Numbered from the stretch's first letter, positions 1-64,000 are shown. The stretch: DNA of 64,000 nucleotides from an uncultured Bacteroidales bacterium (GCA_902784475.1 CACZUX010000003.1:3530-67529); one strand, 5' to 3'. Notes: a model not told the origin generated them from the sequence alone. A program made the numbers and translations.

Positions 1-2216
1 ATCAGTCCGTGATAACCGGGCGCCACGGGATTGGGATAAATCAGAATGTTGTCGTAATCGAGACTCTCGGCGGCCGGCACCTCACCTGTGTTCAGGAACG
101 CCAGACCCTCCATCGTGGCAACAGCCACCTCGCCGGTGACGGGGTTCACCGCGATGTCGTTCACCGTGTTGGACGGCAGAGGGGAGTTGGACGTGTCATA
201 GTGGAACTGCTGCATCTGGCCGTCGCTGCTGATGCGGTAGATGCCGCTGCCGTCGGTGCCGATCCACTTGTTGCCCTTGGCGTCGCGCACCATCGCCGTA
301 ATGGGAATGCCGTCAAAGAGATAGTCGGCCAGACCGCTGCCGTCGTCGCGGTTGATGATGATCTGGTGGAGCTGTGTCGTCCCCGAGGCAAACAGCGTGC
401 GGGGGTCTTCCATAATGTAGAGCCCCATATTGGTGCCCATCCAGATGCTGCCGTCGGGCTCCTCAATGAAACAGAAATAGCGCTCGGGCGTGATCTTGAC
501 GCCGGCCTCGTTGAGCCAGTCGCTGCAGAGACGGGAAGCGACAAACTTCCAGTTAGCGTTCACCGTGAAAGCAAACAGACCGGTGTTGACCCAACCGTTG
601 GACGAAAGCAGGCGGATGCGTTCGCCGTTGTAGGAAGACGAGGTGAAGAGGAAGCGATCCAGTTTGTTAGCCCCTTCAAGCGAAGGGTGAGACAACTCAG
701 CCCAGCCTCCGGCGGCCTTCTTAACGCGCAGGATGACGTCCACCTGCTGCTGTGCCAGCCAGAGATTGGCGTTCTCGTCGAACTCCAAAGCACTGCACGA
801 CACATAATTATAATAAGCCCGCACCTCGGGCAGAATGCTCACAAGAGGCGAATTGTCCGCATCGTAGCGCTGCACGAACTTGCCGTCGCGGTATTCCTCC
901 AGACCGCTGCGATAGGCCGACACAAAGAGGTGCGAGGCATCCATGGGGTCCTGCACGACGTCCAGTCCGTTCCAATGATTGAAGTCAGAGTGCAGCTTCA
1001 CGCCGGCCTCAAGCGAAGCCTTTTCGTCGATAATGTACCAACGGCCACCCTCACAATAGGATGCCGTAAAGGGATTGAGGTCCTCGCTACCCACCACATT
1101 ACGTCCGCCGGCCACGAGCAGACGGTCACCCTCGTAACGCAACCTGTAGGCAAGGTCGCGCATGGGACTCTCTACGGCGATGCCGTGCACCTCGGTGCTT
1201 TGCAAAGCCTCGCCCTTCAGCTTATAGGCGGAAAAACCATCCATGCCTTCCGACAGCCAATAAGTGGCACCGTCGAAGGACGCACCGGTGAGGTACTTCG
1301 AACAGGTGATGTCCTGAGGGGAAACAGTGGGATCAGAGGTCGGAATGAGCAAAAGGTGACCGTCGCTGCGGAGCAGCAACACCTTTTCGTGCTCGGCCGA
1401 CATATCGGTGAAGTAGAGCGCGCCGGCACGCTGCACACGCCGGATGCCTTCGGGCGTCAAAGCCCCATCGCTGAGTTGAAAAAAGGCCAAATCCTTCGTG
1501 TTGCTCACAAAGAAACGACCCGAAGAAGCGGCGGCACGAAGGTAGGTGACATCACGCGCCAACGTCTTGATTTGCTTGCTGTCATTGAGGTTGACGCCAA
1601 AAGGCGCCGAGCAGACGCTGTCTTTAGCAGCAAAGACATATTGTCCGTCGGCAATAGCCGTACTCTTCAAGGCCATCTTCATACGGTAAACCTCCTCCAT
1701 CACGCGGTTGCCCACATCAATCACCATCAGGCCGAAGTCGGTGGAGACATAGGCTTTGCTGCCGTACACCGTCAGGTCGTTGATCACCTTGCCGGGAATG
1801 GACGCGTCGCGAACCTGAGGCAGATTGGTGACGTTGTCCGTCTCGTCCAGAAGATCCACATTACCGTTTTCATAGACAATGACCAGCGTGCGTGCCGCCT
1901 GACACCATCGGATGAAGGCGATTTTCTGGTCGGAGAGGCCGCTGCATCGGTCGTAAGTGCGGATAAGGGCGTTCTGCTCCGCGTCCCACGAAAGCAGGGC
2001 GCCGGAAAGGTCGCGCGCCACAGTGGTTCTCCATTGCGACTGCGTCTGATAGTTGCCGTCGTAGAGCACGAATACCTTGCCCCCGGAAGCCACAGCACAC
2101 TGACGGGCCACATGGTAAGCACGCGGAGTCTTCCAGGACGGATCCTGGGCCCGCACCGTCAAAGCCGTCACAACGGCCAGGAGCACAACGAGCCTGAAAT
2201 ACACAGGTTTGATCAC
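1..2216 (-). CDS. Secreted beta-propeller protein with T9SS C-terminal sorting signal, PorZ-like (partial; C-terminus lies off the left edge)
   Basis: I translated the minus frame by hand and it is open from GTG at 2216-2214 to position 1. N-terminus VIKPVYFRLVVLLAVVTALTVRAQD looks like a signal peptide. Reg_prop-like repeats are present (IWMGTNMGLYIM, KWIGTDGSGIYRIS). The window edge reads DYDNILIYPNPVAPGYHG, which resembles the start of a T9SS CTD. The GTG start overlaps the TGA stop of the upstream gene (GTGA). The gene is absent from the ORF track because it is truncated by the window. Confidence 0.8.
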   Translation of the reverse strand, partial: MIKPVYFRLVVLLAVVTALTVRAQDPSWKTPRAYHVARQCAVASGGKVFVLYDGNYQTQSQWRTTVARDLSGALLSWDAEQNALIRTYDRCSGLSDQKIAFIRWCQAARTLVIVYENGNVDLLDETDNVTNLPQVRDASIPGKVINDLTVYGSKAYVSTDFGLMVIDVGNRVMEEVYRMKMALKSTAIADGQYVFAAKDSVCSAPFGVNLNDSKQIKTLARDVTYLRAAASSGRFFVSNTKDLAFFQLSDGALTPEGIRRVQRAGALYFTDMSAEHEKVLLLRSDGHLLLIPTSDPTVSPQDITCSKYLTGASFDGATYWLSEGMDGFSAYKLKGEALQSTEVHGIAVESPMRDLAYRLRYEGDRLLVAGGRNVVGSEDLNPFTASYCEGGRWYIIDEKASLEAGVKLHSDFNHWNGLDVVQDPMDASHLFVSAYRSGLEEYRDGKFVQRYDADNSPLVSILPEVRAYYNYVSCSALEFDENANLWLAQQQVDVILRVKKAAGGWAELSHPSLEGANKLDRFLFTSSSYNGERIRLLSSNGWVNTGLFAFTVNANWKFVASRLCSDWLNEAGVKITPERYFCFIEEPDGSIWMGTNMGLYIMEDPRTLFASGTTQLHQIIINRDDGSGLADYLFDGIPITAMVRDAKGNKWIGTDGSGIYRISSDGQMQQFHYDTSNSPLPSNTVNDIAVNPVTGEVAVATMEGLAFLNTGEVPAAESLDYDNILIYPNPVAPGYHGL

Positions 2217-4693
2217 TTTTCTGTCAATGATTTCCCCTCAGAGGAATTGCTGTAATTGCCATAGAGACCGTAGTGACCGTAGCGGCTGTAGCCGTAGCCG
2301 TAACGCTTGCCGTAACCGCCATAGCGACCGTAGCCGTAGTAATAACCGTACTTCTTCTTCTTGAGATCTACGCCGTTGAGCACGACACTCATCTTCGGCA
2401 GCTTGCCTTCCGCAGCAATCTCATTGAGCAGACGGAAGTTGGCCTTGGGCGAGTAGTCGGCGCGGGCCACGAACAGGGTGGCGTCGGCCAAACGGCCCAG
2501 CATCAGAGAGTCGCTCACAAGACCCACGGGGGGCGTGTCAAGTATGATGTAGTCGTACTTGGTACGGAAGTAGTTGATGGCGTCATCCAAAAGCGAACGC
2601 GAAAGCAGCTCGGCAGGGTTGGGGGGCATCACGCCCGCGGCGATGACGTCCAGATTCTTGTTGCCCACACAGGGATAAATCTGATTCTCCAGCAGAGTGA
2701 AATCCGGACCGTCACCGGCAAGGAAGTTCACAATACCGCGCTTGTCGGCGGACAGACCGAAGAGACTGACCAGACGGGGCTTACGGATATCCAAACCGGC
2801 AATCAGCACCTTCTTGCCCAGGAAGGCCAGCGACATGGCCAGGTTGGATGCCACGAAAGTCTTGCCCTCACCGGGAATGCAGGAGGTACACATAATGACT
2901 TTCTCCTTGCCTTCCAGGATGAAGTTCAGGTTGGTGCGCAGGCCTCGGAAGCTCTCCTCCATCATGTTGTTGCGGTTCTCCTTCACACAAATACCGCGGT
3001 CGCCGGCCGTCAGGGTGTGATCCACAGGGATATCGGCCAGGATACGCAACTTGGTGAGACGCTCAATGTCGCTGCGGCCCTCAATGCGGTAGCGCATCAA
3101 GGAGAGCAGATAGAGCAGACCCATCGGGAAGGCAACGCCCAACACAAAGCAAACACCCAACACCAGAGGCTTCTTGGGAGAAACACGGCCGAGGAGCACG
3201 GGCTCATTGATGATACGACCCTTGCGAGCGGTAGAGGCCAAAGAGATGTAGTTCTCCTCACGCTTCTGCAACAAAGTCAGATACAGACCGGCCTTGATTT
3301 CCTGCTGGCGGGCAATGTTGTTGAACGTATGCTCCATCGTGGGCGATTGCTTCACACGCCCTTGGTACATGCCATATTGCTGATCCACACCGCTCTTTTT
3401 CTTTTGAAGGTCCTCATACACGCTCTCAATGCTGCGACCGATAGCCGGCCACATTTGAGCCATCATGCCGTCAATGCGGACAACTGCAGGATTCTTCTCG
3501 CTGGAAGAACGCACCAGACGGGCACGATCGAGCACCAGCTTATTGTATTCGCTGATTTGAGTCGCCACAGCCTGATTGGACAAGCCCAGATTGGCAGGAA
3601 TCACCTCCGTAGCGTTGGCAGGATTTCTCATGTAGTCCACCAGAGACTTGACCAACATCAGCTCTGTCTGCATCTCCACCTGCTTCTGCTGGAAATTGGT
3701 GCTGGCGTTGAGCGCTGTGGTGGCGTCGTTGGCCAGGTTGATCAGGTCGTTGCGTTTCTTGAAGGTCTCCATGTCGAACTCCGTCTCGTCCAGCTCCTGC
3801 TTGATGATGTTAATACGTTCATGGATGAACTCCTCCGTCTTTAAGGCTATTTCGTTTTTATCCTCATTGGCGTCGTCGTTATAGGCCTGAATGAGGGCAT
3901 TGAGATATTCTGTGCATCGGCTGGGAATACCATCCTTCAGAGATATCTGCGCCACAGTAGTGGTCTTGGCAGTGGGGGCTGCCTGCAAACTGGCAGCATA
4001 GGCCTGACTCATCCAATCGATAGGATATACCGTGACACGCAAATTGCGATCGGACATCGCAAAGCCGGCATTACGGCTCAAAATCAGATTGCCCTCAGGG
4101 GTGGGAATGGTGGCAGGAAAGGTCTTTATGGTCGTATCAATCAAATACTGACGATCTTCCACCTCTTCTGCATTGGTCGTAACCGGAAGAAACATCTCGC
4201 CCTCCACGTGAACACCCTGACCCTTCTTACTGATGGTCAGGTTGATTGGATATTTCAGGTCCTCCAGGCGGCTTTCTTCCAAATCCACAAGAACGGGGCT
4301 GGTCTTGTATATTTCATGACTGGACACACGGCCTTCCTGCACATAACTCACATAGAGTTTCAGGTTCTTTACCACGCGGGTAGCGAGCGACGTGGAAGTC
4401 AGAATCTCCAACTCGTTTTCGAAGCCCGAGCTATTGGAGATCAGTCCCAACTGGTCCATCGCATAACCGTTGACACTGCGGCGACGACTGCTGCCGTCAT
4501 CATCCTTAATCAACACTTTCATACTGGCCATGTACATAGGATGAGCATAACGCAGGTAGACAAAGCCGCAGCCCAGGAAGAACAGAACGCTCAAAAGCAC
4601 CATCTGCCAATTCAGCACAAAGATGTCCCAAAGCGTCTTGAGGTTAAACGCGCCCTCTTCTTCAATCTGTTCGTTTTCGATATAGTCTGCCAT
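2213..4693 (-). CDS. Polysaccharide co-polymerase / tyrosine autokinase (Wzc/PCP2a-like)
   Basis: 826 aa. N-terminal Wzz-type TM region, a long coiled-coil periplasmic region and a second TM segment. Walker A CIPGEGKTFVASNLA, then ILDTPPVG. C-terminal Tyr cluster KKYGYYYGYGRYGGYGKRYGYGYSRYGHYGLYGNY. Confidence 0.92.
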   Translation of the reverse strand: MADYIENEQIEEEGAFNLKTLWDIFVLNWQMVLLSVLFFLGCGFVYLRYAHPMYMASMKVLIKDDDGSSRRRSVNGYAMDQLGLISNSSGFENELEILTSTSLATRVVKNLKLYVSYVQEGRVSSHEIYKTSPVLVDLEESRLEDLKYPINLTISKKGQGVHVEGEMFLPVTTNAEEVEDRQYLIDTTIKTFPATIPTPEGNLILSRNAGFAMSDRNLRVTVYPIDWMSQAYAASLQAAPTAKTTTVAQISLKDGIPSRCTEYLNALIQAYNDDANEDKNEIALKTEEFIHERINIIKQELDETEFDMETFKKRNDLINLANDATTALNASTNFQQKQVEMQTELMLVKSLVDYMRNPANATEVIPANLGLSNQAVATQISEYNKLVLDRARLVRSSSEKNPAVVRIDGMMAQMWPAIGRSIESVYEDLQKKKSGVDQQYGMYQGRVKQSPTMEHTFNNIARQQEIKAGLYLTLLQKREENYISLASTARKGRIINEPVLLGRVSPKKPLVLGVCFVLGVAFPMGLLYLLSLMRYRIEGRSDIERLTKLRILADIPVDHTLTAGDRGICVKENRNNMMEESFRGLRTNLNFILEGKEKVIMCTSCIPGEGKTFVASNLAMSLAFLGKKVLIAGLDIRKPRLVSLFGLSADKRGIVNFLAGDGPDFTLLENQIYPCVGNKNLDVIAAGVMPPNPAELLSRSLLDDAINYFRTKYDYIILDTPPVGLVSDSLMLGRLADATLFVARADYSPKANFRLLNEIAAEGKLPKMSVVLNGVDLKKKKYGYYYGYGRYGGYGKRYGYGYSRYGHYGLYGNYSNSSEGKSLTEK

Positions 4694-4715
4694 ATTTTAC
4701 AAAATTATTCGGGCG

Positions 4716-4723
4716 CAAAGATA
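4716..4723 (-). promoter_or_regulatory. Bacteroidota sigma-A -7 box (TAtcTTTG) upstream of the Wzc-like gene
   Basis: The plus strand reads caaagata, which is TATCTTTG on the minus strand. It lies 22 nt upstream of the ATG at 4693. Confidence 0.6.
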
Positions 4724-4818
4724 TGATATTTCTCTCAGATTAGCTATCTTTACTCGTAAAAAAACGCGAAAGATGTCATTTTTCCTTTATCGCATGCGCC
4801 TATTTCACATTTTTTTTG

Positions 4819-4826
4819 TACTTTTG
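4819..4826 (+). promoter_or_regulatory. Bacteroidota -7 box (TActTTTG) upstream of the WbaP-like gene
   Basis: tacttttg at 4819-4826. This argues against the ORF-track TTG start at 4816 and for the ATG at 4858. Confidence 0.55.
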
Positions 4827-4857
4827 CATGCGCAAAGCTATATATAAAGCTTTTGAC

Positions 4858-6261
4858 ATGCTAAAAAAATACAACACAACACACGGTCCTGTCAGATGGG
4901 CAATTGCAATGGTAGACATTCTGCTCGTCATTGTGTGCATGACCGTGGCATACAAATTGACCTTCGCCCATCATCCGCAGACAGCGGCGGCAGTCAGTCT
5001 GCAAAAATACATCATTGCGGCCATCGCGGCTTATATCCCGGCCGTTGCCGTTTTCCGACCCATACTGATGTACAGGGTGGTGCGGGGTGATATCATCGTG
5101 CAACGCACCCTGAACATGTGTCTGCTGCATGTATTAATGCTGCTGACACTGCTGTTTGCCGTAAAGGATCCCCTCGCCAGTCGTGGAGTTTTCGTCTTTT
5201 ATGCCGTCTTCATCACGTTTGCCGTTACTGTCTTTCGCCTGACAACCAGGCGCCTGGTGAGCAAAATCCGCAAATCGGGCCACAACGTCCGTCGCATACT
5301 TTTGGCCGGTCCGGTGGCCGACCTGACAGAGCTTCACGCTTATTTGACCCGGAAAGAATACGGCATCGAGATTCTTGGCATCTTCACGTCCTCCAGTGAA
5401 GAGCAATGCACAAAGCACAGCATCAAGCGTTTGGGCTCTGCCTACGAGTTGTTGTCCTATCTGCAAGACCACGAAGGACAGGTGGACGCCTTGTTTTGTG
5501 CAACGGGCAACGACTCAACCGGCGACACTCGCCAAATATTTTCTTTCTGCGAGAACCACCTTATCCCTTTCCACCTTGTCCCGGCCGTTGGGCCGGCTAT
5601 GGGGCACACCCTTGACGCCCTATATCTGGGCGAAGCTTTGGTGCTTGCTCCACGCAAAGAACCGCTGCTGAATTTTGAAAACAGAGCGATTAAACGCGCA
5701 TTAGACCTGCTCTGCAGTGCCCTTTTCCTGCTGACAGTCTTCCCGGTTATATACATCGTGGCAGCAGTCATCATCAAACTGAAGAGTCCCGGCCCGGTGC
5801 TTGTCGTTCATGAACGAACGGGGTGGAACAAACGTGCGTTCCGCACCGTCAAATTCCGCACAGCCCCTTACAGCAAGGAGGAAAATCGGGAGCTGACAGA
5901 GCAACAGGAATTTCCTTTCGGCAGCTTTATGCGACAAACCCGTCTTGACAAACTGCCGATGTTCATCAACATCTTTTTCGGCAGTATGTCGTTGGTCGGT
6001 CCCTGCCCTCACTGTCCGCAGCAGAGCACAGAGTTCACCGAAACAAGGGAAAAATATAACGTAAACCTGCGCGTGAAGCCCGGACTGACAGGATGGGATC
6101 GCATACAGGGACACATCGGCGAAGACCTGCAACTCCCGCCAACAGAGCAGCGCATAAGGGCAGACATCTGGTACGCCGAAAACTGGACCTTCTGGTTGGA
6201 CTTGCGCATAATCTACCGCAGTCTTTTCTGTTCACCCCCCGACAAAAACAACAACGCATAA
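4858..6261 (+). CDS. Undecaprenyl-phosphate hexose-1-phosphate transferase (WbaP-type initiating polyprenyl glycosylphosphotransferase)
   Basis: Four N-terminal TM helices. C-terminal bacterial sugar transferase domain: KRALDLLCSALFLLTVFPVIYIVAAVIIKLKSPGPV, LDKLPMFINIFFGSMSLVGPCP, KPGLTGW. Start moved to 4858 because of the promoter box. Confidence 0.9.
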   Translation: MLKKYNTTHGPVRWAIAMVDILLVIVCMTVAYKLTFAHHPQTAAAVSLQKYIIAAIAAYIPAVAVFRPILMYRVVRGDIIVQRTLNMCLLHVLMLLTLLFAVKDPLASRGVFVFYAVFITFAVTVFRLTTRRLVSKIRKSGHNVRRILLAGPVADLTELHAYLTRKEYGIEILGIFTSSSEEQCTKHSIKRLGSAYELLSYLQDHEGQVDALFCATGNDSTGDTRQIFSFCENHLIPFHLVPAVGPAMGHTLDALYLGEALVLAPRKEPLLNFENRAIKRALDLLCSALFLLTVFPVIYIVAAVIIKLKSPGPVLVVHERTGWNKRAFRTVKFRTAPYSKEENRELTEQQEFPFGSFMRQTRLDKLPMFINIFFGSMSLVGPCPHCPQQSTEFTETREKYNVNLRVKPGLTGWDRIQGHIGEDLQLPPTEQRIRADIWYAENWTFWLDLRIIYRSLFCSPPDKNNNA

Positions 6262-6279
6262 ACAATCAGAGTATACAAT

Positions 6280-6900
6280 ATGGGATTTTTTTCCAACCTG
6301 TTCAAGCATAAAGAGCAAGAACCCAAAGCGGGTGGCATGGAAGACTTCATGCTGCTTATCCGCGTTTACTATCAGGCCGTCATGGCGGCTCAAATCGGCA
6401 TCAACAATTTGGCGGCTCTGCCGGACTTGCGTGTCTTCAAACAAACCTACAAAGTGCCCACCCAAAACAACAGATTGGGTCTGGGCGAAAAGAAGCAGTG
6501 CCAGAAGATACTCATGAGCATCTACGGCATCAGCGACTCGTTTTTTAAAGAAATTGACGCCAGCGTGAAGCACCACTGCCGTAAGGTGCAGGACGTACAA
6601 CCCTACTTCATTCAATTCCAAGGCTTCTCACAGGATTTGATGATGCTCATGTCCAACCTCATGCAGTGGAAGTTTCGCCTGCCCGGCTTCATGAAGAAAG
6701 CCCTCAAAGCCATGGTTGAGAAACAGGTACACGACGTGATGACCAAAAACGACTGGAAGGACGACGGCGTAAGAAGAGCCTGTGTCGCCCTGCGCAAATA
6801 CCAGGCACATCTGGGCTACAGCGAAGCCTGGATGTCGGAATACGTGCATACGGTCGTGATGCTGGCTAAAAAAGAAAAAAGACCCCAAACGGAAGAATAA
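6280..6900 (+). CDS. Hypothetical protein (206 aa), no motif recognised
   Basis: Clean ORF with normal composition. It sits 18 nt after the WbaP-like gene and 6 nt before the next ORF. Confidence 0.7.
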   Translation: MGFFSNLFKHKEQEPKAGGMEDFMLLIRVYYQAVMAAQIGINNLAALPDLRVFKQTYKVPTQNNRLGLGEKKQCQKILMSIYGISDSFFKEIDASVKHHCRKVQDVQPYFIQFQGFSQDLMMLMSNLMQWKFRLPGFMKKALKAMVEKQVHDVMTKNDWKDDGVRRACVALRKYQAHLGYSEAWMSEYVHTVVMLAKKEKRPQTEE

Positions 6901-6906
6901 AAGGCC

Positions 6907-7212
6907 ATGAAAACACAAGAAGAGACCATGAGTCTCGTGACCAAGTTGGAAACCTGCGCCCGTCGCATGCTGCAGCGCCATCAGGAAGTCCTTAATGAAA
7001 TACAGGGCCTCCGCGACCAGTTGACCCGGCGCGACGAACAAATACGCCAACTCAACGAAGCCTCAAAAGAGGACAAAAAAGCTTACGAGAGACTGAAAAT
7101 GGCAAAATACCTTGATGCCATGGACGACGATGCCCGCTCCACACGTGCCAAACTGTCACGAATGATTGCCAGCGTCGACAAATGCATCGCAATACTTAAG
7201 AACAATGAATAA
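6907..7212 (+). CDS. Small coiled-coil protein (ZapB-like by shape only)
   Basis: 101 aa with a heptad-like charged sequence (RDQLTRRDEQIRQLNEASKEDKKAYERLK). Its stop overlaps the zapA start by 8 nt. Confidence 0.65.
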   Translation: MKTQEETMSLVTKLETCARRMLQRHQEVLNEIQGLRDQLTRRDEQIRQLNEASKEDKKAYERLKMAKYLDAMDDDARSTRAKLSRMIASVDKCIAILKNNE

Positions 7213-7489
7213 CGATTTGCAGAATATCACCTTGCACATCGGCACACTCACCCTGCCGATGAAAGTCAAGAGAGAAGAGGAGACCTTCTACCGTGAAGCG
7301 GAGCGCCTCATCAAGGAGCGCTACAATTTCTATGCCACCACCTACCCCAACCAGAAGGCGGAGACCTACTTCACTATGACGGCATTGGACATCGCCGTGC
7401 AGGCACAACGCACAAAGCACTCCGTAGACCTAGAGCCCATGGCCAACCGCCTGGAACTCTTGATTAAGGACATTGAGAAAGCACTTTAA
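7205..7489 (+). CDS. zapA: Cell division protein ZapA
   Basis: MNNDLQNITLHIGTLTLPMKVKREEETFYREAERLIKERY has the ZapA-like pattern. Position immediately upstream of rny is typical of Bacteroidales. Start chosen at the internal ATG 7205 of ORF 7166..7489. Confidence 0.75.
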   Translation: MNNDLQNITLHIGTLTLPMKVKREEETFYREAERLIKERYNFYATTYPNQKAETYFTMTALDIAVQAQRTKHSVDLEPMANRLELLIKDIEKAL

Positions 7490-7526
7490 ACTTATATATA
7501 AATAAGGTAAAACAACATCTGAAAAC

Positions 7527-9080
7527 ATGCAATACATCATCATCGTCATAGCCGTCTGCATCATTGCAATATGGTGGGCTGTGTGGTATTTCGCCGTGGT
7601 GCCCGCCAAGCAGCGCAGAATGGAAGAGATGGCCCGCAGCGTGGCTGAAAAAGAGGCCGAAGTGATTAAAGAGAAAAAGCTCCTGGAAGTCAAGGAGGAA
7701 ATCCTGAGCAAACGCACCGAGCTGGAAAAAGAGATGCAGCAGCATCAACAGCAAATCCAGCAGGCTGAGAACCGCGCCAAGCAAAGAGAACTCTCGCTGA
7801 ATCAGCGCAGCGAAGAACTCAACCGGGCCAAACAGGAGACCGACAACGCCCGTCTGCGTATAGAGACACAGCAGCAACTTCTGGAACAGCGCGAAGCCGA
7901 GCTCAACACCCGCCAGAACGCCATCATCGAGAGAGAACGCACCAAGCTGGAAGAGCTCAGCGGGTTGTCGCGCGAAGAAGCCAAAGCACAACTCATTGAA
8001 AGCCTTAAGGACGAAGCCAAGACCAATGCTGCCGCCTACATCAACGAAATCATGGATGAGGCGCGCATCAACGCCAACAAGGAAGCCAAGCGTATCATTA
8101 TCCAAACTATACAGCGCGTGGCCACTGAGACTGCAGTGGAGAACTCCGTCACTGTGTTCCACATTGATAACGACGAAGTAAAAGGCCGTGTCATCGGACG
8201 CGAAGGACGCAACATACGCGCTCTGGAAGCTGCCACCGGCGTGGAACTTGTGGTGGACGATACGCCAGAAGCCATTGTCATCAGCGCATTTGACCCCATC
8301 CGCCGTGAAGTTTGCCGATTGGCACTGCATCAGCTCATTGCAGACGGCCGCATCCACCCTGCCCGCATTGAAGAGGTGGTGGCCAAGGTGAAGAAGCAGG
8401 TGGAAGAGGAAGTGATGGAGACCGGCAAACGCACCACCATCGACTTGGGCGTACACGGTCTGCACCCCGAGTTGATTCGCATCATCGGCAAAATGAAATA
8501 CCGCAGCAGCTACGGCCAAAACCTGCTGCAGCACGCTCGCGAGACCGCCAATCTCTGTGCCGTAATGGCAGCAGAACTGGGTCTCAATCCGAAGAAAGCC
8601 AAACGTGCCGGACTGCTACACGATATCGGTAAAGTGCCCGACGAAGATCCCGAAATGCCACACGCACTCTACGGCGCCAAACTGGCAGAAAAATATAAGG
8701 AGAAGCCTGACATTTGCAATGCCATCGGCGCCCATCACGAAGAGATGGAGATGACGTCACTGATTGCTCCTATTGTGCAGATTTGTGATGCCATCTCCGG
8801 CGCACGTCCCGGTGCACGCAGAGAAATCGTAGAAGCCTACATCAAGAGACTGAAGGACTTGGAGAACATTGCTATTTCTTACCCAGGCGTCACCAAAACC
8901 TACGCCATCCAAGCCGGTCGCGAACTCCGTGTCATCGTGGGTGCAGACAAGATCGACGACAAGCAAATCGAGAAACTCTCCACGGATATTGCCACCAGAA
9001 TACAGAACGAGATGACTTATCCCGGACAGGTGAAGATTACCGTGATACGTGAAACCCGCGCCGTTGCCATCGCCAAATGA
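7527..9080 (+). CDS. rny: Ribonuclease Y
   Basis: N-terminal TM helix and coiled coil. KH domain ([26 protein letters not shown]). HD domain (LLHDIGK ... GAHHEE). Confidence 0.97.
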
Positions 9081-9514
9081 TCATTGCAGTAGATTTTGAC
9101 GGCACCATCGTAGAGAACCGGTATCCGGCCATCGGGCGTGAAAACCCGTTTGCTGTGCGCACGCTGAAAATGCTGCAGGAAGAAGGCCATTTCCTCATCT
9201 TGTGGAGTTGTCGCGAAGGAGAAGAGCTCGATGCCGCATTGGACTGGTGCCGGCAACGGGGACTTGAGTTCTATGCCGTAAACAAGGATTTTCCGGAAGA
9301 AAACGAGAAGGAAAACCTGTCTTTTTCGCGTAAGATCAAGGCAGACATGTTTATCGATGACCGCAATGTCGGAGGATTGCCTGACTGGGGTGCCATCTAC
9401 CAAATGATTCACGAGAACAAAACCTACGAAGAAATCATTGTCGAGCGCGACCACTCTGAACGAAATGAATACGCTTACGACAATTTGCCGAAGAAGAAGT
9501 GGTGGCAGTTTTAA
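9077..9514 (+). CDS. Small HAD-superfamily phosphatase-like protein
   Basis: N-terminal DxDGT motif ([11 protein letters not shown]) and a downstream FIDDR motif. The ATG overlaps the rny stop (ATGA). Confidence 0.7.
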
Positions 9515-9549
9515 AAAAAGACAAAATATAAGACAGTATACGAGTATCC

Positions 9550-10371
9550 ATGAAGAAGATTCTATTCGCCACAATGATTGTGGCATTTGCTCTGTTCCAG
9601 AGCAGCTGCGTAAGCACTAAAAAAATCAAATATTTTCAGAGAGCAGACAGCGTATATGCCCAAGCTCAGCGAATCCAACAAATGTATGAGATGCGCATCA
9701 AGCCTGCCGATCAGATTATGATTAAGGTACACTGCGCCGAGCCCGAATTACTGGAAATCTTTACCAATTCCGTCTTGATGGGAACAACGGGCAGAACAAA
9801 TGCCGGCACTATGGGTAGCGTTACCAACAATGCAGTGGGCAGCTACTATGGCTATACCGTGACCAATGAAGGCACAGTGATTCTTCCTGCCTTGGGCGAA
9901 ATCTACGTCATGGGCCTCACCATTGAAGAGTGTGCCCGCCTGATAGAAAGAAAAATTCAGGAAAAGAACCTCATCCTTGATCCGGCTGTCACCGTAACCT
10001 TCCTCAATGCGCGCGTCACCGTGGTCGGGGCCGTAAAGACGCCCAGGGTCGTCAATCTGACCTCAGAGCGTAATACCGTACTTGATGTTTTGGCTCAATG
10101 CGGTGATTTGGACGACACCGGTCTGCCCAGGACGCTCAAAGTCTTCAGAGAAAACAACGGCGAGCGTGTATTATACGATTTGGACCTTACAGACGTCTCC
10201 GTTTTTGAGTCTCCTGCCTACTATATGCAGCAGAACGACCTCATCTATGTGGAGTTCAACAAGTCGAAGAACATCAAGAAGAGTTCCTTCTATACCTTCC
10301 TCGGTGCCGGCTCCAGTGTCTTGGCACTCGTAAGCAGCATCGTGGCCTTGGTTTACACGCTCAAGAAGTAA
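9550..10371 (+). CDS. Polysaccharide export outer-membrane protein (Wza/BexD-like)
   Basis: Lipoprotein-type signal (FALFQSSC). Poly_export-like YEMRIKPADQIMIKV. SLBB-like VTVVGAVKTPRVVNL. C-terminal hydrophobic helix. Confidence 0.85.
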   Translation: MKKILFATMIVAFALFQSSCVSTKKIKYFQRADSVYAQAQRIQQMYEMRIKPADQIMIKVHCAEPELLEIFTNSVLMGTTGRTNAGTMGSVTNNAVGSYYGYTVTNEGTVILPALGEIYVMGLTIEECARLIERKIQEKNLILDPAVTVTFLNARVTVVGAVKTPRVVNLTSERNTVLDVLAQCGDLDDTGLPRTLKVFRENNGERVLYDLDLTDVSVFESPAYYMQQNDLIYVEFNKSKNIKKSSFYTFLGAGSSVLALVSSIVALVYTLKK

Positions 10372-10376
10372 AAAAA

Positions 10377-11318
10377 TTAGGACAGACGTTCGTTCAATTC
10401 TGACACCTGCTCGTTCAAAGCCGAGAGTTGTTCATGAATAGCAGAGAGCTGGGACTGAATCTCCCGGCTCTCTTCCGTTGTTTCACGCACCTCCGCAGCC
10501 GAGACTCCTTCCGTCAACTGACATGTGTGACAGAACTGCCCGCCAAACAGGCAGATATACCACGAAATCTGCACAAACAGAAGGAATAATGGAATGGCTG
10601 CAAACGAACCGTAGATGGCATTGTAGCTGGAAATCTTAATCTGATAGTGCACATAGAAATAGGCCATACCCTGAAACAATATGGCTGCGATTATGCCAGG
10701 CACGATGCAGTAACGCCACTTCACCTGCGTATTGGGCATCAGCTTGTAGAGAAAAATAAAGCTAAAAGACGTGATGATATACGGCGAGAGATAAAGCATC
10801 CAGTGCACCGTGTTCGTAATAAAGAACATGTCGCCGAACATCTGGGCGAAGGTCATCAAGAGCACGCTTAGACCGCTTGTGATGATAAAGAGCAGAGGCA
10901 TGAGGATAAATACCGAAATGTAGTCGGAAATCTGCTTGTACAGAGAACGCGAGCTCTTTACCCACCATATCTGGTTGAACGCAGTCTCGATGTTGATGGT
11001 CAGATTCACTACGGTGTACATCAGCACGGCAATACCGACACCGACAAAGACTCCGCCCTTGGTGTGCTGCAGATACGAATTGACAAAGCCAATGACCTGC
11101 GTCGCCGTTTCCGGAGAGAAGTCGAGCACCTGATGTATCTTGGATTCGACCATTTCATCGAATCCGAAACCTCTGGCAATGGCAAAGGCGATGGCCAATA
11201 CGGGCACGGAAGCCAACAATGTATTATAGGTCAAAGCCGAAGCAAAGGAGCCTATGTTACCATTAATGAAATGCACCACGGTAAGGCGCAGCAAGCCATA
11301 TAATTTCTTCCAACTCAT
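10377..11318 (-). CDS. YihY/BrkB family membrane protein
   Basis: SFASALTYNTLLASVPVLAIAFAIARGFGF plus six predicted TM segments. C-terminal coiled-coil tail. Confidence 0.85.
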   Translation of the reverse strand: MSWKKLYGLLRLTVVHFINGNIGSFASALTYNTLLASVPVLAIAFAIARGFGFDEMVESKIHQVLDFSPETATQVIGFVNSYLQHTKGGVFVGVGIAVLMYTVVNLTINIETAFNQIWWVKSSRSLYKQISDYISVFILMPLLFIITSGLSVLLMTFAQMFGDMFFITNTVHWMLYLSPYIITSFSFIFLYKLMPNTQVKWRYCIVPGIIAAILFQGMAYFYVHYQIKISSYNAIYGSFAAIPLFLLFVQISWYICLFGGQFCHTCQLTEGVSAAEVRETTEESREIQSQLSAIHEQLSALNEQVSELNERLS

Positions 11319-11337
11319 ATATTCTCAAAAAAAGAGA

Positions 11338-11697
11338 CAGTGAATCTGTAAGCCGGGTTCTGTGCTGCCCGAAAGCAGTGCCTGTCATTTATCCAGGATG
11401 CAGGTCACCCTACACCTCAATCGTTCTACCCTCCGGCTCGGACGGGTCGCCCTCAGACGCCGGTATACGCGAACTTTCAACACCCGGAGTGCACAGCATT
11501 TGCGTCACCGCAAACCTGGTGGGCTCTTACCCCGCCTTCTCACCCTTACCGCCCCCGAAAGAACGGCGGTTGTTTTCTTCTGCACGATCTGACCCTCACG
11601 GATCACTTCCCGTTAGGAAGCGGGTTACCCTGTGTTGCCCGGACTTTCCTCTGACCCAGAGACCGGAGCCTCAAGCCAGCGACAAGCCGATTCACTG
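11338..11697 (-). ncRNA. rnpB: RNase P RNA, bacterial type A
   Basis: The minus strand contains the universal P4 motif GAGGAAAGUCCGGGC (plus strand gcccggactttcctc at about 11636-11650) and ACAGAACCCGGCUUAC near the 3' end. P1 pairing: 5' CAGUGAAUC (11697-11689) with 3' GAUUCACUG (11346-11338). Confidence 0.9.
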
Positions 11698-11723
11698 CCT
11701 CAAATAATCGCTCTTTTTCGCTG

Positions 11724-11731
11724 CAAAAGTA
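11724..11731 (-). promoter_or_regulatory. -7 box (TActTTTG) upstream of rnpB
   Basis: The plus strand reads caaaagta, which is TACTTTTG on the minus strand. It lies about 27 nt upstream of the P1 5' strand. Confidence 0.5.
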
Positions 11732-11871
11732 ATAAAATTTGTTTAGACACGGCAAAATAGAGTTTACGGAAAGTTAAAAAAGAAGCGTTTTAACTTGATT
11801 TAATGCTTCTTCGAATACAATGAGAGACGAAACGCCGTAACTTCGCAGTGATTTTTTAAACAAATACCGCT

Positions 11872-12972
11872 ATGAAACGATTTGCAATTACATTATCCGT
11901 TTTGCTGAGCACACTCTTCACCACAGTCAACACGTCGGCAGCTCCTTTGGTCGATCTGACGGCAGCTGCGGAAAAAAGTGTGAATGCCGTTGTTTACATC
12001 AAAGTCACCGTACAAGGAAAGACGCAGCGCTATTCCGTTCAGGATCCCTTTGAAGACTTCTTCGGAGGCTTCTTCGGACGACGAGCGCCGCAGCAGAGAG
12101 AATACCGAGAACCGGACAAACAAGGTGCCGGCAGCGGCGTCATCATTTCCTCCGACGGCTATATTGTGACCAACAACCACGTTGTAGAAGGCGCTACGGA
12201 CATCACGGTAAAGCTCAACGACAACCGCGAGTTTACCGGCAAGGTCATCGGCACAGACCCAACCACCGATTTGGCGTTGGTGAAGGTAGAAGGCAAGGAC
12301 CTCCCCACCCTGCCTATCGGTGACTCCGATCAGCTGAAAATCGGCCAGTGGGTGTTGGCTGTAGGCAATCCGTTCAATCTCACCAGCACCGTAACAGCCG
12401 GCATAGTTTCCGCCAAAGCACGTTCGCTGGGCGCTAACGGCATTGAGAGTTTCATCCAAACGGACGCCGCCATCAATGCCGGCAATTCCGGCGGCGCTCT
12501 GGTGAACGAACAGGGTGAACTGGTCGGCATCAACGCCATGCTGTATTCACAGACCGGAAGTTACGCCGGTTACGGTTTTGCGATTCCTACGAGCATCATG
12601 AATCATGTGGTAGAAGACCTTAAGGCTTTCGGCAGCGTTCAGCGCGCCGTCCTCGGCATCCGCGGCGGCGACGTCTCCACCTACATCGACAATGAGAAAG
12701 CACGAGGTCGCGAAGCCGATTTCGGCACACTTACGGGCGTTTGGATTGAAAGAGTGGTTGAAGGCGGTGCTGCCGCCGATGCTGGTCTGCAGCGCGGCGA
12801 CATCATCATCATGGTGGACAACCGCGACATCCACAAGATGAGCGAACTGCAGGAAGTTGTTGCCCGTCACCGCCCCGGTGATAAGATTACGGTAACCTAC
12901 ATGAGAGATCGCAAGACCTACACCGTGCGCATCTCCTTGGACTCCGACCAGCAGGGCGTCAGGAAAGTGTGA
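11872..12972 (+). CDS. HtrA/DegP-family periplasmic serine protease with a single PDZ domain
   Basis: Signal peptide present. Catalytic triad contexts TNNHVV, DLALVKV and GNSGGALVN. C-terminal PDZ-like domain (GLQRGDIIIMVDN). Confidence 0.93.
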   Translation: MKRFAITLSVLLSTLFTTVNTSAAPLVDLTAAAEKSVNAVVYIKVTVQGKTQRYSVQDPFEDFFGGFFGRRAPQQREYREPDKQGAGSGVIISSDGYIVTNNHVVEGATDITVKLNDNREFTGKVIGTDPTTDLALVKVEGKDLPTLPIGDSDQLKIGQWVLAVGNPFNLTSTVTAGIVSAKARSLGANGIESFIQTDAAINAGNSGGALVNEQGELVGINAMLYSQTGSYAGYGFAIPTSIMNHVVEDLKAFGSVQRAVLGIRGGDVSTYIDNEKARGREADFGTLTGVWIERVVEGGAAADAGLQRGDIIIMVDNRDIHKMSELQEVVARHRPGDKITVTYMRDRKTYTVRISLDSDQQGVRKV

Positions 12973-13014
12973 CAAAATAAGCAAATAGCCTGTCAAGCAG
13001 GATAATTCTGAGAG

Positions 13015-13041
13015 AAAAAGCGGGCGATGTCCGCTTTTTTT
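13015..13041 (+). terminator. Putative rho-independent terminator after htrA-like gene
   Basis: aaaaagcgg-gcgatgt-ccgcttttttt: a short GC stem extended by A:U pairs, followed by a T7 run. Confidence 0.5.
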
Positions 13042-13043
13042 CT

Positions 13044-13051
13044 TACCTTTG
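13044..13051 (+). promoter_or_regulatory. -7 box (TAccTTTG) for the 13080-17104 operon
   Basis: tacctttg lies 29 nt upstream of the ATG at 13080, directly after the terminator hairpin. Confidence 0.55.
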
Positions 13052-13079
13052 CCGCGAAAACGATGTTTTGTAAAAACAA

Positions 13080-13511
13080 ATGAAACACATTCTTTCAATC
13101 CTGATACTTGCGATGTGCTGTGCAGGACTCTCGGCCAAGCCGAAGAAGTGCACCGTCTATATGTTCGGCTTCGGCGCTTCGTTCACGGACTCTGTCGCCT
13201 ACATTACGGAAGTGCAGCCCGTCACTCCGGCCTATATTGAGACTTCCACGAGATTTCTCTACGACCGCAGCCTCTATGCATTGCAGCTCCGCAACTTCAT
13301 GGAAGAGAAATACCAACTGATGAATCCCACCTGCGTCGTATTTTTCAGCACCAAGAAGGGAAAGATGGCTTCCAAGCGCGAAAAACTACGCAAACGCTAT
13401 CTCGACGCGGAGGGCTTCACCCTGATGCGTTTGCCCGCAGAGTTGTTCACCTTCGTCCCGGAGGATTTTGAGTCGCACGAACTCACAGATCCTTTTGAAG
13501 AACAAAAATAA
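13080..13511 (+). CDS. Hypothetical secreted/lipoprotein-like protein (143 aa)
   Basis: N-terminal signal MKHILSILILAMCCAGLSA. No recognised domain. First gene of the operon, ending 5 nt before the kinase-like gene. Confidence 0.7.
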   Translation: MKHILSILILAMCCAGLSAKPKKCTVYMFGFGASFTDSVAYITEVQPVTPAYIETSTRFLYDRSLYALQLRNFMEEKYQLMNPTCVVFFSTKKGKMASKREKLRKRYLDAEGFTLMRLPAELFTFVPEDFESHELTDPFEEQK

Positions 13512-13516
13512 CCGAA

Positions 13517-14404
13517 ATGACTGACGAAAGATACTGCATAGCAGGCCACTGTCTGAGGATACAGTTTGGCGACAGCGACGGACAGACGCTGTTGCCTAAT
13601 TTTGAGAATTTCCGTATCGCCTCAGACGACGTTCGCCGCGACCGCTTTACGGTGCAGGTGCTCCCAGCACTCAACGATTGGGAAGAAGATACACACGAAA
13701 TCGGCCAGTTTGACTGCGGCGGCAGCAACCACGCCGTTCTGCGCCGCAGCGATGACGGCTATCAGTTCGCCATTTCCAATCCCTCCGGCGTGCTGTGTGC
13801 CCGCATTATCGCAGACCCGCTCTTTCAGGATGTGCGTGTGACACTCGTTTCCCCCGAAGAAAGCGACCGTCGTTTCGGGCTAAACAACTGCATGATGCTC
13901 TCCTATTCCTTTGCACTCTGCGAGGAAGACACCCTGCTGGTTCACGCCAGCGTCATTCGCAACAACGGCAGAGGCTACCTGATGACCGCTCCGAGCGGAA
14001 CGGGGAAGAGCACACACACCTATCTGTGGTACAAAAACATTCCCGGATCGGACCTGATGAACGACGACAATCCCGTCATCCGCATCGTAGAAGGCACAGC
14101 AAAAGTGTATGGAAGCCCGTGGAGCGGAAAGACGCCGTGTTATCGCAACATCGAAGCTCCCATCGGGGCTGTTGTGCGCATTCAGCGCAGCAGCGAAAAC
14201 GCCATCCGGCGCCTCTCTCCCATCGAAGCTTTTGCCATGATGCTGCCTTCGTGCAACAACATGAAATGGGACCGCCGGGTTTATACCGCCGTATGCTCCT
14301 CGCTCAATCATCTTGTGGCCACCGCAAAACTTTGGGAACTGGGTTGTCGTCCCGACCGCGAAGCCGCTCTCGTATGCTATGAAGCCGTCAGCAAAGATTA
14401 TTGA
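13517..14404 (+). CDS. HPr-kinase-C-terminal-like P-loop protein (HprK-related kinase family)
   Basis: P-loop LMTAPSGTGKSTHTYLW followed by NDDNPVIRIVEGTAKVYGSPWSGK, resembling the HprK C-terminal domain. About 130 aa of unrelated N-terminal domain. Confidence 0.7.
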   Translation: MTDERYCIAGHCLRIQFGDSDGQTLLPNFENFRIASDDVRRDRFTVQVLPALNDWEEDTHEIGQFDCGGSNHAVLRRSDDGYQFAISNPSGVLCARIIADPLFQDVRVTLVSPEESDRRFGLNNCMMLSYSFALCEEDTLLVHASVIRNNGRGYLMTAPSGTGKSTHTYLWYKNIPGSDLMNDDNPVIRIVEGTAKVYGSPWSGKTPCYRNIEAPIGAVVRIQRSSENAIRRLSPIEAFAMMLPSCNNMKWDRRVYTAVCSSLNHLVATAKLWELGCRPDREAALVCYEAVSKDY

Positions 14405-14405
14405 A

Positions 14406-14849
14406 ATGAGCAATGCCGTGCTCCTCGGGGCCGTAAAAGAAGCGCTCCAAGGGGGACATTCCTGCACGCTCAACGTGCGGGGCTACAGCATGCGTCCCTT
14501 CTTGGAAGACCGTCGGGACAGCGTCGTCCTTTCGCCTGTTGGCAGCACCTTGCATGAAGGAGACGCCGTTTTGGCAGAATTGACGCCGGACCACTACGTG
14601 CTGCACCGCATCATCGGCATCGACGCAGAAAAGGTCACCCTCATGGGCGACGGCAACATACGCGGCACGGAGCAGTGCAGAAAGCAAGACATTTGCGGCA
14701 TCGTCACACGCTACATTCATCCGCGCTGCGCCTTCAATGCCGACAGCCGGATGATGCACTGGGCTGTGCCTTTGTGGCGAAAACTGCTGCCGATACGCCG
14801 TTATCTGCTGAAACTGTACAGTATTGCACGCAAAATAAGACTGTTATGA
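14406..14849 (+). CDS. S24/S26-family peptidase-like protein, soluble, Ser/His type
   Basis: Nucleophile motif RGYSMRPFL. YVLHRIIGIDAEKVTLMGDGN has His where LexA/SPase I have the general-base Lys. No TM helix seen. Start at 14406 is 1 nt after the upstream stop; an alternative ATG is at 14379. Confidence 0.7.
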   Translation: MSNAVLLGAVKEALQGGHSCTLNVRGYSMRPFLEDRRDSVVLSPVGSTLHEGDAVLAELTPDHYVLHRIIGIDAEKVTLMGDGNIRGTEQCRKQDICGIVTRYIHPRCAFNADSRMMHWAVPLWRKLLPIRRYLLKLYSIARKIRLL

Positions 14850-15109
14850 AAATAAAACCCGGTTTTGAACTGAGAATGATGTGCGGCGAGAACGTCATCA
14901 TTGCTTATGGAGAGGAGAACATCAACTTCTCCAAAATCATCGCGCTCAACGAAAGCGCCACCGTCATTTGGAACGCCGTTATCGGCAAAGAATTCACGGT
15001 GGAGGATATGGCGAAGGCGCTCTGCGAAGAATACGAGGTTGATCCGCAGGAAGCGCTGAAAGACAGCGAGAAGATTGCAAAAGAATGGCAGGAATTAGGT
15101 CTCTGCTGA
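14846..15109 (+). CDS. PqqD-family protein (RiPP recognition element-like)
   Basis: 87 aa. MKIKPGFELRMMCGENVIIAYGEE...LNESATVIWNAV...FTVEDMAKALCEEYEVDPQEALKDSEKIAKEWQELGL matches the PqqD pattern. The ATG overlaps the upstream TGA (ATGA). Confidence 0.8.
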   Translation: MKIKPGFELRMMCGENVIIAYGEENINFSKIIALNESATVIWNAVIGKEFTVEDMAKALCEEYEVDPQEALKDSEKIAKEWQELGLC

Positions 15110-16308
15110 CAGCAGTATTCCTGCTGTGTACGCTCCCCCATTTCGCCCAACACCACACGGTGATGGACGAAACGATACGCACGCTGCAGGTGAGCATCAA
15201 CGACGACCGCACCCTGCCTCCGGTGATAACACTGGGCAAAAACACCACATTGCATATTGACTGGGACCAACTCTCCCACACCTATCACCGCTACACCTAC
15301 CACATACAGCATTGCGACAAAAACTGGGAGCCCTCCAACGAGCTCTTCGAGAGCGACTGGCTCTCGGGCGTGAACGGATTGCCCGTTGAAGACTACCGCA
15401 CCAGCTTCAACACCTCTCAGCTTTACACCCACTACCATCTGGCCCTGCCCAATGAAAACACCCGGGTGAGACTGTCGGGAAACTACAAGGTGGAAATCCG
15501 CGAAGACGACGTGCCAGTGCTCGAAGTCCAGTTTTGTGCCGTGGAAAAGACGATGCCCATCACGGTGAAATGCTCCTCCAACACCGACATCGATTTCCAG
15601 AAAAACCACCAGCAACTCACCGTCGGCATCAACTACAACGGCATCCGCATCATCGATGTGGACGAGCAGCTCTATATGCGCGTCATTCAGAACCGCCACT
15701 GGGACGAACGCGTGGAGGGCGTGCGACCCAATATCCGCAAAGCCACCGGAGTGGAGTTTTCGCATCATCGGGGCCTCATCTTCGAGGCGGGCAACGAGTT
15801 TCACAAGTTCGAGCTGCTCGACGTGCACAAGCCCGGCATGGGCATCGACTTCATGCGATGGTACGACCCCTGGTGGCACGTCACGCTCGAAGAGCAGCAT
15901 CCGGGCCGCGCCTATGTGTATGACGAAGATCTGAACGGCGCGTTCTTTATTCGCCGCAACTGGGACGAAGACAACGACATCATGGCCGAATACGTCATCG
16001 TCCACTTCATCCTCAAGACCACTCCGCTCTATGCCACAGGCGATGTGTATGTCAGCGGCCAATGGTCGCAGGGCGAAAAGAGCGAGGAATACCGGATGGA
16101 GTATGACGAGGCTCTGGGGGTCTATGAAAAAGCCGTACTCCTGAAACAGGGCTACTACAGCTACGAATTCATTCAAAGCAACGGCAGCACGGCCCGCACT
16201 ATGGGCAGCTTCTATCAAACTGAAAATGAATACCAGATACTGCTTTACTATCGCGAGCAGGGCGGTCGCTACGATCGTCTTGTGGGCTACGCTTTGGTGC
16301 ACAGTTAA
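15085..16308 (+). CDS. Secreted protein, DUF5103 / T9SS plug-protein-like (tentative)
   Basis: Signal peptide MAGIRSLLTAVFLLCTLPHFAQ. From memory, IRTLQVSINDD..LPPVITLG...HIDWDQLSHTYHRYTYHIQHCDKNWEPS...FNTSQLYTHYHLALPNE...LSGNYKVEI resembles the DUF5103 family. Overlaps the PqqD-like gene by 25 nt. Confidence 0.6.
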   Translation: MAGIRSLLTAVFLLCTLPHFAQHHTVMDETIRTLQVSINDDRTLPPVITLGKNTTLHIDWDQLSHTYHRYTYHIQHCDKNWEPSNELFESDWLSGVNGLPVEDYRTSFNTSQLYTHYHLALPNENTRVRLSGNYKVEIREDDVPVLEVQFCAVEKTMPITVKCSSNTDIDFQKNHQQLTVGINYNGIRIIDVDEQLYMRVIQNRHWDERVEGVRPNIRKATGVEFSHHRGLIFEAGNEFHKFELLDVHKPGMGIDFMRWYDPWWHVTLEEQHPGRAYVYDEDLNGAFFIRRNWDEDNDIMAEYVIVHFILKTTPLYATGDVYVSGQWSQGEKSEEYRMEYDEALGVYEKAVLLKQGYYSYEFIQSNGSTARTMGSFYQTENEYQILLYYREQGGRYDRLVGYALVHS

Positions 16309-17104
16309 GGCCGAGGGCGATTCGCTGCGCGTGGTGAATCTGCTGCAAAGAGGCGGGGCACTGGAGCCTTCCGCCAATCTCATGCTGTGGTACGGCAAAG
16401 AGTTTGTCGGCACGCCTTACAAAGCACAGACTCTGGAAATCAACCGGACGGAAGCGCTCGTCGTGAATCTGCGCGAGATGGATTGCACCACGTTTGTCGA
16501 AACCGTTGCGGCGCTTACTCTGACCACACGCGAAAAATCCGTTTCCTACGACGCTTTCAGGAAAAACCTGCAGCGCATCCGCTACCGCCTCGGGCAGCTG
16601 GACGGATATGCCTCGCGCAACCATTATTTCCAATGGTGGATAGAGAGCAACAGCGAGATGGGGCTGGTGAAAGAGATTATGCCCTCAACAGGCGCAAGAA
16701 CCATGACCCTGCAACTGCATTATATGTCGCGCCACATCGGCTCCTACCCCATGCTGAAGGACGACCCGCTGGCGCAACGTCTGATTGCGGCACACGAGCG
16801 GGAAAGCAGCGGCAAAAAGGTGCGCTATCTGCCCAAAAGCGAGGTCGGGAAAGACAGCAAAACACTCGGTTTCATCGAGAGCGGCGACATTCTGGTCCTC
16901 ACTACATCGAAAGACGGGCTCGACTGCTCCCACATCGGCATTGCCGTGTGGGGACGCGACGGCAGACTGCATCTGCTGAATGCCTCGCAAATCCGCAAAA
17001 AGGTGGTGGTGGAGCCAATGACGCTCTTCGCCTACATGCAGCGCCATCCGACACAGACGGGCATCCGCATCGTCCGCTTGCTGGCCAACCAATCACTGCA
17101 CTAA
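16226..17104 (+). CDS. DUF1460 / N-acetylmuramoyl-L-alanine amidase-like protein
   Basis: GTPYKAQTLEINRTEALVVNLREMDCTTFVETV and DCSHIGIAV motifs resemble DUF1460. The start is uncertain: 16226 overlaps the upstream gene by 83 nt, and the next in-frame ATG is at 16382. Confidence 0.65.
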   Translation: MNTRYCFTIASRAVATIVLWATLWCTVKAEGDSLRVVNLLQRGGALEPSANLMLWYGKEFVGTPYKAQTLEINRTEALVVNLREMDCTTFVETVAALTLTTREKSVSYDAFRKNLQRIRYRLGQLDGYASRNHYFQWWIESNSEMGLVKEIMPSTGARTMTLQLHYMSRHIGSYPMLKDDPLAQRLIAAHERESSGKKVRYLPKSEVGKDSKTLGFIESGDILVLTTSKDGLDCSHIGIAVWGRDGRLHLLNASQIRKKVVVEPMTLFAYMQRHPTQTGIRIVRLLANQSLH

Positions 17105-18646
17105 GTCAAAGCTGTCTATGTCCACATAACCGCCGGCCTGACGGGTGGCGTAGTTGAAGACGGCGAACTTGTTGCCCGTGAAATGCTTCATGCTGAATAT
17201 CATGTGGAAAGGTGTTCCCAAGGGGAGGAATTCCCGGCCGTCGGTGCTGTAGGAGAAACGCGCCGTGTCGCTTGTGAAATCGCAATCCATCCGCAGCCAG
17301 ACCTCCCCGCATGAAAGCGGTGTTTCGGCCTTAACGTCGTCTCTGTCGCTCATCTGCAGCACATAGGCGTCATCCGTCCGTTCCACCGTCAGGCCTCCGG
17401 GCTGAGAGCAGAATGCCACTAATCCGGTCCGATCGCCCGGCAGCATGTGGCTGATATCCAGGCGCACAGTGCCCTGACAGGTCGGTCCAAGTGTGCGTTG
17501 CGTCAAGGTGTTGCGGGCCTCAAAGAGTTGCTGCACCACTTTGCCGGTGCGCAGACGCAGATAGCCCGGACGCTCCGTCAGGCTCCAGAGCGCGTCGTCC
17601 GGATTGTGGTTCCACTGCCAGATCAGGCTGAGCTTCGGCGACGAAAAGTCGTCGCTGCCAGCAATGATGGTCTCGCCATCTTCCTTCACGCCGGGGATGA
17701 CGAATTGCTGAGGCACTTTTCCGTTTTCATCGCCCAACATCGGCCAACCGTCCACCCATCGGCAGGGCAGCAGACAGGGAATGCGCCCCACGCCTTCGTG
17801 ATCCTGAAAGAGCATTGCATACCATTGTTTGTTGTGCGCCTGCCAGAGACCGCCTTGAGCCACACCGTGACCTCGATAACCCAAGTCGTCGCTCAGGATG
17901 ACGCGATGCTCGTAGGGCCCCTTCAATTTGTCGGCACGGAAGCACAACTGCGTGCGTACGCCGCCTGCGGGCCACCATATGGTGGTCATATAGTATTTCT
18001 CGTTGATCTTATAGGCATGAACGCCCTCGTGCAGGAAGCCGTCGTGCAGGGCAATGATTTCCTCTCCGTTGCCGTCGCCGTCCGTGAATCCCTGAAAATC
18101 AGGCGCAAACTGCTTGACACAAAGTGCGCCGCCGGCACAATGCACCAGCCAGGCCTTGCCGTCGCTGTCGAACAGCAGGGAGGCGTCGTGGTAATAGCGC
18201 CCCAGTTGCGCCTTCATCGTCCACGGGCCGGAAGGATCCTTTGCGGTGTAAACATAGGAGCGGCCGCCCGTGCCGAAAAACACGTAGAACAGACCCTTGT
18301 GCCATCGGAGCGACGCCGCCCATTGTCCCCGGCCGTATACGTTGCCGCCCTCCAGGTTGTTGGCCGGGCTTTCGTGCAGAGTGTCAAACACATAGCCGAT
18401 GATCCGCCAGTGCTTCATGTCGCGGGAGTGCATGACGGGCGCACCGGGAGACAGGTGCATCGTGGTGCTGATCATGTAGTAGTCGCGGCCCACACAGATG
18501 ACGTCGGGATCGGGCACGTCGCTGTAGAGCAAAGGATTTGCGACCGTCACCTCTTTGTGAGACTTCGCCGCCGCACCGCCCGCACACAGCGGCAGCAACA
18601 GGGCACACAGAAACGACAATCTCAGGAATGACACCATGTTTTTCAT
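17093..18646 (-). CDS. Glycoside hydrolase family 43 protein with C-terminal ConA-like domain
   Basis: NPLLYSDVPDPDVICVGRDYYMISTTMH and the downstream propeller pattern indicate GH43. Signal peptide MKNMVSFLRLSFLCALLLPLCAGG. The ORF-track TTG start at 18691 remains possible. Confidence 0.88.
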   Translation of the reverse strand: MKNMVSFLRLSFLCALLLPLCAGGAAAKSHKEVTVANPLLYSDVPDPDVICVGRDYYMISTTMHLSPGAPVMHSRDMKHWRIIGYVFDTLHESPANNLEGGNVYGRGQWAASLRWHKGLFYVFFGTGGRSYVYTAKDPSGPWTMKAQLGRYYHDASLLFDSDGKAWLVHCAGGALCVKQFAPDFQGFTDGDGNGEEIIALHDGFLHEGVHAYKINEKYYMTTIWWPAGGVRTQLCFRADKLKGPYEHRVILSDDLGYRGHGVAQGGLWQAHNKQWYAMLFQDHEGVGRIPCLLPCRWVDGWPMLGDENGKVPQQFVIPGVKEDGETIIAGSDDFSSPKLSLIWQWNHNPDDALWSLTERPGYLRLRTGKVVQQLFEARNTLTQRTLGPTCQGTVRLDISHMLPGDRTGLVAFCSQPGGLTVERTDDAYVLQMSDRDDVKAETPLSCGEVWLRMDCDFTSDTARFSYSTDGREFLPLGTPFHMIFSMKHFTGNKFAVFNYATRQAGGYVDIDSFDLVQ

Positions 18647-18709
18647 CTTGTCCGGTATTTTTGTTCTGTTATTTCGCTTGAATTGCGGCAAAAGGGCCGA
18701 TTATACCTG

Positions 18710-18717
18710 CAAAAATA
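18710..18717 (-). promoter_or_regulatory. -7 box (TAttTTTG) upstream of the GH43 gene
   Basis: The plus strand reads caaaaata. Confidence 0.5.
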
Positions 18718-18739
18718 GTGAATTTTCGGCAAAAAACAA

Positions 18740-18747
18740 TATCTTTG
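18740..18747 (+). promoter_or_regulatory. -7 box (TAtcTTTG) upstream of the DUF1294 gene
   Basis: tatctttg lies 28 nt upstream of the ATG at 18775, which supports the shorter start. Confidence 0.55.
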
Positions 18748-18774
18748 CACTTGGATTTAACAGAATTTCGCAGC

Positions 18775-19038
18775 ATGTACGCTCTGATATACCTCGCAGC
18801 CGTCAATGGCGTCACCTTCTTCACCTATGGCATCGACAAATGGAAGGCCAAAAAGGCCCGACGCCGCATCAGCGAAGCCACGCTGCTGGGCCTGGCCGTC
18901 ATCGGCGGCAGCATCGGCGCATGGATTGGCATCAAGGTCTGGCACCACAAGACGCTGCACAAGAAGTTCAAATACGGTGTTCCCCTGATTCTGCTGCTCC
19001 AAATTGCGGCGCTGACAGCGCTGCTGAAGCAGATGTAG
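18775..19038 (+). CDS. DUF1294 family membrane protein
   Basis: MYALIYLAAVNGVTFFTYGIDKWKAKKARRRISEATLLGLAVIGGSIGAWIGIKVWHHKTLHKKF matches the DUF1294 pattern. Confidence 0.8.
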   Translation: MYALIYLAAVNGVTFFTYGIDKWKAKKARRRISEATLLGLAVIGGSIGAWIGIKVWHHKTLHKKFKYGVPLILLLQIAALTALLKQM

Positions 19039-19069
19039 CGACCCTCTTGTGTTCCCCTCAGAGGCCGCT

Positions 19070-19135
19070 CTGTGAACGAGCAGTGTACGAGCAGTGAACG
19101 AGCGGTGTACGAGCAGTGAACGAGGAGTGTACGAG
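19070..19135. repeat. Tandem repeat of six 11-bp units, with alternating GTGAACGAG and GTGTACGAG cores (equivalently three 22-bp units)
   Basis: ctgtgaacgag cagtgtacgag cagtgaacgag cggtgtacgag cagtgaacgag gagtgtacgag. A partial inverted copy, ctgctcgtt, lies at 19147-19155. Confidence 0.9.
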
Positions 19136-19262
19136 TTTCCCGTTGTCTGCTCGTTGTTTACTCGCAGTCGGCACGGAGTCTTCTTTGGGGATGGCGGGAA
19201 GAAGAAAAAGCCGCTGTTTCAAGAAAAAACCGTCGGGGCGGCGTTGTTTCATTTTTTTTTCG

Positions 19263-19270
19263 TATCTTTG
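19263..19270 (+). promoter_or_regulatory. -7 box (TAtcTTTG) upstream of serB
   Basis: tatctttg lies 24 nt upstream of the ATG at 19294. Confidence 0.6.
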
Positions 19271-19293
19271 CAGCCGAATTTAACGCGCGCATC

Positions 19294-20526
19294 ATGGCTC
19301 AGGAACTCATTCTCATCCGCATCACCGGTGAAGACCGGCCCGGACTCACCGCAAGCATCATGGGCATACTCGCCCAATACGACGCCGACATCATGGACAT
19401 CGGACAGGCCGACATCCACAAGACGCTCTCCCTCGGACTGCTCATTCGCGTGGACGAGACGAACAGCGGCCCCCTGATGAAGAACGTGCTGTTTAAGGCG
19501 GCGGAGCTGGGCGTCAACGTGCGCTTCTTCCCCGTCACCGACGACGATTACAACGCCTGGGTGGGCCGTCAGGGCAAAAACCGCTACATCCTCACCGTGC
19601 TGGGCCGACGCCTGTCTTCCAAGCAGTTGGAGGCCGTGACGAAAGTCATCGCCGAACAGGGACTCAACATCGACTCCATCCGGCGTCTCACCGGACGCCC
19701 GCCTTTGGCCGAAAACGCCGAAGACCCCAACGCCACGCGCAACAAGGCCTGCATCGAGTTCTCCCTGCGCGGCACGCCGCGCGACCGCAACGTGATGCAG
19801 CGCGAACTGCTCAAGATGAGCAGCAAGATGGCGATGGACTGCTCGTTCCAGCAGGACAACATGTATCGCCGCATGCGCCGCCTCATCTGCTTCGATATGG
19901 ACTCCACGCTGATTCAGGCCGAATGCATCGACGAACTGGCCGCCCGTCACGGCGTGGGCGACAAGGTGGCCGCCATCACGGCCAGAGCCATGCGCGGCGA
20001 GATCGACTTCAAGGAGTCGTTCACCGAACGCGTGGCGCTGCTCAAGGGGCTGGATGTCTCCGTGATGCAGGACATCGCCGAACACCTGCCCATCACCGAA
20101 GGGGCCGAGCGCCTGATGCTGGTGCTGAAGAAATACGGCTACAAGATTGCCATCCTCTCCGGCGGATTCACCTTCTTCGGCGAATATCTGCAGAAGAAGT
20201 TCGGCATCGACTACGTCTATGCCAACGAACTGGAGGTCGGCGAAGACGGCAAGCTGACCGGACGCTACGTGGGCGACATCGTGGACGGCACGCGCAAAGC
20301 CGAGCTGCTGCGCCTCATCGCCCAGGTGGAGAAGGTGGATCTGGCACAAACCATCGCCGTGGGCGACGGCGCCAACGACCTGCCGATGCTCTCTCTGGCC
20401 GGCCTGGGCATCGCCTTCCACGCCAAACCGCGCGTCGTGGCAGACGCCAAACAGAGCATCAACACCATCGGACTGGACGGCGTGCTCTACTTCCTCGGCT
20501 TCAAAGACTCATATCTGGACGTATGA
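19294..20526 (+). CDS. serB: Phosphoserine phosphatase with N-terminal ACT domains
   Basis: ACT-like N-terminus (LIRITGEDRPGLTASIMGILAQYDADIMDI). HAD motifs CFDMDSTLI, ILSGGFTFF and AVGDGANDLPML. Confidence 0.93.
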   Translation: MAQELILIRITGEDRPGLTASIMGILAQYDADIMDIGQADIHKTLSLGLLIRVDETNSGPLMKNVLFKAAELGVNVRFFPVTDDDYNAWVGRQGKNRYILTVLGRRLSSKQLEAVTKVIAEQGLNIDSIRRLTGRPPLAENAEDPNATRNKACIEFSLRGTPRDRNVMQRELLKMSSKMAMDCSFQQDNMYRRMRRLICFDMDSTLIQAECIDELAARHGVGDKVAAITARAMRGEIDFKESFTERVALLKGLDVSVMQDIAEHLPITEGAERLMLVLKKYGYKIAILSGGFTFFGEYLQKKFGIDYVYANELEVGEDGKLTGRYVGDIVDGTRKAELLRLIAQVEKVDLAQTIAVGDGANDLPMLSLAGLGIAFHAKPRVVADAKQSINTIGLDGVLYFLGFKDSYLDV

Positions 20527-22412
20527 AGAAAACTCTGATTGACGCATTCGAGCACTCGGTGCTCACATTCCCCGATAACACCTTCCTGCTCGAAAAAGTC
20601 GGGAAGGAATGGACCCGCTCCACCTACAAAGAAGTGCAGCAGCAGGTCTACCGCTTCGGCGCCGGACTGCAGGCGCTCGGCGTAAAGAGCGGAGACAACA
20701 TGGCGCTGCTCTCCGAAGGACGCAACCTGTGGATCATCTCCGAGCTGGCGATGTTCTACGCCGGCGCCGTCAACGTGCCCCTCTCCATCAAACTGGAGGA
20801 AGCCGGCGATCTGCTCTTCCGCCTGGACCACAGCGACGCGCGCTACATCATCGTGAGCGGCAACCAGTTGCGCAAAGTGCGCGGCATCATCGACCGTCTG
20901 CCCAAGGTGGAGCGCGTCATCGTGCTCGACAGTCTGGCCGAATACGGCCCGAAGGAAATCTTTGTCGGCGAGGTGCTGCAGCAGGGCGACCGTTTCATCG
21001 AAGAAAAGGGCTTGGAGCAGATGCTCTCCGTAGGCCGGAAACTCCAAAACGACACACTGGCCACCATCACCTACACCAGCGGCACCACCGCCGATCCCAA
21101 GGGCGTCTGCCTGACGCACCGCAACTACACGGCCAACGTGGAGCAGTGTCTCTCGCGCATGCCCATCGACGACACCTGGCGCACGCTAATCATTCTGCCG
21201 CTGGACCACTGTTTCGCCCACGTCTGCGGCTTCTACTGCATCATGGAGCGGGGCGCCTCATGCGCCACCGTGCAGGTGGGCCGAACTCCGATGGAAACGC
21301 TCAAAAACATTCCCGTCAACATCCGTGAGATTGCGCCCGACTTCATCCTCTCCGTGCCCGCTCTGGCCAAGAGTTTCAAGAAGAACATCGAGACCGGCAT
21401 ACAGAAGCAGGGCAAGCTGGCCGTGCGTCTGTTTGAATGGGGCAAGAGCATCCGCCAGAGCTACTTCGGCGAGAGCAATCTCGACGGCAAGGGCTGGCGT
21501 CTGGCGCTGAAACCTCTGGTATGGTTCTTCGACCAGATCCTCTTCAACAAGGTGAGGGCCGGATTCGGCGGCAGGATGCGCTTCTTCGTTGGCGGCGGCG
21601 CGCTGCTCGACAAAGACCTGCAACACTTCTACATCGGCATCGGACTGCCCATGTTCCAGGGCTACGGACTCTCGGAAGCCACACCCGTCATCTCGACCAA
21701 CACCGCCGACTGCTACCGCTTCGGCTCATCGGGCCGTCTGGTCTCCCCCATCGAGCTGCGCATCTGCGACAGCGACGGGAAAGAACTCCCCGTCGGACAG
21801 ATGGGCGAAATCGTGGTGAAGGGCGAAAACGTGATGGCCGGATATTGGAAAAACCCGGAAGCCACAGCCGACACCGTCAGAGACGGATGGCTCTACACCG
21901 GCGATCTGGGCTACATGTCGCAAGAGGGGCTGCTCTACGTCAAAGGACGCTTCAAGAGCCTGCTCATCTCGGCCGACGGCGAGAAATACAGCCCCGAAGG
22001 CATCGAAGAGTCGCTGGTGCAACACTGCGAAGCCATCGACCAGATCATGCTCTACAACAACCAAAGCCCCATCACATCGGCCCTCATCGTGCCCGCGAAG
22101 GACAAACTCAGCCGCATGGGCTACGACTTGAGCGGGGAACAGGGCCGTCGCGACGCGCTCAAAGAGATCGACCGCGAGATACGCCAGTTCCTCAAGGGCG
22201 GCGTCTATGCGGGACAATACCCCGAGCGATGGCTGCCGGGCACGTTTGCCGTACTCAAAGAGCCCTTCACCGAACAGAACCACATGATCAACTCCACCAT
22301 GAAGCTGGTGCGCCCGAAGGTGGAGCAGATTTACAAAGAACGCCTGGAATACGTATACACCAGCGAAGGCAAGAAGATCGACAACCCCTTAAATATGGAA
22401 GCCCTTGGCTGA
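20523..22412 (+). CDS. Long-chain-fatty-acid--CoA ligase-like AMP-dependent synthetase
   Basis: AMP-binding motif YTSGTTADPKGVCLTHRNY, plus later GWLYTGDLGY and KLVRPKV. The ATG at 20523 overlaps the serB TGA (ATGA). The upstream part of ORF 19923..22412 is an out-of-frame overlap with serB. Confidence 0.9.
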   Translation: MKKTLIDAFEHSVLTFPDNTFLLEKVGKEWTRSTYKEVQQQVYRFGAGLQALGVKSGDNMALLSEGRNLWIISELAMFYAGAVNVPLSIKLEEAGDLLFRLDHSDARYIIVSGNQLRKVRGIIDRLPKVERVIVLDSLAEYGPKEIFVGEVLQQGDRFIEEKGLEQMLSVGRKLQNDTLATITYTSGTTADPKGVCLTHRNYTANVEQCLSRMPIDDTWRTLIILPLDHCFAHVCGFYCIMERGASCATVQVGRTPMETLKNIPVNIREIAPDFILSVPALAKSFKKNIETGIQKQGKLAVRLFEWGKSIRQSYFGESNLDGKGWRLALKPLVWFFDQILFNKVRAGFGGRMRFFVGGGALLDKDLQHFYIGIGLPMFQGYGLSEATPVISTNTADCYRFGSSGRLVSPIELRICDSDGKELPVGQMGEIVVKGENVMAGYWKNPEATADTVRDGWLYTGDLGYMSQEGLLYVKGRFKSLLISADGEKYSPEGIEESLVQHCEAIDQIMLYNNQSPITSALIVPAKDKLSRMGYDLSGEQGRRDALKEIDREIRQFLKGGVYAGQYPERWLPGTFAVLKEPFTEQNHMINSTMKLVRPKVEQIYKERLEYVYTSEGKKIDNPLNMEALG

Positions 22413-23754
22413 ACGTGTCACCATATCGCACGTGCTGAAATACACCGGCGTGTTCGGCGGCGTTCAGGTGCTGAAAGCCTTGGCCGGGCTCATACGCAAC
22501 AAGCTGACTGCCATACTTTTGGGAACGGCTGGCATGGGGCTCAACGCTGTGTTCCAAAACATCGGCGAGCTGATTTTTTCGGCCACCAATATGGGCATTC
22601 CCTTCAGCAGCACGCGCAACCTCTCCGAGTCCTACGAGCAGCAGGACGGCAAGGCCACAACAGCTCTGGTGCAGGTCATCCGCACCTGGGCTCTATGGAC
22701 GGCACTCGTCGCGGCGCTGATCTGCCTCGTCGGCGCCTGGGGTCTCGACTGGTATTTCTTTTCGGACAAAGGCCACAGTCATCTGCTGGAAATCATGCTG
22801 CTGAGCCTCTACGTCATGAGCCTGCCGCTTGAGGCGGCCGAATGCGCCATTCTCAAAGGCACCCGACAGCTCAAAAGCGTGGCCACCGTTGAAACCGTTG
22901 CCGCCTTCGGCACGATTATCTGCACCGTGCCCTTCTACTGGTTATGGGGCATCAGGGGTGTGGCCGTTTCGCTGGTAGTGTGCGGCTGGATGGTCGTGGG
23001 TGTGCACGCTATTTACACGCTGCGCCTGTATCCCTATCGGGTCAAACCCTTTCAGACGGATATGCTGCGCAACGGACTGCCGCTTCTCCGCCTGGGCATC
23101 CCCTACATGATGGCTGCAGCAGCAGGCGCGCTCTCCACCAGCCTCATCTACGGATTTCTCTCCGGAGAGAGTGAAATCGGCATGTACAAGGCCGCATACA
23201 GCATGATTGTCACCTATGCCGGAATGGCTTTCGTTGCGCTGGACAACGACTTCTTTCCCCGTCTGGCCGCCATCAACAACCATCGGGACAACCGCAACTA
23301 CGCCATCAATCAGCAGATACAGGTATGTTGTCTGCTCTCCGGCGTCATGATGAGTTTCATGGTGATGATTATGCCCTGGCTCATAGAAATGCTGCTCTCA
23401 AAGGAGTTTCTGCCCGCCGTGCCTATGGCAACAGCCGGAGCGTTCTACATCTACATGCGTTCCGTCAATCTGCCGTTGGGTTATCTTTCTCTGGCTCGGG
23501 GCGAAAGCAAGATCTTCCTGCTGCTGGAGGTGCTTTACGACATTCTGGCCGTCGCACTCGTCGGGATCGGCTACAAATTGTACGGCCTCTTGGGCTGCGG
23601 CATCGCATTGTCCGCCGCCGGCATCGCCGAATCGCTCATTCTGCTCGTCACCTACGGCATTCGCTATCAGTTCCGTTTGGAAAGCAAAACGGTGTTCTAT
23701 CTCATCGGGATGGCGCTGCTTCTGGGGCTCACCATCATTGCCGCCATATCATGA
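22405..23754 (+). CDS. Oligosaccharide/O-antigen flippase (Wzx, MOP superfamily)
   Basis: About 12 predicted TM segments. N-terminus LKYTGVFGGVQVLKALAGLIRNKLTAILLGTAGMGL is typical of Bacteroidota flippases. Non-ATG start (TTG 22405 or GTG 22432). Confidence 0.82.
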   Translation: MAERVTISHVLKYTGVFGGVQVLKALAGLIRNKLTAILLGTAGMGLNAVFQNIGELIFSATNMGIPFSSTRNLSESYEQQDGKATTALVQVIRTWALWTALVAALICLVGAWGLDWYFFSDKGHSHLLEIMLLSLYVMSLPLEAAECAILKGTRQLKSVATVETVAAFGTIICTVPFYWLWGIRGVAVSLVVCGWMVVGVHAIYTLRLYPYRVKPFQTDMLRNGLPLLRLGIPYMMAAAAGALSTSLIYGFLSGESEIGMYKAAYSMIVTYAGMAFVALDNDFFPRLAAINNHRDNRNYAINQQIQVCCLLSGVMMSFMVMIMPWLIEMLLSKEFLPAVPMATAGAFYIYMRSVNLPLGYLSLARGESKIFLLLEVLYDILAVALVGIGYKLYGLLGCGIALSAAGIAESLILLVTYGIRYQFRLESKTVFYLIGMALLLGLTIIAAIS

Positions 23755-24761
23755 AAATCTCGGTTTTGATGGCAGTCTACAATGCCGAAAAATGGCTGCC
23801 GCAAGCTCTTCAGTCGATACTTGTCGACCAAACTCATCAGGACGTTGAGCTCATTGCCATCGACGACTGCAGCACCGACCGTTCACCCGAAATCCTGGCC
23901 GAATGGCAGGCGCGGGACGTCCGGCTGAAGGTGTTGCGTACCCCCGTCAACAGCGGACAGACCGTTGCGCGCAATCTCGGCATTGCCGGCATCACCGGCC
24001 AGGTGGTCTGCATGGTGGACAGCGACGACTGGCTGGATTCCCAGGCGCTTGAGCAGGTTGTTCAGCCGTTTGAAAAGGACCCCGATGTGGATTGTGCGCT
24101 CTTTCGTCTGGTCAGCGACTACGGCAACGACATACAGAAAGACTACGACATGCCCTATCATGACGGCGATGTCATCGACGGAGCAGAAGCTTTCAGACAA
24201 AGTCTCACATGGACCATTCACGGCCTCTATGCGGTCAGAAGTGATATTCAGAGGAAGTTCCCCTACGATGAAAGCACCCGGCTCTACAGCGATGACAACA
24301 CCACGAGGATTCACTATCTTCACAGCCGAAAAGTCGCTTTCACCAGCGGCACTTACTACTATAGGCGACACGCAGAGAGCATGACCGCCAGAATTTCCTT
24401 AGACCGTTTCCTTTACATGGAGGCCAACCTCAGCATGAAGCGCCAACTGGAACGGGAACACGTCTCCCCGGACATTCTTCGTCTGTACGAGGAGCACCGC
24501 TGGCTCAACTACATCGGCCAGTGGGCCCTCTATTATAATAATAAGGAATGCTTCAATGCCACAGAGCGTAAGGAGATTCTCAATCGTCTTCGCACCTGCT
24601 ATGCCACTTTCTCCGGACAACCGCACCGCCTGAAACTCGGATACGTCCGCCTGAGACCCTACGCTCTGTTTGTTTTGCAGGAAAAACTCTATTTCACGTT
24701 GCGCTCCATCAGGGAAAGGTACAGACGCTCATACTGTCGCGCCACCTGTACAAAGTCATAG
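23751..24761 (+). CDS. Glycosyltransferase family 2
   Basis: KISVLMAVYNAEKWLPQALQSILVDQTHQDVELIAIDDCSTD ... MVDSDDWL. The ATG overlaps the flippase TGA (ATGA). Confidence 0.9.
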   Translation: MKISVLMAVYNAEKWLPQALQSILVDQTHQDVELIAIDDCSTDRSPEILAEWQARDVRLKVLRTPVNSGQTVARNLGIAGITGQVVCMVDSDDWLDSQALEQVVQPFEKDPDVDCALFRLVSDYGNDIQKDYDMPYHDGDVIDGAEAFRQSLTWTIHGLYAVRSDIQRKFPYDESTRLYSDDNTTRIHYLHSRKVAFTSGTYYYRRHAESMTARISLDRFLYMEANLSMKRQLEREHVSPDILRLYEEHRWLNYIGQWALYYNNKECFNATERKEILNRLRTCYATFSGQPHRLKLGYVRLRPYALFVLQEKLYFTLRSIRERYRRSYCRATCTKS

Positions 24762-25810
24762 TGACGGCGCACATAGGCGACGGACTCTCTCTTCATCTCG
24801 TCCACTTTTTCCGGATGAAGCACCAATGATTCCAATGCGCGGAATACACTCTCCCGCGTGGGTTCCACATTGACAATCGGCCTCTGTTCTCTCTCACCCA
24901 GAAGTTCGTAGTGTTCCGGCTCTCCTCCTCCAACCGTAACAATACCTTTCGACATCGCCAGCAAAGCATTCATCGCCGGGCTGTAGCCGTAAAGCTGGTC
25001 AATCAGCACATCGCTGTCGTCTATAATCCGCCGATATTCGTCAAACGGGAGTCCTTCCGCCACACACAGTTCCATACGATCGGGATACTGTGCCTCCACT
25101 TCACGAGCGGCCTCCAACATGATGTCTGTGCCTTTATAAGCCGAACGTCCTTTGCTGATACCGATGAAGATGCGCAACTTGCCATCCGTCTTACGCGGGC
25201 GAACATTATCAGGGATCACTATCGGTAAAGGAATATAGACGAGTTTTTCCTTCAGACGGCCCTCTTCCGCCAATTCATAAGTGACAAAATATTCGTAGAG
25301 ACCGGCAACGATAGCATCCGCATCTTTAGCAACAGCCTTGGTGAGAGTCTCTCGTACAGTGCCCACCCACTCACGATAATCACTCTGAGCAACGTAATCG
25401 CTTCGGCTCTCGTCTCCAATATTGAAGTCGCTGTAGCGCATCGGACGCTGCTCGCGATTGACACTCACCCAATAGTAGTCCAAGCCGAAAGCACCCATCA
25501 CCACCTTTGCGTTATGACGACGGATATAGCGATAAAAGGTCATCATGCGCTCAGCTTTCAATTCCAAGAACATCGGATTGATGATCTGCACCACATCATA
25601 GCCACGCATTCGGGGTAATGCCTTCACGAGACGCCAAAGGAAAGACATCTTTCCCAATATGCCACTCCGACGACTGAGGTCCACGTCTCTGGGATAATCT
25701 TTCCATCCGTCGCCGTCGGACATCACACACACCTCATGCCCCAGCCTGCGCAAACCGGTAGCCAACGTGGCGTGCACATTGCTGTATTCTCCCAAAAGCA
25801 ATATCTTCAT
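24689..25810 (-). CDS. Glycosyltransferase (GT4/GT1-like)
   Basis: MKILLLGEYSNVHATLATGLRRLGHEV N-terminus and a C-terminal GT-B-like region. The ATG at 25810 overlaps the upstream GT2 stop (ATGA). Confidence 0.8.
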   Translation of the reverse strand: MKILLLGEYSNVHATLATGLRRLGHEVCVMSDGDGWKDYPRDVDLSRRSGILGKMSFLWRLVKALPRMRGYDVVQIINPMFLELKAERMMTFYRYIRRHNAKVVMGAFGLDYYWVSVNREQRPMRYSDFNIGDESRSDYVAQSDYREWVGTVRETLTKAVAKDADAIVAGLYEYFVTYELAEEGRLKEKLVYIPLPIVIPDNVRPRKTDGKLRIFIGISKGRSAYKGTDIMLEAAREVEAQYPDRMELCVAEGLPFDEYRRIIDDSDVLIDQLYGYSPAMNALLAMSKGIVTVGGGEPEHYELLGEREQRPIVNVEPTRESVFRALESLVLHPEKVDEMKRESVAYVRRHYDFVQVARQYERLYLSLMERNVK

Positions 25811-26706
25811 GCCCATAGTCTGCACAACATTTTCACACCCACCACATTCTGCAGCAAGGCCTTAACAGCATTTCTCCAACCGCCCACAGCCAGAGGGTTA
25901 AGACGTCGCGACGACAGGAGCACCTCTCTTCCGCCACAACGCCACATCGAGATTTGCATGTTCAGCAGTGTCATATACCAGGCGTCGCTCAACGTGACCT
26001 TCAACAAGCGGGCTGCTCTCAGGTGGTTGTTCATTGCCAACTGCAGACTTTCCACCGACGGAGTCCGACATATCCCGTCATAGTTCGGCATATAATGGTA
26101 AAGGCCGTCCTTTTGCGTGAGCGCCGCTCTCATCTTCAGCATCAACTGCGGCAACAAATAGATATCTTCATGGTTTTCTCCTTCCGGAAAACGAAGACTC
26201 TCAAACAGAGAGCGACGAAACACCTTGTTCCACACCGCACAACGCAGCCATTGACGGTGTTCCAACCAATAGCATCCGGCTCTACCCTTCACGGGAAAAC
26301 ATCCCGGCTCCATCGGATCCTTCATCAGCTGTCCACCGTACTCCACTGGGAATTCCACCATATCCACCTCAGCAGCATTACTGCAATCGAGTTTATCAAA
26401 CACCGCTGCGTAAGTTTCCGGCTCCAACCAGTCGTCGCTGTCCACAAAGGTCAACCACTCTCCGGTCGCAATATCCAAACCGGCGTTACGGGCCGAAGAC
26501 AATCCGCCGTTCTTCTTATGAATCACCTTGATTCTGGAGTCTTTTTCCGCCAATGCGTCGCAAAGTGCCGGACAACGGTCGGGACTGCCGTCGTCCACCA
26601 AGATAATCTCCATATCATCCAAGGTCTGACCTGTCACGCTCTTCACACAACGGTCAAGCGTGTTTTCAACCTTATACACGGGTATTATGACAGAAAGCGT
26701 TCCCAT
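25807..26706 (-). CDS. Glycosyltransferase family 2
   Basis: LSVIIPVYKVENTLDRCVKSVTGQTLDDMEIILVDDGSPD ... FVDSDDWLE. Confidence 0.92.
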   Translation of the reverse strand: MGTLSVIIPVYKVENTLDRCVKSVTGQTLDDMEIILVDDGSPDRCPALCDALAEKDSRIKVIHKKNGGLSSARNAGLDIATGEWLTFVDSDDWLEPETYAAVFDKLDCSNAAEVDMVEFPVEYGGQLMKDPMEPGCFPVKGRAGCYWLEHRQWLRCAVWNKVFRRSLFESLRFPEGENHEDIYLLPQLMLKMRAALTQKDGLYHYMPNYDGICRTPSVESLQLAMNNHLRAARLLKVTLSDAWYMTLLNMQISMWRCGGREVLLSSRRLNPLAVGGWRNAVKALLQNVVGVKMLCRLWA

Positions 26707-26737
26707 TCTGCAATGATTTTATCTTTGTCGAAACGCA

Positions 26738-27604
26738 TCACATTCCTGCTTGCCGCCTCACCCATCCGACGACGCAGAGCATCAGGCTTTCCAATTTTTT
26801 CACAAAAGCTTCATCGTCGTCATAGGGTATCACGTAGCCCGTCTCGCCGTCGACAATGATATCCGCAGGTCCGTATTTGCAGTCGAAAGCCACACAGGGG
26901 AGTCCGCATTTCTGTGCCTCCACCAAGCTCATCGGAAATCCTTCGCTGCGCGAAGTCATCACGAGAATGCTGCCCCGCTGATAAGCAGAGGCCATATCCT
27001 CGGTTTTAGCATGCCGCTCCAACACCCAATCCGGATGCGTCTGCTGCACCCGAGCCCACAGACGTTCCAAGCGTTCGATATTCTTCTCCGGACAGGGCCT
27101 GCCGACAAACACACAACGATGCGCCCCGTAGTCAGGTTCTCCCTTGGGCTCAATGTCGGAAAAATTCGGAATCACCGCCACGCAACGGGCATGTTTGTAT
27201 TCTGCGGCGTCCCCACGCGTCAGACACACCACACTCTCCACGCGGCGTTCCATTCTCGGATACAGCCACAAATGATTGTTGCTCCAGCGCGCGCCGTGCG
27301 ATTCAAACACTAAACGTCCCTTCCACGAAGTCCATCCGCCTATCCAAGCGCCTACGGCCCGGAAAAGCAGCACAGTATCCGGATTCATTTCACGGACGGC
27401 GCGATGGAACCGACACAGGATTTGCGGCAAAACCCACAAATAGGTCAGTTTGCATTTGGGCTCTTTAATTTTGAGACAACGGCGATGAATACGTTCGTCC
27501 AACGGGAAGGCATCAGGGAGCGATTCCAGCCACACGGTCAACAACGTAACGTCGTGGCCGCGTTCGGCCAGAGCGTTCATCTTGGAGGCAACAATACGCT
27601 CCAA
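26738..27604 (-). CDS. Glycosyltransferase family 4, apparently lacking its first beta-strand (possibly 5'-truncated or frameshifted)
   Basis: C-terminal GT4 signature SRSEGFPMSLVEAQKCGLPCVAFD. The N-terminus begins inside the Gly-rich loop (..GGLERIVASKMNALAERGHDV) with an in-frame TGA immediately upstream. The only start candidates are TTG 27604 or a downstream ATG. Confidence 0.6.
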   Translation of the reverse strand: MERIVASKMNALAERGHDVTLLTVWLESLPDAFPLDERIHRRCLKIKEPKCKLTYLWVLPQILCRFHRAVREMNPDTVLLFRAVGAWIGGWTSWKGRLVFESHGARWSNNHLWLYPRMERRVESVVCLTRGDAAEYKHARCVAVIPNFSDIEPKGEPDYGAHRCVFVGRPCPEKNIERLERLWARVQQTHPDWVLERHAKTEDMASAYQRGSILVMTSRSEGFPMSLVEAQKCGLPCVAFDCKYGPADIIVDGETGYVIPYDDDEAFVKKLESLMLCVVGWVRRQAGM

Positions 27605-28431
27605 ACCGCCCTTGAATCAGGATGCCGCCCCAGTAACTGATGCTCCATCAGCGGCCGAGCCGCAACGAAGAGCCCACGCACCACAGCAGCCATATGCCAC
27701 CGGCGTATTGTATTCACGACATTTCCCAAACGCGTATACTGAAGTAGCAGATGCTCGTGGGTATGCAGCGTATTCAAAGACTCTCTTGTTTTCTCCATGA
27801 AACGGACACTTTTATCCGCATCGTCATGCAAGAGTGGATTGTCTATTGTCGTCATCTCCGCGCCCTGCTCCTTGAGACCGACGCCCAGAAGGACATCTTC
27901 CCACCCGTAAGTCGTGACACTCTCGTTGAAGCGCACTTTCATAAACAGCGCCCGCTCCACCATGAAGTTGAAGCAACTCAGCTGAGGACTCACCGGCCCC
28001 ACCTGCAACTCAAACGTCCTGTCGTAGCACCAGCGCAACAGACAGTCCCTTGCCGGAGGGGTATCCCGATGCGTGATGCCGCCACACACCAGTTTATGAC
28101 CTTCTGCCGCTGCCGCCAGATAGCGACGGATGAAGTCACGCCGCACCATCTTCGCATCCGCATCGATAAAGAGCAGCCATTCACCTTGTGCCTCATCGGC
28201 CAAACGGTTGCGTATGGCGGATCGCCCCACATTACGCGTTCTGCGCTCGTAATGACAGTGCGTGAGATCGTTGATTTTCAGATTGGCAATGTGCGACACC
28301 TGATCGCGCCCACCGTCCTCAAAGACGATGATTTCATACTCTGCTCGCGACTCTTCCAACTGAGTTTGCAAGTCCTCCACCAACTTATAGCAGGTGCGTT
28401 CGTAGGCCGGTATGAGCACGGAGAGCTTCAT
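27577..28431 (-). CDS. Glycosyltransferase family 2
   Basis: MKLSVLIPAYERTCYKLVEDLQ...IIVFEDGG...LLFIDADA. The ATG at 28431 overlaps the trmH-like TGA (ATGA). Confidence 0.88.
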   Translation of the reverse strand: MKLSVLIPAYERTCYKLVEDLQTQLEESRAEYEIIVFEDGGRDQVSHIANLKINDLTHCHYERRTRNVGRSAIRNRLADEAQGEWLLFIDADAKMVRRDFIRRYLAAAAEGHKLVCGGITHRDTPPARDCLLRWCYDRTFELQVGPVSPQLSCFNFMVERALFMKVRFNESVTTYGWEDVLLGVGLKEQGAEMTTIDNPLLHDDADKSVRFMEKTRESLNTLHTHEHLLLQYTRLGNVVNTIRRWHMAAVVRGLFVAARPLMEHQLLGRHPDSRAVWSVLLPPR

Positions 28432-29228
28432 CTCTTTCTCAACTCCCAAAAAGCAACAGCAGAGGCCGCCGCCACGTTTAAAGAATCCACGCTGTGGTGC
28501 ATGGGAATGCGCACCGTGTAGTCGGCGCCTTCAATCACCTCACGGGGCAAGCCGTCGCCTTCGGTGCCCATCACAAGAGCCAGACGCTCCTCCTGCTGCA
28601 AGACGGGAGCATCCAGCGGAATACTCTTGTCCGTCAACGCCATAGCAACTGTCTTGAAGCCGAAGGCGCGCACCTCTTCGCTGCTGTCCACCCAGGTCCA
28701 GGGCACCAGAAACACCGAACCCATCGACACCCGGACAGAACGCCGGTTGAGGGGATCGCTGGAGTCACGCGTCAGCAAAATGCCGTCGATGCCCAGCGCC
28801 GCCGCACTGCGGAAAATGGCGCCCGTATTCGTCGCGTCGCACACCCCCTGTATGATGCAAAGCCTGCGGGCGTTGCTGCATACCTGCTCCGGCGTGGGCA
28901 ACTGCGGACGCTTCATCGCGGCCAGCACACCTCGTGTCAAAGTATATCCGGTCAACTGAGCCAACAACTCACGCGATCCGGTAAAGACGTCAATGTCTCC
29001 ACAACTGGCAATAATATCTTTGGCGTCACCTTCGATGTGCCGCTCCTCGCAAAGCAGGCTCTCGGGCCGGTAGCCGGCTTCCATCGCCACCCGAATCACC
29101 TTCGGACTCTCGGCGATGAACACGCCGTCCTCCGGGTGCAACTCATTGCGAAGCTGCGCCTCTGTCAGACGGGCATACACTTTGATGCGCTCGTCGTCTA
29201 AAGCGGTGATGTGGCAGATATGAGCCAT
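28428..29228 (-). CDS. TrmH/SpoU-family RNA 2'-O-methyltransferase
   Basis: SpoU substrate-binding N-terminal domain. C-terminal motifs ATNTGAIFRSAAALG, LVMGTEGDGL and IPMHHSVDSLNVAAASAVAFWE. Confidence 0.9.
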   Translation of the reverse strand: MAHICHITALDDERIKVYARLTEAQLRNELHPEDGVFIAESPKVIRVAMEAGYRPESLLCEERHIEGDAKDIIASCGDIDVFTGSRELLAQLTGYTLTRGVLAAMKRPQLPTPEQVCSNARRLCIIQGVCDATNTGAIFRSAAALGIDGILLTRDSSDPLNRRSVRVSMGSVFLVPWTWVDSSEEVRAFGFKTVAMALTDKSIPLDAPVLQQEERLALVMGTEGDGLPREVIEGADYTVRIPMHHSVDSLNVAAASAVAFWELRKR

Positions 29229-30832
29229 TCGCGGTCTTTAGGGTCTTGAAGTCGGGGCAAAAGCGTCTCACGCACGGTTGCATGGTAGTGATTAAGCCAA
29301 GCAAGCTCCTCCCCTGTGAGCATCTCCCTCACAATGGGGCGCTTGTCGTAGGGGCACATCGTCAGGGGCTCGAAACAGAGGAATCTGCCGCCCTGTCCAC
29401 CGGGATAGGCCGTCACCTCAGCTGCACGGATGAGCATCGTATTCTCGTGACGTACGCCGAAACGGCCGGCCAAATAGATGCCGGGCTCGTCGGTCATCGT
29501 CTGTCCCTCATGAAGAGGGGCAACGGTGTCCGGCCGTACATTCTTGCGGAACTGGCAGGGGCCCTCGTGAATCTCCAGACGGTGTCCCACGCCGTGACCG
29601 GTGCCGTGACCGTAGTCGTGACCCTCACGCCACATGGCCATACGGGCCAGCGTGTCGAGTTGCAAGCCGCATGTTCCTTCCGGAAAAATGACGTTCTGCA
29701 ACTGCAGATGTCCTTTGAGCACAAGGGTATATACGCGCTTCTCCTCTTCGGTGAGCGGCCCCAGAGGTATGGTGCGCGTGATGTCCGTGCTGCCGCAGTC
29801 ATAGTGTCCTCCACTGTCGAGCAGCAGGAAACTCATCGGCGCCAAAGGTATGTCGGTGTCGGACGTCGGCTCATAATGCACTACGGCCCCGTGAGTCCCG
29901 TACGCACTGATAGTCTCAAAGGAGAGACCGCGAAAACCCGGTTGCTCCGCTCTTAGCGCCGTCAGCGTCCTGTCGGCAGAGATTTCCGTCCACTGTGTGA
30001 CGTCAGCTTCGTCCAGACGACGGAGAAACTGCACCATCGCAATGCCGTCCCGAATATGCGCTTCGCGATAGCCCGCCTGCTCCACCGGATTCTTCACGGC
30101 GCGCCAGAAGGGGATCGGCGTCGCCGTCTTTTCTTCCGTCGGAGCACTCTCGTAAGGAGCAATGACGATGTTGAGACGTCGAAGATAAGCCTCAGTTTCG
30201 TTGTTGATCTGTTCCCGGTGAATATACAAAGTGTGTGCCCCCTTCGCCCTCACTTTGAGGTAAGAGATGAACACCGGCGTGTAAGGAATGTCGTCGCCGC
30301 GCAGGTTCAGCAGCCAGGCCGTCTCTGCCAGCGAAGACACTAAACACGAGCTCCGTGCCTCCTCTTTCATCCATCGCTGCAAGCGCGCTATTTTATCCTC
30401 TGCCGACTCTCCGGCAAGCGTTGTCGGCACTATTTCCACTTGCGACAGCGGGAAACCCGGACGTTCCGGCCACAGGGCGTCGATCTCTTTCTCCGTGAGA
30501 TACTGTGCCGTGAGTCCGCGCTCCTTCAGCCAGTCGTTCAGAGACTCGTCCACCAACTCCTTTTTCAGCGAGAAACCGCTGCCGCAGAGCTGTTCCTCAG
30601 CCGCCAGCCAATAGCGTGAATCGGTCCAAAGAAAGGCCTCCTGCTGCGTCACGACCGCTGTGCCTGCACTGCCGGTGAACCCCGTGAGCCACTCTCTGGT
30701 CTTCCAATGGGCCGGCACGTATTCCGAACCGTGAGGATCCTCCGTTGGCACGACGATGACCGCCTTGCCGTGGTCCTTCATCCACGAGCGCAAACGCGCC
30801 AGCCTATCCGCCGATGATTGTTGTGATGCCAT
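29198..30832 (-). CDS. Xaa-Pro aminopeptidase (M24B, aminopeptidase P type with creatinase-like N-domains)
   Basis: N-terminus VIVVPTEDPHGSEYVPAHWKTREWLTGFTGSAGTAVV. M24 metal-ligand contexts LLLDSGGHYDCGSTDITRT, HGTGHGVG and VTDEPGIY. Confidence 0.88.
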   Translation of the reverse strand: MASQQSSADRLARLRSWMKDHGKAVIVVPTEDPHGSEYVPAHWKTREWLTGFTGSAGTAVVTQQEAFLWTDSRYWLAAEEQLCGSGFSLKKELVDESLNDWLKERGLTAQYLTEKEIDALWPERPGFPLSQVEIVPTTLAGESAEDKIARLQRWMKEEARSSCLVSSLAETAWLLNLRGDDIPYTPVFISYLKVRAKGAHTLYIHREQINNETEAYLRRLNIVIAPYESAPTEEKTATPIPFWRAVKNPVEQAGYREAHIRDGIAMVQFLRRLDEADVTQWTEISADRTLTALRAEQPGFRGLSFETISAYGTHGAVVHYEPTSDTDIPLAPMSFLLLDSGGHYDCGSTDITRTIPLGPLTEEEKRVYTLVLKGHLQLQNVIFPEGTCGLQLDTLARMAMWREGHDYGHGTGHGVGHRLEIHEGPCQFRKNVRPDTVAPLHEGQTMTDEPGIYLAGRFGVRHENTMLIRAAEVTAYPGGQGGRFLCFEPLTMCPYDKRPIVREMLTGEELAWLNHYHATVRETLLPRLQDPKDREWLISATSPL

Positions 30833-31640
30833 AGTGATTGAATACGTCTCCGGCGTGAGCCAGCAACTCCTCCGAAGGGACGTTCATTGTGTAATTCTTG
30901 GGATTGTATTGACTGCCCATGCGGGCGTGTTTGGCCTTGCCCACATCGTGGTAGGGCAAGAGATTCACCTGTTCGGGCCTTGAAGGCAACGAAGCGATGA
31001 AAGCGGCTGTAGCTTCCAGATTCACGTCGTCGGCATTCACGCCGTCTATCAGGGGGATGCGCAACCACAACTGCGGCCGTCCCTCGATGGCGGCAAACCT
31101 ACGGATGTTGTCCAGTATCAGTTCGTTGCCCACACCCGTGTACTCTTTGTGCAGGACGCTGTCCATGTGTTTGACGTCCACCATGAAGAGCTCTGCATGA
31201 GGCATCACCCGCTCCACCACGCTCCATGGGGCGCAGAGCGTTGTGTCCACCGTACGGTGAAAGCGCCTTTCTCCGAGTGCTTGCAGCACTTCCAGCAGGG
31301 CGTCGGGATGCATGAGCGGCTCGCCGCCGCAAAGCGTGACGCCGCCGCCCGACTCCTCCATCACCAGCCGCTCCTTCTCCACCGTCCGCAGAATGTCTTC
31401 CAACGTCCAATCCTTGCCGGCCTCCTGCAGCGCCAATGTGGGGCAAGCCTCCACCCCCTCTGTCTCGTGGGCGCCGCAATGGATGCACTTGGAGGCCGTG
31501 AAGAGACGCGTGGGCTCGTAGCTGATGCCCTCAGGGTTATGACACCACACGCAGTGGAGCGGGCAACCCTTCATGAAGAGCGTCGTGCGTATGCCGGGCC
31601 CGTCGTGGATGGCGAAGCGCTTGATGTCAAAAAGCCTCAT
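30804..31640 (-). CDS. Glycyl-radical enzyme activating protein (radical SAM)
   Basis: FAIHDGPGIRTTLFMKGCPLHCVWCHNPE (CxxxCxxC) and GGGVTLCGGEPL. Overlaps the glycyl radical enzyme gene by 14 nt. Confidence 0.92.
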   Translation of the reverse strand: MRLFDIKRFAIHDGPGIRTTLFMKGCPLHCVWCHNPEGISYEPTRLFTASKCIHCGAHETEGVEACPTLALQEAGKDWTLEDILRTVEKERLVMEESGGGVTLCGGEPLMHPDALLEVLQALGERRFHRTVDTTLCAPWSVVERVMPHAELFMVDVKHMDSVLHKEYTGVGNELILDNIRRFAAIEGRPQLWLRIPLIDGVNADDVNLEATAAFIASLPSRPEQVNLLPYHDVGKAKHARMGSQYNPKNYTMNVPSEELLAHAGDVFNHYGITTIIGG

Positions 31641-34026
31641 TCTCGGTGCGTGCGATGATTTCGTTCTGCAACTGCGGCGTCATGTCGTTGAAGTAGTCGC
31701 TGTAGCCGGCCACACGCACCAGCAGGTCGCGATAGCGCTCCGGATGCTGCTGCGCATCGTGGAGCGTGGCGGTGTCGACCACGTTGAACTGGATATGGTG
31801 TCCGCCCAGTGTGAAATAGGTGCGGATGAGGCTGCCGAGTTTCTTCAAATCCTCCTCGCCCTTCATCATGTCGGGCACGAAGCGCACGTTGAGCAGCGTG
31901 CCGCCCGACTTCGTCTGGTCGAGCTTGCCCAGACTCTTCACCACACTCGTGGGCCCCTGCGTGTCGGCGCCGTGTGCCGGCGACGTGCCGTCGGAGATGG
32001 CGAAACGGGCCATGCGTCCGTTGACCGAAGCGCCGCACACCGATCCGAAGTAGTTGTGGCAGGTGGTGGAGAGCATGTTGAGCTGCGTCTTGCCGCCGCG
32101 CGTGTTGGGATGACCCTCGATGGCGTCCACCAGGTCGTCGTAGACCTTCACGGCGATGGCGTCGGCCTCGTCGTTGTCGTTGCCGAAGAAGGGCGTGTGG
32201 TTGATGATGTACTGGCGCATCTTCTCCTCGCCCTCCCAGTTTTTGGCCACAGCCTGCAAGAGCTCGTCCATCGTGTAGCGTCCGCTGCCGAAGACGTGCG
32301 TCTTGAGAGTGGACAGGCAGTCGGTGATCGTGCCGAGTCCGGTGCACTGGATGTAGGTCGTGTTGTAGCGCGCACCGCCGCTGTAGTAGTCCTGTCCCTT
32401 CTCGATGCAGTCGTCGATAAAAAGCGAGAGGAAGGTGGCGGGCGCATAGAGCGAGAACATACGCTCGATGTAGTTGTTCACCGCCAGCTTCATGTTGACG
32501 AAGTAGAGCATCTGCTTGTGATAAGCCTCATAAAGCTCGTCGTAGGTCTTGAATGTGCGCGGATCGCCCGTCTCCAGTCCGAGCTTCTTGCCGCTGACGG
32601 GATCCAAGCCGTTGTTGAGCGTGATTTCCAGAATCTTCGGCGTGTTGAGATAGCCCGTGAGGATGTAGGCCTCCTTGCCGAAAGCGCCCACCTCGATGCA
32701 ACCCGAGCAACCGCCCTCGTTGGCGTCCTCACGGCTCTTGCCCTGACGCATGAGCTCTTTAGTGTAGGCATCGGGATTGAAGAGCGAGGGATAGCCGTGA
32801 CCCTGACGGATCACTTTGGCTGCCGCCAGCACGAAGTCGTCGGGCGTCACCTTGGCCACATGCACCGAGAGACCGGGCTGCAACTCGTGCAGCTCCTCCT
32901 GCACCTCGAGGATGACGTAGGAGAGCTCGTTGACGGCGTTGCGCCCCTCGCGGTCGATGCCGCCGATGTTGATGTTGGTGAAGTCGTTGTAGGTGCCGCT
33001 CTCGAGCGCCGTCACACCCACTTTCGGAGGCGCCGGCTGGTTGTTGAACTTGATCCAGAAGCAGCTGATGAGCTCCTTGGCCTTCTCGCGCGTCATCGTG
33101 CCGTCCTTCAGTCCTTTCTCGTAGAAGGGCCACAGATGCTGGTCGATGTGGCCGGGATTCATGCAGTCCCAACCGTTGAGCTCAGTCACGGTGCCAAGAT
33201 GCACGAACCAGTACATCTGTATGGCTTCCTGCAGGTCGCGCGGCGCATGGGCGGGGACCCAGCGGCAGACATCGGCAATCTTCAGCAGCTCAGCCCGGCG
33301 CTGTTCGTCTTTCTCCTCTGCAGCCATCTTCTCGGCCAGATCGGCGTGACGCTCGGCAAAGAGTATGGCGGCGTCGCACGAGATGGACATCGCTTCCAGC
33401 TCCTGCTCCTTGTCGGTGGCCAGCGGGTCGTTGATATAATCCAGCGAGGCAATGCGCTCTGCGATACGTTTCTTCAAATCGAGCAGACCGCTACGGTACA
33501 TCTTGCCGTCCATCGCCGTGTGGCCGCCGGCTCTCTGCTCCATGAATTCGGTGAAGACGCCGGCGTGGTAGGCCTCTTCCCACTCCTTGGAGACATGGGA
33601 GAAGATGCGCTCGCGCTGAGTGCGCCCCTGCCAGTAGGGAATCACCTCGCGCTCGTAGGTGCGGATGTCCTCCTCGCTGATGTAGTAGGGCTGCAGTTCA
33701 CGCGAATTGAGCGTGTGCAGGTCTTCTACGCTGTGACAGGTGAGCTCGGGGAACGTCGGCACGGCTTTGGGCTTGGGCCCCCTCTCGCCCACAATAAGTT
33801 CACCGTCGCCGATATAGATCGTCTTCTTCTTACAGATTTCGTAGAAGTTACGGGCACGCAGGATGCAGTTGGGCATCTTACCGTAGTTTTCTTTATAGAA
33901 CGCCGTCTCGATGAGTGCGCGCTCGATGGTGAGCGTGGTGGGCGTGTCGATACTCTCCTGACGCAAGCGGCGTACGCGCTCGTTCATGCCGCCTTCGTTG
34001 GCGGGACAGGTTAAGGGAAATTTCAT
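31627..34026 (-). CDS. Glycyl radical enzyme of the PFL2/eliminase class; probable trans-4-hydroxy-L-proline dehydratase by gene context
   Basis: 799 aa. C-terminal glycyl radical motif LLVRVAGYSDYF. Cys/Glu loop GGCSGCIEVG (C-x-E as in the dehydratase/lyase GREs). Flanked by an activase, proC and two Xaa-Pro peptidases. Confidence 0.9.
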   Translation of the reverse strand: MKFPLTCPANEGGMNERVRRLRQESIDTPTTLTIERALIETAFYKENYGKMPNCILRARNFYEICKKKTIYIGDGELIVGERGPKPKAVPTFPELTCHSVEDLHTLNSRELQPYYISEEDIRTYEREVIPYWQGRTQRERIFSHVSKEWEEAYHAGVFTEFMEQRAGGHTAMDGKMYRSGLLDLKKRIAERIASLDYINDPLATDKEQELEAMSISCDAAILFAERHADLAEKMAAEEKDEQRRAELLKIADVCRWVPAHAPRDLQEAIQMYWFVHLGTVTELNGWDCMNPGHIDQHLWPFYEKGLKDGTMTREKAKELISCFWIKFNNQPAPPKVGVTALESGTYNDFTNINIGGIDREGRNAVNELSYVILEVQEELHELQPGLSVHVAKVTPDDFVLAAAKVIRQGHGYPSLFNPDAYTKELMRQGKSREDANEGGCSGCIEVGAFGKEAYILTGYLNTPKILEITLNNGLDPVSGKKLGLETGDPRTFKTYDELYEAYHKQMLYFVNMKLAVNNYIERMFSLYAPATFLSLFIDDCIEKGQDYYSGGARYNTTYIQCTGLGTITDCLSTLKTHVFGSGRYTMDELLQAVAKNWEGEEKMRQYIINHTPFFGNDNDEADAIAVKVYDDLVDAIEGHPNTRGGKTQLNMLSTTCHNYFGSVCGASVNGRMARFAISDGTSPAHGADTQGPTSVVKSLGKLDQTKSGGTLLNVRFVPDMMKGEEDLKKLGSLIRTYFTLGGHHIQFNVVDTATLHDAQQHPERYRDLLVRVAGYSDYFNDMTPQLQNEIIARTENEAF

Positions 34027-35393
34027 AGATTCTTGGCTGCTTCGACCTCATCGGCCGTCATAGGTTTGATTTTATGCCCCAGACGGCGGGCGCCGTCGGG
34101 GGTGATCAGATAGTCTTCCTCGTTACGAATGCCGCCGAAATCCCGCCACTTGCGCATCTCGTCGTAGCAGAGAAAGTCACGGTGGAGCCCCTGACTCTCC
34201 CAGAGGTCCATCAGCTGCGGGATGAAATAGATGCCCGGCTCGATGGTGAAGACGAATCCCGGCTCCAGATCGCGCCCCAGACGCAGGCTCTTGAAACCGA
34301 ACTGCGTGGACTTCTCCCGACCGCCGTAGCCGACGTATTTCTCGCCGAGGTTCTCCATATCGTGCACGTCGAGCCCCATCATGTGGCCCAGACCGCAGGG
34401 GAAGAACATCGCGTAGGCGCCACTCTCGGCGGCATCGCGGGCGTTGCCCTTCATCAGCCCCAGACCCTTGAGCCCTTCGCTGATGGTCTCGGCGGCTTTG
34501 AGGTGAACATCGCGGAAGTTCACACCGGGCGCCAGCATACCGACGGCCGCCTGATGGGCGCCGTAGAGGATGTCGAAGACCGTGCGCTGCCGCTCCGTGA
34601 AATGCGCGCCGACGGGCATCGTGCTCGAGAGGTCGCCTGCATAGTGCAGGGGACTCTCACCGCCGGCGTCCACCAGCAGCATCTGCCCCTCCTGCATCAG
34701 GTTCTCCTGACTGTGGTTGTGGAGCGTCTGTCCGTTGACGGTGCAGATGATGGGGAACGACATCTCGCATCCGCCCATGAAGGCGGCTTTGCGTATCTCG
34801 GCGGCCACTTCGCACTCGCGCATGCCGGGACGGCAGGCCTTCATGGCGGCCACATGCATGTCCACCGAGCGGTCCACGCCGATCTCGATCTGCTCCACCT
34901 CTTCGGGCGTCTTGTGGTTGCGCATGTCGGCCACCGCCATGATGAAGTCCACCGAAGGCTCCGCACCCCAGCGGGAGAGCATCAGCTCGTGCTCTGCCCT
35001 GTAGGCGGGAAGCGTGTGCACCTTCTGCCCGTTCTTCAGGGCTGCCGTCACGTATGGTTCGAACTCCTTTCGGGGACGCACGTCGGCAACACCCGCCAGA
35101 GCACTCATCTCGCGCTTGGTCGGCATGTCGCCCATCCAGACGATGTCGTCGATGGTCAACTCGTCGGCGAAGATGATGTCGCGGTCGTTGTCGATGTCGA
35201 TGAGGGCGCACATGCCGGCATAGTCCGAAGCGAAGTAGTAGAGCACCGTGCTGTCCTGCCGGAAGGCGTAACCGTTGTCGCGGTAGTTCATGCCGACTTC
35301 TTCGTTGCCGATGAAGACAAGCAGGCCACTCCCCATCCTCTTCTTGAGCTCGGCCCTGCGTTTGATATAGGTCTCTTTAGCGAAATATTTCAT
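34023..35393 (-). CDS. Xaa-Pro dipeptidase / aminopeptidase P family (M24B with AMP_N-type N-domain)
   Basis: LLVDAGGESPLHYAGDLSSTMP, GLGHMMGLDVHD, FTIEPGIY and GGIRNEEDY metal-ligand contexts. The stop overlaps the glycyl radical enzyme ATG (ATGA). Confidence 0.88.
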   Translation of the reverse strand: MKYFAKETYIKRRAELKKRMGSGLLVFIGNEEVGMNYRDNGYAFRQDSTVLYYFASDYAGMCALIDIDNDRDIIFADELTIDDIVWMGDMPTKREMSALAGVADVRPRKEFEPYVTAALKNGQKVHTLPAYRAEHELMLSRWGAEPSVDFIMAVADMRNHKTPEEVEQIEIGVDRSVDMHVAAMKACRPGMRECEVAAEIRKAAFMGGCEMSFPIICTVNGQTLHNHSQENLMQEGQMLLVDAGGESPLHYAGDLSSTMPVGAHFTERQRTVFDILYGAHQAAVGMLAPGVNFRDVHLKAAETISEGLKGLGLMKGNARDAAESGAYAMFFPCGLGHMMGLDVHDMENLGEKYVGYGGREKSTQFGFKSLRLGRDLEPGFVFTIEPGIYFIPQLMDLWESQGLHRDFLCYDEMRKWRDFGGIRNEEDYLITPDGARRLGHKIKPMTADEVEAAKNL

Positions 35394-35436
35394 TGCCTGA
35401 TGCCCCCTTTAAACTTTAAACTATAAACTATAAACT

Positions 35437-36216
35437 TTACTTAAGTCCCGCTTTGAGCGAACGGATCACGGCGGAGGTGAAGTCGGCGTGGTCGAGCTCG
35501 TTGAGCCCCTTGATGGTGACGCCGCCGGGCGTGGTCACTTTGTCGATGGCCTCTTCGGGGTGCCATCCGGTCTCCTTGAGCAGCGACACGGCGCCCTGCA
35601 TCGTCTGCAGCGCGATCTGCTTGGCCTGAGCGGGATAGAAACCCATCTCGCAGCCGCCCTGCATCTGGGCCCTGATGTAGCGCATCACGTAGGCGATGCC
35701 GCACGAGGCCATCATCATGCCGGGCCCCACGAGGTTTTCGCTCACGGCGAGCGTGTCGCCCACGATATCGTAGAGGGCCTTCACCTTGGCGAGCGTCTCG
35801 TCAGTGGCGCCTTCACCTTTGGCGATGAACGACATCGAGGCGCCGTATTCGGCCGCGATGTTGGGGATCACGTAGCAGAACTGCCCCTCGCGTCCGAAGG
35901 CCTCGGCGAGTTTGCCGGTGGTGAAGTTGGCGGCGTCGCTCACCACAATCTGCTTCTCCAAATCGAGTGCGTCTTTTATCTCACCCAGCACGGCCGGCAT
36001 CAGCCAGGGCTTCACCACCACCACCACGATGTCCGCGCCCTTCACGGCTTCGGCATTGTCCGTCGTGGTCGCGAGTGCGGGATACTTGCTTTTGAACTGC
36101 GCCAGCAGCGCTTCATTCTTGTCGGCCACGGCGATGTGCTCCACCCGGCCGCTCTTGGCCCAGCCGTGAATCAGGGCTCCGCCCATGTTTCCGGCTCCGA
36201 TAACTGCTATCTTCAT
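35437..36216 (-). CDS. proC: Pyrroline-5-carboxylate reductase
   Basis: MKIAVIGAGNMGGALIHGW Rossmann N-terminus and C-terminal VTTPGGVTIKGLNELD. Start set at the internal ATG 36216, downstream of the promoter box. Confidence 0.92.
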   Translation of the reverse strand: MKIAVIGAGNMGGALIHGWAKSGRVEHIAVADKNEALLAQFKSKYPALATTTDNAEAVKGADIVVVVVKPWLMPAVLGEIKDALDLEKQIVVSDAANFTTGKLAEAFGREGQFCYVIPNIAAEYGASMSFIAKGEGATDETLAKVKALYDIVGDTLAVSENLVGPGMMMASCGIAYVMRYIRAQMQGGCEMGFYPAQAKQIALQTMQGAVSLLKETGWHPEEAIDKVTTPGGVTIKGLNELDHADFTSAVIRSLKAGLK

Positions 36217-36241
36217 TATTCTATAATAGTATTTTTCGCGA

Positions 36242-36249
36242 CAAAGATA
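36242..36249 (-). promoter_or_regulatory. -7 box (TAtcTTTG) upstream of proC
   Basis: The plus strand reads caaagata, 25 nt upstream of the ATG at 36216. Confidence 0.6.
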
Positions 36250-36335
36250 CGTCTTTTTTTTCAATTAAACCGTTTTTCTCCCCGAAAATATAAAAAACAA
36301 TCAACTCCCCTCTCCCAACTCTCAACTATTTTCCG

Positions 36336-36343
36336 TACCTTTG
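36336..36343 (+). promoter_or_regulatory. -7 box (TAccTTTG) upstream of the PHP phosphatase gene
   Basis: tacctttg lies 24 nt upstream of the ATG at 36368. It overlaps the ORF-track start at 36341, which is therefore unlikely. Confidence 0.6.
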
Positions 36344-36367
36344 CATCCGTTTAGCACAGAAACGGAT

Positions 36368-37087
36368 ATGAAAACACTGATTGACGCGCACACCCACACC
36401 GTGGCGAGCGGTCACGCCTACAGCACCATACAGGAGATGGCACGCGCCGCCGCCGACAAGGGCATCCGGATCCTCGGCATCACGGAGCACGCGCCCTCCA
36501 TTCCCGGCACCTGCACGCCTATCTATTTCCGCAACATGCACGTCATCCCCCGCGAGATGTACGGCGTGAAGCTGCTCATGGGCGCCGAGCTCAACATCCT
36601 CGACACCCGGGGCACGCTCGACCTGGACGAACGCTACTGCGAGAAATTCCTCGACCTGCGCATTGCCGGCATCCATCAGCTCTGCTACACCCCCGGCACG
36701 CCGGAGGAGAACACCGACGGCATGATTGCGGCCATACGCAACCCCTGGGTGCAGATCATCACCCATCCGGGCGACGGCACCGCCGATCTGCTCTTCGAGC
36801 CCGTCGTGCTGGCGGCTAAGGAGTCGCGCACACTGCTTGAAATCAACTCCTCCTCGCTCATCCCCTCGCGCCACAAGGAGAAGGCGCGCCCCAACAATCT
36901 GGAGATTCTGCGCCTGTGCAAGCGTTACGAGGTGCCCGTCATCCTGGGCAGCGACGCCCACATCTCCTTCTCCGTGGGCGACTACCGCTACGCCTGGCCC
37001 CTCATCGAGGAGACCGGTTTCCCCGAGGCCCTCATCGTGAACGACAAACCCGACTTTTTCCTCCATTACATCGACAAACGTGGTTAA
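36368..37087 (+). CDS. PHP-domain phosphatase (YcdX-like)
   Basis: MKTLIDAHTHTVASGHAYSTIQEMARAAADKGIRILGITEHAP, and later ITHPG and GSDAH. Confidence 0.85.
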   Translation: MKTLIDAHTHTVASGHAYSTIQEMARAAADKGIRILGITEHAPSIPGTCTPIYFRNMHVIPREMYGVKLLMGAELNILDTRGTLDLDERYCEKFLDLRIAGIHQLCYTPGTPEENTDGMIAAIRNPWVQIITHPGDGTADLLFEPVVLAAKESRTLLEINSSSLIPSRHKEKARPNNLEILRLCKRYEVPVILGSDAHISFSVGDYRYAWPLIEETGFPEALIVNDKPDFFLHYIDKRG

Positions 37088-37091
37088 GGAA

Positions 37092-38453
37092 ATGACCGGC
37101 GGGTCGCCCGCCCGCCTCATCCTCTCCTTCGCCCTGCCCCTGATGCTGGGCAACGTGTTGCAGCAGGGCTACATGCTGGTGGACGCCGCCATCGTGGGTC
37201 GTCTGCTGGGCATGAACGCTCTGGCCGGCGTGGGCGCCTCCTCCAGCGTGCTGTTTCTCATCCTGGGCTTCAGCATCGGCACGACGGGCGGCTTCGGCAT
37301 TCCCGTGGCGCAGCGTTTCGGGGCGCGCGATGCGGAGGGTGTGCGCTCGCTCTTCCGCCACAGCCTGCTCGCGGGCGGCCTCATCGCCGTCGCCATGAGC
37401 CTCGTCTGCTGCCTCTTCTGCCGTAGCATACTCCGTTGGATGGACACACCTGAGGAGATCATGCACGAGGCCTGGCTCTACCTCTTCGTCACCTTCCTCA
37501 CCATCCCCTGCAACCTCTTCTACAATCTGGAGGCCTCCGTCATCCGGGCCCTCGGCAACTCGAAGACGCCCTTCTTCTACATGCTGCTCTCGGCCGTGCT
37601 CAACATCATCTTCGACGTGCTCTTCATCGCCGTGTTCCGCATGAACACCGACGGCGCCGCATGGGCCACGGCCCTTTCCCAGCTCATCTGCATCGTGCTC
37701 TGCTGGCGCTACATGCGCGAGCGCCTGCCCATCCTTTGGAGCGAAGCGCCTTTCCGCCCGCAGCGCAGCGAGGTGCGCACGCTCCTGGGCCACGGCGTCC
37801 CCATGGGCCTGCAGTTCAGCATCACGGCCATCGGCAGCGTCATGCTCCAGAGTGCCAACAACGCCCTCGGCGTGGCCTGCGCCACCGCTTTCACCGCCGC
37901 CATGCGCATCAAGATGTTCTTCATCACCCCCTTTGAGAACCTCGGTGTGGCGATGGCCACCTACTGCGGACAGAATCTCGGCGCGGCCCGTCTGGCCGGA
38001 GTGAAGATTGACGGCAACAACCGGGGCTACTATTTCAGCCGGATTCATCGGGGCATCAGGGATGCGATGGGCATGATGGCCGTCTACGGCGTCGCCACCA
38101 TGCTCCTCTTATGGCGGGGCGCCCGCGACATCGCCATGCTCTTCATTCCTGCCGTTGAAACCGGGCTTTTGGACCGCGCCGAGCTCTTCCTCCACTGCTC
38201 CTGCGTCTGCTACCTCTTCCTCGGCACGCTGGTCATCTACCGCTACTCGCTGCAGGGCCTCGGCTACACCCGTCTGGCGATGTTCTCCGGCGTGAGCGAA
38301 CTACTGGCGCGCGTGGGCATCTCGTTGTGGATTGTGCCCCTGTGGGGCTTCCTCGGCGTGAGCATCGGCGACCCTTCGGCTTGGGTGGCTGCCGACTGCT
38401 TCCTGCTGCCCGCTTTCTACCTCGTCATGCAGCGTCTTCAGCGCAAAAACTGA
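37092..38453 (+). CDS. MATE family efflux transporter
   Basis: SPARLILSFALPLMLGNVLQQGYMLVDAAIVGRLLG. 12 TM pattern. Confidence 0.88.
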   Translation: MTGGSPARLILSFALPLMLGNVLQQGYMLVDAAIVGRLLGMNALAGVGASSSVLFLILGFSIGTTGGFGIPVAQRFGARDAEGVRSLFRHSLLAGGLIAVAMSLVCCLFCRSILRWMDTPEEIMHEAWLYLFVTFLTIPCNLFYNLEASVIRALGNSKTPFFYMLLSAVLNIIFDVLFIAVFRMNTDGAAWATALSQLICIVLCWRYMRERLPILWSEAPFRPQRSEVRTLLGHGVPMGLQFSITAIGSVMLQSANNALGVACATAFTAAMRIKMFFITPFENLGVAMATYCGQNLGAARLAGVKIDGNNRGYYFSRIHRGIRDAMGMMAVYGVATMLLLWRGARDIAMLFIPAVETGLLDRAELFLHCSCVCYLFLGTLVIYRYSLQGLGYTRLAMFSGVSELLARVGISLWIVPLWGFLGVSIGDPSAWVAADCFLLPAFYLVMQRLQRKN

Positions 38454-38526
38454 GCCGGAGACAACAGCCTCCGCCGTTGCGCGCGTTTTTTTTCGCCGTT
38501 TTTTTTGTCGTTTTGACAAAATATCT

Positions 38527-38534
38527 TATATTTG
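38527..38534 (+). promoter_or_regulatory. -7 box (TAtaTTTG) with a -33 TTTG at 38504-38507, upstream of the rlpA-like gene
   Basis: tatatttg at 38527. TTTG lies 19 nt upstream. The ATG is at 38556. Confidence 0.6.
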
Positions 38535-38555
38535 CATCCTGAAAAAGGACGTACC

Positions 38556-39023
38556 ATGAAGAAACGGATCACCATGATGATGCTGTTGGCGGCCGTTGCG
38601 TCGCTGGCCCTGCTGTCTCAGAGCACAGTCTCCGTAAAGGGTAAAGCGTCGTTTTACCACGACAAATTTCACGGACGGCGCACAGCCAGCGGCACGCCTT
38701 ACCACAAGGACAGCCTGACCTGTGCACACCGCAAATATCCCTTCGGCACCATGCTGAAGGTGAGAAATCTCGGAAACGGCAAGGAGGTGATTGTGAAAGT
38801 CATTGATCGGGGCCCCTTCTCCCACTACATCATTGACCTCTCTCGGGCTGCCGCGCTGGAGTTGGACATGGTGCGCAAAGGATTCGCCAACGTGGAGGTT
38901 TCCGTCAGCACGGAGGGTCGTGTGCCGTTCAGACCTCTGCCGGACACGTTGCGCCTGTTGCCCATCGCCCTGCCCGACACCTTCCCCGCCTTCGTGCCTC
39001 CCCCAATCGGCGTACTGCAGTAG
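38556..39023 (+). CDS. RlpA-family septal ring lytic transglycosylase-like protein (DPBB domain)
   Basis: Signal peptide present. GKASFYHDKFHGRRTASGTPYHKDSLTCAHRKYPFGTMLKVRNLGNGKEVIVKVIDRGPF. Confidence 0.88.
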   Translation: MKKRITMMMLLAAVASLALLSQSTVSVKGKASFYHDKFHGRRTASGTPYHKDSLTCAHRKYPFGTMLKVRNLGNGKEVIVKVIDRGPFSHYIIDLSRAAALELDMVRKGFANVEVSVSTEGRVPFRPLPDTLRLLPIALPDTFPAFVPPPIGVLQ

Positions 39024-39048
39024 TTTGCGTAAAAATTGCTCACGCAAA
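39024..39048. terminator. Hairpin between convergent genes (possible bidirectional terminator)
   Basis: tttgcgt-aaaaattgctc-acgcaaa: a 7-bp stem and an 11-nt loop. Confidence 0.35.
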
Positions 39049-39070
39049 CAAATCATATTCAAACCGAGGC

Positions 39071-39583
39071 TTAAATATACCTGACCTCGTTACCGATGCC
39101 GCTAAGGTACTTCTGCCACTGATGTTGTGTGATGACAACGGTGCCGCGGCAGTCGTTGGGATGAAAGCTCAGGGTAGCAGCCTCCTGCAGTTCCCGGTCC
39201 AAAAACAGGATCACGTGGTCCGACACGTCGTTGATAAGTCCAAACGGCGACACGCTACCCGGCTCCAATCCGAGATACTTCATCATGCGCTCGGCAGAGG
39301 CGAACGACAGTTTGCCGCATGAGGACAGCCCCCGACTCTGGAGGGAGGCCTTGAGTCGTGCCTCAAGGTCGTGTATGTCCAAATCCTTGTCGCAGGGGAA
39401 ACAAATCAGATAGTGCTGGTTGCCCTTATGGTTGCGCATGAAGATATTCTTGCAATGCACCGAACCGTCGTCGTGCCACCATCTCTTCGCCTCCTCAATG
39501 GTCTTACCCTCGGGGTGGTTGTAGCAGGTGTATTCTATCCCGTGCTCCTTAAGATATGCATATACCGCTTCTTCGCGTGTCAT
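39071..39583 (-). CDS. YbaK/ProX-type aminoacyl-tRNA deacylase domain protein
   Basis: MTREEAVYAYLKEHGIEYTCYNHPEGKTIEEA...HCKNIFMRNHKGNQHYLI...GLEPGSVSPFGLIND...SFHPND matches the prolyl-tRNA-synthetase-associated editing domain pattern. The upstream 60 aa of ORF 39071..39763 overlap the TolC gene and were removed. Confidence 0.78.
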   Translation of the reverse strand: MTREEAVYAYLKEHGIEYTCYNHPEGKTIEEAKRWWHDDGSVHCKNIFMRNHKGNQHYLICFPCDKDLDIHDLEARLKASLQSRGLSSCGKLSFASAERMMKYLGLEPGSVSPFGLINDVSDHVILFLDRELQEAATLSFHPNDCRGTVVITQHQWQKYLSGIGNEVRYI

Positions 39584-39593
39584 CTGTCTCCCC

Positions 39594-41003
39594 CTACTCC
39601 TCCACCAGGCGGCCTGCGGCCTTGAGATAGGCCACGGAAGCCAGGTAACGGCGGAACTGCGCCTCGATGCGGCGCTGCCAGGCCTTCTGCCAGAGCGCCT
39701 GAGCCTCCAAGAGGTCGGAAAGCGTCTCCGTGCCGGCTTTATACTGCTTCTCAGAGAGCTCACGGTTGAGCGTGGCCTGCTCCAGGCCCTTCTCCGTCAA
39801 AGCCACCTCCTGAGCGCTCTCCTCCAGGTTGTTGCCCTCCTTGGCCAACTGAAGCTGCATCAGCTCGACATAGTTCTCGCGATCCAGTTCGACCTGCTGC
39901 GCCTTGACCTTGGCCGCCTTGGTCTTGAAATAATCGGCACCGAAGTGGAAAAGGGGCACCGAGAGCGTCACACCGCCGGCGAAGCCCCAGCTATCCAGGA
40001 GCTTACGGCCATTGATCTTTACGCCGCTTGTGTAGCCGTAGTAGGCCAGAAGACCCAACTGAGGCAACCAGGCCGCACGCGAGACATTGACCTCCTGACG
40101 GGCCACCTGGGCCTGAGCCTCAAGCATGGCATACTCCGGACGCGAAGTGACATCGCTGCTGCCGCTGAGCAAAGCAGCATCGTCCACACGCGGATATTCC
40201 GAAGAGACGGCAACGCGCGATGAAAGCGGCATTCCCGTGACATGACAGAGGTTCATCGTGGCCAGACGGATGGCGTTCTCGGCCTGCGTCAGCTGAAGCT
40301 GCACCTCGTCGAGCTTCACCTGCACCTTGAGACGGTCGTTCTGCAGCTTCACACCGTTGCGCACGGCACTCTCCACGTTGCTGTCGAGCTGCTTGAGCAG
40401 CAATAGATACTGCTCGGCCACCTTCTTCATCTCCGTAGCCTTGACGACATTGGCATAAGCCTGATCAGCCTCCTCAATCACCTCGGCGCGCGTCTTGCGC
40501 TCATTCTGGCGGGAAGCCTCGAGGGCGAGCTTCGACATCTTGTAGCCGGCGATGATCTTGCCGCCCATGAAGATGGGCTGACGAAGCATCACGCCGCCGG
40601 TGTACATCCAGCCCAGCTCATACTCCAAAATGGACTGGTTCGTCGGCAGCGTGTTGAGCACGCCGGGAGCCAACTGCTTCAGCTGCGCCTGTATCGGAGC
40701 CGGAAGACCTGGCATCACGGTGGAGAGCATGCCGGCTGCCGCCTGGCGGACATTCATACCGAGCGAACCGTCGGTGTTGGAATAGCCGGCCATACCGGTC
40801 AGAGAGATGTTCGGGAAGAATAAACCCAACGTGGCCCGCTTGGTGTAGCGGGCGGCCTCCGTGCCGAGCGCTGCCGACTGGAGTGTCTTATTGTGTTGCA
40901 AAGCCAGTTCGCGGCACTGCTCGATGGAGAGCACCTGCACCTCGTCCTGAGCAAAAAGAGGTAGAGATAACGCGATGAAAACGGGAAACAACAACTTTTT
41001 CAT
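39594..41003 (-). CDS. TolC-family outer membrane efflux protein
   Basis: Signal MKKLLFPVFIALSLPLFAQ. Two OEP-type repeats (ALQHNKTLQSA..., coiled-coil regions). Confidence 0.9.
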   Translation of the reverse strand: MKKLLFPVFIALSLPLFAQDEVQVLSIEQCRELALQHNKTLQSAALGTEAARYTKRATLGLFFPNISLTGMAGYSNTDGSLGMNVRQAAAGMLSTVMPGLPAPIQAQLKQLAPGVLNTLPTNQSILEYELGWMYTGGVMLRQPIFMGGKIIAGYKMSKLALEASRQNERKTRAEVIEEADQAYANVVKATEMKKVAEQYLLLLKQLDSNVESAVRNGVKLQNDRLKVQVKLDEVQLQLTQAENAIRLATMNLCHVTGMPLSSRVAVSSEYPRVDDAALLSGSSDVTSRPEYAMLEAQAQVARQEVNVSRAAWLPQLGLLAYYGYTSGVKINGRKLLDSWGFAGGVTLSVPLFHFGADYFKTKAAKVKAQQVELDRENYVELMQLQLAKEGNNLEESAQEVALTEKGLEQATLNRELSEKQYKAGTETLSDLLEAQALWQKAWQRRIEAQFRRYLASVAYLKAAGRLVEE

Positions 41004-41007
41004 AGTA

Positions 41008-44000
41008 TTATTCTGGTTTAACGTCAAAGAACATTGCATAGAGTACGGGAACAAAGATGAGGGTGATGAACGTGCCGAAAAGCAGGCCGCCCATGATGGT
41101 AACGGCCATGCTGCCAAACATGGCGTCGGTGAGCAGCGGTATCATACCCAAAATCGTGGTGAGGGAAGCCATCATCACGGGACGCAGGCGCGACTGAGCA
41201 GCCAAAACGAGCGCATCAATCGGGGTTTGGCCCTCAGAAAGCTGCAAGTCGATTTCGTCCATCAGCACGATGCCGTTCTTCACTACCATGCCAATTAGAC
41301 CCAGCGCGCCGACGATAGCGCAGAAGGTGAAGGTCATTCCCGAGGCGAGCATCGTAGCCACGACGCCGACGAAGACCAGAGGAATGGTGCAGAAGATGAT
41401 GGCCGGCTTCTTGGCGTCGCCGAAGAGCATGATCAGGATGGCAACCATCATGATGATGGCCATGGGGAAGTTCTGGAAGAGGTACTTCATGGAGCGGTCG
41501 CTGGCCTGCTTCTCGCCCATCCACATGCGGGTGTAGCCCGGCGGAAGAGGTATTTGGTCAATCTTGGCAGCGATGGCCTTACGCGTGCGCTCCGTCTCCA
41601 GGCCGATCTCCGGTGTGCACTGCACACGGTGCTGACGCACACCGTTGTAGCGCGGCACGATGGGGTCCTCCCAACGCACGTCCACCGAGCGCGTCACCTG
41701 GCGCAAAGGCGTGGTGGCGATGACACTCTGCAGCAGCTTTGTCTTGTCAAGCTTGCCGCTGCGAAGGCGGGCCAAATTCTCCTCGTTTAAAAGCCCGGTG
41801 AGTGAAGGCATGAGCGAGAATACCTGCATATTCTGGAGATCGTCGATATTGTTGCCGTGCTCGTCGATGAGCTTGGCATAAATATTATTACTATAGATTC
41901 CATCGTAGAAATTGCCTACGGGAATGCCACCGCCCGCCGTCATCAGAGAGAGCGAGAGATCGCTGCGCGAGAGGCCGATGGTGCGGGCGGCCTCCTGATC
42001 GTAGTCCACAGAGATGAAGGGCACCTTGGGCTCCCAGTTTTCCGTGATAAGACGCACCTTGCCGCTCTGCTCCATGATCGCGCGGGCACTGTCAGCCAAC
42101 TGATGAAGCACAGCGGGATCGGGGCCGGCAAACTGCACCTCGATGGGATACTTCTTGAACATCAGGTTGTAGAGCTTGATCTTGGCGTAAGCCTGGGGGA
42201 ACTCGCGGTTGAGATAGCTCTGAATATCCTCCAGATTCTCCACCAGCTTCTCCGGACTCTCGAAGTCGATAATCAGCTCTCCGTAGGCCAGAGAAGGCGT
42301 GGCCACCGTACGCACCAGATTGTAACGGCCGGGCGTGGCGCCAATGCTCGCCGTGATGTGCTTCACGGGATAGTGCTCGCGCAGATAGGTCTGCATCCTT
42401 TTGAGGTCCTTCTCCACCTGAGTAGAATTGGCGCCCTCGGGAAGCTTGTACTCCAGGTAGCACTGGTCATAGACCATATCGGGGAAGAAGCCCTGACGCA
42501 TGTAAGGATAGCCCACGGCAGCAAGCACTACCAGCACCGCCATCACAACCACCATCGTGCGGCGGTGGTAGAGACAGAAATGCATCAGACGGCGCTGCAG
42601 CCCGTAAACCTTGCCGCTGTAGGGATTGACCTCAACAGAAGACGCGTCTTCGCACACGGGAGCCAGCTTGAACATGCGGTGCGCCATAAGCGGCACGTGG
42701 ACCAGAGCCAGAATCCAACTCAAGAGGAGCGACACAGCCAGGATGATGAAGAGGTCGCGCACGTAGATGCCGGCCGTATCGGGCGAAAGGAAGATGGGAT
42801 AGAACGACAGGATTGCAATCACTGTGGCGCCGAGCAGAGGCATCGCCGTACGCTTGCCGATGTCCGTCATGGCGGCCAGACGGGATTTTTTAGGGTTGTT
42901 CATATCCACCAGTATGCCGTCGATGATCACGATGGCATTGTCTACCAGCATACCCATGGCCAGGATGAAAGCGGCGAGGGAGACGCGCTGCATCGTGCCC
43001 TCCATGAAGCCCAGGAGCAGGAAACTGCCAATGACGATGACACAGAGCGAGGTACCGATGATGATGCCGCTCTTGATGCCCATGAAGAACATCAGGATGA
43101 CCACCACAATCACCACACTCTCGATAAGATTCATCACAAAGGTGCCGAGCGAATCCACAACACGCTCCGGCTGATAGAACACCTTGTGCACCTCAACGCC
43201 GGTGGGGAAACGCGTGGCGCGCAACTCCTCCAAGCGCTGCTCGACAGCGGCGCCCACCTTGGTGATGTCGGCCTTGGAGGAAGCGGACACCAGAATGCCT
43301 AACGCACGCTGGCCGTCGTAGGTCATGGCGTTACGCACCGGCTTTTCGATGCTCTTCTCCACCTCGGCAATGTCCGAGATGCGCAGCTGATCCATCTCAT
43401 GGCCCTGGATGAGCATGCGGCGGATGTCGCGCACGGTCTGGAACTTGTCCGTCACAGTGACGCGCACGCGCTGGTCTCCGTTGTCGTAATAGCCGGCGTA
43501 AGAGGTTTTGTTCTGTCCGTTGAGCGTCGAAAGCACCTCAGCTGCCGACACACCCAGAGTGGAAAGTTTGTCCTGAAGAAGGCGAATCTCGATACACTCA
43601 TGCTGGGCGCCGTAGACCTCGACGCGCTCTATTTCATCCAGACTGCATATCTCGTTGCGCAGCAGATCGCTGTACTTCAACAGCTCGCGCTCCGAGAGGC
43701 CGTCGGCGGTAAGGGCGTAGAACATGCCGTAAACGGCGGAGAAATCGTCTCTCGTGACCGATACGCCGGCACCGGAGGGCAGATGCGACTGCGCATCATA
43801 CACCTTGCGGCGGAGGCGGTCCCAACACTGCTCCACCTCCTCATTGGGGATGGTCGAGCGCAGCTCAACCTGAATGATGCTCAGGTCGTTGAAACTGCTG
43901 GACTCGATGTTGTCGAGGTCGCCCATCGTGCGGATGCTCTTCTCCAAGACGTCCGTCACCTCCATCTCGACCTGATGCGCCGACGCACCGGGATAGGTGG

Positions 44001-44148
44001 TGACGATCATCGCCATCTTCACCTTCACCTCGGGGTCCTCAAGCTTGGGCATCCGGTAAATGGAGAAGATGCCTCCAGCCACCAGGACGAAGACCATGAA
44101 GTGGACGAGAAGCTTATTCGTAAAGGCCCATTTGCCGAAATCGATCAT
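41008..44148 (-). CDS. RND (HAE1/AcrB-like) efflux transporter permease
   Basis: 1046 aa. 12 TM segments with two large periplasmic loops. Typical AcrB N-terminus FTNKLLVHFMVFVLVAGGIFSIYRMPKLEDPEV. Confidence 0.95.
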   Translation of the reverse strand: MIDFGKWAFTNKLLVHFMVFVLVAGGIFSIYRMPKLEDPEVKVKMAMIVTTYPGASAHQVEMEVTDVLEKSIRTMGDLDNIESSSFNDLSIIQVELRSTIPNEEVEQCWDRLRRKVYDAQSHLPSGAGVSVTRDDFSAVYGMFYALTADGLSERELLKYSDLLRNEICSLDEIERVEVYGAQHECIEIRLLQDKLSTLGVSAAEVLSTLNGQNKTSYAGYYDNGDQRVRVTVTDKFQTVRDIRRMLIQGHEMDQLRISDIAEVEKSIEKPVRNAMTYDGQRALGILVSASSKADITKVGAAVEQRLEELRATRFPTGVEVHKVFYQPERVVDSLGTFVMNLIESVVIVVVILMFFMGIKSGIIIGTSLCVIVIGSFLLLGFMEGTMQRVSLAAFILAMGMLVDNAIVIIDGILVDMNNPKKSRLAAMTDIGKRTAMPLLGATVIAILSFYPIFLSPDTAGIYVRDLFIILAVSLLLSWILALVHVPLMAHRMFKLAPVCEDASSVEVNPYSGKVYGLQRRLMHFCLYHRRTMVVVMAVLVVLAAVGYPYMRQGFFPDMVYDQCYLEYKLPEGANSTQVEKDLKRMQTYLREHYPVKHITASIGATPGRYNLVRTVATPSLAYGELIIDFESPEKLVENLEDIQSYLNREFPQAYAKIKLYNLMFKKYPIEVQFAGPDPAVLHQLADSARAIMEQSGKVRLITENWEPKVPFISVDYDQEAARTIGLSRSDLSLSLMTAGGGIPVGNFYDGIYSNNIYAKLIDEHGNNIDDLQNMQVFSLMPSLTGLLNEENLARLRSGKLDKTKLLQSVIATTPLRQVTRSVDVRWEDPIVPRYNGVRQHRVQCTPEIGLETERTRKAIAAKIDQIPLPPGYTRMWMGEKQASDRSMKYLFQNFPMAIIMMVAILIMLFGDAKKPAIIFCTIPLVFVGVVATMLASGMTFTFCAIVGALGLIGMVVKNGIVLMDEIDLQLSEGQTPIDALVLAAQSRLRPVMMASLTTILGMIPLLTDAMFGSMAVTIMGGLLFGTFITLIFVPVLYAMFFDVKPE

Positions 44149-45212
44149 AAGAGACCTCCTACATTGGTTTCACTTACGGGAGGAAGCGGCGTCACACGAT
44201 CGCCGGTCTTGATGTGGTTGGCACCGGTGCTGACAACGATATTGCCCGGAGAAAGAACACCGTCGACCACAGCAGTGCCGTCGGTGTGCAGGCGCACCAC
44301 CTTCACATGGCAGCGACGCACGGTCTGGCTCTGTTCGTCGTAGAGATAAACGAAACTCTCACCCTTGTCCTCAACGAGAGCGGTCGAGGGTACACGCACC
44401 TCCACGTGAGAGGCAGAGTCCGCTGCCAGGACGCTCACCCAGGCCGACATGCCGGGAGCAATCCCCTTGGTGTCGCCTTCAATCTTCAGGCGCATCGTAT
44501 AGAGCTGGTTGGCGTTGGCCTTAGACATTACGCTGATAAACTTCAGTGGAACGACGGCGCCGGGGAGCACGTCGAAGAGAGCGTTGTAGCGCACAAACGA
44601 AGCACGGCGCAAGTAGCTCGACGCCGGCAGATTGATTTCAATTTCGGGATTGGCAGAAGAAACCACGGAAAGGACCGGCATGCCGGCGGCAACATTCTCC
44701 CCATCATGGAAATAGCGCGTCTGAACAGCCCCGGAGAAAGGGGCGTAAATCTTGCAATAGGCCACCTGATCGCGGTGATTCTTCAACTTGGCCTCAATCT
44801 GCTGCAGGCCGAAGCGCGCTTTGTCGTAGTTGCTGGCCGTTGCGGCACCTTCGTTGTAGAGAGCCGTGATGCGATCAGCCTCCGCCTTGATGCGGGCGTA
44901 TTCCGCCTCCGTGGCAGCCAGCTGCACTTTGTAATCCGTCGCGTCCAACTCAGCAACGAGTTGTCCGGCCTGTACCCTCTCACCCTGCTCCTTGTAAATG
45001 CGGGCGATGGTGCCGGCCACCTTAAAACTCAAGCTGGCATCATCACTGGCGACAACACGACCGGGAAACTGGAGCACGGCACCCGCACTGGCCATTTGGA
45101 CGGTATCCAGACGCACAGTAGCCACAGATTCATCGGACGCTTTCCCGTTGCCGCATGAAGCCAAAACAAATGCCGAAGCAGCAACAAGCAGGACTTTCAC
45201 AGTATTTATCAT
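44145..45212 (-). CDS. RND efflux periplasmic adaptor (membrane fusion protein)
   Basis: Lipoprotein signal (LVAASAFVLASCG). Lipoyl/hairpin/beta-barrel pattern. The stop overlaps the RND ATG (ATGA). Confidence 0.9.
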   Translation of the reverse strand: MINTVKVLLVAASAFVLASCGNGKASDESVATVRLDTVQMASAGAVLQFPGRVVASDDASLSFKVAGTIARIYKEQGERVQAGQLVAELDATDYKVQLAATEAEYARIKAEADRITALYNEGAATASNYDKARFGLQQIEAKLKNHRDQVAYCKIYAPFSGAVQTRYFHDGENVAAGMPVLSVVSSANPEIEINLPASSYLRRASFVRYNALFDVLPGAVVPLKFISVMSKANANQLYTMRLKIEGDTKGIAPGMSAWVSVLAADSASHVEVRVPSTALVEDKGESFVYLYDEQSQTVRRCHVKVVRLHTDGTAVVDGVLSPGNIVVSTGANHIKTGDRVTPLPPVSETNVGGLL

Positions 45213-45233
45213 ATTTCACGTGTATTTCGCGCA

Positions 45234-45241
45234 CAAAGATA
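45234..45241 (-). promoter_or_regulatory. -7 box (TAtcTTTG) upstream of the RND operon
   Basis: The plus strand reads caaagata, 21 nt upstream of the ATG at 45212. Confidence 0.6.
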
Positions 45242-45275
45242 CGATTTTTTTGCAAAAAGGCAGTCCGAAACAGAC

Positions 45276-45308
45276 AAAAAAAATCCCCTCATCCTGAAGG
45301 ATGAAGGG
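45276..45308 (-). terminator. Rho-independent terminator after rplQ
   Basis: Minus strand: cccttcatcc-ttca-ggatgagggg followed by a U8 run. Confidence 0.65.
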
Positions 45309-45332
45309 AATTTATCGTTTCCTGCTGCTAAT

Positions 45333-45842
45333 TTACTCGGCTGCAGGTGCAGCTGCCTCTGCAGGGGCAGCCTCCTCTGCGGCGGGAGCTTCTGCTACAG
45401 GAGCTTCTGCTGCGGGAGCCTCAGCGCTCTTCTTCCCACTGCGGCGGGTGCGCTTAGCCTTCTTGGCAGTCTTGGCCATGTTCTCATCGAAGTCCACGAG
45501 TTCAATGAAGCACATGGGAGCGTTGTCACTGGCGCGGAAACCGGTCTTGATGATGCGGGTATAACCGCCCTGACGATCACCCACCTTGGCACTGATGGTA
45601 GAGAACAGTTCCGTGATGGCTGCCTTGTCCTGCAACTTGCTGAAGACAACGCGGCGTGCATTGGTAGTGTCCTCCTTGGAGCGGGTAATCATAGGCTCCA
45701 CATACTTCTTGAGCGCTTTGGCCTTAGCCAGGGTCGTAGTGATTCTTTTGTGCATGATCAGACTTACGGCCATGTTGCTCAGCATGGCAGCTCTGTGGGA
45801 TGCAGTACGACCCAAATGGTTGAATTTCTTATTATGTCTCAT
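45333..45842 (-). CDS. rplQ: 50S ribosomal protein L17 with Ala/Glu/Pro-rich C-terminal tail
   Basis: [44 protein letters not shown]. Last gene of the alpha operon. Confidence 0.97.
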
Positions 45843-45850
45843 AGGACTTC

Positions 45851-46843
45851 TTAATCTTTATCCAGTTTATACTTTTTGATATCCGTTCCAAACGACAGAT
45901 TCTTACTCTCGAGCAAATCATCAAGCTCCGTGAGCGATTTCTTACCAAAGTTGCGGAACTTCAGGAGGTCGGTCTTGTTGTACTGCACCAAATCGCCGAG
46001 TGTCTCGACGTTGGCAGCCTTAAGACAGTTGAGGGCACGGACAGAGAGATCCAGATCGACAAGACGGGTCTTGAGCTTCTGGCGCATGTGCAACATCTCT
46101 TCATCGAATTCCTCAACGCCTTCACCGTCCATGTTATCCAACGTAATCTTCTCGTCGGAGAAGAGCATGAAGTGATGGATCAGGATGCGAGCGGCTTCCT
46201 TCAATGCGTCTTTGGGGTGAATGGAACCGTCTGTGGTGATTTCGATAATCAGCTTCTCGTAGTCCGTCTTCTGCTCCACACGGAAGTTCTCAACGGAATA
46301 CTTGACATTGCGAATGGGGGTGTAGATAGAGTCAATGGGGATGACATTGACATCGGTGCAGAACTCGCGGTTCTCCTCTGCAGGAACATAGCCGCGACCC
46401 TTATTCACACTGATGGTGATGGTCATCGAAGCACGGCTCTCGAGATGGCAGATTACCAAATCGGGGTTAAGCACCTCGAAGCTGGTCAACACCTTGTTCA
46501 AATCACCGGCCTTAAACTCCGTCACACCCTCAACCTTGAGGGTTACCTTCTCTGTATCGTAATCATCCACCAACCGCTTGAAGCGTACTTGCTTCAAGTT
46601 GAGAATAATGTTGGTGACATCCTCCTTGACGCCCTGAATAGAAGCAAACTCATGCTCAACTCCTTCAATGGAGATGGTGTTGATTGCGTAACCGTCCAGA
46701 GACGAGAGGAGAATGCGGCGAAGAGCATTACCAATGGTAGTACCGAAGCCACCTTCCAGAGGACGAAACTCGAACTTGCCGACGAAATCGTCCGCCTCCA
46801 ACATTATAACCTTATCAGGTTTCTGAAATGCTAAAATCGCCAT
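45851..46843 (-). CDS. rpoA: DNA-directed RNA polymerase subunit alpha
   Basis: [18 protein letters not shown] plus C-terminal domain [23 protein letters not shown]. Confidence 0.98.
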
Positions 46844-46860
46844 TCTATATGTTTTATTTA

Positions 46861-47466
46861 TTATTTAGAGTACAACTCAACGATCAACTGCTCCTTGATA
46901 TTCTCGGGGATGTCTGCGCGGTCAGGACGGTGCAACAACTTACCGGCCTTCTTGCTCTCATCCCACTCCAACCAAGGATACTTGGCGTGGTTGAAACCTG
47001 CCAATGCAGCAGCAATCACCTCCAGTGACTTGGCACGCTCACGCACGCCGACGATCTGACCGGGCTTTACTGCATAAGAGGCAATACCTACCACCTTGCC
47101 GTCAACGGTGATGTGCTTGTGGTTGACGAGCTGACGGGCAGCAGCACGAGTGGGAGCGATACCCAGACGGAACACGATGTTGTCGAGACGGCACTCCAGG
47201 TTCTGCAACAGAATCTCACCGGTGATACCGCTGGTACGGGCGGCCTTCTCGAACATGTTGCGGAACTGCTTCTCCAGAACGCCGTAGGTGTACTTGGCCT
47301 TCTGCTTCTCGGCGAGCATGATGCCATACTCAGAAGTCTTGCGACGACGGTTGTTACCGTGCTGGCCGGGAGGGAAATTGCGCTTTGCTAATACTTTGTC
47401 TGCACCAAAGATGGCCTCGCCGAAACGACGGGCAATTCTTGACTTGGGTCCAATATATCTTGCCAT
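46861..47466 (-). CDS. rpsD: 30S ribosomal protein S4
   Basis: [21 protein letters not shown]. Operon position fits. Confidence 0.98.
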
Positions 47467-47491
47467 AATTATTCTTTGTTATTGGGTTAGC

Positions 47492-47881
47492 TTAGACTCT
47501 TCTTCTCTTGGGAGGACGGCAACCGTTGTGGGGAATCGGAGTCACATCGATAATCTCCACTACCTCGATACCTGCACCGTGGCAGGTACGGATGGCACTC
47601 TCACGACCGTTGCCGGGACCCTTGACATAAGCCTTCACCTTGCGCAGACCCAAGTCATAAGCGGTCTTTGCACAGTCCTGTGCTGCCATCTGGGCGGCGT
47701 AAGGAGTGTTCTTCTTACTGCCACGGAAGCCCATCTTGCCGGCGGACGACCAAGAAATCACCTGGCCCTCACTATTGGCCAAAGACACGATAATATTGTT
47801 AAAGGAACTGTGAACATGGAGTTGACCCATAGCGTCAACCTTCACTGTTCTTTTCTTTGTTGCAACTGCTTTCTTTGCCAT
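47492..47881 (-). CDS. rpsK: 30S ribosomal protein S11
   Basis: [27 protein letters not shown]...[13 protein letters not shown]. Confidence 0.98.
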
Positions 47882-47913
47882 ATTGCTTATCTGTTACTGT
47901 TTGTTTGCGCTAA

Positions 47914-48294
47914 TTACTTCGTAGCCTTCTTCTTGTTGGCAACGGTCTTCTTCTTACCCTTACGTGTACGGGCGTTGTTCTTAGTGCTTTGGCCACGAAC
48001 AGGCAAACCGTTACGATGACGCACACCACGATAGCAGCCGATATCCATCAGGCGCTTGATGTTCATCGCGATCTCACTACGAAGATCACCCTCCACCTTG
48101 CACTCAGCGGCAATCACCTCACGGATCTTACCGGCCTCTTCATCAGTCCAGTCGCAGACTTTCTTGTCCTTGTCCACACCGGCCTTTTCCAAAATCTTTG
48201 CTGAGCTACTGCGACCAATGCCGTAAACATAGGTCAACGCGATTTCACCTCTCTTGTTCTGAGGTAAATCAACACCAACAATTCTTATTGCCAT
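47914..48294 (-). CDS. rpsM: 30S ribosomal protein S13
   Basis: [27 protein letters not shown]. Confidence 0.98.
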
Positions 48295-48325
48295 ATACTT
48301 GTATTATTCTGTTTGGTTGCGAATG

Positions 48326-48442
48326 TTAACCCTGACGCATCTTGTACTTGGGGTTCTTCTTGTTAATCACATAAAGACGGCCCTTTCTGCGGACAATCTT
48401 GCACTCGGGAGTGCGTTTCTTTAATGAAGCTCGTGTTTTCAT
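48326..48442 (-). CDS. rpmJ: 50S ribosomal protein L36
   Basis: My manual minus-strand translation gives [38 protein letters not shown] (38 aa). It is below the ORF-track size cut-off and sits between infA and rpsM. Confidence 0.95.
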
Positions 48443-48455
48443 ATTCTAATCTTAC

Positions 48456-48674
48456 TTATTTATATCTGAACACTATACGGCCTTTCGTAAGATCATAGGG
48501 ACTCATCTCCACTTTGACCTTGTCACCAGGTAGAATCTTGATGTAATGCATGCGCATCTTTCCAGAGATATTGCATATAATCTTGGCTCCGATCTCCAAC
48601 TCCACGCGAAACATCGCATTGGAAAGAGACTCCAAAATCACTCCATCTTGTTCTATAACTGCCTGTTTTGCCAT
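48456..48674 (-). CDS. infA: Translation initiation factor IF-1
   Basis: [27 protein letters not shown]...[35 protein letters not shown]. Confidence 0.98.
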
Positions 48675-48685
48675 TTAACTTTTAA

Positions 48686-49477
48686 TCAATATTGGTTCTC
48701 TATTTTTTCTATTTCTTCAAAAGAGGAAAGAATCTCCGTGCGTCCCTGATGAATGGCGATGGTGTGCTCGTAGTGAGCTGCCATGCTGCCGTCGCGTGTC
48801 ACGATGGTCCACTTGTCCGGCATCATCCACACCTGAGGGCTTCCGCTGACAATCATGGGCTCGATGGCGATGCAGAGACCGTTTTTGATCATCTTGCCGT
48901 CGCCGCGCTTGCCGTAGTTGGGCACCTGGGGCTCTTCGTGCATGTCACGACCGATGCCGTGACCGACGAACTCCCGGACGACGCCACAACCGTTACTCTC
49001 GACATACTGCTGCACTGCAAAGCCGATATCGCCGATACGACGTCCGACACGAGCCGCTTCAATACCGAGGTAAAGAGCCTCTTTGGTAATCTTGAGCAAT
49101 CGGTTGGCCTCTTCGCTCACCTCCCCCACACGGAACGTGTAACAGGAGTCGCCGTTGAAACCGTCAAGCAACGCGCCGCAATCCACCGAGACGATGTCGC
49201 CCTCTTTGAGCGGCTCGTCAGAAGGGATACCGTGCACCACCTGATTGTTCACCGATGTGCAGATGCTGGCGGGAAAAGGGCCTCCGTTAGGATTGGGAAA
49301 TCCCAGGAAAGTCGGCTCTCCGCCGTTGTCGCGGATGTATTCCTCAGCCACCTTGTCCAGTTGTCGGGTTGTCACACCCGGAGCCACGATCTTTCCGACC
49401 TCTGTCAGAGTCTTCGCAACCAACTGATTGGCGGCTCTCATCAAGTCAATTTCGTCCTCAGTCTTTAGAAATATCAT
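48686..49477 (-). CDS. map: Type I methionine aminopeptidase
   Basis: VVHGIPS, VSVDCG, GHGIG and IAIEPM, EHT metal-ligand contexts. Confidence 0.96.
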   Translation of the reverse strand: MIFLKTEDEIDLMRAANQLVAKTLTEVGKIVAPGVTTRQLDKVAEEYIRDNGGEPTFLGFPNPNGGPFPASICTSVNNQVVHGIPSDEPLKEGDIVSVDCGALLDGFNGDSCYTFRVGEVSEEANRLLKITKEALYLGIEAARVGRRIGDIGFAVQQYVESNGCGVVREFVGHGIGRDMHEEPQVPNYGKRGDGKMIKNGLCIAIEPMIVSGSPQVWMMPDKWTIVTRDGSMAAHYEHTIAIHQGRTEILSSFEEIEKIENQY

Positions 49478-49498
49478 AGAGACAGTTTCTGTGGACTC

Positions 49499-50836
49499 TT
49501 AGGACATTCCGTTTCTTCCGTGGATGCGACCACTGGAAAGAAGACCGTCATAGTGACGCATCAAGAGATGACTCTCTATCTGCTGCAATGTATCCAACAC
49601 TACACCCACCAAAATCAACAGGCTGGTACCGCCGAAGAACTGGGCGAACTCAGGCGTCACGTTCAGCAGGCCTGCAAAAGCGGGCATACAGGCGATGGCA
49701 GCCAGGAAGAGTGAACCCGGGAGGGTGATATGAGACATGATTTGGTCAATGAATTCCGCTGTGTCACGGCCGGGACGTACGCCGGGGATGAAGCCGTTGT
49801 TGCGCTTCATGTCCTCAGCCATCTGTGTCGGGTTGAGCGTGATGGCCGTATAAAAATACGTGAAGGCTACAATCAGCAGCGCAAACACCACGTTGTATGC
49901 CACACTCGTGTGGTCGCTCAACATAATCAACACGGCACTGGGATGCTCACCGCCTGCCACCATATTGAGCAGCGTGATGGGGATGAACATAATGGCCTGG
50001 GCAAAGATGATCGGCATCACGTTGGCAGCAAACACCTTCAGGGGGATATACTGACGTACGCCGCCGACCTGCTGGCCGCCCATCATGCGCTTGGCATACT
50101 GCACGGGAATCTTGCGTGTGCCCTGCACCAAAAGGATTGCGGCACAAATGACCACCAGGAGCAGAATCAGCTCGATGGCGAACATAATCATACCGCCGCC
50201 GTTGAGGTTGTTCAGGCGATTGACGAACTCCTGAGAGAATGCCTGAGGCAGACGTGCGATGATACCCAACATAATGATCAGCGAAACACCGTTGCCGATA
50301 CCCTTGTCGGTGATGCGCTCACCGAGCCAGAGGATGAACATCGAACCGGCAGCAAGGATAATCGTGCTTGAAATCAGGAACAGCGTCCAGTCCACCTGCA
50401 AAGCTCCTACAGCCAGACCCTTGAAGGTGTACACCAGATAGCCCGGTGCCTGGAACAGCAGGATGAGGATGGTCAGATAACGCGTATACTGATTCATCTT
50501 GCGACGACCGCTCTCGCCCTCGCGCTGCATCTTCTGGAAATAAGGCACAACGAAAGCAAAGAGCTGAATCACGATGGATGCCGAAATGTAAGGCATGATA
50601 CCCAACGCAAAGATAGAAGCGTTGGAGAACGCACCGCCGGAGAACATGTTCAGCAGCGACATCAGACCCGTGCTGGTCTGCTCACGCAGAGCGGACAAAG
50701 CCTCGGGGTTGACGCCGGGGAGCACAACGAACGAACCGAAACGGTACATCGCAGCGAAACCCAGGGTGATGAGGATTCGCGTGCGCAAGTCCTCAACACT
50801 CCAAATATTCTTTAAGGTTTCAAAGAATTTTTTCAT
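49499..50836 (-). CDS. secY: Preprotein translocase subunit SecY
   Basis: LGIMPYISASIVIQL and a 10-TM pattern. Operon position fits. Confidence 0.98.
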   Translation of the reverse strand: MKKFFETLKNIWSVEDLRTRILITLGFAAMYRFGSFVVLPGVNPEALSALREQTSTGLMSLLNMFSGGAFSNASIFALGIMPYISASIVIQLFAFVVPYFQKMQREGESGRRKMNQYTRYLTILILLFQAPGYLVYTFKGLAVGALQVDWTLFLISSTIILAAGSMFILWLGERITDKGIGNGVSLIIMLGIIARLPQAFSQEFVNRLNNLNGGGMIMFAIELILLLVVICAAILLVQGTRKIPVQYAKRMMGGQQVGGVRQYIPLKVFAANVMPIIFAQAIMFIPITLLNMVAGGEHPSAVLIMLSDHTSVAYNVVFALLIVAFTYFYTAITLNPTQMAEDMKRNNGFIPGVRPGRDTAEFIDQIMSHITLPGSLFLAAIACMPAFAGLLNVTPEFAQFFGGTSLLILVGVVLDTLQQIESHLLMRHYDGLLSSGRIHGRNGMS

Positions 50837-50841
50837 TGTCT

Positions 50842-51285
50842 TTAGAGCTTGGTGACGGTGCCGCCTGCAGCGGTAATGCCTTCCTCTGCACTCTTGGAGA
50901 ATGCGTTGGCAGAAACCTCCAACTTGGCAGTAAGCTTGCCGTTACCCAAAACCTTGACCAACTGGCCCTTCTTGGAGATGCCAGCCTTAACGAACTCCTC
51001 CAAACCGATCTTCGTGGCACCCTTCTCGGCCATAGCCTGAAGAGTGGCGAGATTCACGGCCTGATACTCTACATGGTTCACGTTCTTGAAACCAAACTTC
51101 GGGAGTCGGCGCTGCAGAGGCATCTGACCACCTTCGAAGCCGATTTTGTTCTTGTAACCGGAACGAGCCTTTGCACCCTTGTGACCACGGGTGGAAGTGC
51201 CACCGAGACCACTGCCGGGACCGCGTCCGAGACGACGGCGAGAGTGAGTGGAACCTGCTGCGGGTTTGAGATTATTTAATTTCAT
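50842..51285 (-). CDS. rplO: 50S ribosomal protein L15
   Basis: [37 protein letters not shown]. Confidence 0.98.
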
Positions 51286-51320
51286 ATCGAATGTACTTTT
51301 TTGAATTACACTTCAATTGT

Positions 51321-51497
51321 TTAGTCGAGCACTTTCACCAAGTGGTGTACGGTCTGGATGAGTCCGCGGTTGGAAGCGTTGTCCTCCAACTCTACGACCT
51401 GGTTGAGCTTTCTCAGGCCCATGGTATCCAAGGTGGCCTTCTGTCTCTTAGGAGCGTGGATACGGCTCTTTACTTGCTGTACTTTAATCGTTGCCAT
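51321..51497 (-). CDS. rpmD: 50S ribosomal protein L30
   Basis: My manual translation gives MATIKVQQVKSRIHAPKRQKATLDTMGLRKLNQVVELEDNASNRGLIQTVHHLVKVLD (58 aa). Below the ORF-track cut-off. Confidence 0.95.
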   Translation of the reverse strand: MATIKVQQVKSRIHAPKRQKATLDTMGLRKLNQVVELEDNASNRGLIQTVHHLVKVLD

Positions 51498-51521
51498 GAT
51501 ACTTATTCTCCTTTAAGATGT

Positions 51522-52031
51522 TTAACCGTTGAATACTTTGTCCATGCTCACACCGCGCATCTGGGCAACCTGACGGGCGTCACGCATCGAAGCCAGAGCG
51601 GCGATGGTGGCCTTCACCAGGTTGTGAGGGTTGGAGCTGCCCTTACTCTTGGCCAGACAGTCCTTCACGCCTATGCTCTCGAGTACGGCACGCATGGCGC
51701 CGCCGGCAACCACACCGGTACCGGTGCTGGCAGGCATGATGAGCACGTCGGCACCGCCGAACTTGGCAGCAGCCTCGTGAGGTACGGTACCCTTAAGCAC
51801 GGGCACCTTCACCAGATTCTTCTTGGCGGCTTCAACACCCTTGGCAATGGCAGCAGTCACTTCACCTGCCTTGCCCAGGCCCCAGCCGATAACGCCATTT
51901 TCGTTACCTACAACGACGATAGCGGCGAATGTGAAGGTACGACCACCCTTGGTCACCTTGGTCACACGGTTGATGGCGACCAGGCGATCCTTCAATTCCT
52001 CGCTGTTGATATTGATATTCTTAATTGCCAT
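51522..52031 (-). CDS. rpsE: 30S ribosomal protein S5
   Basis: [39 protein letters not shown]. Confidence 0.98.
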
Positions 52032-52037
52032 AATTCA

Positions 52038-52379
52038 TCAGAATTTAAGTCCACCATTACGTGCAGCATCAGCCACTTCCTTCACTCTGCCGTGATACAG
52101 ATAACCGTTGCGGTCGAACACCACAGTGGTGATACCTGCTTCAAGGGCCTTCTTGGCAACCAGCTCACCTACCTTGGCAGCCTGCTCCTTCTTGGGGCAT
52201 GCCTCCAGACCTAGGCTGGAAGCGGAAACGATGGTAGCGCCGGTCACGTCGTTGATCACCTGCACATAGATTTGCTTGTTGCTGCGGAACACGCTCATGC
52301 GGGGACGCTCTGCAGTGCCGGAAATCTTATTGCGAACTCTGTATTTAATCTTGATTCGTCTTTCCAATTTTGTAGTCAT
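52038..52379 (-). CDS. rplR: 50S ribosomal protein L18
   Basis: [21 protein letters not shown]...[28 protein letters not shown]. Confidence 0.98.
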
Positions 52380-52399
52380 AATCTTTCTTCTTTTAACGG

Positions 52400-52969
52400 T
52401 TACTTAGCACCAGCAGACTTACCAGACTTCCTACGGATCTGTTCACCTACGAACAGAATACCCTTGCCCTTGTAAGGCTCAGGCTTACGGAACGAACGAA
52501 TCTTGGCACAAACCTGACCCAGCAGCTGCTTGTCGCAGCTCTCGAGAATGACCAGGGGATTCTGGTTTCTTTCACTCTTGGTCTCCACCTTTACCTCAGG
52601 GGGCAACTGGATGAAGATGCTGTGGGTGTAACCCAGCGAGAACTCAATGATGTTGCCCTGGTTGCTGGCGCGGTAACCCACACCCACCAACTCGAGCTCC
52701 TTCTTGTAGCCTTCGCTGACACCTACGACCATATTATGTACAAGAGAACGGTAGAGACCGTGGAAAGCCTGCTTCTGCTTTACGTCGATGTCGGCCTTCT
52801 CGTCAATCTCAAACGTTACCTCTTTCTCACTCACATTGACCTTGATAGCGGGGTTCACAGCCTGGGTCAGTTCACCTTTCTTACCTTTTACGGTAACCAC
52901 ATTGTCCGCGCTGACCGTAACGGTAACACCGGCGGGAATGCTGATGGGCAATTTACCTATTCTAGACAT
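52400..52969 (-). CDS. rplF: 50S ribosomal protein L6
   Basis: [19 protein letters not shown]...[10 protein letters not shown]. Confidence 0.98.
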
Positions 52970-52987
52970 TTCGTGTTCCTCCTATCA

Positions 52988-53383
52988 TTAATATACGTAG
53001 CAAAGAACCTCGCCTCCGATTTTCTCTTCGGCAGCTTCCTTGTTCGTCATAACACCCTTGGACGTGGAAATCAGAGCGACACCAAGTCCGTTAATAACTC
53101 TGGGCATATCCTTGTAGCCGGTGTACTTACGCATACCGGGCTTGGATACACGAATCAGCTTCTGGATTGCATTCTTACGGGTCTCGTTGTCGTACTTGAG
53201 TGCAATCTTAATGGTACCCTGAGGTCCGTCCTCGACGAACTTGTAGTTCAGGATATAACCTTTCTCGAAGAGGATCTTGGTGATCTCCTTCTTCAAATTT
53301 GACGCAGGGCATTCCACCACCCTGTGTTTAGCCTGGATGGCGTTGCGCAGACGAGTCAAATAATCTGCAATAGGATCTGTCAT
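52988..53383 (-). CDS. rpsH: 30S ribosomal protein S8
   Basis: MTDPIADYLTRLRNAIQAKH. Internal ATG at 53383 chosen over the track start at 53413. Confidence 0.97.
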   Translation of the reverse strand: MTDPIADYLTRLRNAIQAKHRVVECPASNLKKEITKILFEKGYILNYKFVEDGPQGTIKIALKYDNETRKNAIQKLIRVSKPGMRKYTGYKDMPRVINGLGVALISTSKGVMTNKEAAEEKIGGEVLCYVY

Positions 53384-53457
53384 ATTCTTTTTTTGTTTAA
53401 TTGATCGGGACACCCCGACAATATTAAAAACTCAATTTATTCTCGCTGGAACGCTAA

Positions 53458-53763
53458 TTACCAACTGGCCTTCTTCACGCCGGGAATCAAGCCCTGAGAT
53501 GCCATCTCACGGAACTGGATACGGCTGAGGCCGAACAAGCGGATGTAGCCCTTGGGACGACCCGTGATCTTGCAACGGTTGTGCAGACGGATGGGGTTCG
53601 CATTACGGGGAATGGACTGAAGCTTCTGCGCAGCCTCGTAAGCGGCGGCGGGATCCGAGTTGGGATCGTTGACAATCTTCTTCAGTGCAGCACGCTTCTC
53701 AGCATACTGGGCTACCATCTTAGCACGCTTTACCTCACGCGCCTTCATAGATTCTTTTGCCAT
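53458..53763 (-). CDS. rpsN: 30S ribosomal protein S14 (long, non-zinc type)
   Basis: [24 protein letters not shown]...[43 protein letters not shown]. Confidence 0.97.
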
Positions 53764-53772
53764 ACTTATTGC

Positions 53773-54327
53773 TTAGTTTTTAGCGTTCTTAAAAGGAAGA
53801 CCAAAACCCTTCAACAGGGCATAACCCTCTTCGTCCGTCTTGGCGGTGGTCACGAAGGTGATGTTCATACCCAGGATGCGGTCGATAGCATCGATGTTGA
53901 TTTCGGGGAAGATAATCTGCTCCTCGATACCCAGGGTGTAGTTGCCGCGGCCGTCGAACTTGCTCTGAATGCCCTTGAAGTCGCGGATACGGGGCAGAGC
54001 CACCTTAACCAGCTTCTCCAGGAATTCATACATGCGCTCACGACGCAGGGTGACCATCACGCCGATGGGCATCTTCTTACGCAGCTTGAACTGAGCCACG
54101 TCCTTCTTGCTGACGGTGGCCACAGCCTTCTGGCCGGTGATGGCGGTGATTTCGTTCACAGCCACTTCGATGATCTTCTTGTCGGCCGTTGCCATGCCCA
54201 GACCCTGATTGATCACGATCTTCTTCAGGACGGGAATCTGCATGGCAGAGGAATAGCCGAACTGCTTCATCAGAGCAGGTGCAATCTGCTCCTTGTATTC
54301 TTGCTTCAGACTTGCTGTATTTGCCAT
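53773..54327 (-). CDS. rplE: 50S ribosomal protein L5
   Basis: [20 protein letters not shown]...RDFKGI...[15 protein letters not shown]. Confidence 0.98.
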
Positions 54328-54330
54328 ATC

Positions 54331-54648
54331 TTAAATCTCCTCTCCTGACTTTTTAGCATAACGGACCAACTTGCCCTCTGCGTTCAACTTTCTACCGATG
54401 CGGGTAGCCTTACCGGTCTTGGGATCAACGGGGTTCAGATTCGAAATCTGGATGGGAGCCTCCATCTCCACGATGCCGCCCTGAGGGTTCTTGGCACTGG
54501 GTTTCTGGCTCTTCTTCACCTTGTTGACACCTTCAACCAAGGCACGCTGTTCTTTCACGAACACCTTCAACACCTTACCGCTCTGACCCTTGGATTCTCC
54601 AGAGTTGACGATAACCATGTCGCCTTTCTTAATATGCAATTTACTCAT
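54331..54648 (-). CDS. rplX: 50S ribosomal protein L24
   Basis: [26 protein letters not shown] (KOW motif). Confidence 0.97.
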
Positions 54649-54673
54649 GTTCTTTTCTTTTCTTTAGGACAGA

Positions 54674-55039
54674 TTAAAGAACCTCGGGTGCCAGAGATAC
54701 GACCTTCATGTTGGTGGCACGAAGCTCACGGGCAACAGGACCGAAAATACGGCTTCCGCGCAACTCGCCGGCATTGTTCAGAAGAACACAGGCGTTGTCG
54801 TCGAAGCGGATATAGGAACCGTCGGGACGGCGGACTTCCTTCTTCGTACGTACGATCAGGGCCTTTGATACGGCACCTTTCTTGACATCACTGGTGGGAA
54901 TGGCGCTCTTGACAGACACGACAATCACATCACCAACTGAGGCGTAGCGACGACGTGTGCCGCCCAACACGCGAATGCACAAAGCTTCCTTGGCTCCGCT
55001 GTTGTCTGCTACAACCAATCTAGATTCTGCTTGTATCAT
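54674..55039 (-). CDS. rplN: 50S ribosomal protein L14
   Basis: [27 protein letters not shown]. Confidence 0.98.
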
Positions 55040-55041
55040 TT

Positions 55042-55299
55042 TTACTTAGCTCTTTCTACAATTTCTACTACTCTCCATCTCTTCGTCTTGCTCAGGGGAC
55101 GCGTCTCCATGATGAGCACGGTGTCGCCCTTGTGGCAATCGTTCTTCTCATCGTGAGCATGGTACTTCTTTGTCTTAGCAACGAACTTACCATAGATGGG
55201 GTGCTTCTCCTTGAACTTGGCAGCAACGACGATGGTCTTGTCCATCTTGTCGCTCACTACGACACCCGTACGGGTTTTTCTCAAATTTCTTGCTTCCAT
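55042..55299 (-). CDS. rpsQ: 30S ribosomal protein S17
   Basis: [40 protein letters not shown]. Confidence 0.97.
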
Positions 55300-55317
55300 A
55301 TCTTGAAGTACCTTTCT

Positions 55318-55512
55318 TTACTTATTCAACTCTTTCTGGCGGAGCACCGTCTTCATGCGGGCGATGTTACGACGAGCGGCTTTGATCTGAGAGTTGTTCT
55401 CCAAGGGAGCAACAGCGTGGTTGAGTTTCATCTGGTTGTAACTCGCCATCTCTGCCTGGATGCGCTCAGCCAAATCCTGAGCCGACATCTCTTTGATTTC
55501 AACTGTCTTCAT
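55318..55512 (-). CDS. rpmC: 50S ribosomal protein L29
   Basis: 64 aa. LNHAVAPLENNSQIKAARRNIARMKTVL. Operon position fits. Confidence 0.95.
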   Translation of the reverse strand: MKTVEIKEMSAQDLAERIQAEMASYNQMKLNHAVAPLENNSQIKAARRNIARMKTVLRQKELNK

Positions 55513-55514
55513 CT

Positions 55515-55940
55515 TTATGCGTTCTTATCGTAATCACGTCTAACAATAAACTTGGTGGTCACGGGCAACTTCTGAGCGGCCAGACGGAGAGCCTCCTTGG
55601 CCACCTCGTAGCTCACACCCTCAATCTCGAAGATGATGCGGCCGGGGGTGATGGGGAACACGTAACCAACGGGATCACCCTTACCTTTACCCATTCGCAC
55701 GTCAGCGGGCTTCTTGGTGATAGGCTTGTCGGGGAAGATGCGGATCCAGCTCTGACCTTCACGCTGCATATAGCGGGTCATGGCGATACGCGCTGCCTCA
55801 ATCTGACGGGCCGTAATCCAATGCGTATCAAGCGACTTGATACCAAAGGAGCCGAAAGCCAGCTGGTTGCCGCGCATGGCGTTACCCTTGCAGCGACCTT
55901 TTTGCGGCCTTCTGTATTTAGTTCTTTTGGGCTGTAACAT
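55515..55940 (-). CDS. rplP: 50S ribosomal protein L16
   Basis: [16 protein letters not shown]...RMGKGKGDP. Confidence 0.98.
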
Positions 55941-55968
55941 GACTATTTTGTACTTTACAGATTAGTGT

Positions 55969-56709
55969 TTAACGATTGCCGCCCTTTTTGTTGCGACGGA
56001 AACCTCTGCGATCGCCGCCCTCGCGGTTGAAACCGCCGCGGCTGCTCTCCTTCTGCTGCTGGAAGTTGGGAGTCAGGTCCTTCTTGCCGTAAACCTCGCC
56101 ACGGCAAATCCACACCTTGATGCCCAGAAGACCCACCTTCGTCAGAGCCTCGGCCTGGCAGAAATCGATATCGGCACGCAGGGTGTGCAGGGGGGTACGA
56201 CCCTCCTTGAACATCTCGCTGCGGGCGATTTCGGCGCCGTTCAGACGGCCGCTGATCTGCACCTTGATGCCTTCGGCGCCGGCGCGCATCGTGTTGGCAA
56301 TAGCCATCTTGATGGCACGACGGTAGGCGATCTTGCCTTCCACCTGACGGGCGATGTTGTTGCCGACGATGTTGGCATCCAACTCGGGACGCTTCACCTC
56401 AAAGATGTTGATCTGAACGTCCTTGTCCGTAATCTTCTTGAGCTCTTCCTTGAGCTTGTCTACATTCTCACCGCCACGGCCGATGATCAGACCGGGACGA
56501 GCCGAACAAACGGTGATGGTCACCATCTTCAGCGTACGCTCGATGACAATGCGGCTGATGCTGGCATCACCCAGACGGGCCATAAGATACTTACGGATCT
56601 TAGAGTCCTCGAGGATGGTGTCGCCATAGTTCTTGCCACCGAACCAGTTGGAGTCCCAACCGCGGACGATACCCAAACGGTTGCTTATCGGATTAACTTT
56701 TTGTCCCAT
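55969..56709 (-). CDS. rpsC: 30S ribosomal protein S3 with RGG-rich C-terminal tail
   Basis: [23 protein letters not shown]. Internal ATG at 56709 chosen, since the track start at 56778 overlaps rplV. Confidence 0.97.
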
Positions 56710-56713
56710 GTCT

Positions 56714-57109
56714 TTAATCTTTCTTAGTGTCAACGTAAAGTGTGACGTGGTTAGAACGCTTGCGGATTCTGTAACCACGGCCCTGAGGAGCGGGTCTCAT
56801 ACGCTTGAGGGTGGCACCCTCGTCAACAAAAATCTTGGTGATGTACAGTTCACCGTCCTCTGCCTTACGCTCGTTCTTCTGTTCCCAGTTGGCAATGGCG
56901 CTGCGCAGAACTTTCTCTACGTCGGCGCTGGCAGCCTTGGCACAGAACTTCAGCGTGCCCAGAGCACGATTCACTTCCATGCCACGAACCAAGTCCACAA
57001 CATATCGCATCTTGCGGGGAGAAGAGGGCACATTCTGAGCCTTCGCGAAGCTCATTGCCTTACGAGCCTCTTTACGTGCGTCAGCTGCTAATTTCTTTCT
57101 TTTTCCCAT
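56714..57109 (-). CDS. rplV: 50S ribosomal protein L22
   Basis: [26 protein letters not shown]...[26 protein letters not shown]-like. Confidence 0.97.
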
Positions 57110-57149
57110 TATTGTATTTCTCTTTTTTTAAGTTTGGACTTTCCTATCC

Positions 57150-57419
57150 TTACTTCTTCTTCTGACCTGCATGGCCACCGAACTTGCGGGTGGGAGCAAA
57201 CTCACCCAACTTGTGGCCTACCATGTTCTCAGTGATGTAGACAGGAATAAACTTGTTGCCGTTGTGAACTCCTACTGTGTGTCCCACAAAGTCGGGAGAG
57301 ATCATAGAAGCACGAGACCAAGTCTTGACTACGGTCTTCTTGCCACTCTCATTCATGGCCAGAATCTTCTTCTCAAGACTCACCTCAATATACGGACCTT
57401 TCTTTAATGAACGACTCAT
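57150..57419 (-). CDS. rpsS: 30S ribosomal protein S19
   Basis: [11 protein letters not shown]...[46 protein letters not shown]. Confidence 0.98.
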
Positions 57420-57446
57420 ATTACGAATTTGTCTTTAGTCTGTGTT

Positions 57447-58274
57447 TTACTTCTTGTTAGCTCTCTCGATAATGTACTTGTTGGACTGCTTCTTCGGAGC
57501 GCGCGTCTTGAGACCCTTAGCGTAGAGGCCCTTGCGCGAACGGGGATGACCACCGCTCTGACGGCCTTCACCACCACCCATCGGGTGATCGTGCGGGTTC
57601 ATGACAACGCCGCGGTTGTGGGGACGACGGCCCAGCCAACGGCTGCGACCGGCCTTACCGCTGCTTTCCAGAGCGTGATCGCTGTTGCCGACGCTGCCGA
57701 CGGTAGCCTTGCAGGCCGACAGGATCAGGCGGGTCTCGCCCGAAGGCAACTTAATCACGCAGTAACGACCCTCACGGCTGGTGAGCTGAGCGAAGTTACC
57801 TGCGCTGCGCACGAGCAGGGCACCCTGGCCGGGACGCAACTCGATGTTGTGGATCACCGTACCAACGGGAATGTTCTGCAGGGGCAGAGCATTGCCTACC
57901 TCGGGAGCTGCCTCGGCGCCGCTCATCACGGTGGCTCCTACTTTCAGTCCGTTGGGAGCAATGATATAACGCTTCTCACCGTCAGCGTAATACAACAAAG
58001 CGATACGAGCCGAACGGTTCGGATCATACTCAATCGTCTTAACGACTGCGGGAACACCATCCTTCTCACGTTTGAAATCGATGAAGCGGAACTTCTGCTT
58101 GTGACCGCCGCCGATGTAGCGCATGGTCATCTTACCGATGGTGTTACGGCCACCTGTAGAACGCTTGCCGCAAACGAGAGACTTCTCAGGTACCGATGCA
58201 GTAACCTCTTCGAAGGTACCTATAATCTTGTGTCTTTGGCCCGGGGTTGTGGGCTTGAATTTACGTACTGCCAT
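57447..58274 (-). CDS. rplB: 50S ribosomal protein L2
   Basis: [15 protein letters not shown]...[13 protein letters not shown]. Confidence 0.98.
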
Positions 58275-58279
58275 TCTTA

Positions 58280-58570
58280 TTAAATATTGCTATAGAAATC
58301 TATTACGTCGCCTTCCTTCAGGGTCACGATGGCCTTCTTGAAGGCGTTGGTGCGACCCTTGATGAGGCCGGAGCGAGTGTAGCGGCTCTTGTTCTTGCCG
58401 GCATAGCGGCAAGTGTTGATGGCCACCACGGTCACGCCATACTTCTGCTCGATCTCCTTCTTCAGTTCAATCTTGCCTGCCTCAGGACGCACGATGAAGC
58501 CGAACTTGTTCTGCTTCTCTGTGATGGAGGTCATCTTCTCAGTGACCAGAGGTTTGATGATATTTGACAT
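58280..58570 (-). CDS. rplW: 50S ribosomal protein L23
   Basis: [24 protein letters not shown]. Operon position fits. Confidence 0.96.
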
Positions 58571-58587
58571 AACTGTTCAGGCTCCTT

Positions 58588-59217
58588 TTACTTGTTTAAA
58601 TTACCCTCAATCACGGGCAGTGCACCTTCTGCAATGACCAGCACCTCTGCATCCATCACCTTGTAGGTGTTGAGCGCAGAAGCAGCCACTACAGCAGTAC
58701 GCTGCAGATTACGGGCCGACAAATATACAGCTTTATTCGCACCCGGGGTGACGAACAGAACCTTCTTGTTGTCGAGTTTAAGGTTTTTTAACACTTCGAT
58801 CATGCTCTTTGTCTTGGGGGCCTCGAAAGTGAAGTCCTCAACGACAATGATGCCGTTCTCCTTGGCCTTGTAAGAAAGGGCGCTCTTGCGGGCCAGCTGA
58901 CGCTGCTTCAGGTTCAGCTTGAAACCGTAGTCGCGGGGCTGGGGACCGAACACGCGGGCACCGCCAACGAGCACGGGGCTGTTGATGTCACCGCGACGTG
59001 CGCCGCCGCCGCCTTTCTGGCGACCGAGCTTGCGGGTAGAACCGCTGATCTCACTTCTCTCTTTGGACTTTGCCGTGCCCTGACGCTGGTTGGCCATAAT
59101 CAGCTTCACGTCCAGGTAAATGGCATGATCGTTGGGCTCGATGGCATAGATAGCATCGTTGAGCACAGCCTTCTTGGCAGTCTCCTTACCCTGAATATTC
59201 AGTACACTAACTTCCAT
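58588..59217 (-). CDS. rplD: 50S ribosomal protein L4
   Basis: [40 protein letters not shown]. Confidence 0.98.
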
Positions 59218-59218
59218 C

Positions 59219-59836
59219 TTACTTAATTACGCTAACGATTGAACCTTTGTAACCGGGAACACTACCCTTCAGCAGAAGCAGGTTGTGCTCGGGAATTACC
59301 TTTAACACTTGCAGGTTGTGCGTGGTCACACGCTGTGCGCCCATCTGGCCGCCCATACGCATGCCCTTGAACACCTTGGCGGGGTAAGAGCAGGCACCGA
59401 TAGAACCCGGCTTTCTCTGACGGTCGTCCTGGCCGTGGGTGATCTGACCCACGCCGCCGAAACCGTGGCGCTTGACAACGCCCTGGAAACCGCGACCCTT
59501 GCTCGTGGCGATAACGTCCACGAAAGCGGTGTCGGCAAACATCTCTACGGTGAGCTCCTGACCCAAGGTCAACTCACCTTCAAAACCCGTGAACTCGGCC
59601 AAGTGTCTCTTGGCGGTGGTTCCTGCCTTCTTGAAGTGGCCCATCATGGGAGCAGAAGTGTTCTTCTCCTTAGCCTCTTCAAAACCGAGCTGAACAGCCT
59701 CGTAACCGTCCTTTTCGACGTTCTTCAGCTGAGTAACCACGCAAGGACCCAATTCGATAACAGTGCACGGCACGTTCTTGCCGTCGGCACTGAAAACGGA
59801 AGTCATTCCGATTTTCTTTCCTAATAATCCTGGCAT
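59219..59836 (-). CDS. rplC: 50S ribosomal protein L3
   Basis: [15 protein letters not shown]...[15 protein letters not shown]. Confidence 0.98.
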
Positions 59837-59906
59837 TTCAGTTTGAATTTATTGTTTGTTTATACTTAGTTTACTTTCTTGAAAACCTTTGGTTGCGCAG
59901 AGGGCA

Positions 59907-60221
59907 TCACACCTTGATCTCCACCTCAACGCCGCTGGGCAGCTGAAGCTTCATCAGGGCGTCTACGGTCTTCTCGTTGCTGTTGAAGATGTCGATCAGG
60001 CGCTTGTAGGCGCTCAGCTGGAACTGCTCGCGGCTCTTCTTGTTGACGAAGGTGGAGCGGTTCACGGTGAAGATGCGCTTGTGGGTGGGCAGGGGAATCG
60101 GGCCGCTCACGATGGCGCCGGTAATCTTCACGGTCTTCACAATCTGCTCGGCACTCTTGTCCACGAGCATGTGGTCGTAACTCTTCAACTTGATGCGAAT
60201 CTTAGGCTGATTCTGACTCAT
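59907..60221 (-). CDS. rpsJ: 30S ribosomal protein S10
   Basis: [40 protein letters not shown]. Confidence 0.98.
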
Positions 60222-60286
60222 AATTCTTTCTTTTACTGTTTTTGTTACTTACTATCTTAATCCGTAAGAGTCATTTGCTACGGATT

Positions 60287-62404
<2,118 letters not shown>

Positions 62405-62428
62405 TTCCTTTTACCTTATAATATATTA

Positions 62429-62905
62429 TTAGAAACGGAAGTGGGCAAAAGCGCGGTTGGCCTCGGCCATGCGATGCATATCTTCCTTACGCTTGAAGGC
62501 GCCGCCCTGTTCGTTGTAGGCGTCCATGATCTCAGCAGCCAGCTTGTCGGCCATTGTCTTGCCGCCGCGCTTACGGGCAAACTGAATCAGGTTCTTCATG
62601 CTGACACTCTCTTTGCGGTCGGGACGGATCTCCGTGGGCACCTGGAAAGTGGCACCGCCGATACGACGGCTCTTCACCTCTACCTGGGGCGTGATCTTGT
62701 CCAGAGCCTCCTTCCAAATCTGGAGGGCGGGCTTCTCCTCGCTCTTCATCTTCTCACCCACGATCTCGAGGCTGTTGTAGAAGATATCGTAGGAGATGCT
62801 CTTCTTACCGTCGTACATGAGGTGGTTAACGAACTTCGACACCTTCACGTCGCCGAACACGGGATCGGGAAGGATGATTCTCTTCTTAGGTTTAGCTTTA
62901 CGCAT
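62429..62905 (-). CDS. rpsG: 30S ribosomal protein S7
   Basis: [36 protein letters not shown]. Confidence 0.98.
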
Positions 62906-63015
62906 TGTCTTGTTTGTTCTTTGTGTTCAGGGCTGTAGGATTTCCTTGTCTTCAACTTCTCCCACTGGAGCGTTTACTCAGGCCTGGCAACTGAACGGGT
63001 TAGTGATGGATTTCT

Positions 63016-63402
63016 TTACTTCTTCTTGTCTCCTTTGGGACGCTTGGCACCGTACTTCGAACGGCGCTGGGTGCGGTTGGCCACACCGGCCGTGTCGAGC
63101 GTGCCGCGCACGATGTGATAACGAACACCGGGAAGGTCCTTCACACGACCGCCGCGCACCAGCACGATGCTGTGCTCCTGCAGGTTGTGACCCTCACCGG
63201 GAATGTAACTGTTGACCTCCTTGGAGTTGGTCAAACGAACACGGGCTACCTTACGCATAGCCGAGTTAGGCTTCTTCGGGGTGGTCGTGTAAACACGGAC
63301 GCAAACACCGCGACGCTGAGGACAGCTGTCCAGAGCGGGGCTCTTGCTCTTGTCTGCCAACACCGAACGGCCTTTTCTTACCAATTGCTGAATTGTAGGC
63401 AT
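63016..63402 (-). CDS. rpsL: 30S ribosomal protein S12
   Basis: [12 protein letters not shown]...[18 protein letters not shown]...[20 protein letters not shown]. Confidence 0.99.
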
Positions 63403-63473
63403 TTTGTTGAATTTTTAGTTTATTTTGTGTGTATATATGTGCGTATATGGGCGCGTACTGCGCATTCGGTGGG

Positions 63474-63481
63474 CAAAGGTA
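63474..63481 (-). promoter_or_regulatory. -7 box (TAccTTTG) upstream of rpsL (candidate promoter of the str/S10/spc/alpha superoperon)
   Basis: The plus strand reads caaaggta, 71 nt upstream of the rpsL ATG. Confidence 0.5.
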
Positions 63482-63813
63482 CGGCTTTTTGTCGAAATAG
63501 CCATAACATTTCACACACTTTTTTCGTAAAAAGTCACATTTTTTTCATTTTTGCTCCGAAACGACCCTTTCTCCTCCCCTACTGAGAAAAATTTGCGCTC
63601 CAGTTAGAGAATTTTTGCGCCCCTGTTAGGGAACAGATTTCAGAGGCTTCCCAAACTGTTCTCAGAGGGTTCTCAGAGGCTTCGATTTGCAACACTTTTG
63701 TCAAGAGAAAATCAAGAGCGGAAGAGGAGGCTGGGTGCGGCCGCTAATATTAAAAAAACTTATAGCGGGCAAAGTTTTTGCGGAAAAAGTGGCCGTTGAC
63801 GCAAAAAAAGACG

Positions 63814-63821
63814 TATCTTTG
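63814..63821 (+). promoter_or_regulatory. -7 box (TAtcTTTG) upstream of the lemA-like gene
   Basis: tatctttg lies 31 nt upstream of the ATG at 63853. Confidence 0.55.
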
Positions 63822-63852
63822 CCGCGAAATTAATCTCTAAAATCAGAAAAAT

Positions 63853-64000
63853 ATGAGTACTTCCGTTATTATCCTCATCGTGGTGATCGCCCTCATCGTC
63901 ATCTGGGTCATCGGCATCTACAACACACTGGTTCACCTGCGCAACAACCGCGAGAGCGCTTTCGCCAACATCGACGTGCAGCTGCAGCAGCGCCACGACC
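63853..64000 (+). CDS. LemA family protein (partial; continues past the window end)
   Basis: My manual translation gives MSTSVIILIVVIALIVIWVIGIYNTLVHLRNNRESAFANIDVQLQQRHD, i.e. TM helix + YN.LV...IDVQL.RR.D, the LemA signature. The minus-strand track ORF 63760..63996 is its antisense shadow. Confidence 0.8.
   Translation, partial: MSTSVIILIVVIALIVIWVIGIYNTLVHLRNNRESAFANIDVQLQQRHD

Follow-up and report, generated by a model that had tools for sequence, protein, structure and literature searches.

The locus lies in a window of 64,000 nucleotides from an uncultured Bacteroidales bacterium (GCA_902784475.1 CACZUX010000003.1:3530-67529), by which we mean the whole stretch of DNA that was analyzed, and its core is a cassette of four plus-strand genes, hereafter g1, K, S and B (Table 1). 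The layout given in the original prediction was found in full: four genes with their spacings and motifs, preceded by the terminator and then the TAccTTTG box. From g1 to the T9SS plug gene, the intergenic distances were +5, +1, -4 (ATGA) and -25 nt. The box is a match to TAnnTTTG, the -7 promoter consensus of Bacteroidota, and, from what is established for Bacteroides promoters, represents a putative promoter; this motif occurred 33 times in the window versus 17 +/- 4.4 expected by chance, which makes it a weak signal, though an enriched one. The T9SS plug gene is probably co-transcribed with the cassette here. In other species, its copy was on the opposite strand or missing from the neighborhood, which ruled out T9SS plug as a conserved partner of the cassette, and neither T9SS plug nor AmiA-like genes are obligate partners, as their adjacency was kept only in the nearer clade. 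Polysaccharide genes were found on both sides of the cassette in the window, those upstream being Wzc-like, Bac_transf and Wza, and those downstream coding for flippase and glycosyltransferase proteins. Of the four cassette proteins, only g1 has a hydrophobic segment or signal peptide; the other three are soluble. None of the four matched any PADLOC defence component model, and a defence role for the cassette is not supported.

Table 1. Features of the cassette and its borders; positions are counted from the first base of the window.
Feature	Position	Strand	Remarks
Terminator-like hairpin and T-run	13022..13043	+	Stem 13022-13036, then TTTTTTT; ends the upstream htrA gene
TAccTTTG box	13044..13051	+	Directly 3' of the hairpin; 29 nt 5' of the g1 start codon
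g1, secreted protein, 143 aa	13080..13511	+	N-terminal signal peptide; first operon gene
K, P-loop protein, PEPCK/HprK fold, 295 aa	13517..14404	+	Pfam PF27840 'ScmC'
S, soluble archaeal-type signal-peptidase-I-like protein, 147 aa	14406..14849	+	ATG one base past the K stop
B, discrete PqqD-family RRE, 87 aa	14846..15109	+	Pfam PqqD
T9SS plug protein gene	15085..16308	+	NCBIfam T9SS_plug, E = 8e-121; 25-nt overlap with the end of B

The proteins are best read against the linear polyphosphorylated peptides (LPPs), a RiPP family that was first described in May 2026 and was called restricted to Bacillota, patchy and without a known biological role by its authors (Popov et al., Nat Commun 2026;17:6633, PMC13381572). 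In the characterized cluster, lppA-K-B-S-D-N of Paenibacillus alginolyticus DSM5050, LppK polyphosphorylates core Ser3, leader cleavage by LppS requires LppB, and mutation of the Ser/His/Asp triad residues of LppS abolished cleavage (PMC13381572). The precursor leader in LPP clusters is of the YxxPxVLxHQxIxFETxxS type. According to the same paper, LPP precursors can reach 200 aa and vary at the C-terminus while the N-terminus is conserved, and LPP clusters are located in capsule loci.

K carries the elements quoted in the original prediction (...APSGTGKSTHT...NDDNPVIRIVEGTAKVYGSPWSGK...), and the family alignment revealed invariant residues at H143, S145, SGxGKS (160-165), NDDNP (182-186) and WSGKT (202-206). 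It belongs to the precomputed Pfam family PF27840 'ScmC', and its matches to curated families were sub-threshold (TIGR04249, 22.7 bits with a cut-off of 125; TIGR04352, 25.7 bits with a cut-off of 200). No Pfam Hpr_kinase domain (Hpr_kinase_C or Hpr_kinase_N) was matched in K, and a search of the K profile against PDB sequences returned P-loop noise only (1ko7, E = 0.5). The predicted model (pLDDT 93) was most similar in Foldseek to ATP-PEPCK (E = 2e-8), with HprK/P second (E = 2e-5; query-normalized TM-score about 0.3). Thus, of the HprK-type kinase proposed originally, the HprK-like P-loop was retained, whereas the nearest solved fold is ATP-PEPCK and the family is 'ScmC'. K was rejected as a family-level HPr kinase/phosphorylase on account of the missing Pfam match and the second rank of the HprK/P fold; at the same time, profile searches did not place it in an unrelated characterized family. 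ScmC (TIGR04249) and HprK-related kinase A (TIGR04352) are members of the same P-loop superfamily, share the Pfam family name and also have PqqD-family neighbors. However, unlike in SynChlorMet systems, the scores of the cassette were far under the cut-offs and no radical-SAM/SPASM partners (ScmE/ScmF) were annotated in 11 annotated related loci, and K was therefore rejected as the SynChlorMet equivalog. A scan of viral contigs for K found none. By analogy, K is a predicted peptide serine kinase and the putative counterpart of LppK. TIGR04249, weakly matched by K, was also matched in 67 of the 126 LPP neighborhoods in the domain table of PMC13381572. K was likened to LppK via the fold and the TIGR04249 model. 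PEPCK, the closest solved fold, is a small-molecule kinase, which counts against the peptide-kinase reading.

S contains the motif GYSMRPF and no transmembrane segment was found in it. Its matches to curated families were below cut-off (sigpep_I_arch, E = 1.1e-3; Peptidase_S24, E = 1.8e-3), and the residues G26, S28, M29, P31, F32, H67, R68, G81, D82, G83 and N84 were invariant. Aligned to LppS, S was 26% identical (E = 3e-6) and its S28, H67 and D82 fell opposite S29, H68 and D93, and the S family profile scored LppS at 40.6 bits. Like the SipW/archaeal-ER signal peptidase I (S26B), it has the GxSMxP, HR (His replacing the bacterial Lys) and GDxN boxes; in contrast with S26B, it lacks a membrane anchor and occurs together with, or fused to, a cytoplasmic kinase and an RRE protein. 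K::S fusions were present in 13 of 150 representative clusters, and a single protein fuses NTP_transf_5, an ABC exporter and K. Two assignments were rejected, that of a LexA/UmuD-type S24 peptidase (Ser/Lys), since S has an invariant His-Arg, not Lys-Arg, just past the aligned stretch and the Peptidase_S24 match is below cut-off, and that of a LexA-like self-cleaving regulator, since there is no DNA-binding domain and His replaces Lys. Hence the S24/S26-type peptidase of the original prediction held in being soluble and having the SM motif, but it is of the archaeal/SipW-type Ser/His/Asp kind and not of the LexA-type Ser/Lys kind. S is a soluble Ser/His/Asp protease by its sequence, and a predicted RRE-dependent leader peptidase corresponding to LppS; processing of Sec substrates by S is not expected.

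The 87-aa protein B matched Pfam PqqD above the curated cut-off (E = 1.2e-14), which bears out the RRE fold claimed for it; below threshold, it also matched NF033530 and NF033536, both models of lasso PqqD chaperones. N35, W42, Y63 and D73 of B aligned to N33, W40, Y60 and D70 of LppB, of which N33, Y60 and D70 hold the YxxP leader at its proline kink and its tyrosine, the passages on LppB stating no binding role for W40 (PMC13381572). No pairwise similarity between B and LppB was detected and the profile reached only 16 bits, and B is, by sequence, outside the LppB clade. The closest relatives found of S and B were the SpI and 'other RRE' pairs of SSN cluster 4 (Dehalobacter and Anaerocolumna; PMC13381572 Supplementary Data 1), which are from Bacillota and uncharacterized, and to which the S-B pair is nearer than to LppS/LppB. 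In Dehalobacter, S had 28% identity to WP_041225767.1 along its whole length (E = 8e-16), with the W..L.P.R..L motif at the C-terminus shared, and B had 34% identity to the partner RRE protein WP_015045167.1 (E = 7e-14), both B and the latter beginning with MKIK.GF.LR. With its YxxP-gripping residues kept, B is predicted to be a leader-peptide chaperone corresponding to LppB. The three gene calls of the original prediction, an HprK-like kinase with a P-loop, a soluble peptidase of S24/S26 type and a PqqD/RRE protein, are correct.

In the fourth protein, g1, the signal peptide is followed by an alpha/beta domain that is conserved (~110 aa; VYMFGFxxSFxDSxxYxT..Q) and by a tail that varies. Its gene, which conservedly opens the operon in Prevotellaceae, was 5' of K in 68 of 76 GTDB loci (among the best 80 of at least 595). 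The AlphaFold model, computed from a 17-sequence alignment, had a pLDDT of 85 and matched no PDB fold, and g1 itself had no match in Pfam, NCBIfam or PADLOC. No conserved [Y/W]xxP motif was found in g1 alignments, and g1 was rejected as an LPP-type precursor for lack of it. The secreted operon products, originally suggested as possible substrates, show no YxxP leader, which makes them poor substrate candidates.

The GTDB scan revealed at least 595 K-encoding stretches, and gene order was examined in the best 80 loci, nearly all of which were labeled Prevotellaceae, Bacteroidaceae or Bacteroidales. Across these 80 species loci (the best 80 of at least 595), the order g1-K-S-B held and rpoD was usually upstream; among the 72 that were evaluable, S adjoined K in 71 and B was within 3 kb of K in all 72, an agreement beyond chance. 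In metagenome loci, S adjoined K in 59 of 62 and B was within 3 kb in 56 of 62. The K proteins of the 80 species have diverged to 41-55% identity, and their catalytic residues are still invariant. The operon is thus conserved across Prevotellaceae and is not an oddity of one genome, and the trio is co-conserved well beyond that genome. Its function is probably a housekeeping one or one in the cell envelope, and not that of an antibiotic that varies between strains. LPP clusters are reported to be patchy and HGT-driven; an operon that is universally and vertically conserved next to rpoD departs from this pattern, which may point to another role. No radical-SAM, YcaO, lasso-cyclase or transglutaminase family was present in the Pfam annotation of 11 annotated related loci, in line with the originally noted absence of a cyclase or radical-SAM enzyme, and none of these orthologous loci carried a lasso cyclase.

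A precursor was then sought in the window. A YxxP-peptide profile HMM and two regular expressions applied to all six frames of the 64 kb gave spurious matches only, and no small-precursor candidate was found in the window. The original remark that the locus has no space for a precursor is correct. Searches of the window by tblastn found neither NTP_transf_5 (LppN), for which two NTP_transf_5 proteins from related loci were used, nor an MsbA-like ABC exporter (LppD). In other species, no YxxP small ORFs were found in enlarged S-to-B or g1-to-K gaps. Some metagenome loci are fuller and carry K-S-B-NTP_transf_5-ABC, which is the LPP core gene set; we infer that these relatives belong to Bacteroidales. 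They lack g1 and have YxxP peptides: 9 of 19 fuller loci contained small LppA-like ORFs with an invariant YxxP and a Ser ~20 residues on. The density of YxxP ORFs was ~12-fold higher around fuller than around reduced loci, a figure that is partly circular, the model having been built from the scored matches. Near reduced loci, YxxP peptides had no fixed position. The peptides matched no family in Pfam or NCBIfam, and those of the form M-K-K-x-Y-x-x-P-x-I-E-V-I...A-G-S, found beside the fuller relatives, are candidate substrates. Because the locus lacks a precursor, an NTP_transf_5 enzyme and an MsbA-like exporter, we infer, as a conjecture, that the substrate of the cassette is encoded elsewhere in the genome.

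Comparison with known systems placed the cassette nearest to LPP. Both have an SpI-like Ser/His/Asp leader peptidase and a discrete PqqD RRE protein, both are without a cyclase and have capsule genes nearby, and K, with its weak match to ScmC/TIGR04249, is a putative equivalent of the HprK-like LPP kinase. In the fuller relatives from metagenomes, NTP_transf_5, an MsbA-like ABC exporter and YxxP precursors are present as well, as in LPP. Thus, a matching RiPP class, which the original prediction could not name from the sequence alone, has been described, and the cassette is a reduced variant of a described kind. On the other hand, several differences could be observed. First, the window has no equivalents of LppN, LppD or LppA, whereas the cassette has the extra conserved secreted protein g1. 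Second, it occurs in Bacteroidota, whereas LPP was called restricted to Bacillota in PMC13381572. Third, it is vertical and fixed in chromosomal context, whereas LPP is described there as patchy and HGT-driven. The paeninodin/pseudomycoidin lasso clusters, composed of kinase K, nucleotidyltransferase N, RRE B1 and exporter D, resemble the cassette in an HprK-like kinase, acting on a precursor Ser as predicted for K, in a discrete PqqD RRE protein and in the [Y/W]xxP leader logic. However, they need the macrolactam cyclase C and the transglutaminase-like B2, neither of which was annotated in the 11 annotated related loci, and no Asn-synthetase-like cyclase or transglutaminase-like B2 was found among the cassette proteins of the window; moreover, the lasso leader protease is the transglutaminase-like B2, whereas that of the cassette is serine SpI-like. 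Our literature searches found no description of the Bacteroidota cassette.

On balance, we consider it fairly probable that the LPP core has a Bacteroidota relative in this cassette, which is reduced to three enzymes and a secreted partner and would carry out leader-dependent phosphorylation and cleavage of a peptide encoded elsewhere. By analogy with the characterized Paenibacillus system, the [Y/W]xxP leader of a small, ribosomally made precursor would join B as an extra beta-strand, K would phosphorylate a serine just past the leader, perhaps repeatedly, and S would take the substrate from B and remove the leader. That kinase, protease and RRE might form a module whose peptide substrate is encoded elsewhere had been suggested at the outset, and homology to the characterized LPP system now predicts the same.

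It might instead be that the trio matures a full-length protein, either g1 or another envelope or secreted protein, with B docking on an N-terminal segment, S clipping and K phosphorylating. The sole conserved non-enzyme partner is indeed g1, often translationally coupled to K, and its variable tail parallels the variable C-terminus reported for LPP precursors of up to 200 aa (PMC13381572); S is also a signal-peptidase homologue, and the start of g1 is signal-peptide-like with an AxA-type site. However, g1 has no conserved [Y/W]xxP motif, its N-terminus resembles an ordinary Sec signal peptide that would export it beyond the cytoplasmic K, S and B, and fuller relatives have YxxP peptides but no g1. 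We regard this reading as unlikely.

A capsule or exopolysaccharide role, in which K would be a PEPCK-type kinase of a sugar or lipid-linked intermediate and the PqqD protein a generic chaperone acting on a non-peptide, seems quite improbable to us: bona fide peptide clusters, those of LPP and paeninodin, have likewise been reported from capsule loci, PqqD-type RREs with YxxP-binding residues are peptide binders, and a non-peptide pathway has no use for a leader-type protease such as S. What speaks for it is that PEPCK is the best fold match of K, that polysaccharide genes flank the cassette in the window, and that distant relatives have an arrangement lacking S, PqqD-NTP_transf_5-(ABC)-K, which lies in polysaccharide loci with Bac_transf on one side and Wza/Wzc on the other, although one such relative (L093) contains a YxxP-like small ORF at 9259-9492 (weak, E = 0.21). 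Finally, that the cassette is what is left of an ancestral cluster of the LPP or a lasso-like type, decaying and now functionless, as the missing precursor, exporter and NTP-transferase genes might suggest, is very hard to reconcile with an order and catalytic residues kept intact across 80 species despite the divergence of K, with tightly packed or overlapping genes, with K::S fusions that arose independently, and with an identical reduced set in nearly all loci, a recurrence that indicates purifying selection.

Returning to a relative of the LPP core, our results extend the kinase, signal-peptidase-like protease and RRE core to Bacteroidota, and reveal, in the examined loci, a minimal operon without precursor or exporter in a fixed chromosomal place, which suggests that phosphorylated ribosomal peptides have a conserved role in physiology. 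Cultured entry points are offered by strains such as Segatella albensis, Prevotella veroralis and Hoylesella marshii, the candidate YxxP substrates and the secreted partner g1 are now available as targets, and a whole family of genes annotated as 'hypothetical protein' in gut and rumen Prevotella is flagged for re-annotation. More tentatively, and as a possibility that we rate well short of probable, K, S and B may form a trans-acting housekeeping maturation machine, often co-transcribed with rpoD, whose substrates would be dispersed small proteins with YxxP leaders, many of them beside genes for fimbrillin-like surface lipoproteins, and whose clipped and phosphorylated products would work with g1 at the envelope (capsule, fimbriae or T9SS). 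If this trans-acting reading is true, RiPP-type chemistry would have a core physiological role in a dominant gut and rumen family, rather than serving as a weapon of conflict.

In the window, we found four plus-strand genes following the htrA terminator and a TAccTTTG box, encoding a secreted protein (g1), a P-loop kinase-like protein (K), a signal-peptidase-like protein (S) and a PqqD/RRE protein (B). The genes, their spacings (+5, +1, -4 and -25 nt, with the gene after B beginning at 15085) and the quoted motifs were all as the original prediction had placed them at 13044-15109. The TAnnTTTG pattern occurred 33 times in the window versus 17 in shuffled sequences (approximately two-fold), and a GTDB scan showed the K locus to be 96% identical to MAG RUG598. 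The DNA of the window originates from a rumen Prevotellaceae. An RNase P RNA occupies the gap between a BrkB-like gene and htrA, and several spurious ORF calls overlie it. No tRNA genes were detected in the window by ARAGORN.

Features of the window and of selected relative loci (L-numbers; P-number, representative protein)
Feature	Location	Strand	Remark
Wzc-like gene	2363-4663	-	upstream of cassette
Bac_transf gene	5686-6231	+	upstream of cassette
Wza/Poly_export gene	9550-10368	+	upstream of cassette
RNase P RNA	11333-11698	-	bacterial class A; 235 bits, E = 3e-75
Hairpin and T-run (htrA terminator)	13022-13043		immediately before TAccTTTG
TAccTTTG box	13044-13051		ahead of g1
g1	13080-13511	+	143 aa
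K	13517-14404	+	295 aa
S	14406-14849	+	147 aa
B	14846-15109	+	87 aa
Flippase and glycosyltransferase genes	~22400 onward		downstream of cassette
rpoD	L007 6623-7483		
rpoD	L091 5477-6340		
K::S fusion	L091 7001-8461		flanked by rpoD, g1, PqqD
K::S fusion	L092 7001-8476		flanked by rpoD, g1, PqqD
NTP_transf_5, ABC exporter and ScmC-like kinase fusion	L097 8001-11576		P0211; 1191 aa
YxxP ORF	L095 5985-6101		
YxxP ORF	L125 8686-8826		
YxxP ORF	L164 2086-2262		
YxxP ORF	L110 1633-1854		
YxxP ORF	L175 125-268		
YxxP ORF	L096 7458-7619	-	
YxxP ORF	L096 15382-15555	-	
YxxP ORF	L173 ~1203-1391	-	
YxxP ORF	L093 9259-9492		

First, the assignment of the 87-aa B to the PqqD family was clearly confirmed (Pfam, E = 1.2e-14). 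Second, the S24/S26-type peptidase proposed for S held, with a correction of its type. The GxSMxPF, HR and GDGN boxes are invariant in the family (alignment of 16 members), and S scored below the cut-offs for Peptidase_S24 and archaeal signal peptidase I. Its Ser occupies the place of the LexA nucleophile in the alignment; at the general-base position, however, it has His instead of Lys, as in the archaeal/ER/SipW type. Third, the HprK-type kinase proposed for K agreed with its P-loop and with a match of its confident AlphaFold model (pLDDT 93) to HprK/P (E = 2e-5), although ATP-dependent PEPCK matched better (E = 2e-8) and no curated family scored above threshold; precomputed annotation assigns K to a new Pfam family, PF27840 'ScmC'. 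Among the invariant residues of K are H143-x-S145, the P-loop SGxGKS, NDDNP and WSGKT. Finally, g1 combines a signal peptide with a conserved alpha/beta domain of ~110 aa, and neither family searches nor a PDB fold search gave a match for it. It is the only one of the four with a hydrophobic segment, and K, S and B look cytoplasmic.

The original prediction could match the cassette to no described RiPP class, a statement that no longer stands, since the linear polyphosphorylated peptides (LPP) defined by Popov et al. (Nat Commun 2026;17:6633; PMC13381572) now fit. According to that paper, LPP clusters are found in Bacillota, to which the authors consider them restricted, often inside capsule loci, and only two Bacteroidota peptidases, both SpI fused to an ABC transporter, were present in the dataset. 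In the conserved core, LppK is an HprK-like kinase, LppS an archaeal-type SpI/SipW-like peptidase, LppB a discrete RRE, LppN an NTP_transf_5 enzyme and LppD an MsbA-like exporter. The core also includes precursors of 35-200 aa, which carry a YxxPxVLxHQxIxFETxxS leader, of which LppB grips the Tyr by D70 and fixes the Pro kink by N33; LppK adds several phosphates to core Ser3, and leader removal by LppS requires LppB and is abolished by S29A, H68A or D93A (PMC13381572).

We found that S shares 26% identity with LppS over 84 residues (E = 3e-6), with S28, H67 and D82 falling on the LppS triad, and a profile of Prevotellaceae S proteins matched LppS at 40.6 bits. Pairwise comparison revealed no similarity between B and LppB; in a multiple alignment, the invariant or nearly invariant N35, W42, Y63 and D73 of B fall on N33, W40, Y60 and D70 of LppB. 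K weakly matched TIGR04249 (ScmC), which occurs in 67 of 126 LPP neighbourhoods in the paper's domain table (PMC13381572). In the paper's data, S and B came closest to uncharacterised pairs of SSN cluster 4 (Dehalobacter, Anaerocolumna), at 28% identity over full length for S (E = 8e-16) and 34% for B (E = 7e-14). Judged from sequence, the window's cassette (g1-K-S-B, type A) appears to be a reduced Bacteroidota form of the LPP system that keeps K, S and B and has gained g1, and the kinase, protease and RRE module originally proposed was essentially right by homology to the LPP core. In contrast with LPP, no precursor, exporter (LppD) or NTP-transferase (LppN) was found within the 64-kb window; thus, either the substrate gene should lie elsewhere or the substrate should be of another kind.

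Two more layouts were found among K homologues sharing 31-44% identity. Type B loci (e.g. L096, L098, L110 and L125), in which K-S-B precedes NTP_transf_5, an MsbA/HlyB-like ABC exporter or both, are LPP-like clusters, and we infer from their fimbrillin-like lipoproteins, Bacteroidales-type mobilisation genes and higher similarity to the window's proteins that they belong to Bacteroidales. Type C loci (e.g. L093, L094 and L097) lack S and have the order B-NTP_transf_5-(ABC)-K; they are embedded in polysaccharide loci, with Bac_transf on one side and Wza/Wzc on the other. Inspection by eye, then a profile search, turned up small ORFs (35-77 aa) close to 9 of the 19 loci of types B and C. These YxxP ORFs start with M-(K/E)-K-x-Y-x-x-P-x-(I/L)-E-V-I, have a conserved Ser ~20 residues past the Tyr (consensus M-K-K-x-Y-x-x-P-x-I-E-V-I...A-G-S) and an acidic, Gly/Asp/Pro/Asn-rich tail, often ending in W-D-E-E-W, and constitute an unannotated family without Pfam or NCBIfam match. 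They resemble the LppA precursors: two LppA sequences align with them, Tyr and Pro being invariant in 15 of 15. Most adjoin, in the same direction, a gene for a large lipoprotein or secreted protein, and two of these neighbouring genes match Mfa_like_1 (fimbrillin-like). Weaker copies were found in L138, L118, L028, L161, L017 and L111. The density of YxxP ORFs was 4.2 per 100 kb near type B and C loci versus 0.36 near type A loci, a contrast inflated because the profile was trained on the same ORFs it scored. A few type A loci have such ORFs within 10 kb at no fixed position, which fits a cassette acting in trans. In the window, profile and pattern scans found none, and the tight spacing of the cassette genes agrees with the predicted lack of space for a precursor.

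The analysis directly shows the homology, the conservation of residues for catalysis and binding, the fusions and the synteny, and by analogy the mechanism is most likely that of LPP, from which we infer reaction, substrate and product: B would bind the YxxP leader, K would phosphorylate a Ser near it, and S would remove the leader. It is possible that the substrate is instead a protein such as g1, the conserved secreted partner; however, no YxxP motif is present in g1, which looks like a Sec-exported protein. A non-peptide capsule function is hinted at by the PEPCK-like fold of K and by the type C loci, but it would leave both a leader-type protease and an RRE with YxxP-binding residues without explanation. 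In the window, capsule/exopolysaccharide genes lie 3-10 kb away on both sides of the cassette and echo the capsule association of LPP; this may be coincidental because zapA, RNase Y, RNase P RNA and htrA (housekeeping) are interspersed among them.

The K family comprises 7661 clusters at 50% identity (E <= 1e-3), with at least 595 relatives in GTDB species genomes. Gene order was examined in the best 80 of these at least 595 loci (K identity 41-55%; mostly labelled Prevotellaceae, Prevotella-group 'Bacteroidaceae' or Bacteroidales), in which K, S and B, proposed as one module, were kept together: of the 72 evaluable loci, 71 have S next to K and all have B no more than 3 kb away, and g1 and rpoD are upstream in 68 and 47 of 76, respectively. 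Neighbouring genes in these loci mostly touch or overlap, which leaves no space for a conserved small ORF. K::S fusions were present in 13 of the 150 best representative clusters (P0128, P0281 and 11 others; ~430-490 aa), and the two fusion loci inspected (L091, L092) have the order rpoD, g1, K::S, B. The conserved order, tight packing and fusions argue for one functional unit under selection, and a decayed remnant is contradicted by this conservation and by the fusions.

In most other species (L007, L091 and many other loci), g1 is immediately preceded by rpoD, the gene for the primary sigma factor, which sometimes overlaps it, and the operon is probably co-transcribed with rpoD there; no rpoD homologue was found in the window. 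Adjacency of T9SS plug and AmiA-like genes to the cassette is limited to the nearer clade; some species have these genes on the opposite strand. The PqqD gene is on the opposite strand right after the peptidase gene in L062, L088, L090, L148 and L170, which looks like a local inversion keeping adjacency. One sub-clade (L065, L069, L074 and L076) has a g1-to-K gap enlarged by ~1.2-1.3 kb, implying an inserted gene, and L073, which ends short downstream, has the same spacing. Three contigs titled Clostridia bacterium, Flexilinea sp. and Oscillibacter sp. (L062, L064 and L068) contain g1-K-S and, close by, PqqD, which is reversed in L062 and lies ~2 kb downstream in L068; K is 43-45% identical to that of the window; htrA is upstream in L062 and L068, and L064 spans only 4.7 kb. 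They are probably mis-binned Bacteroidales DNA.

In Bacilli, LPP has a patchy, conflict-like pattern (PMC13381572), whereas type A is strictly vertically conserved, rpoD-linked and accompanied by a secreted partner, which suggests a housekeeping or envelope role. With this cassette, a RiPP class described only weeks ago would extend to another phylum, in a form suggesting core physiology.
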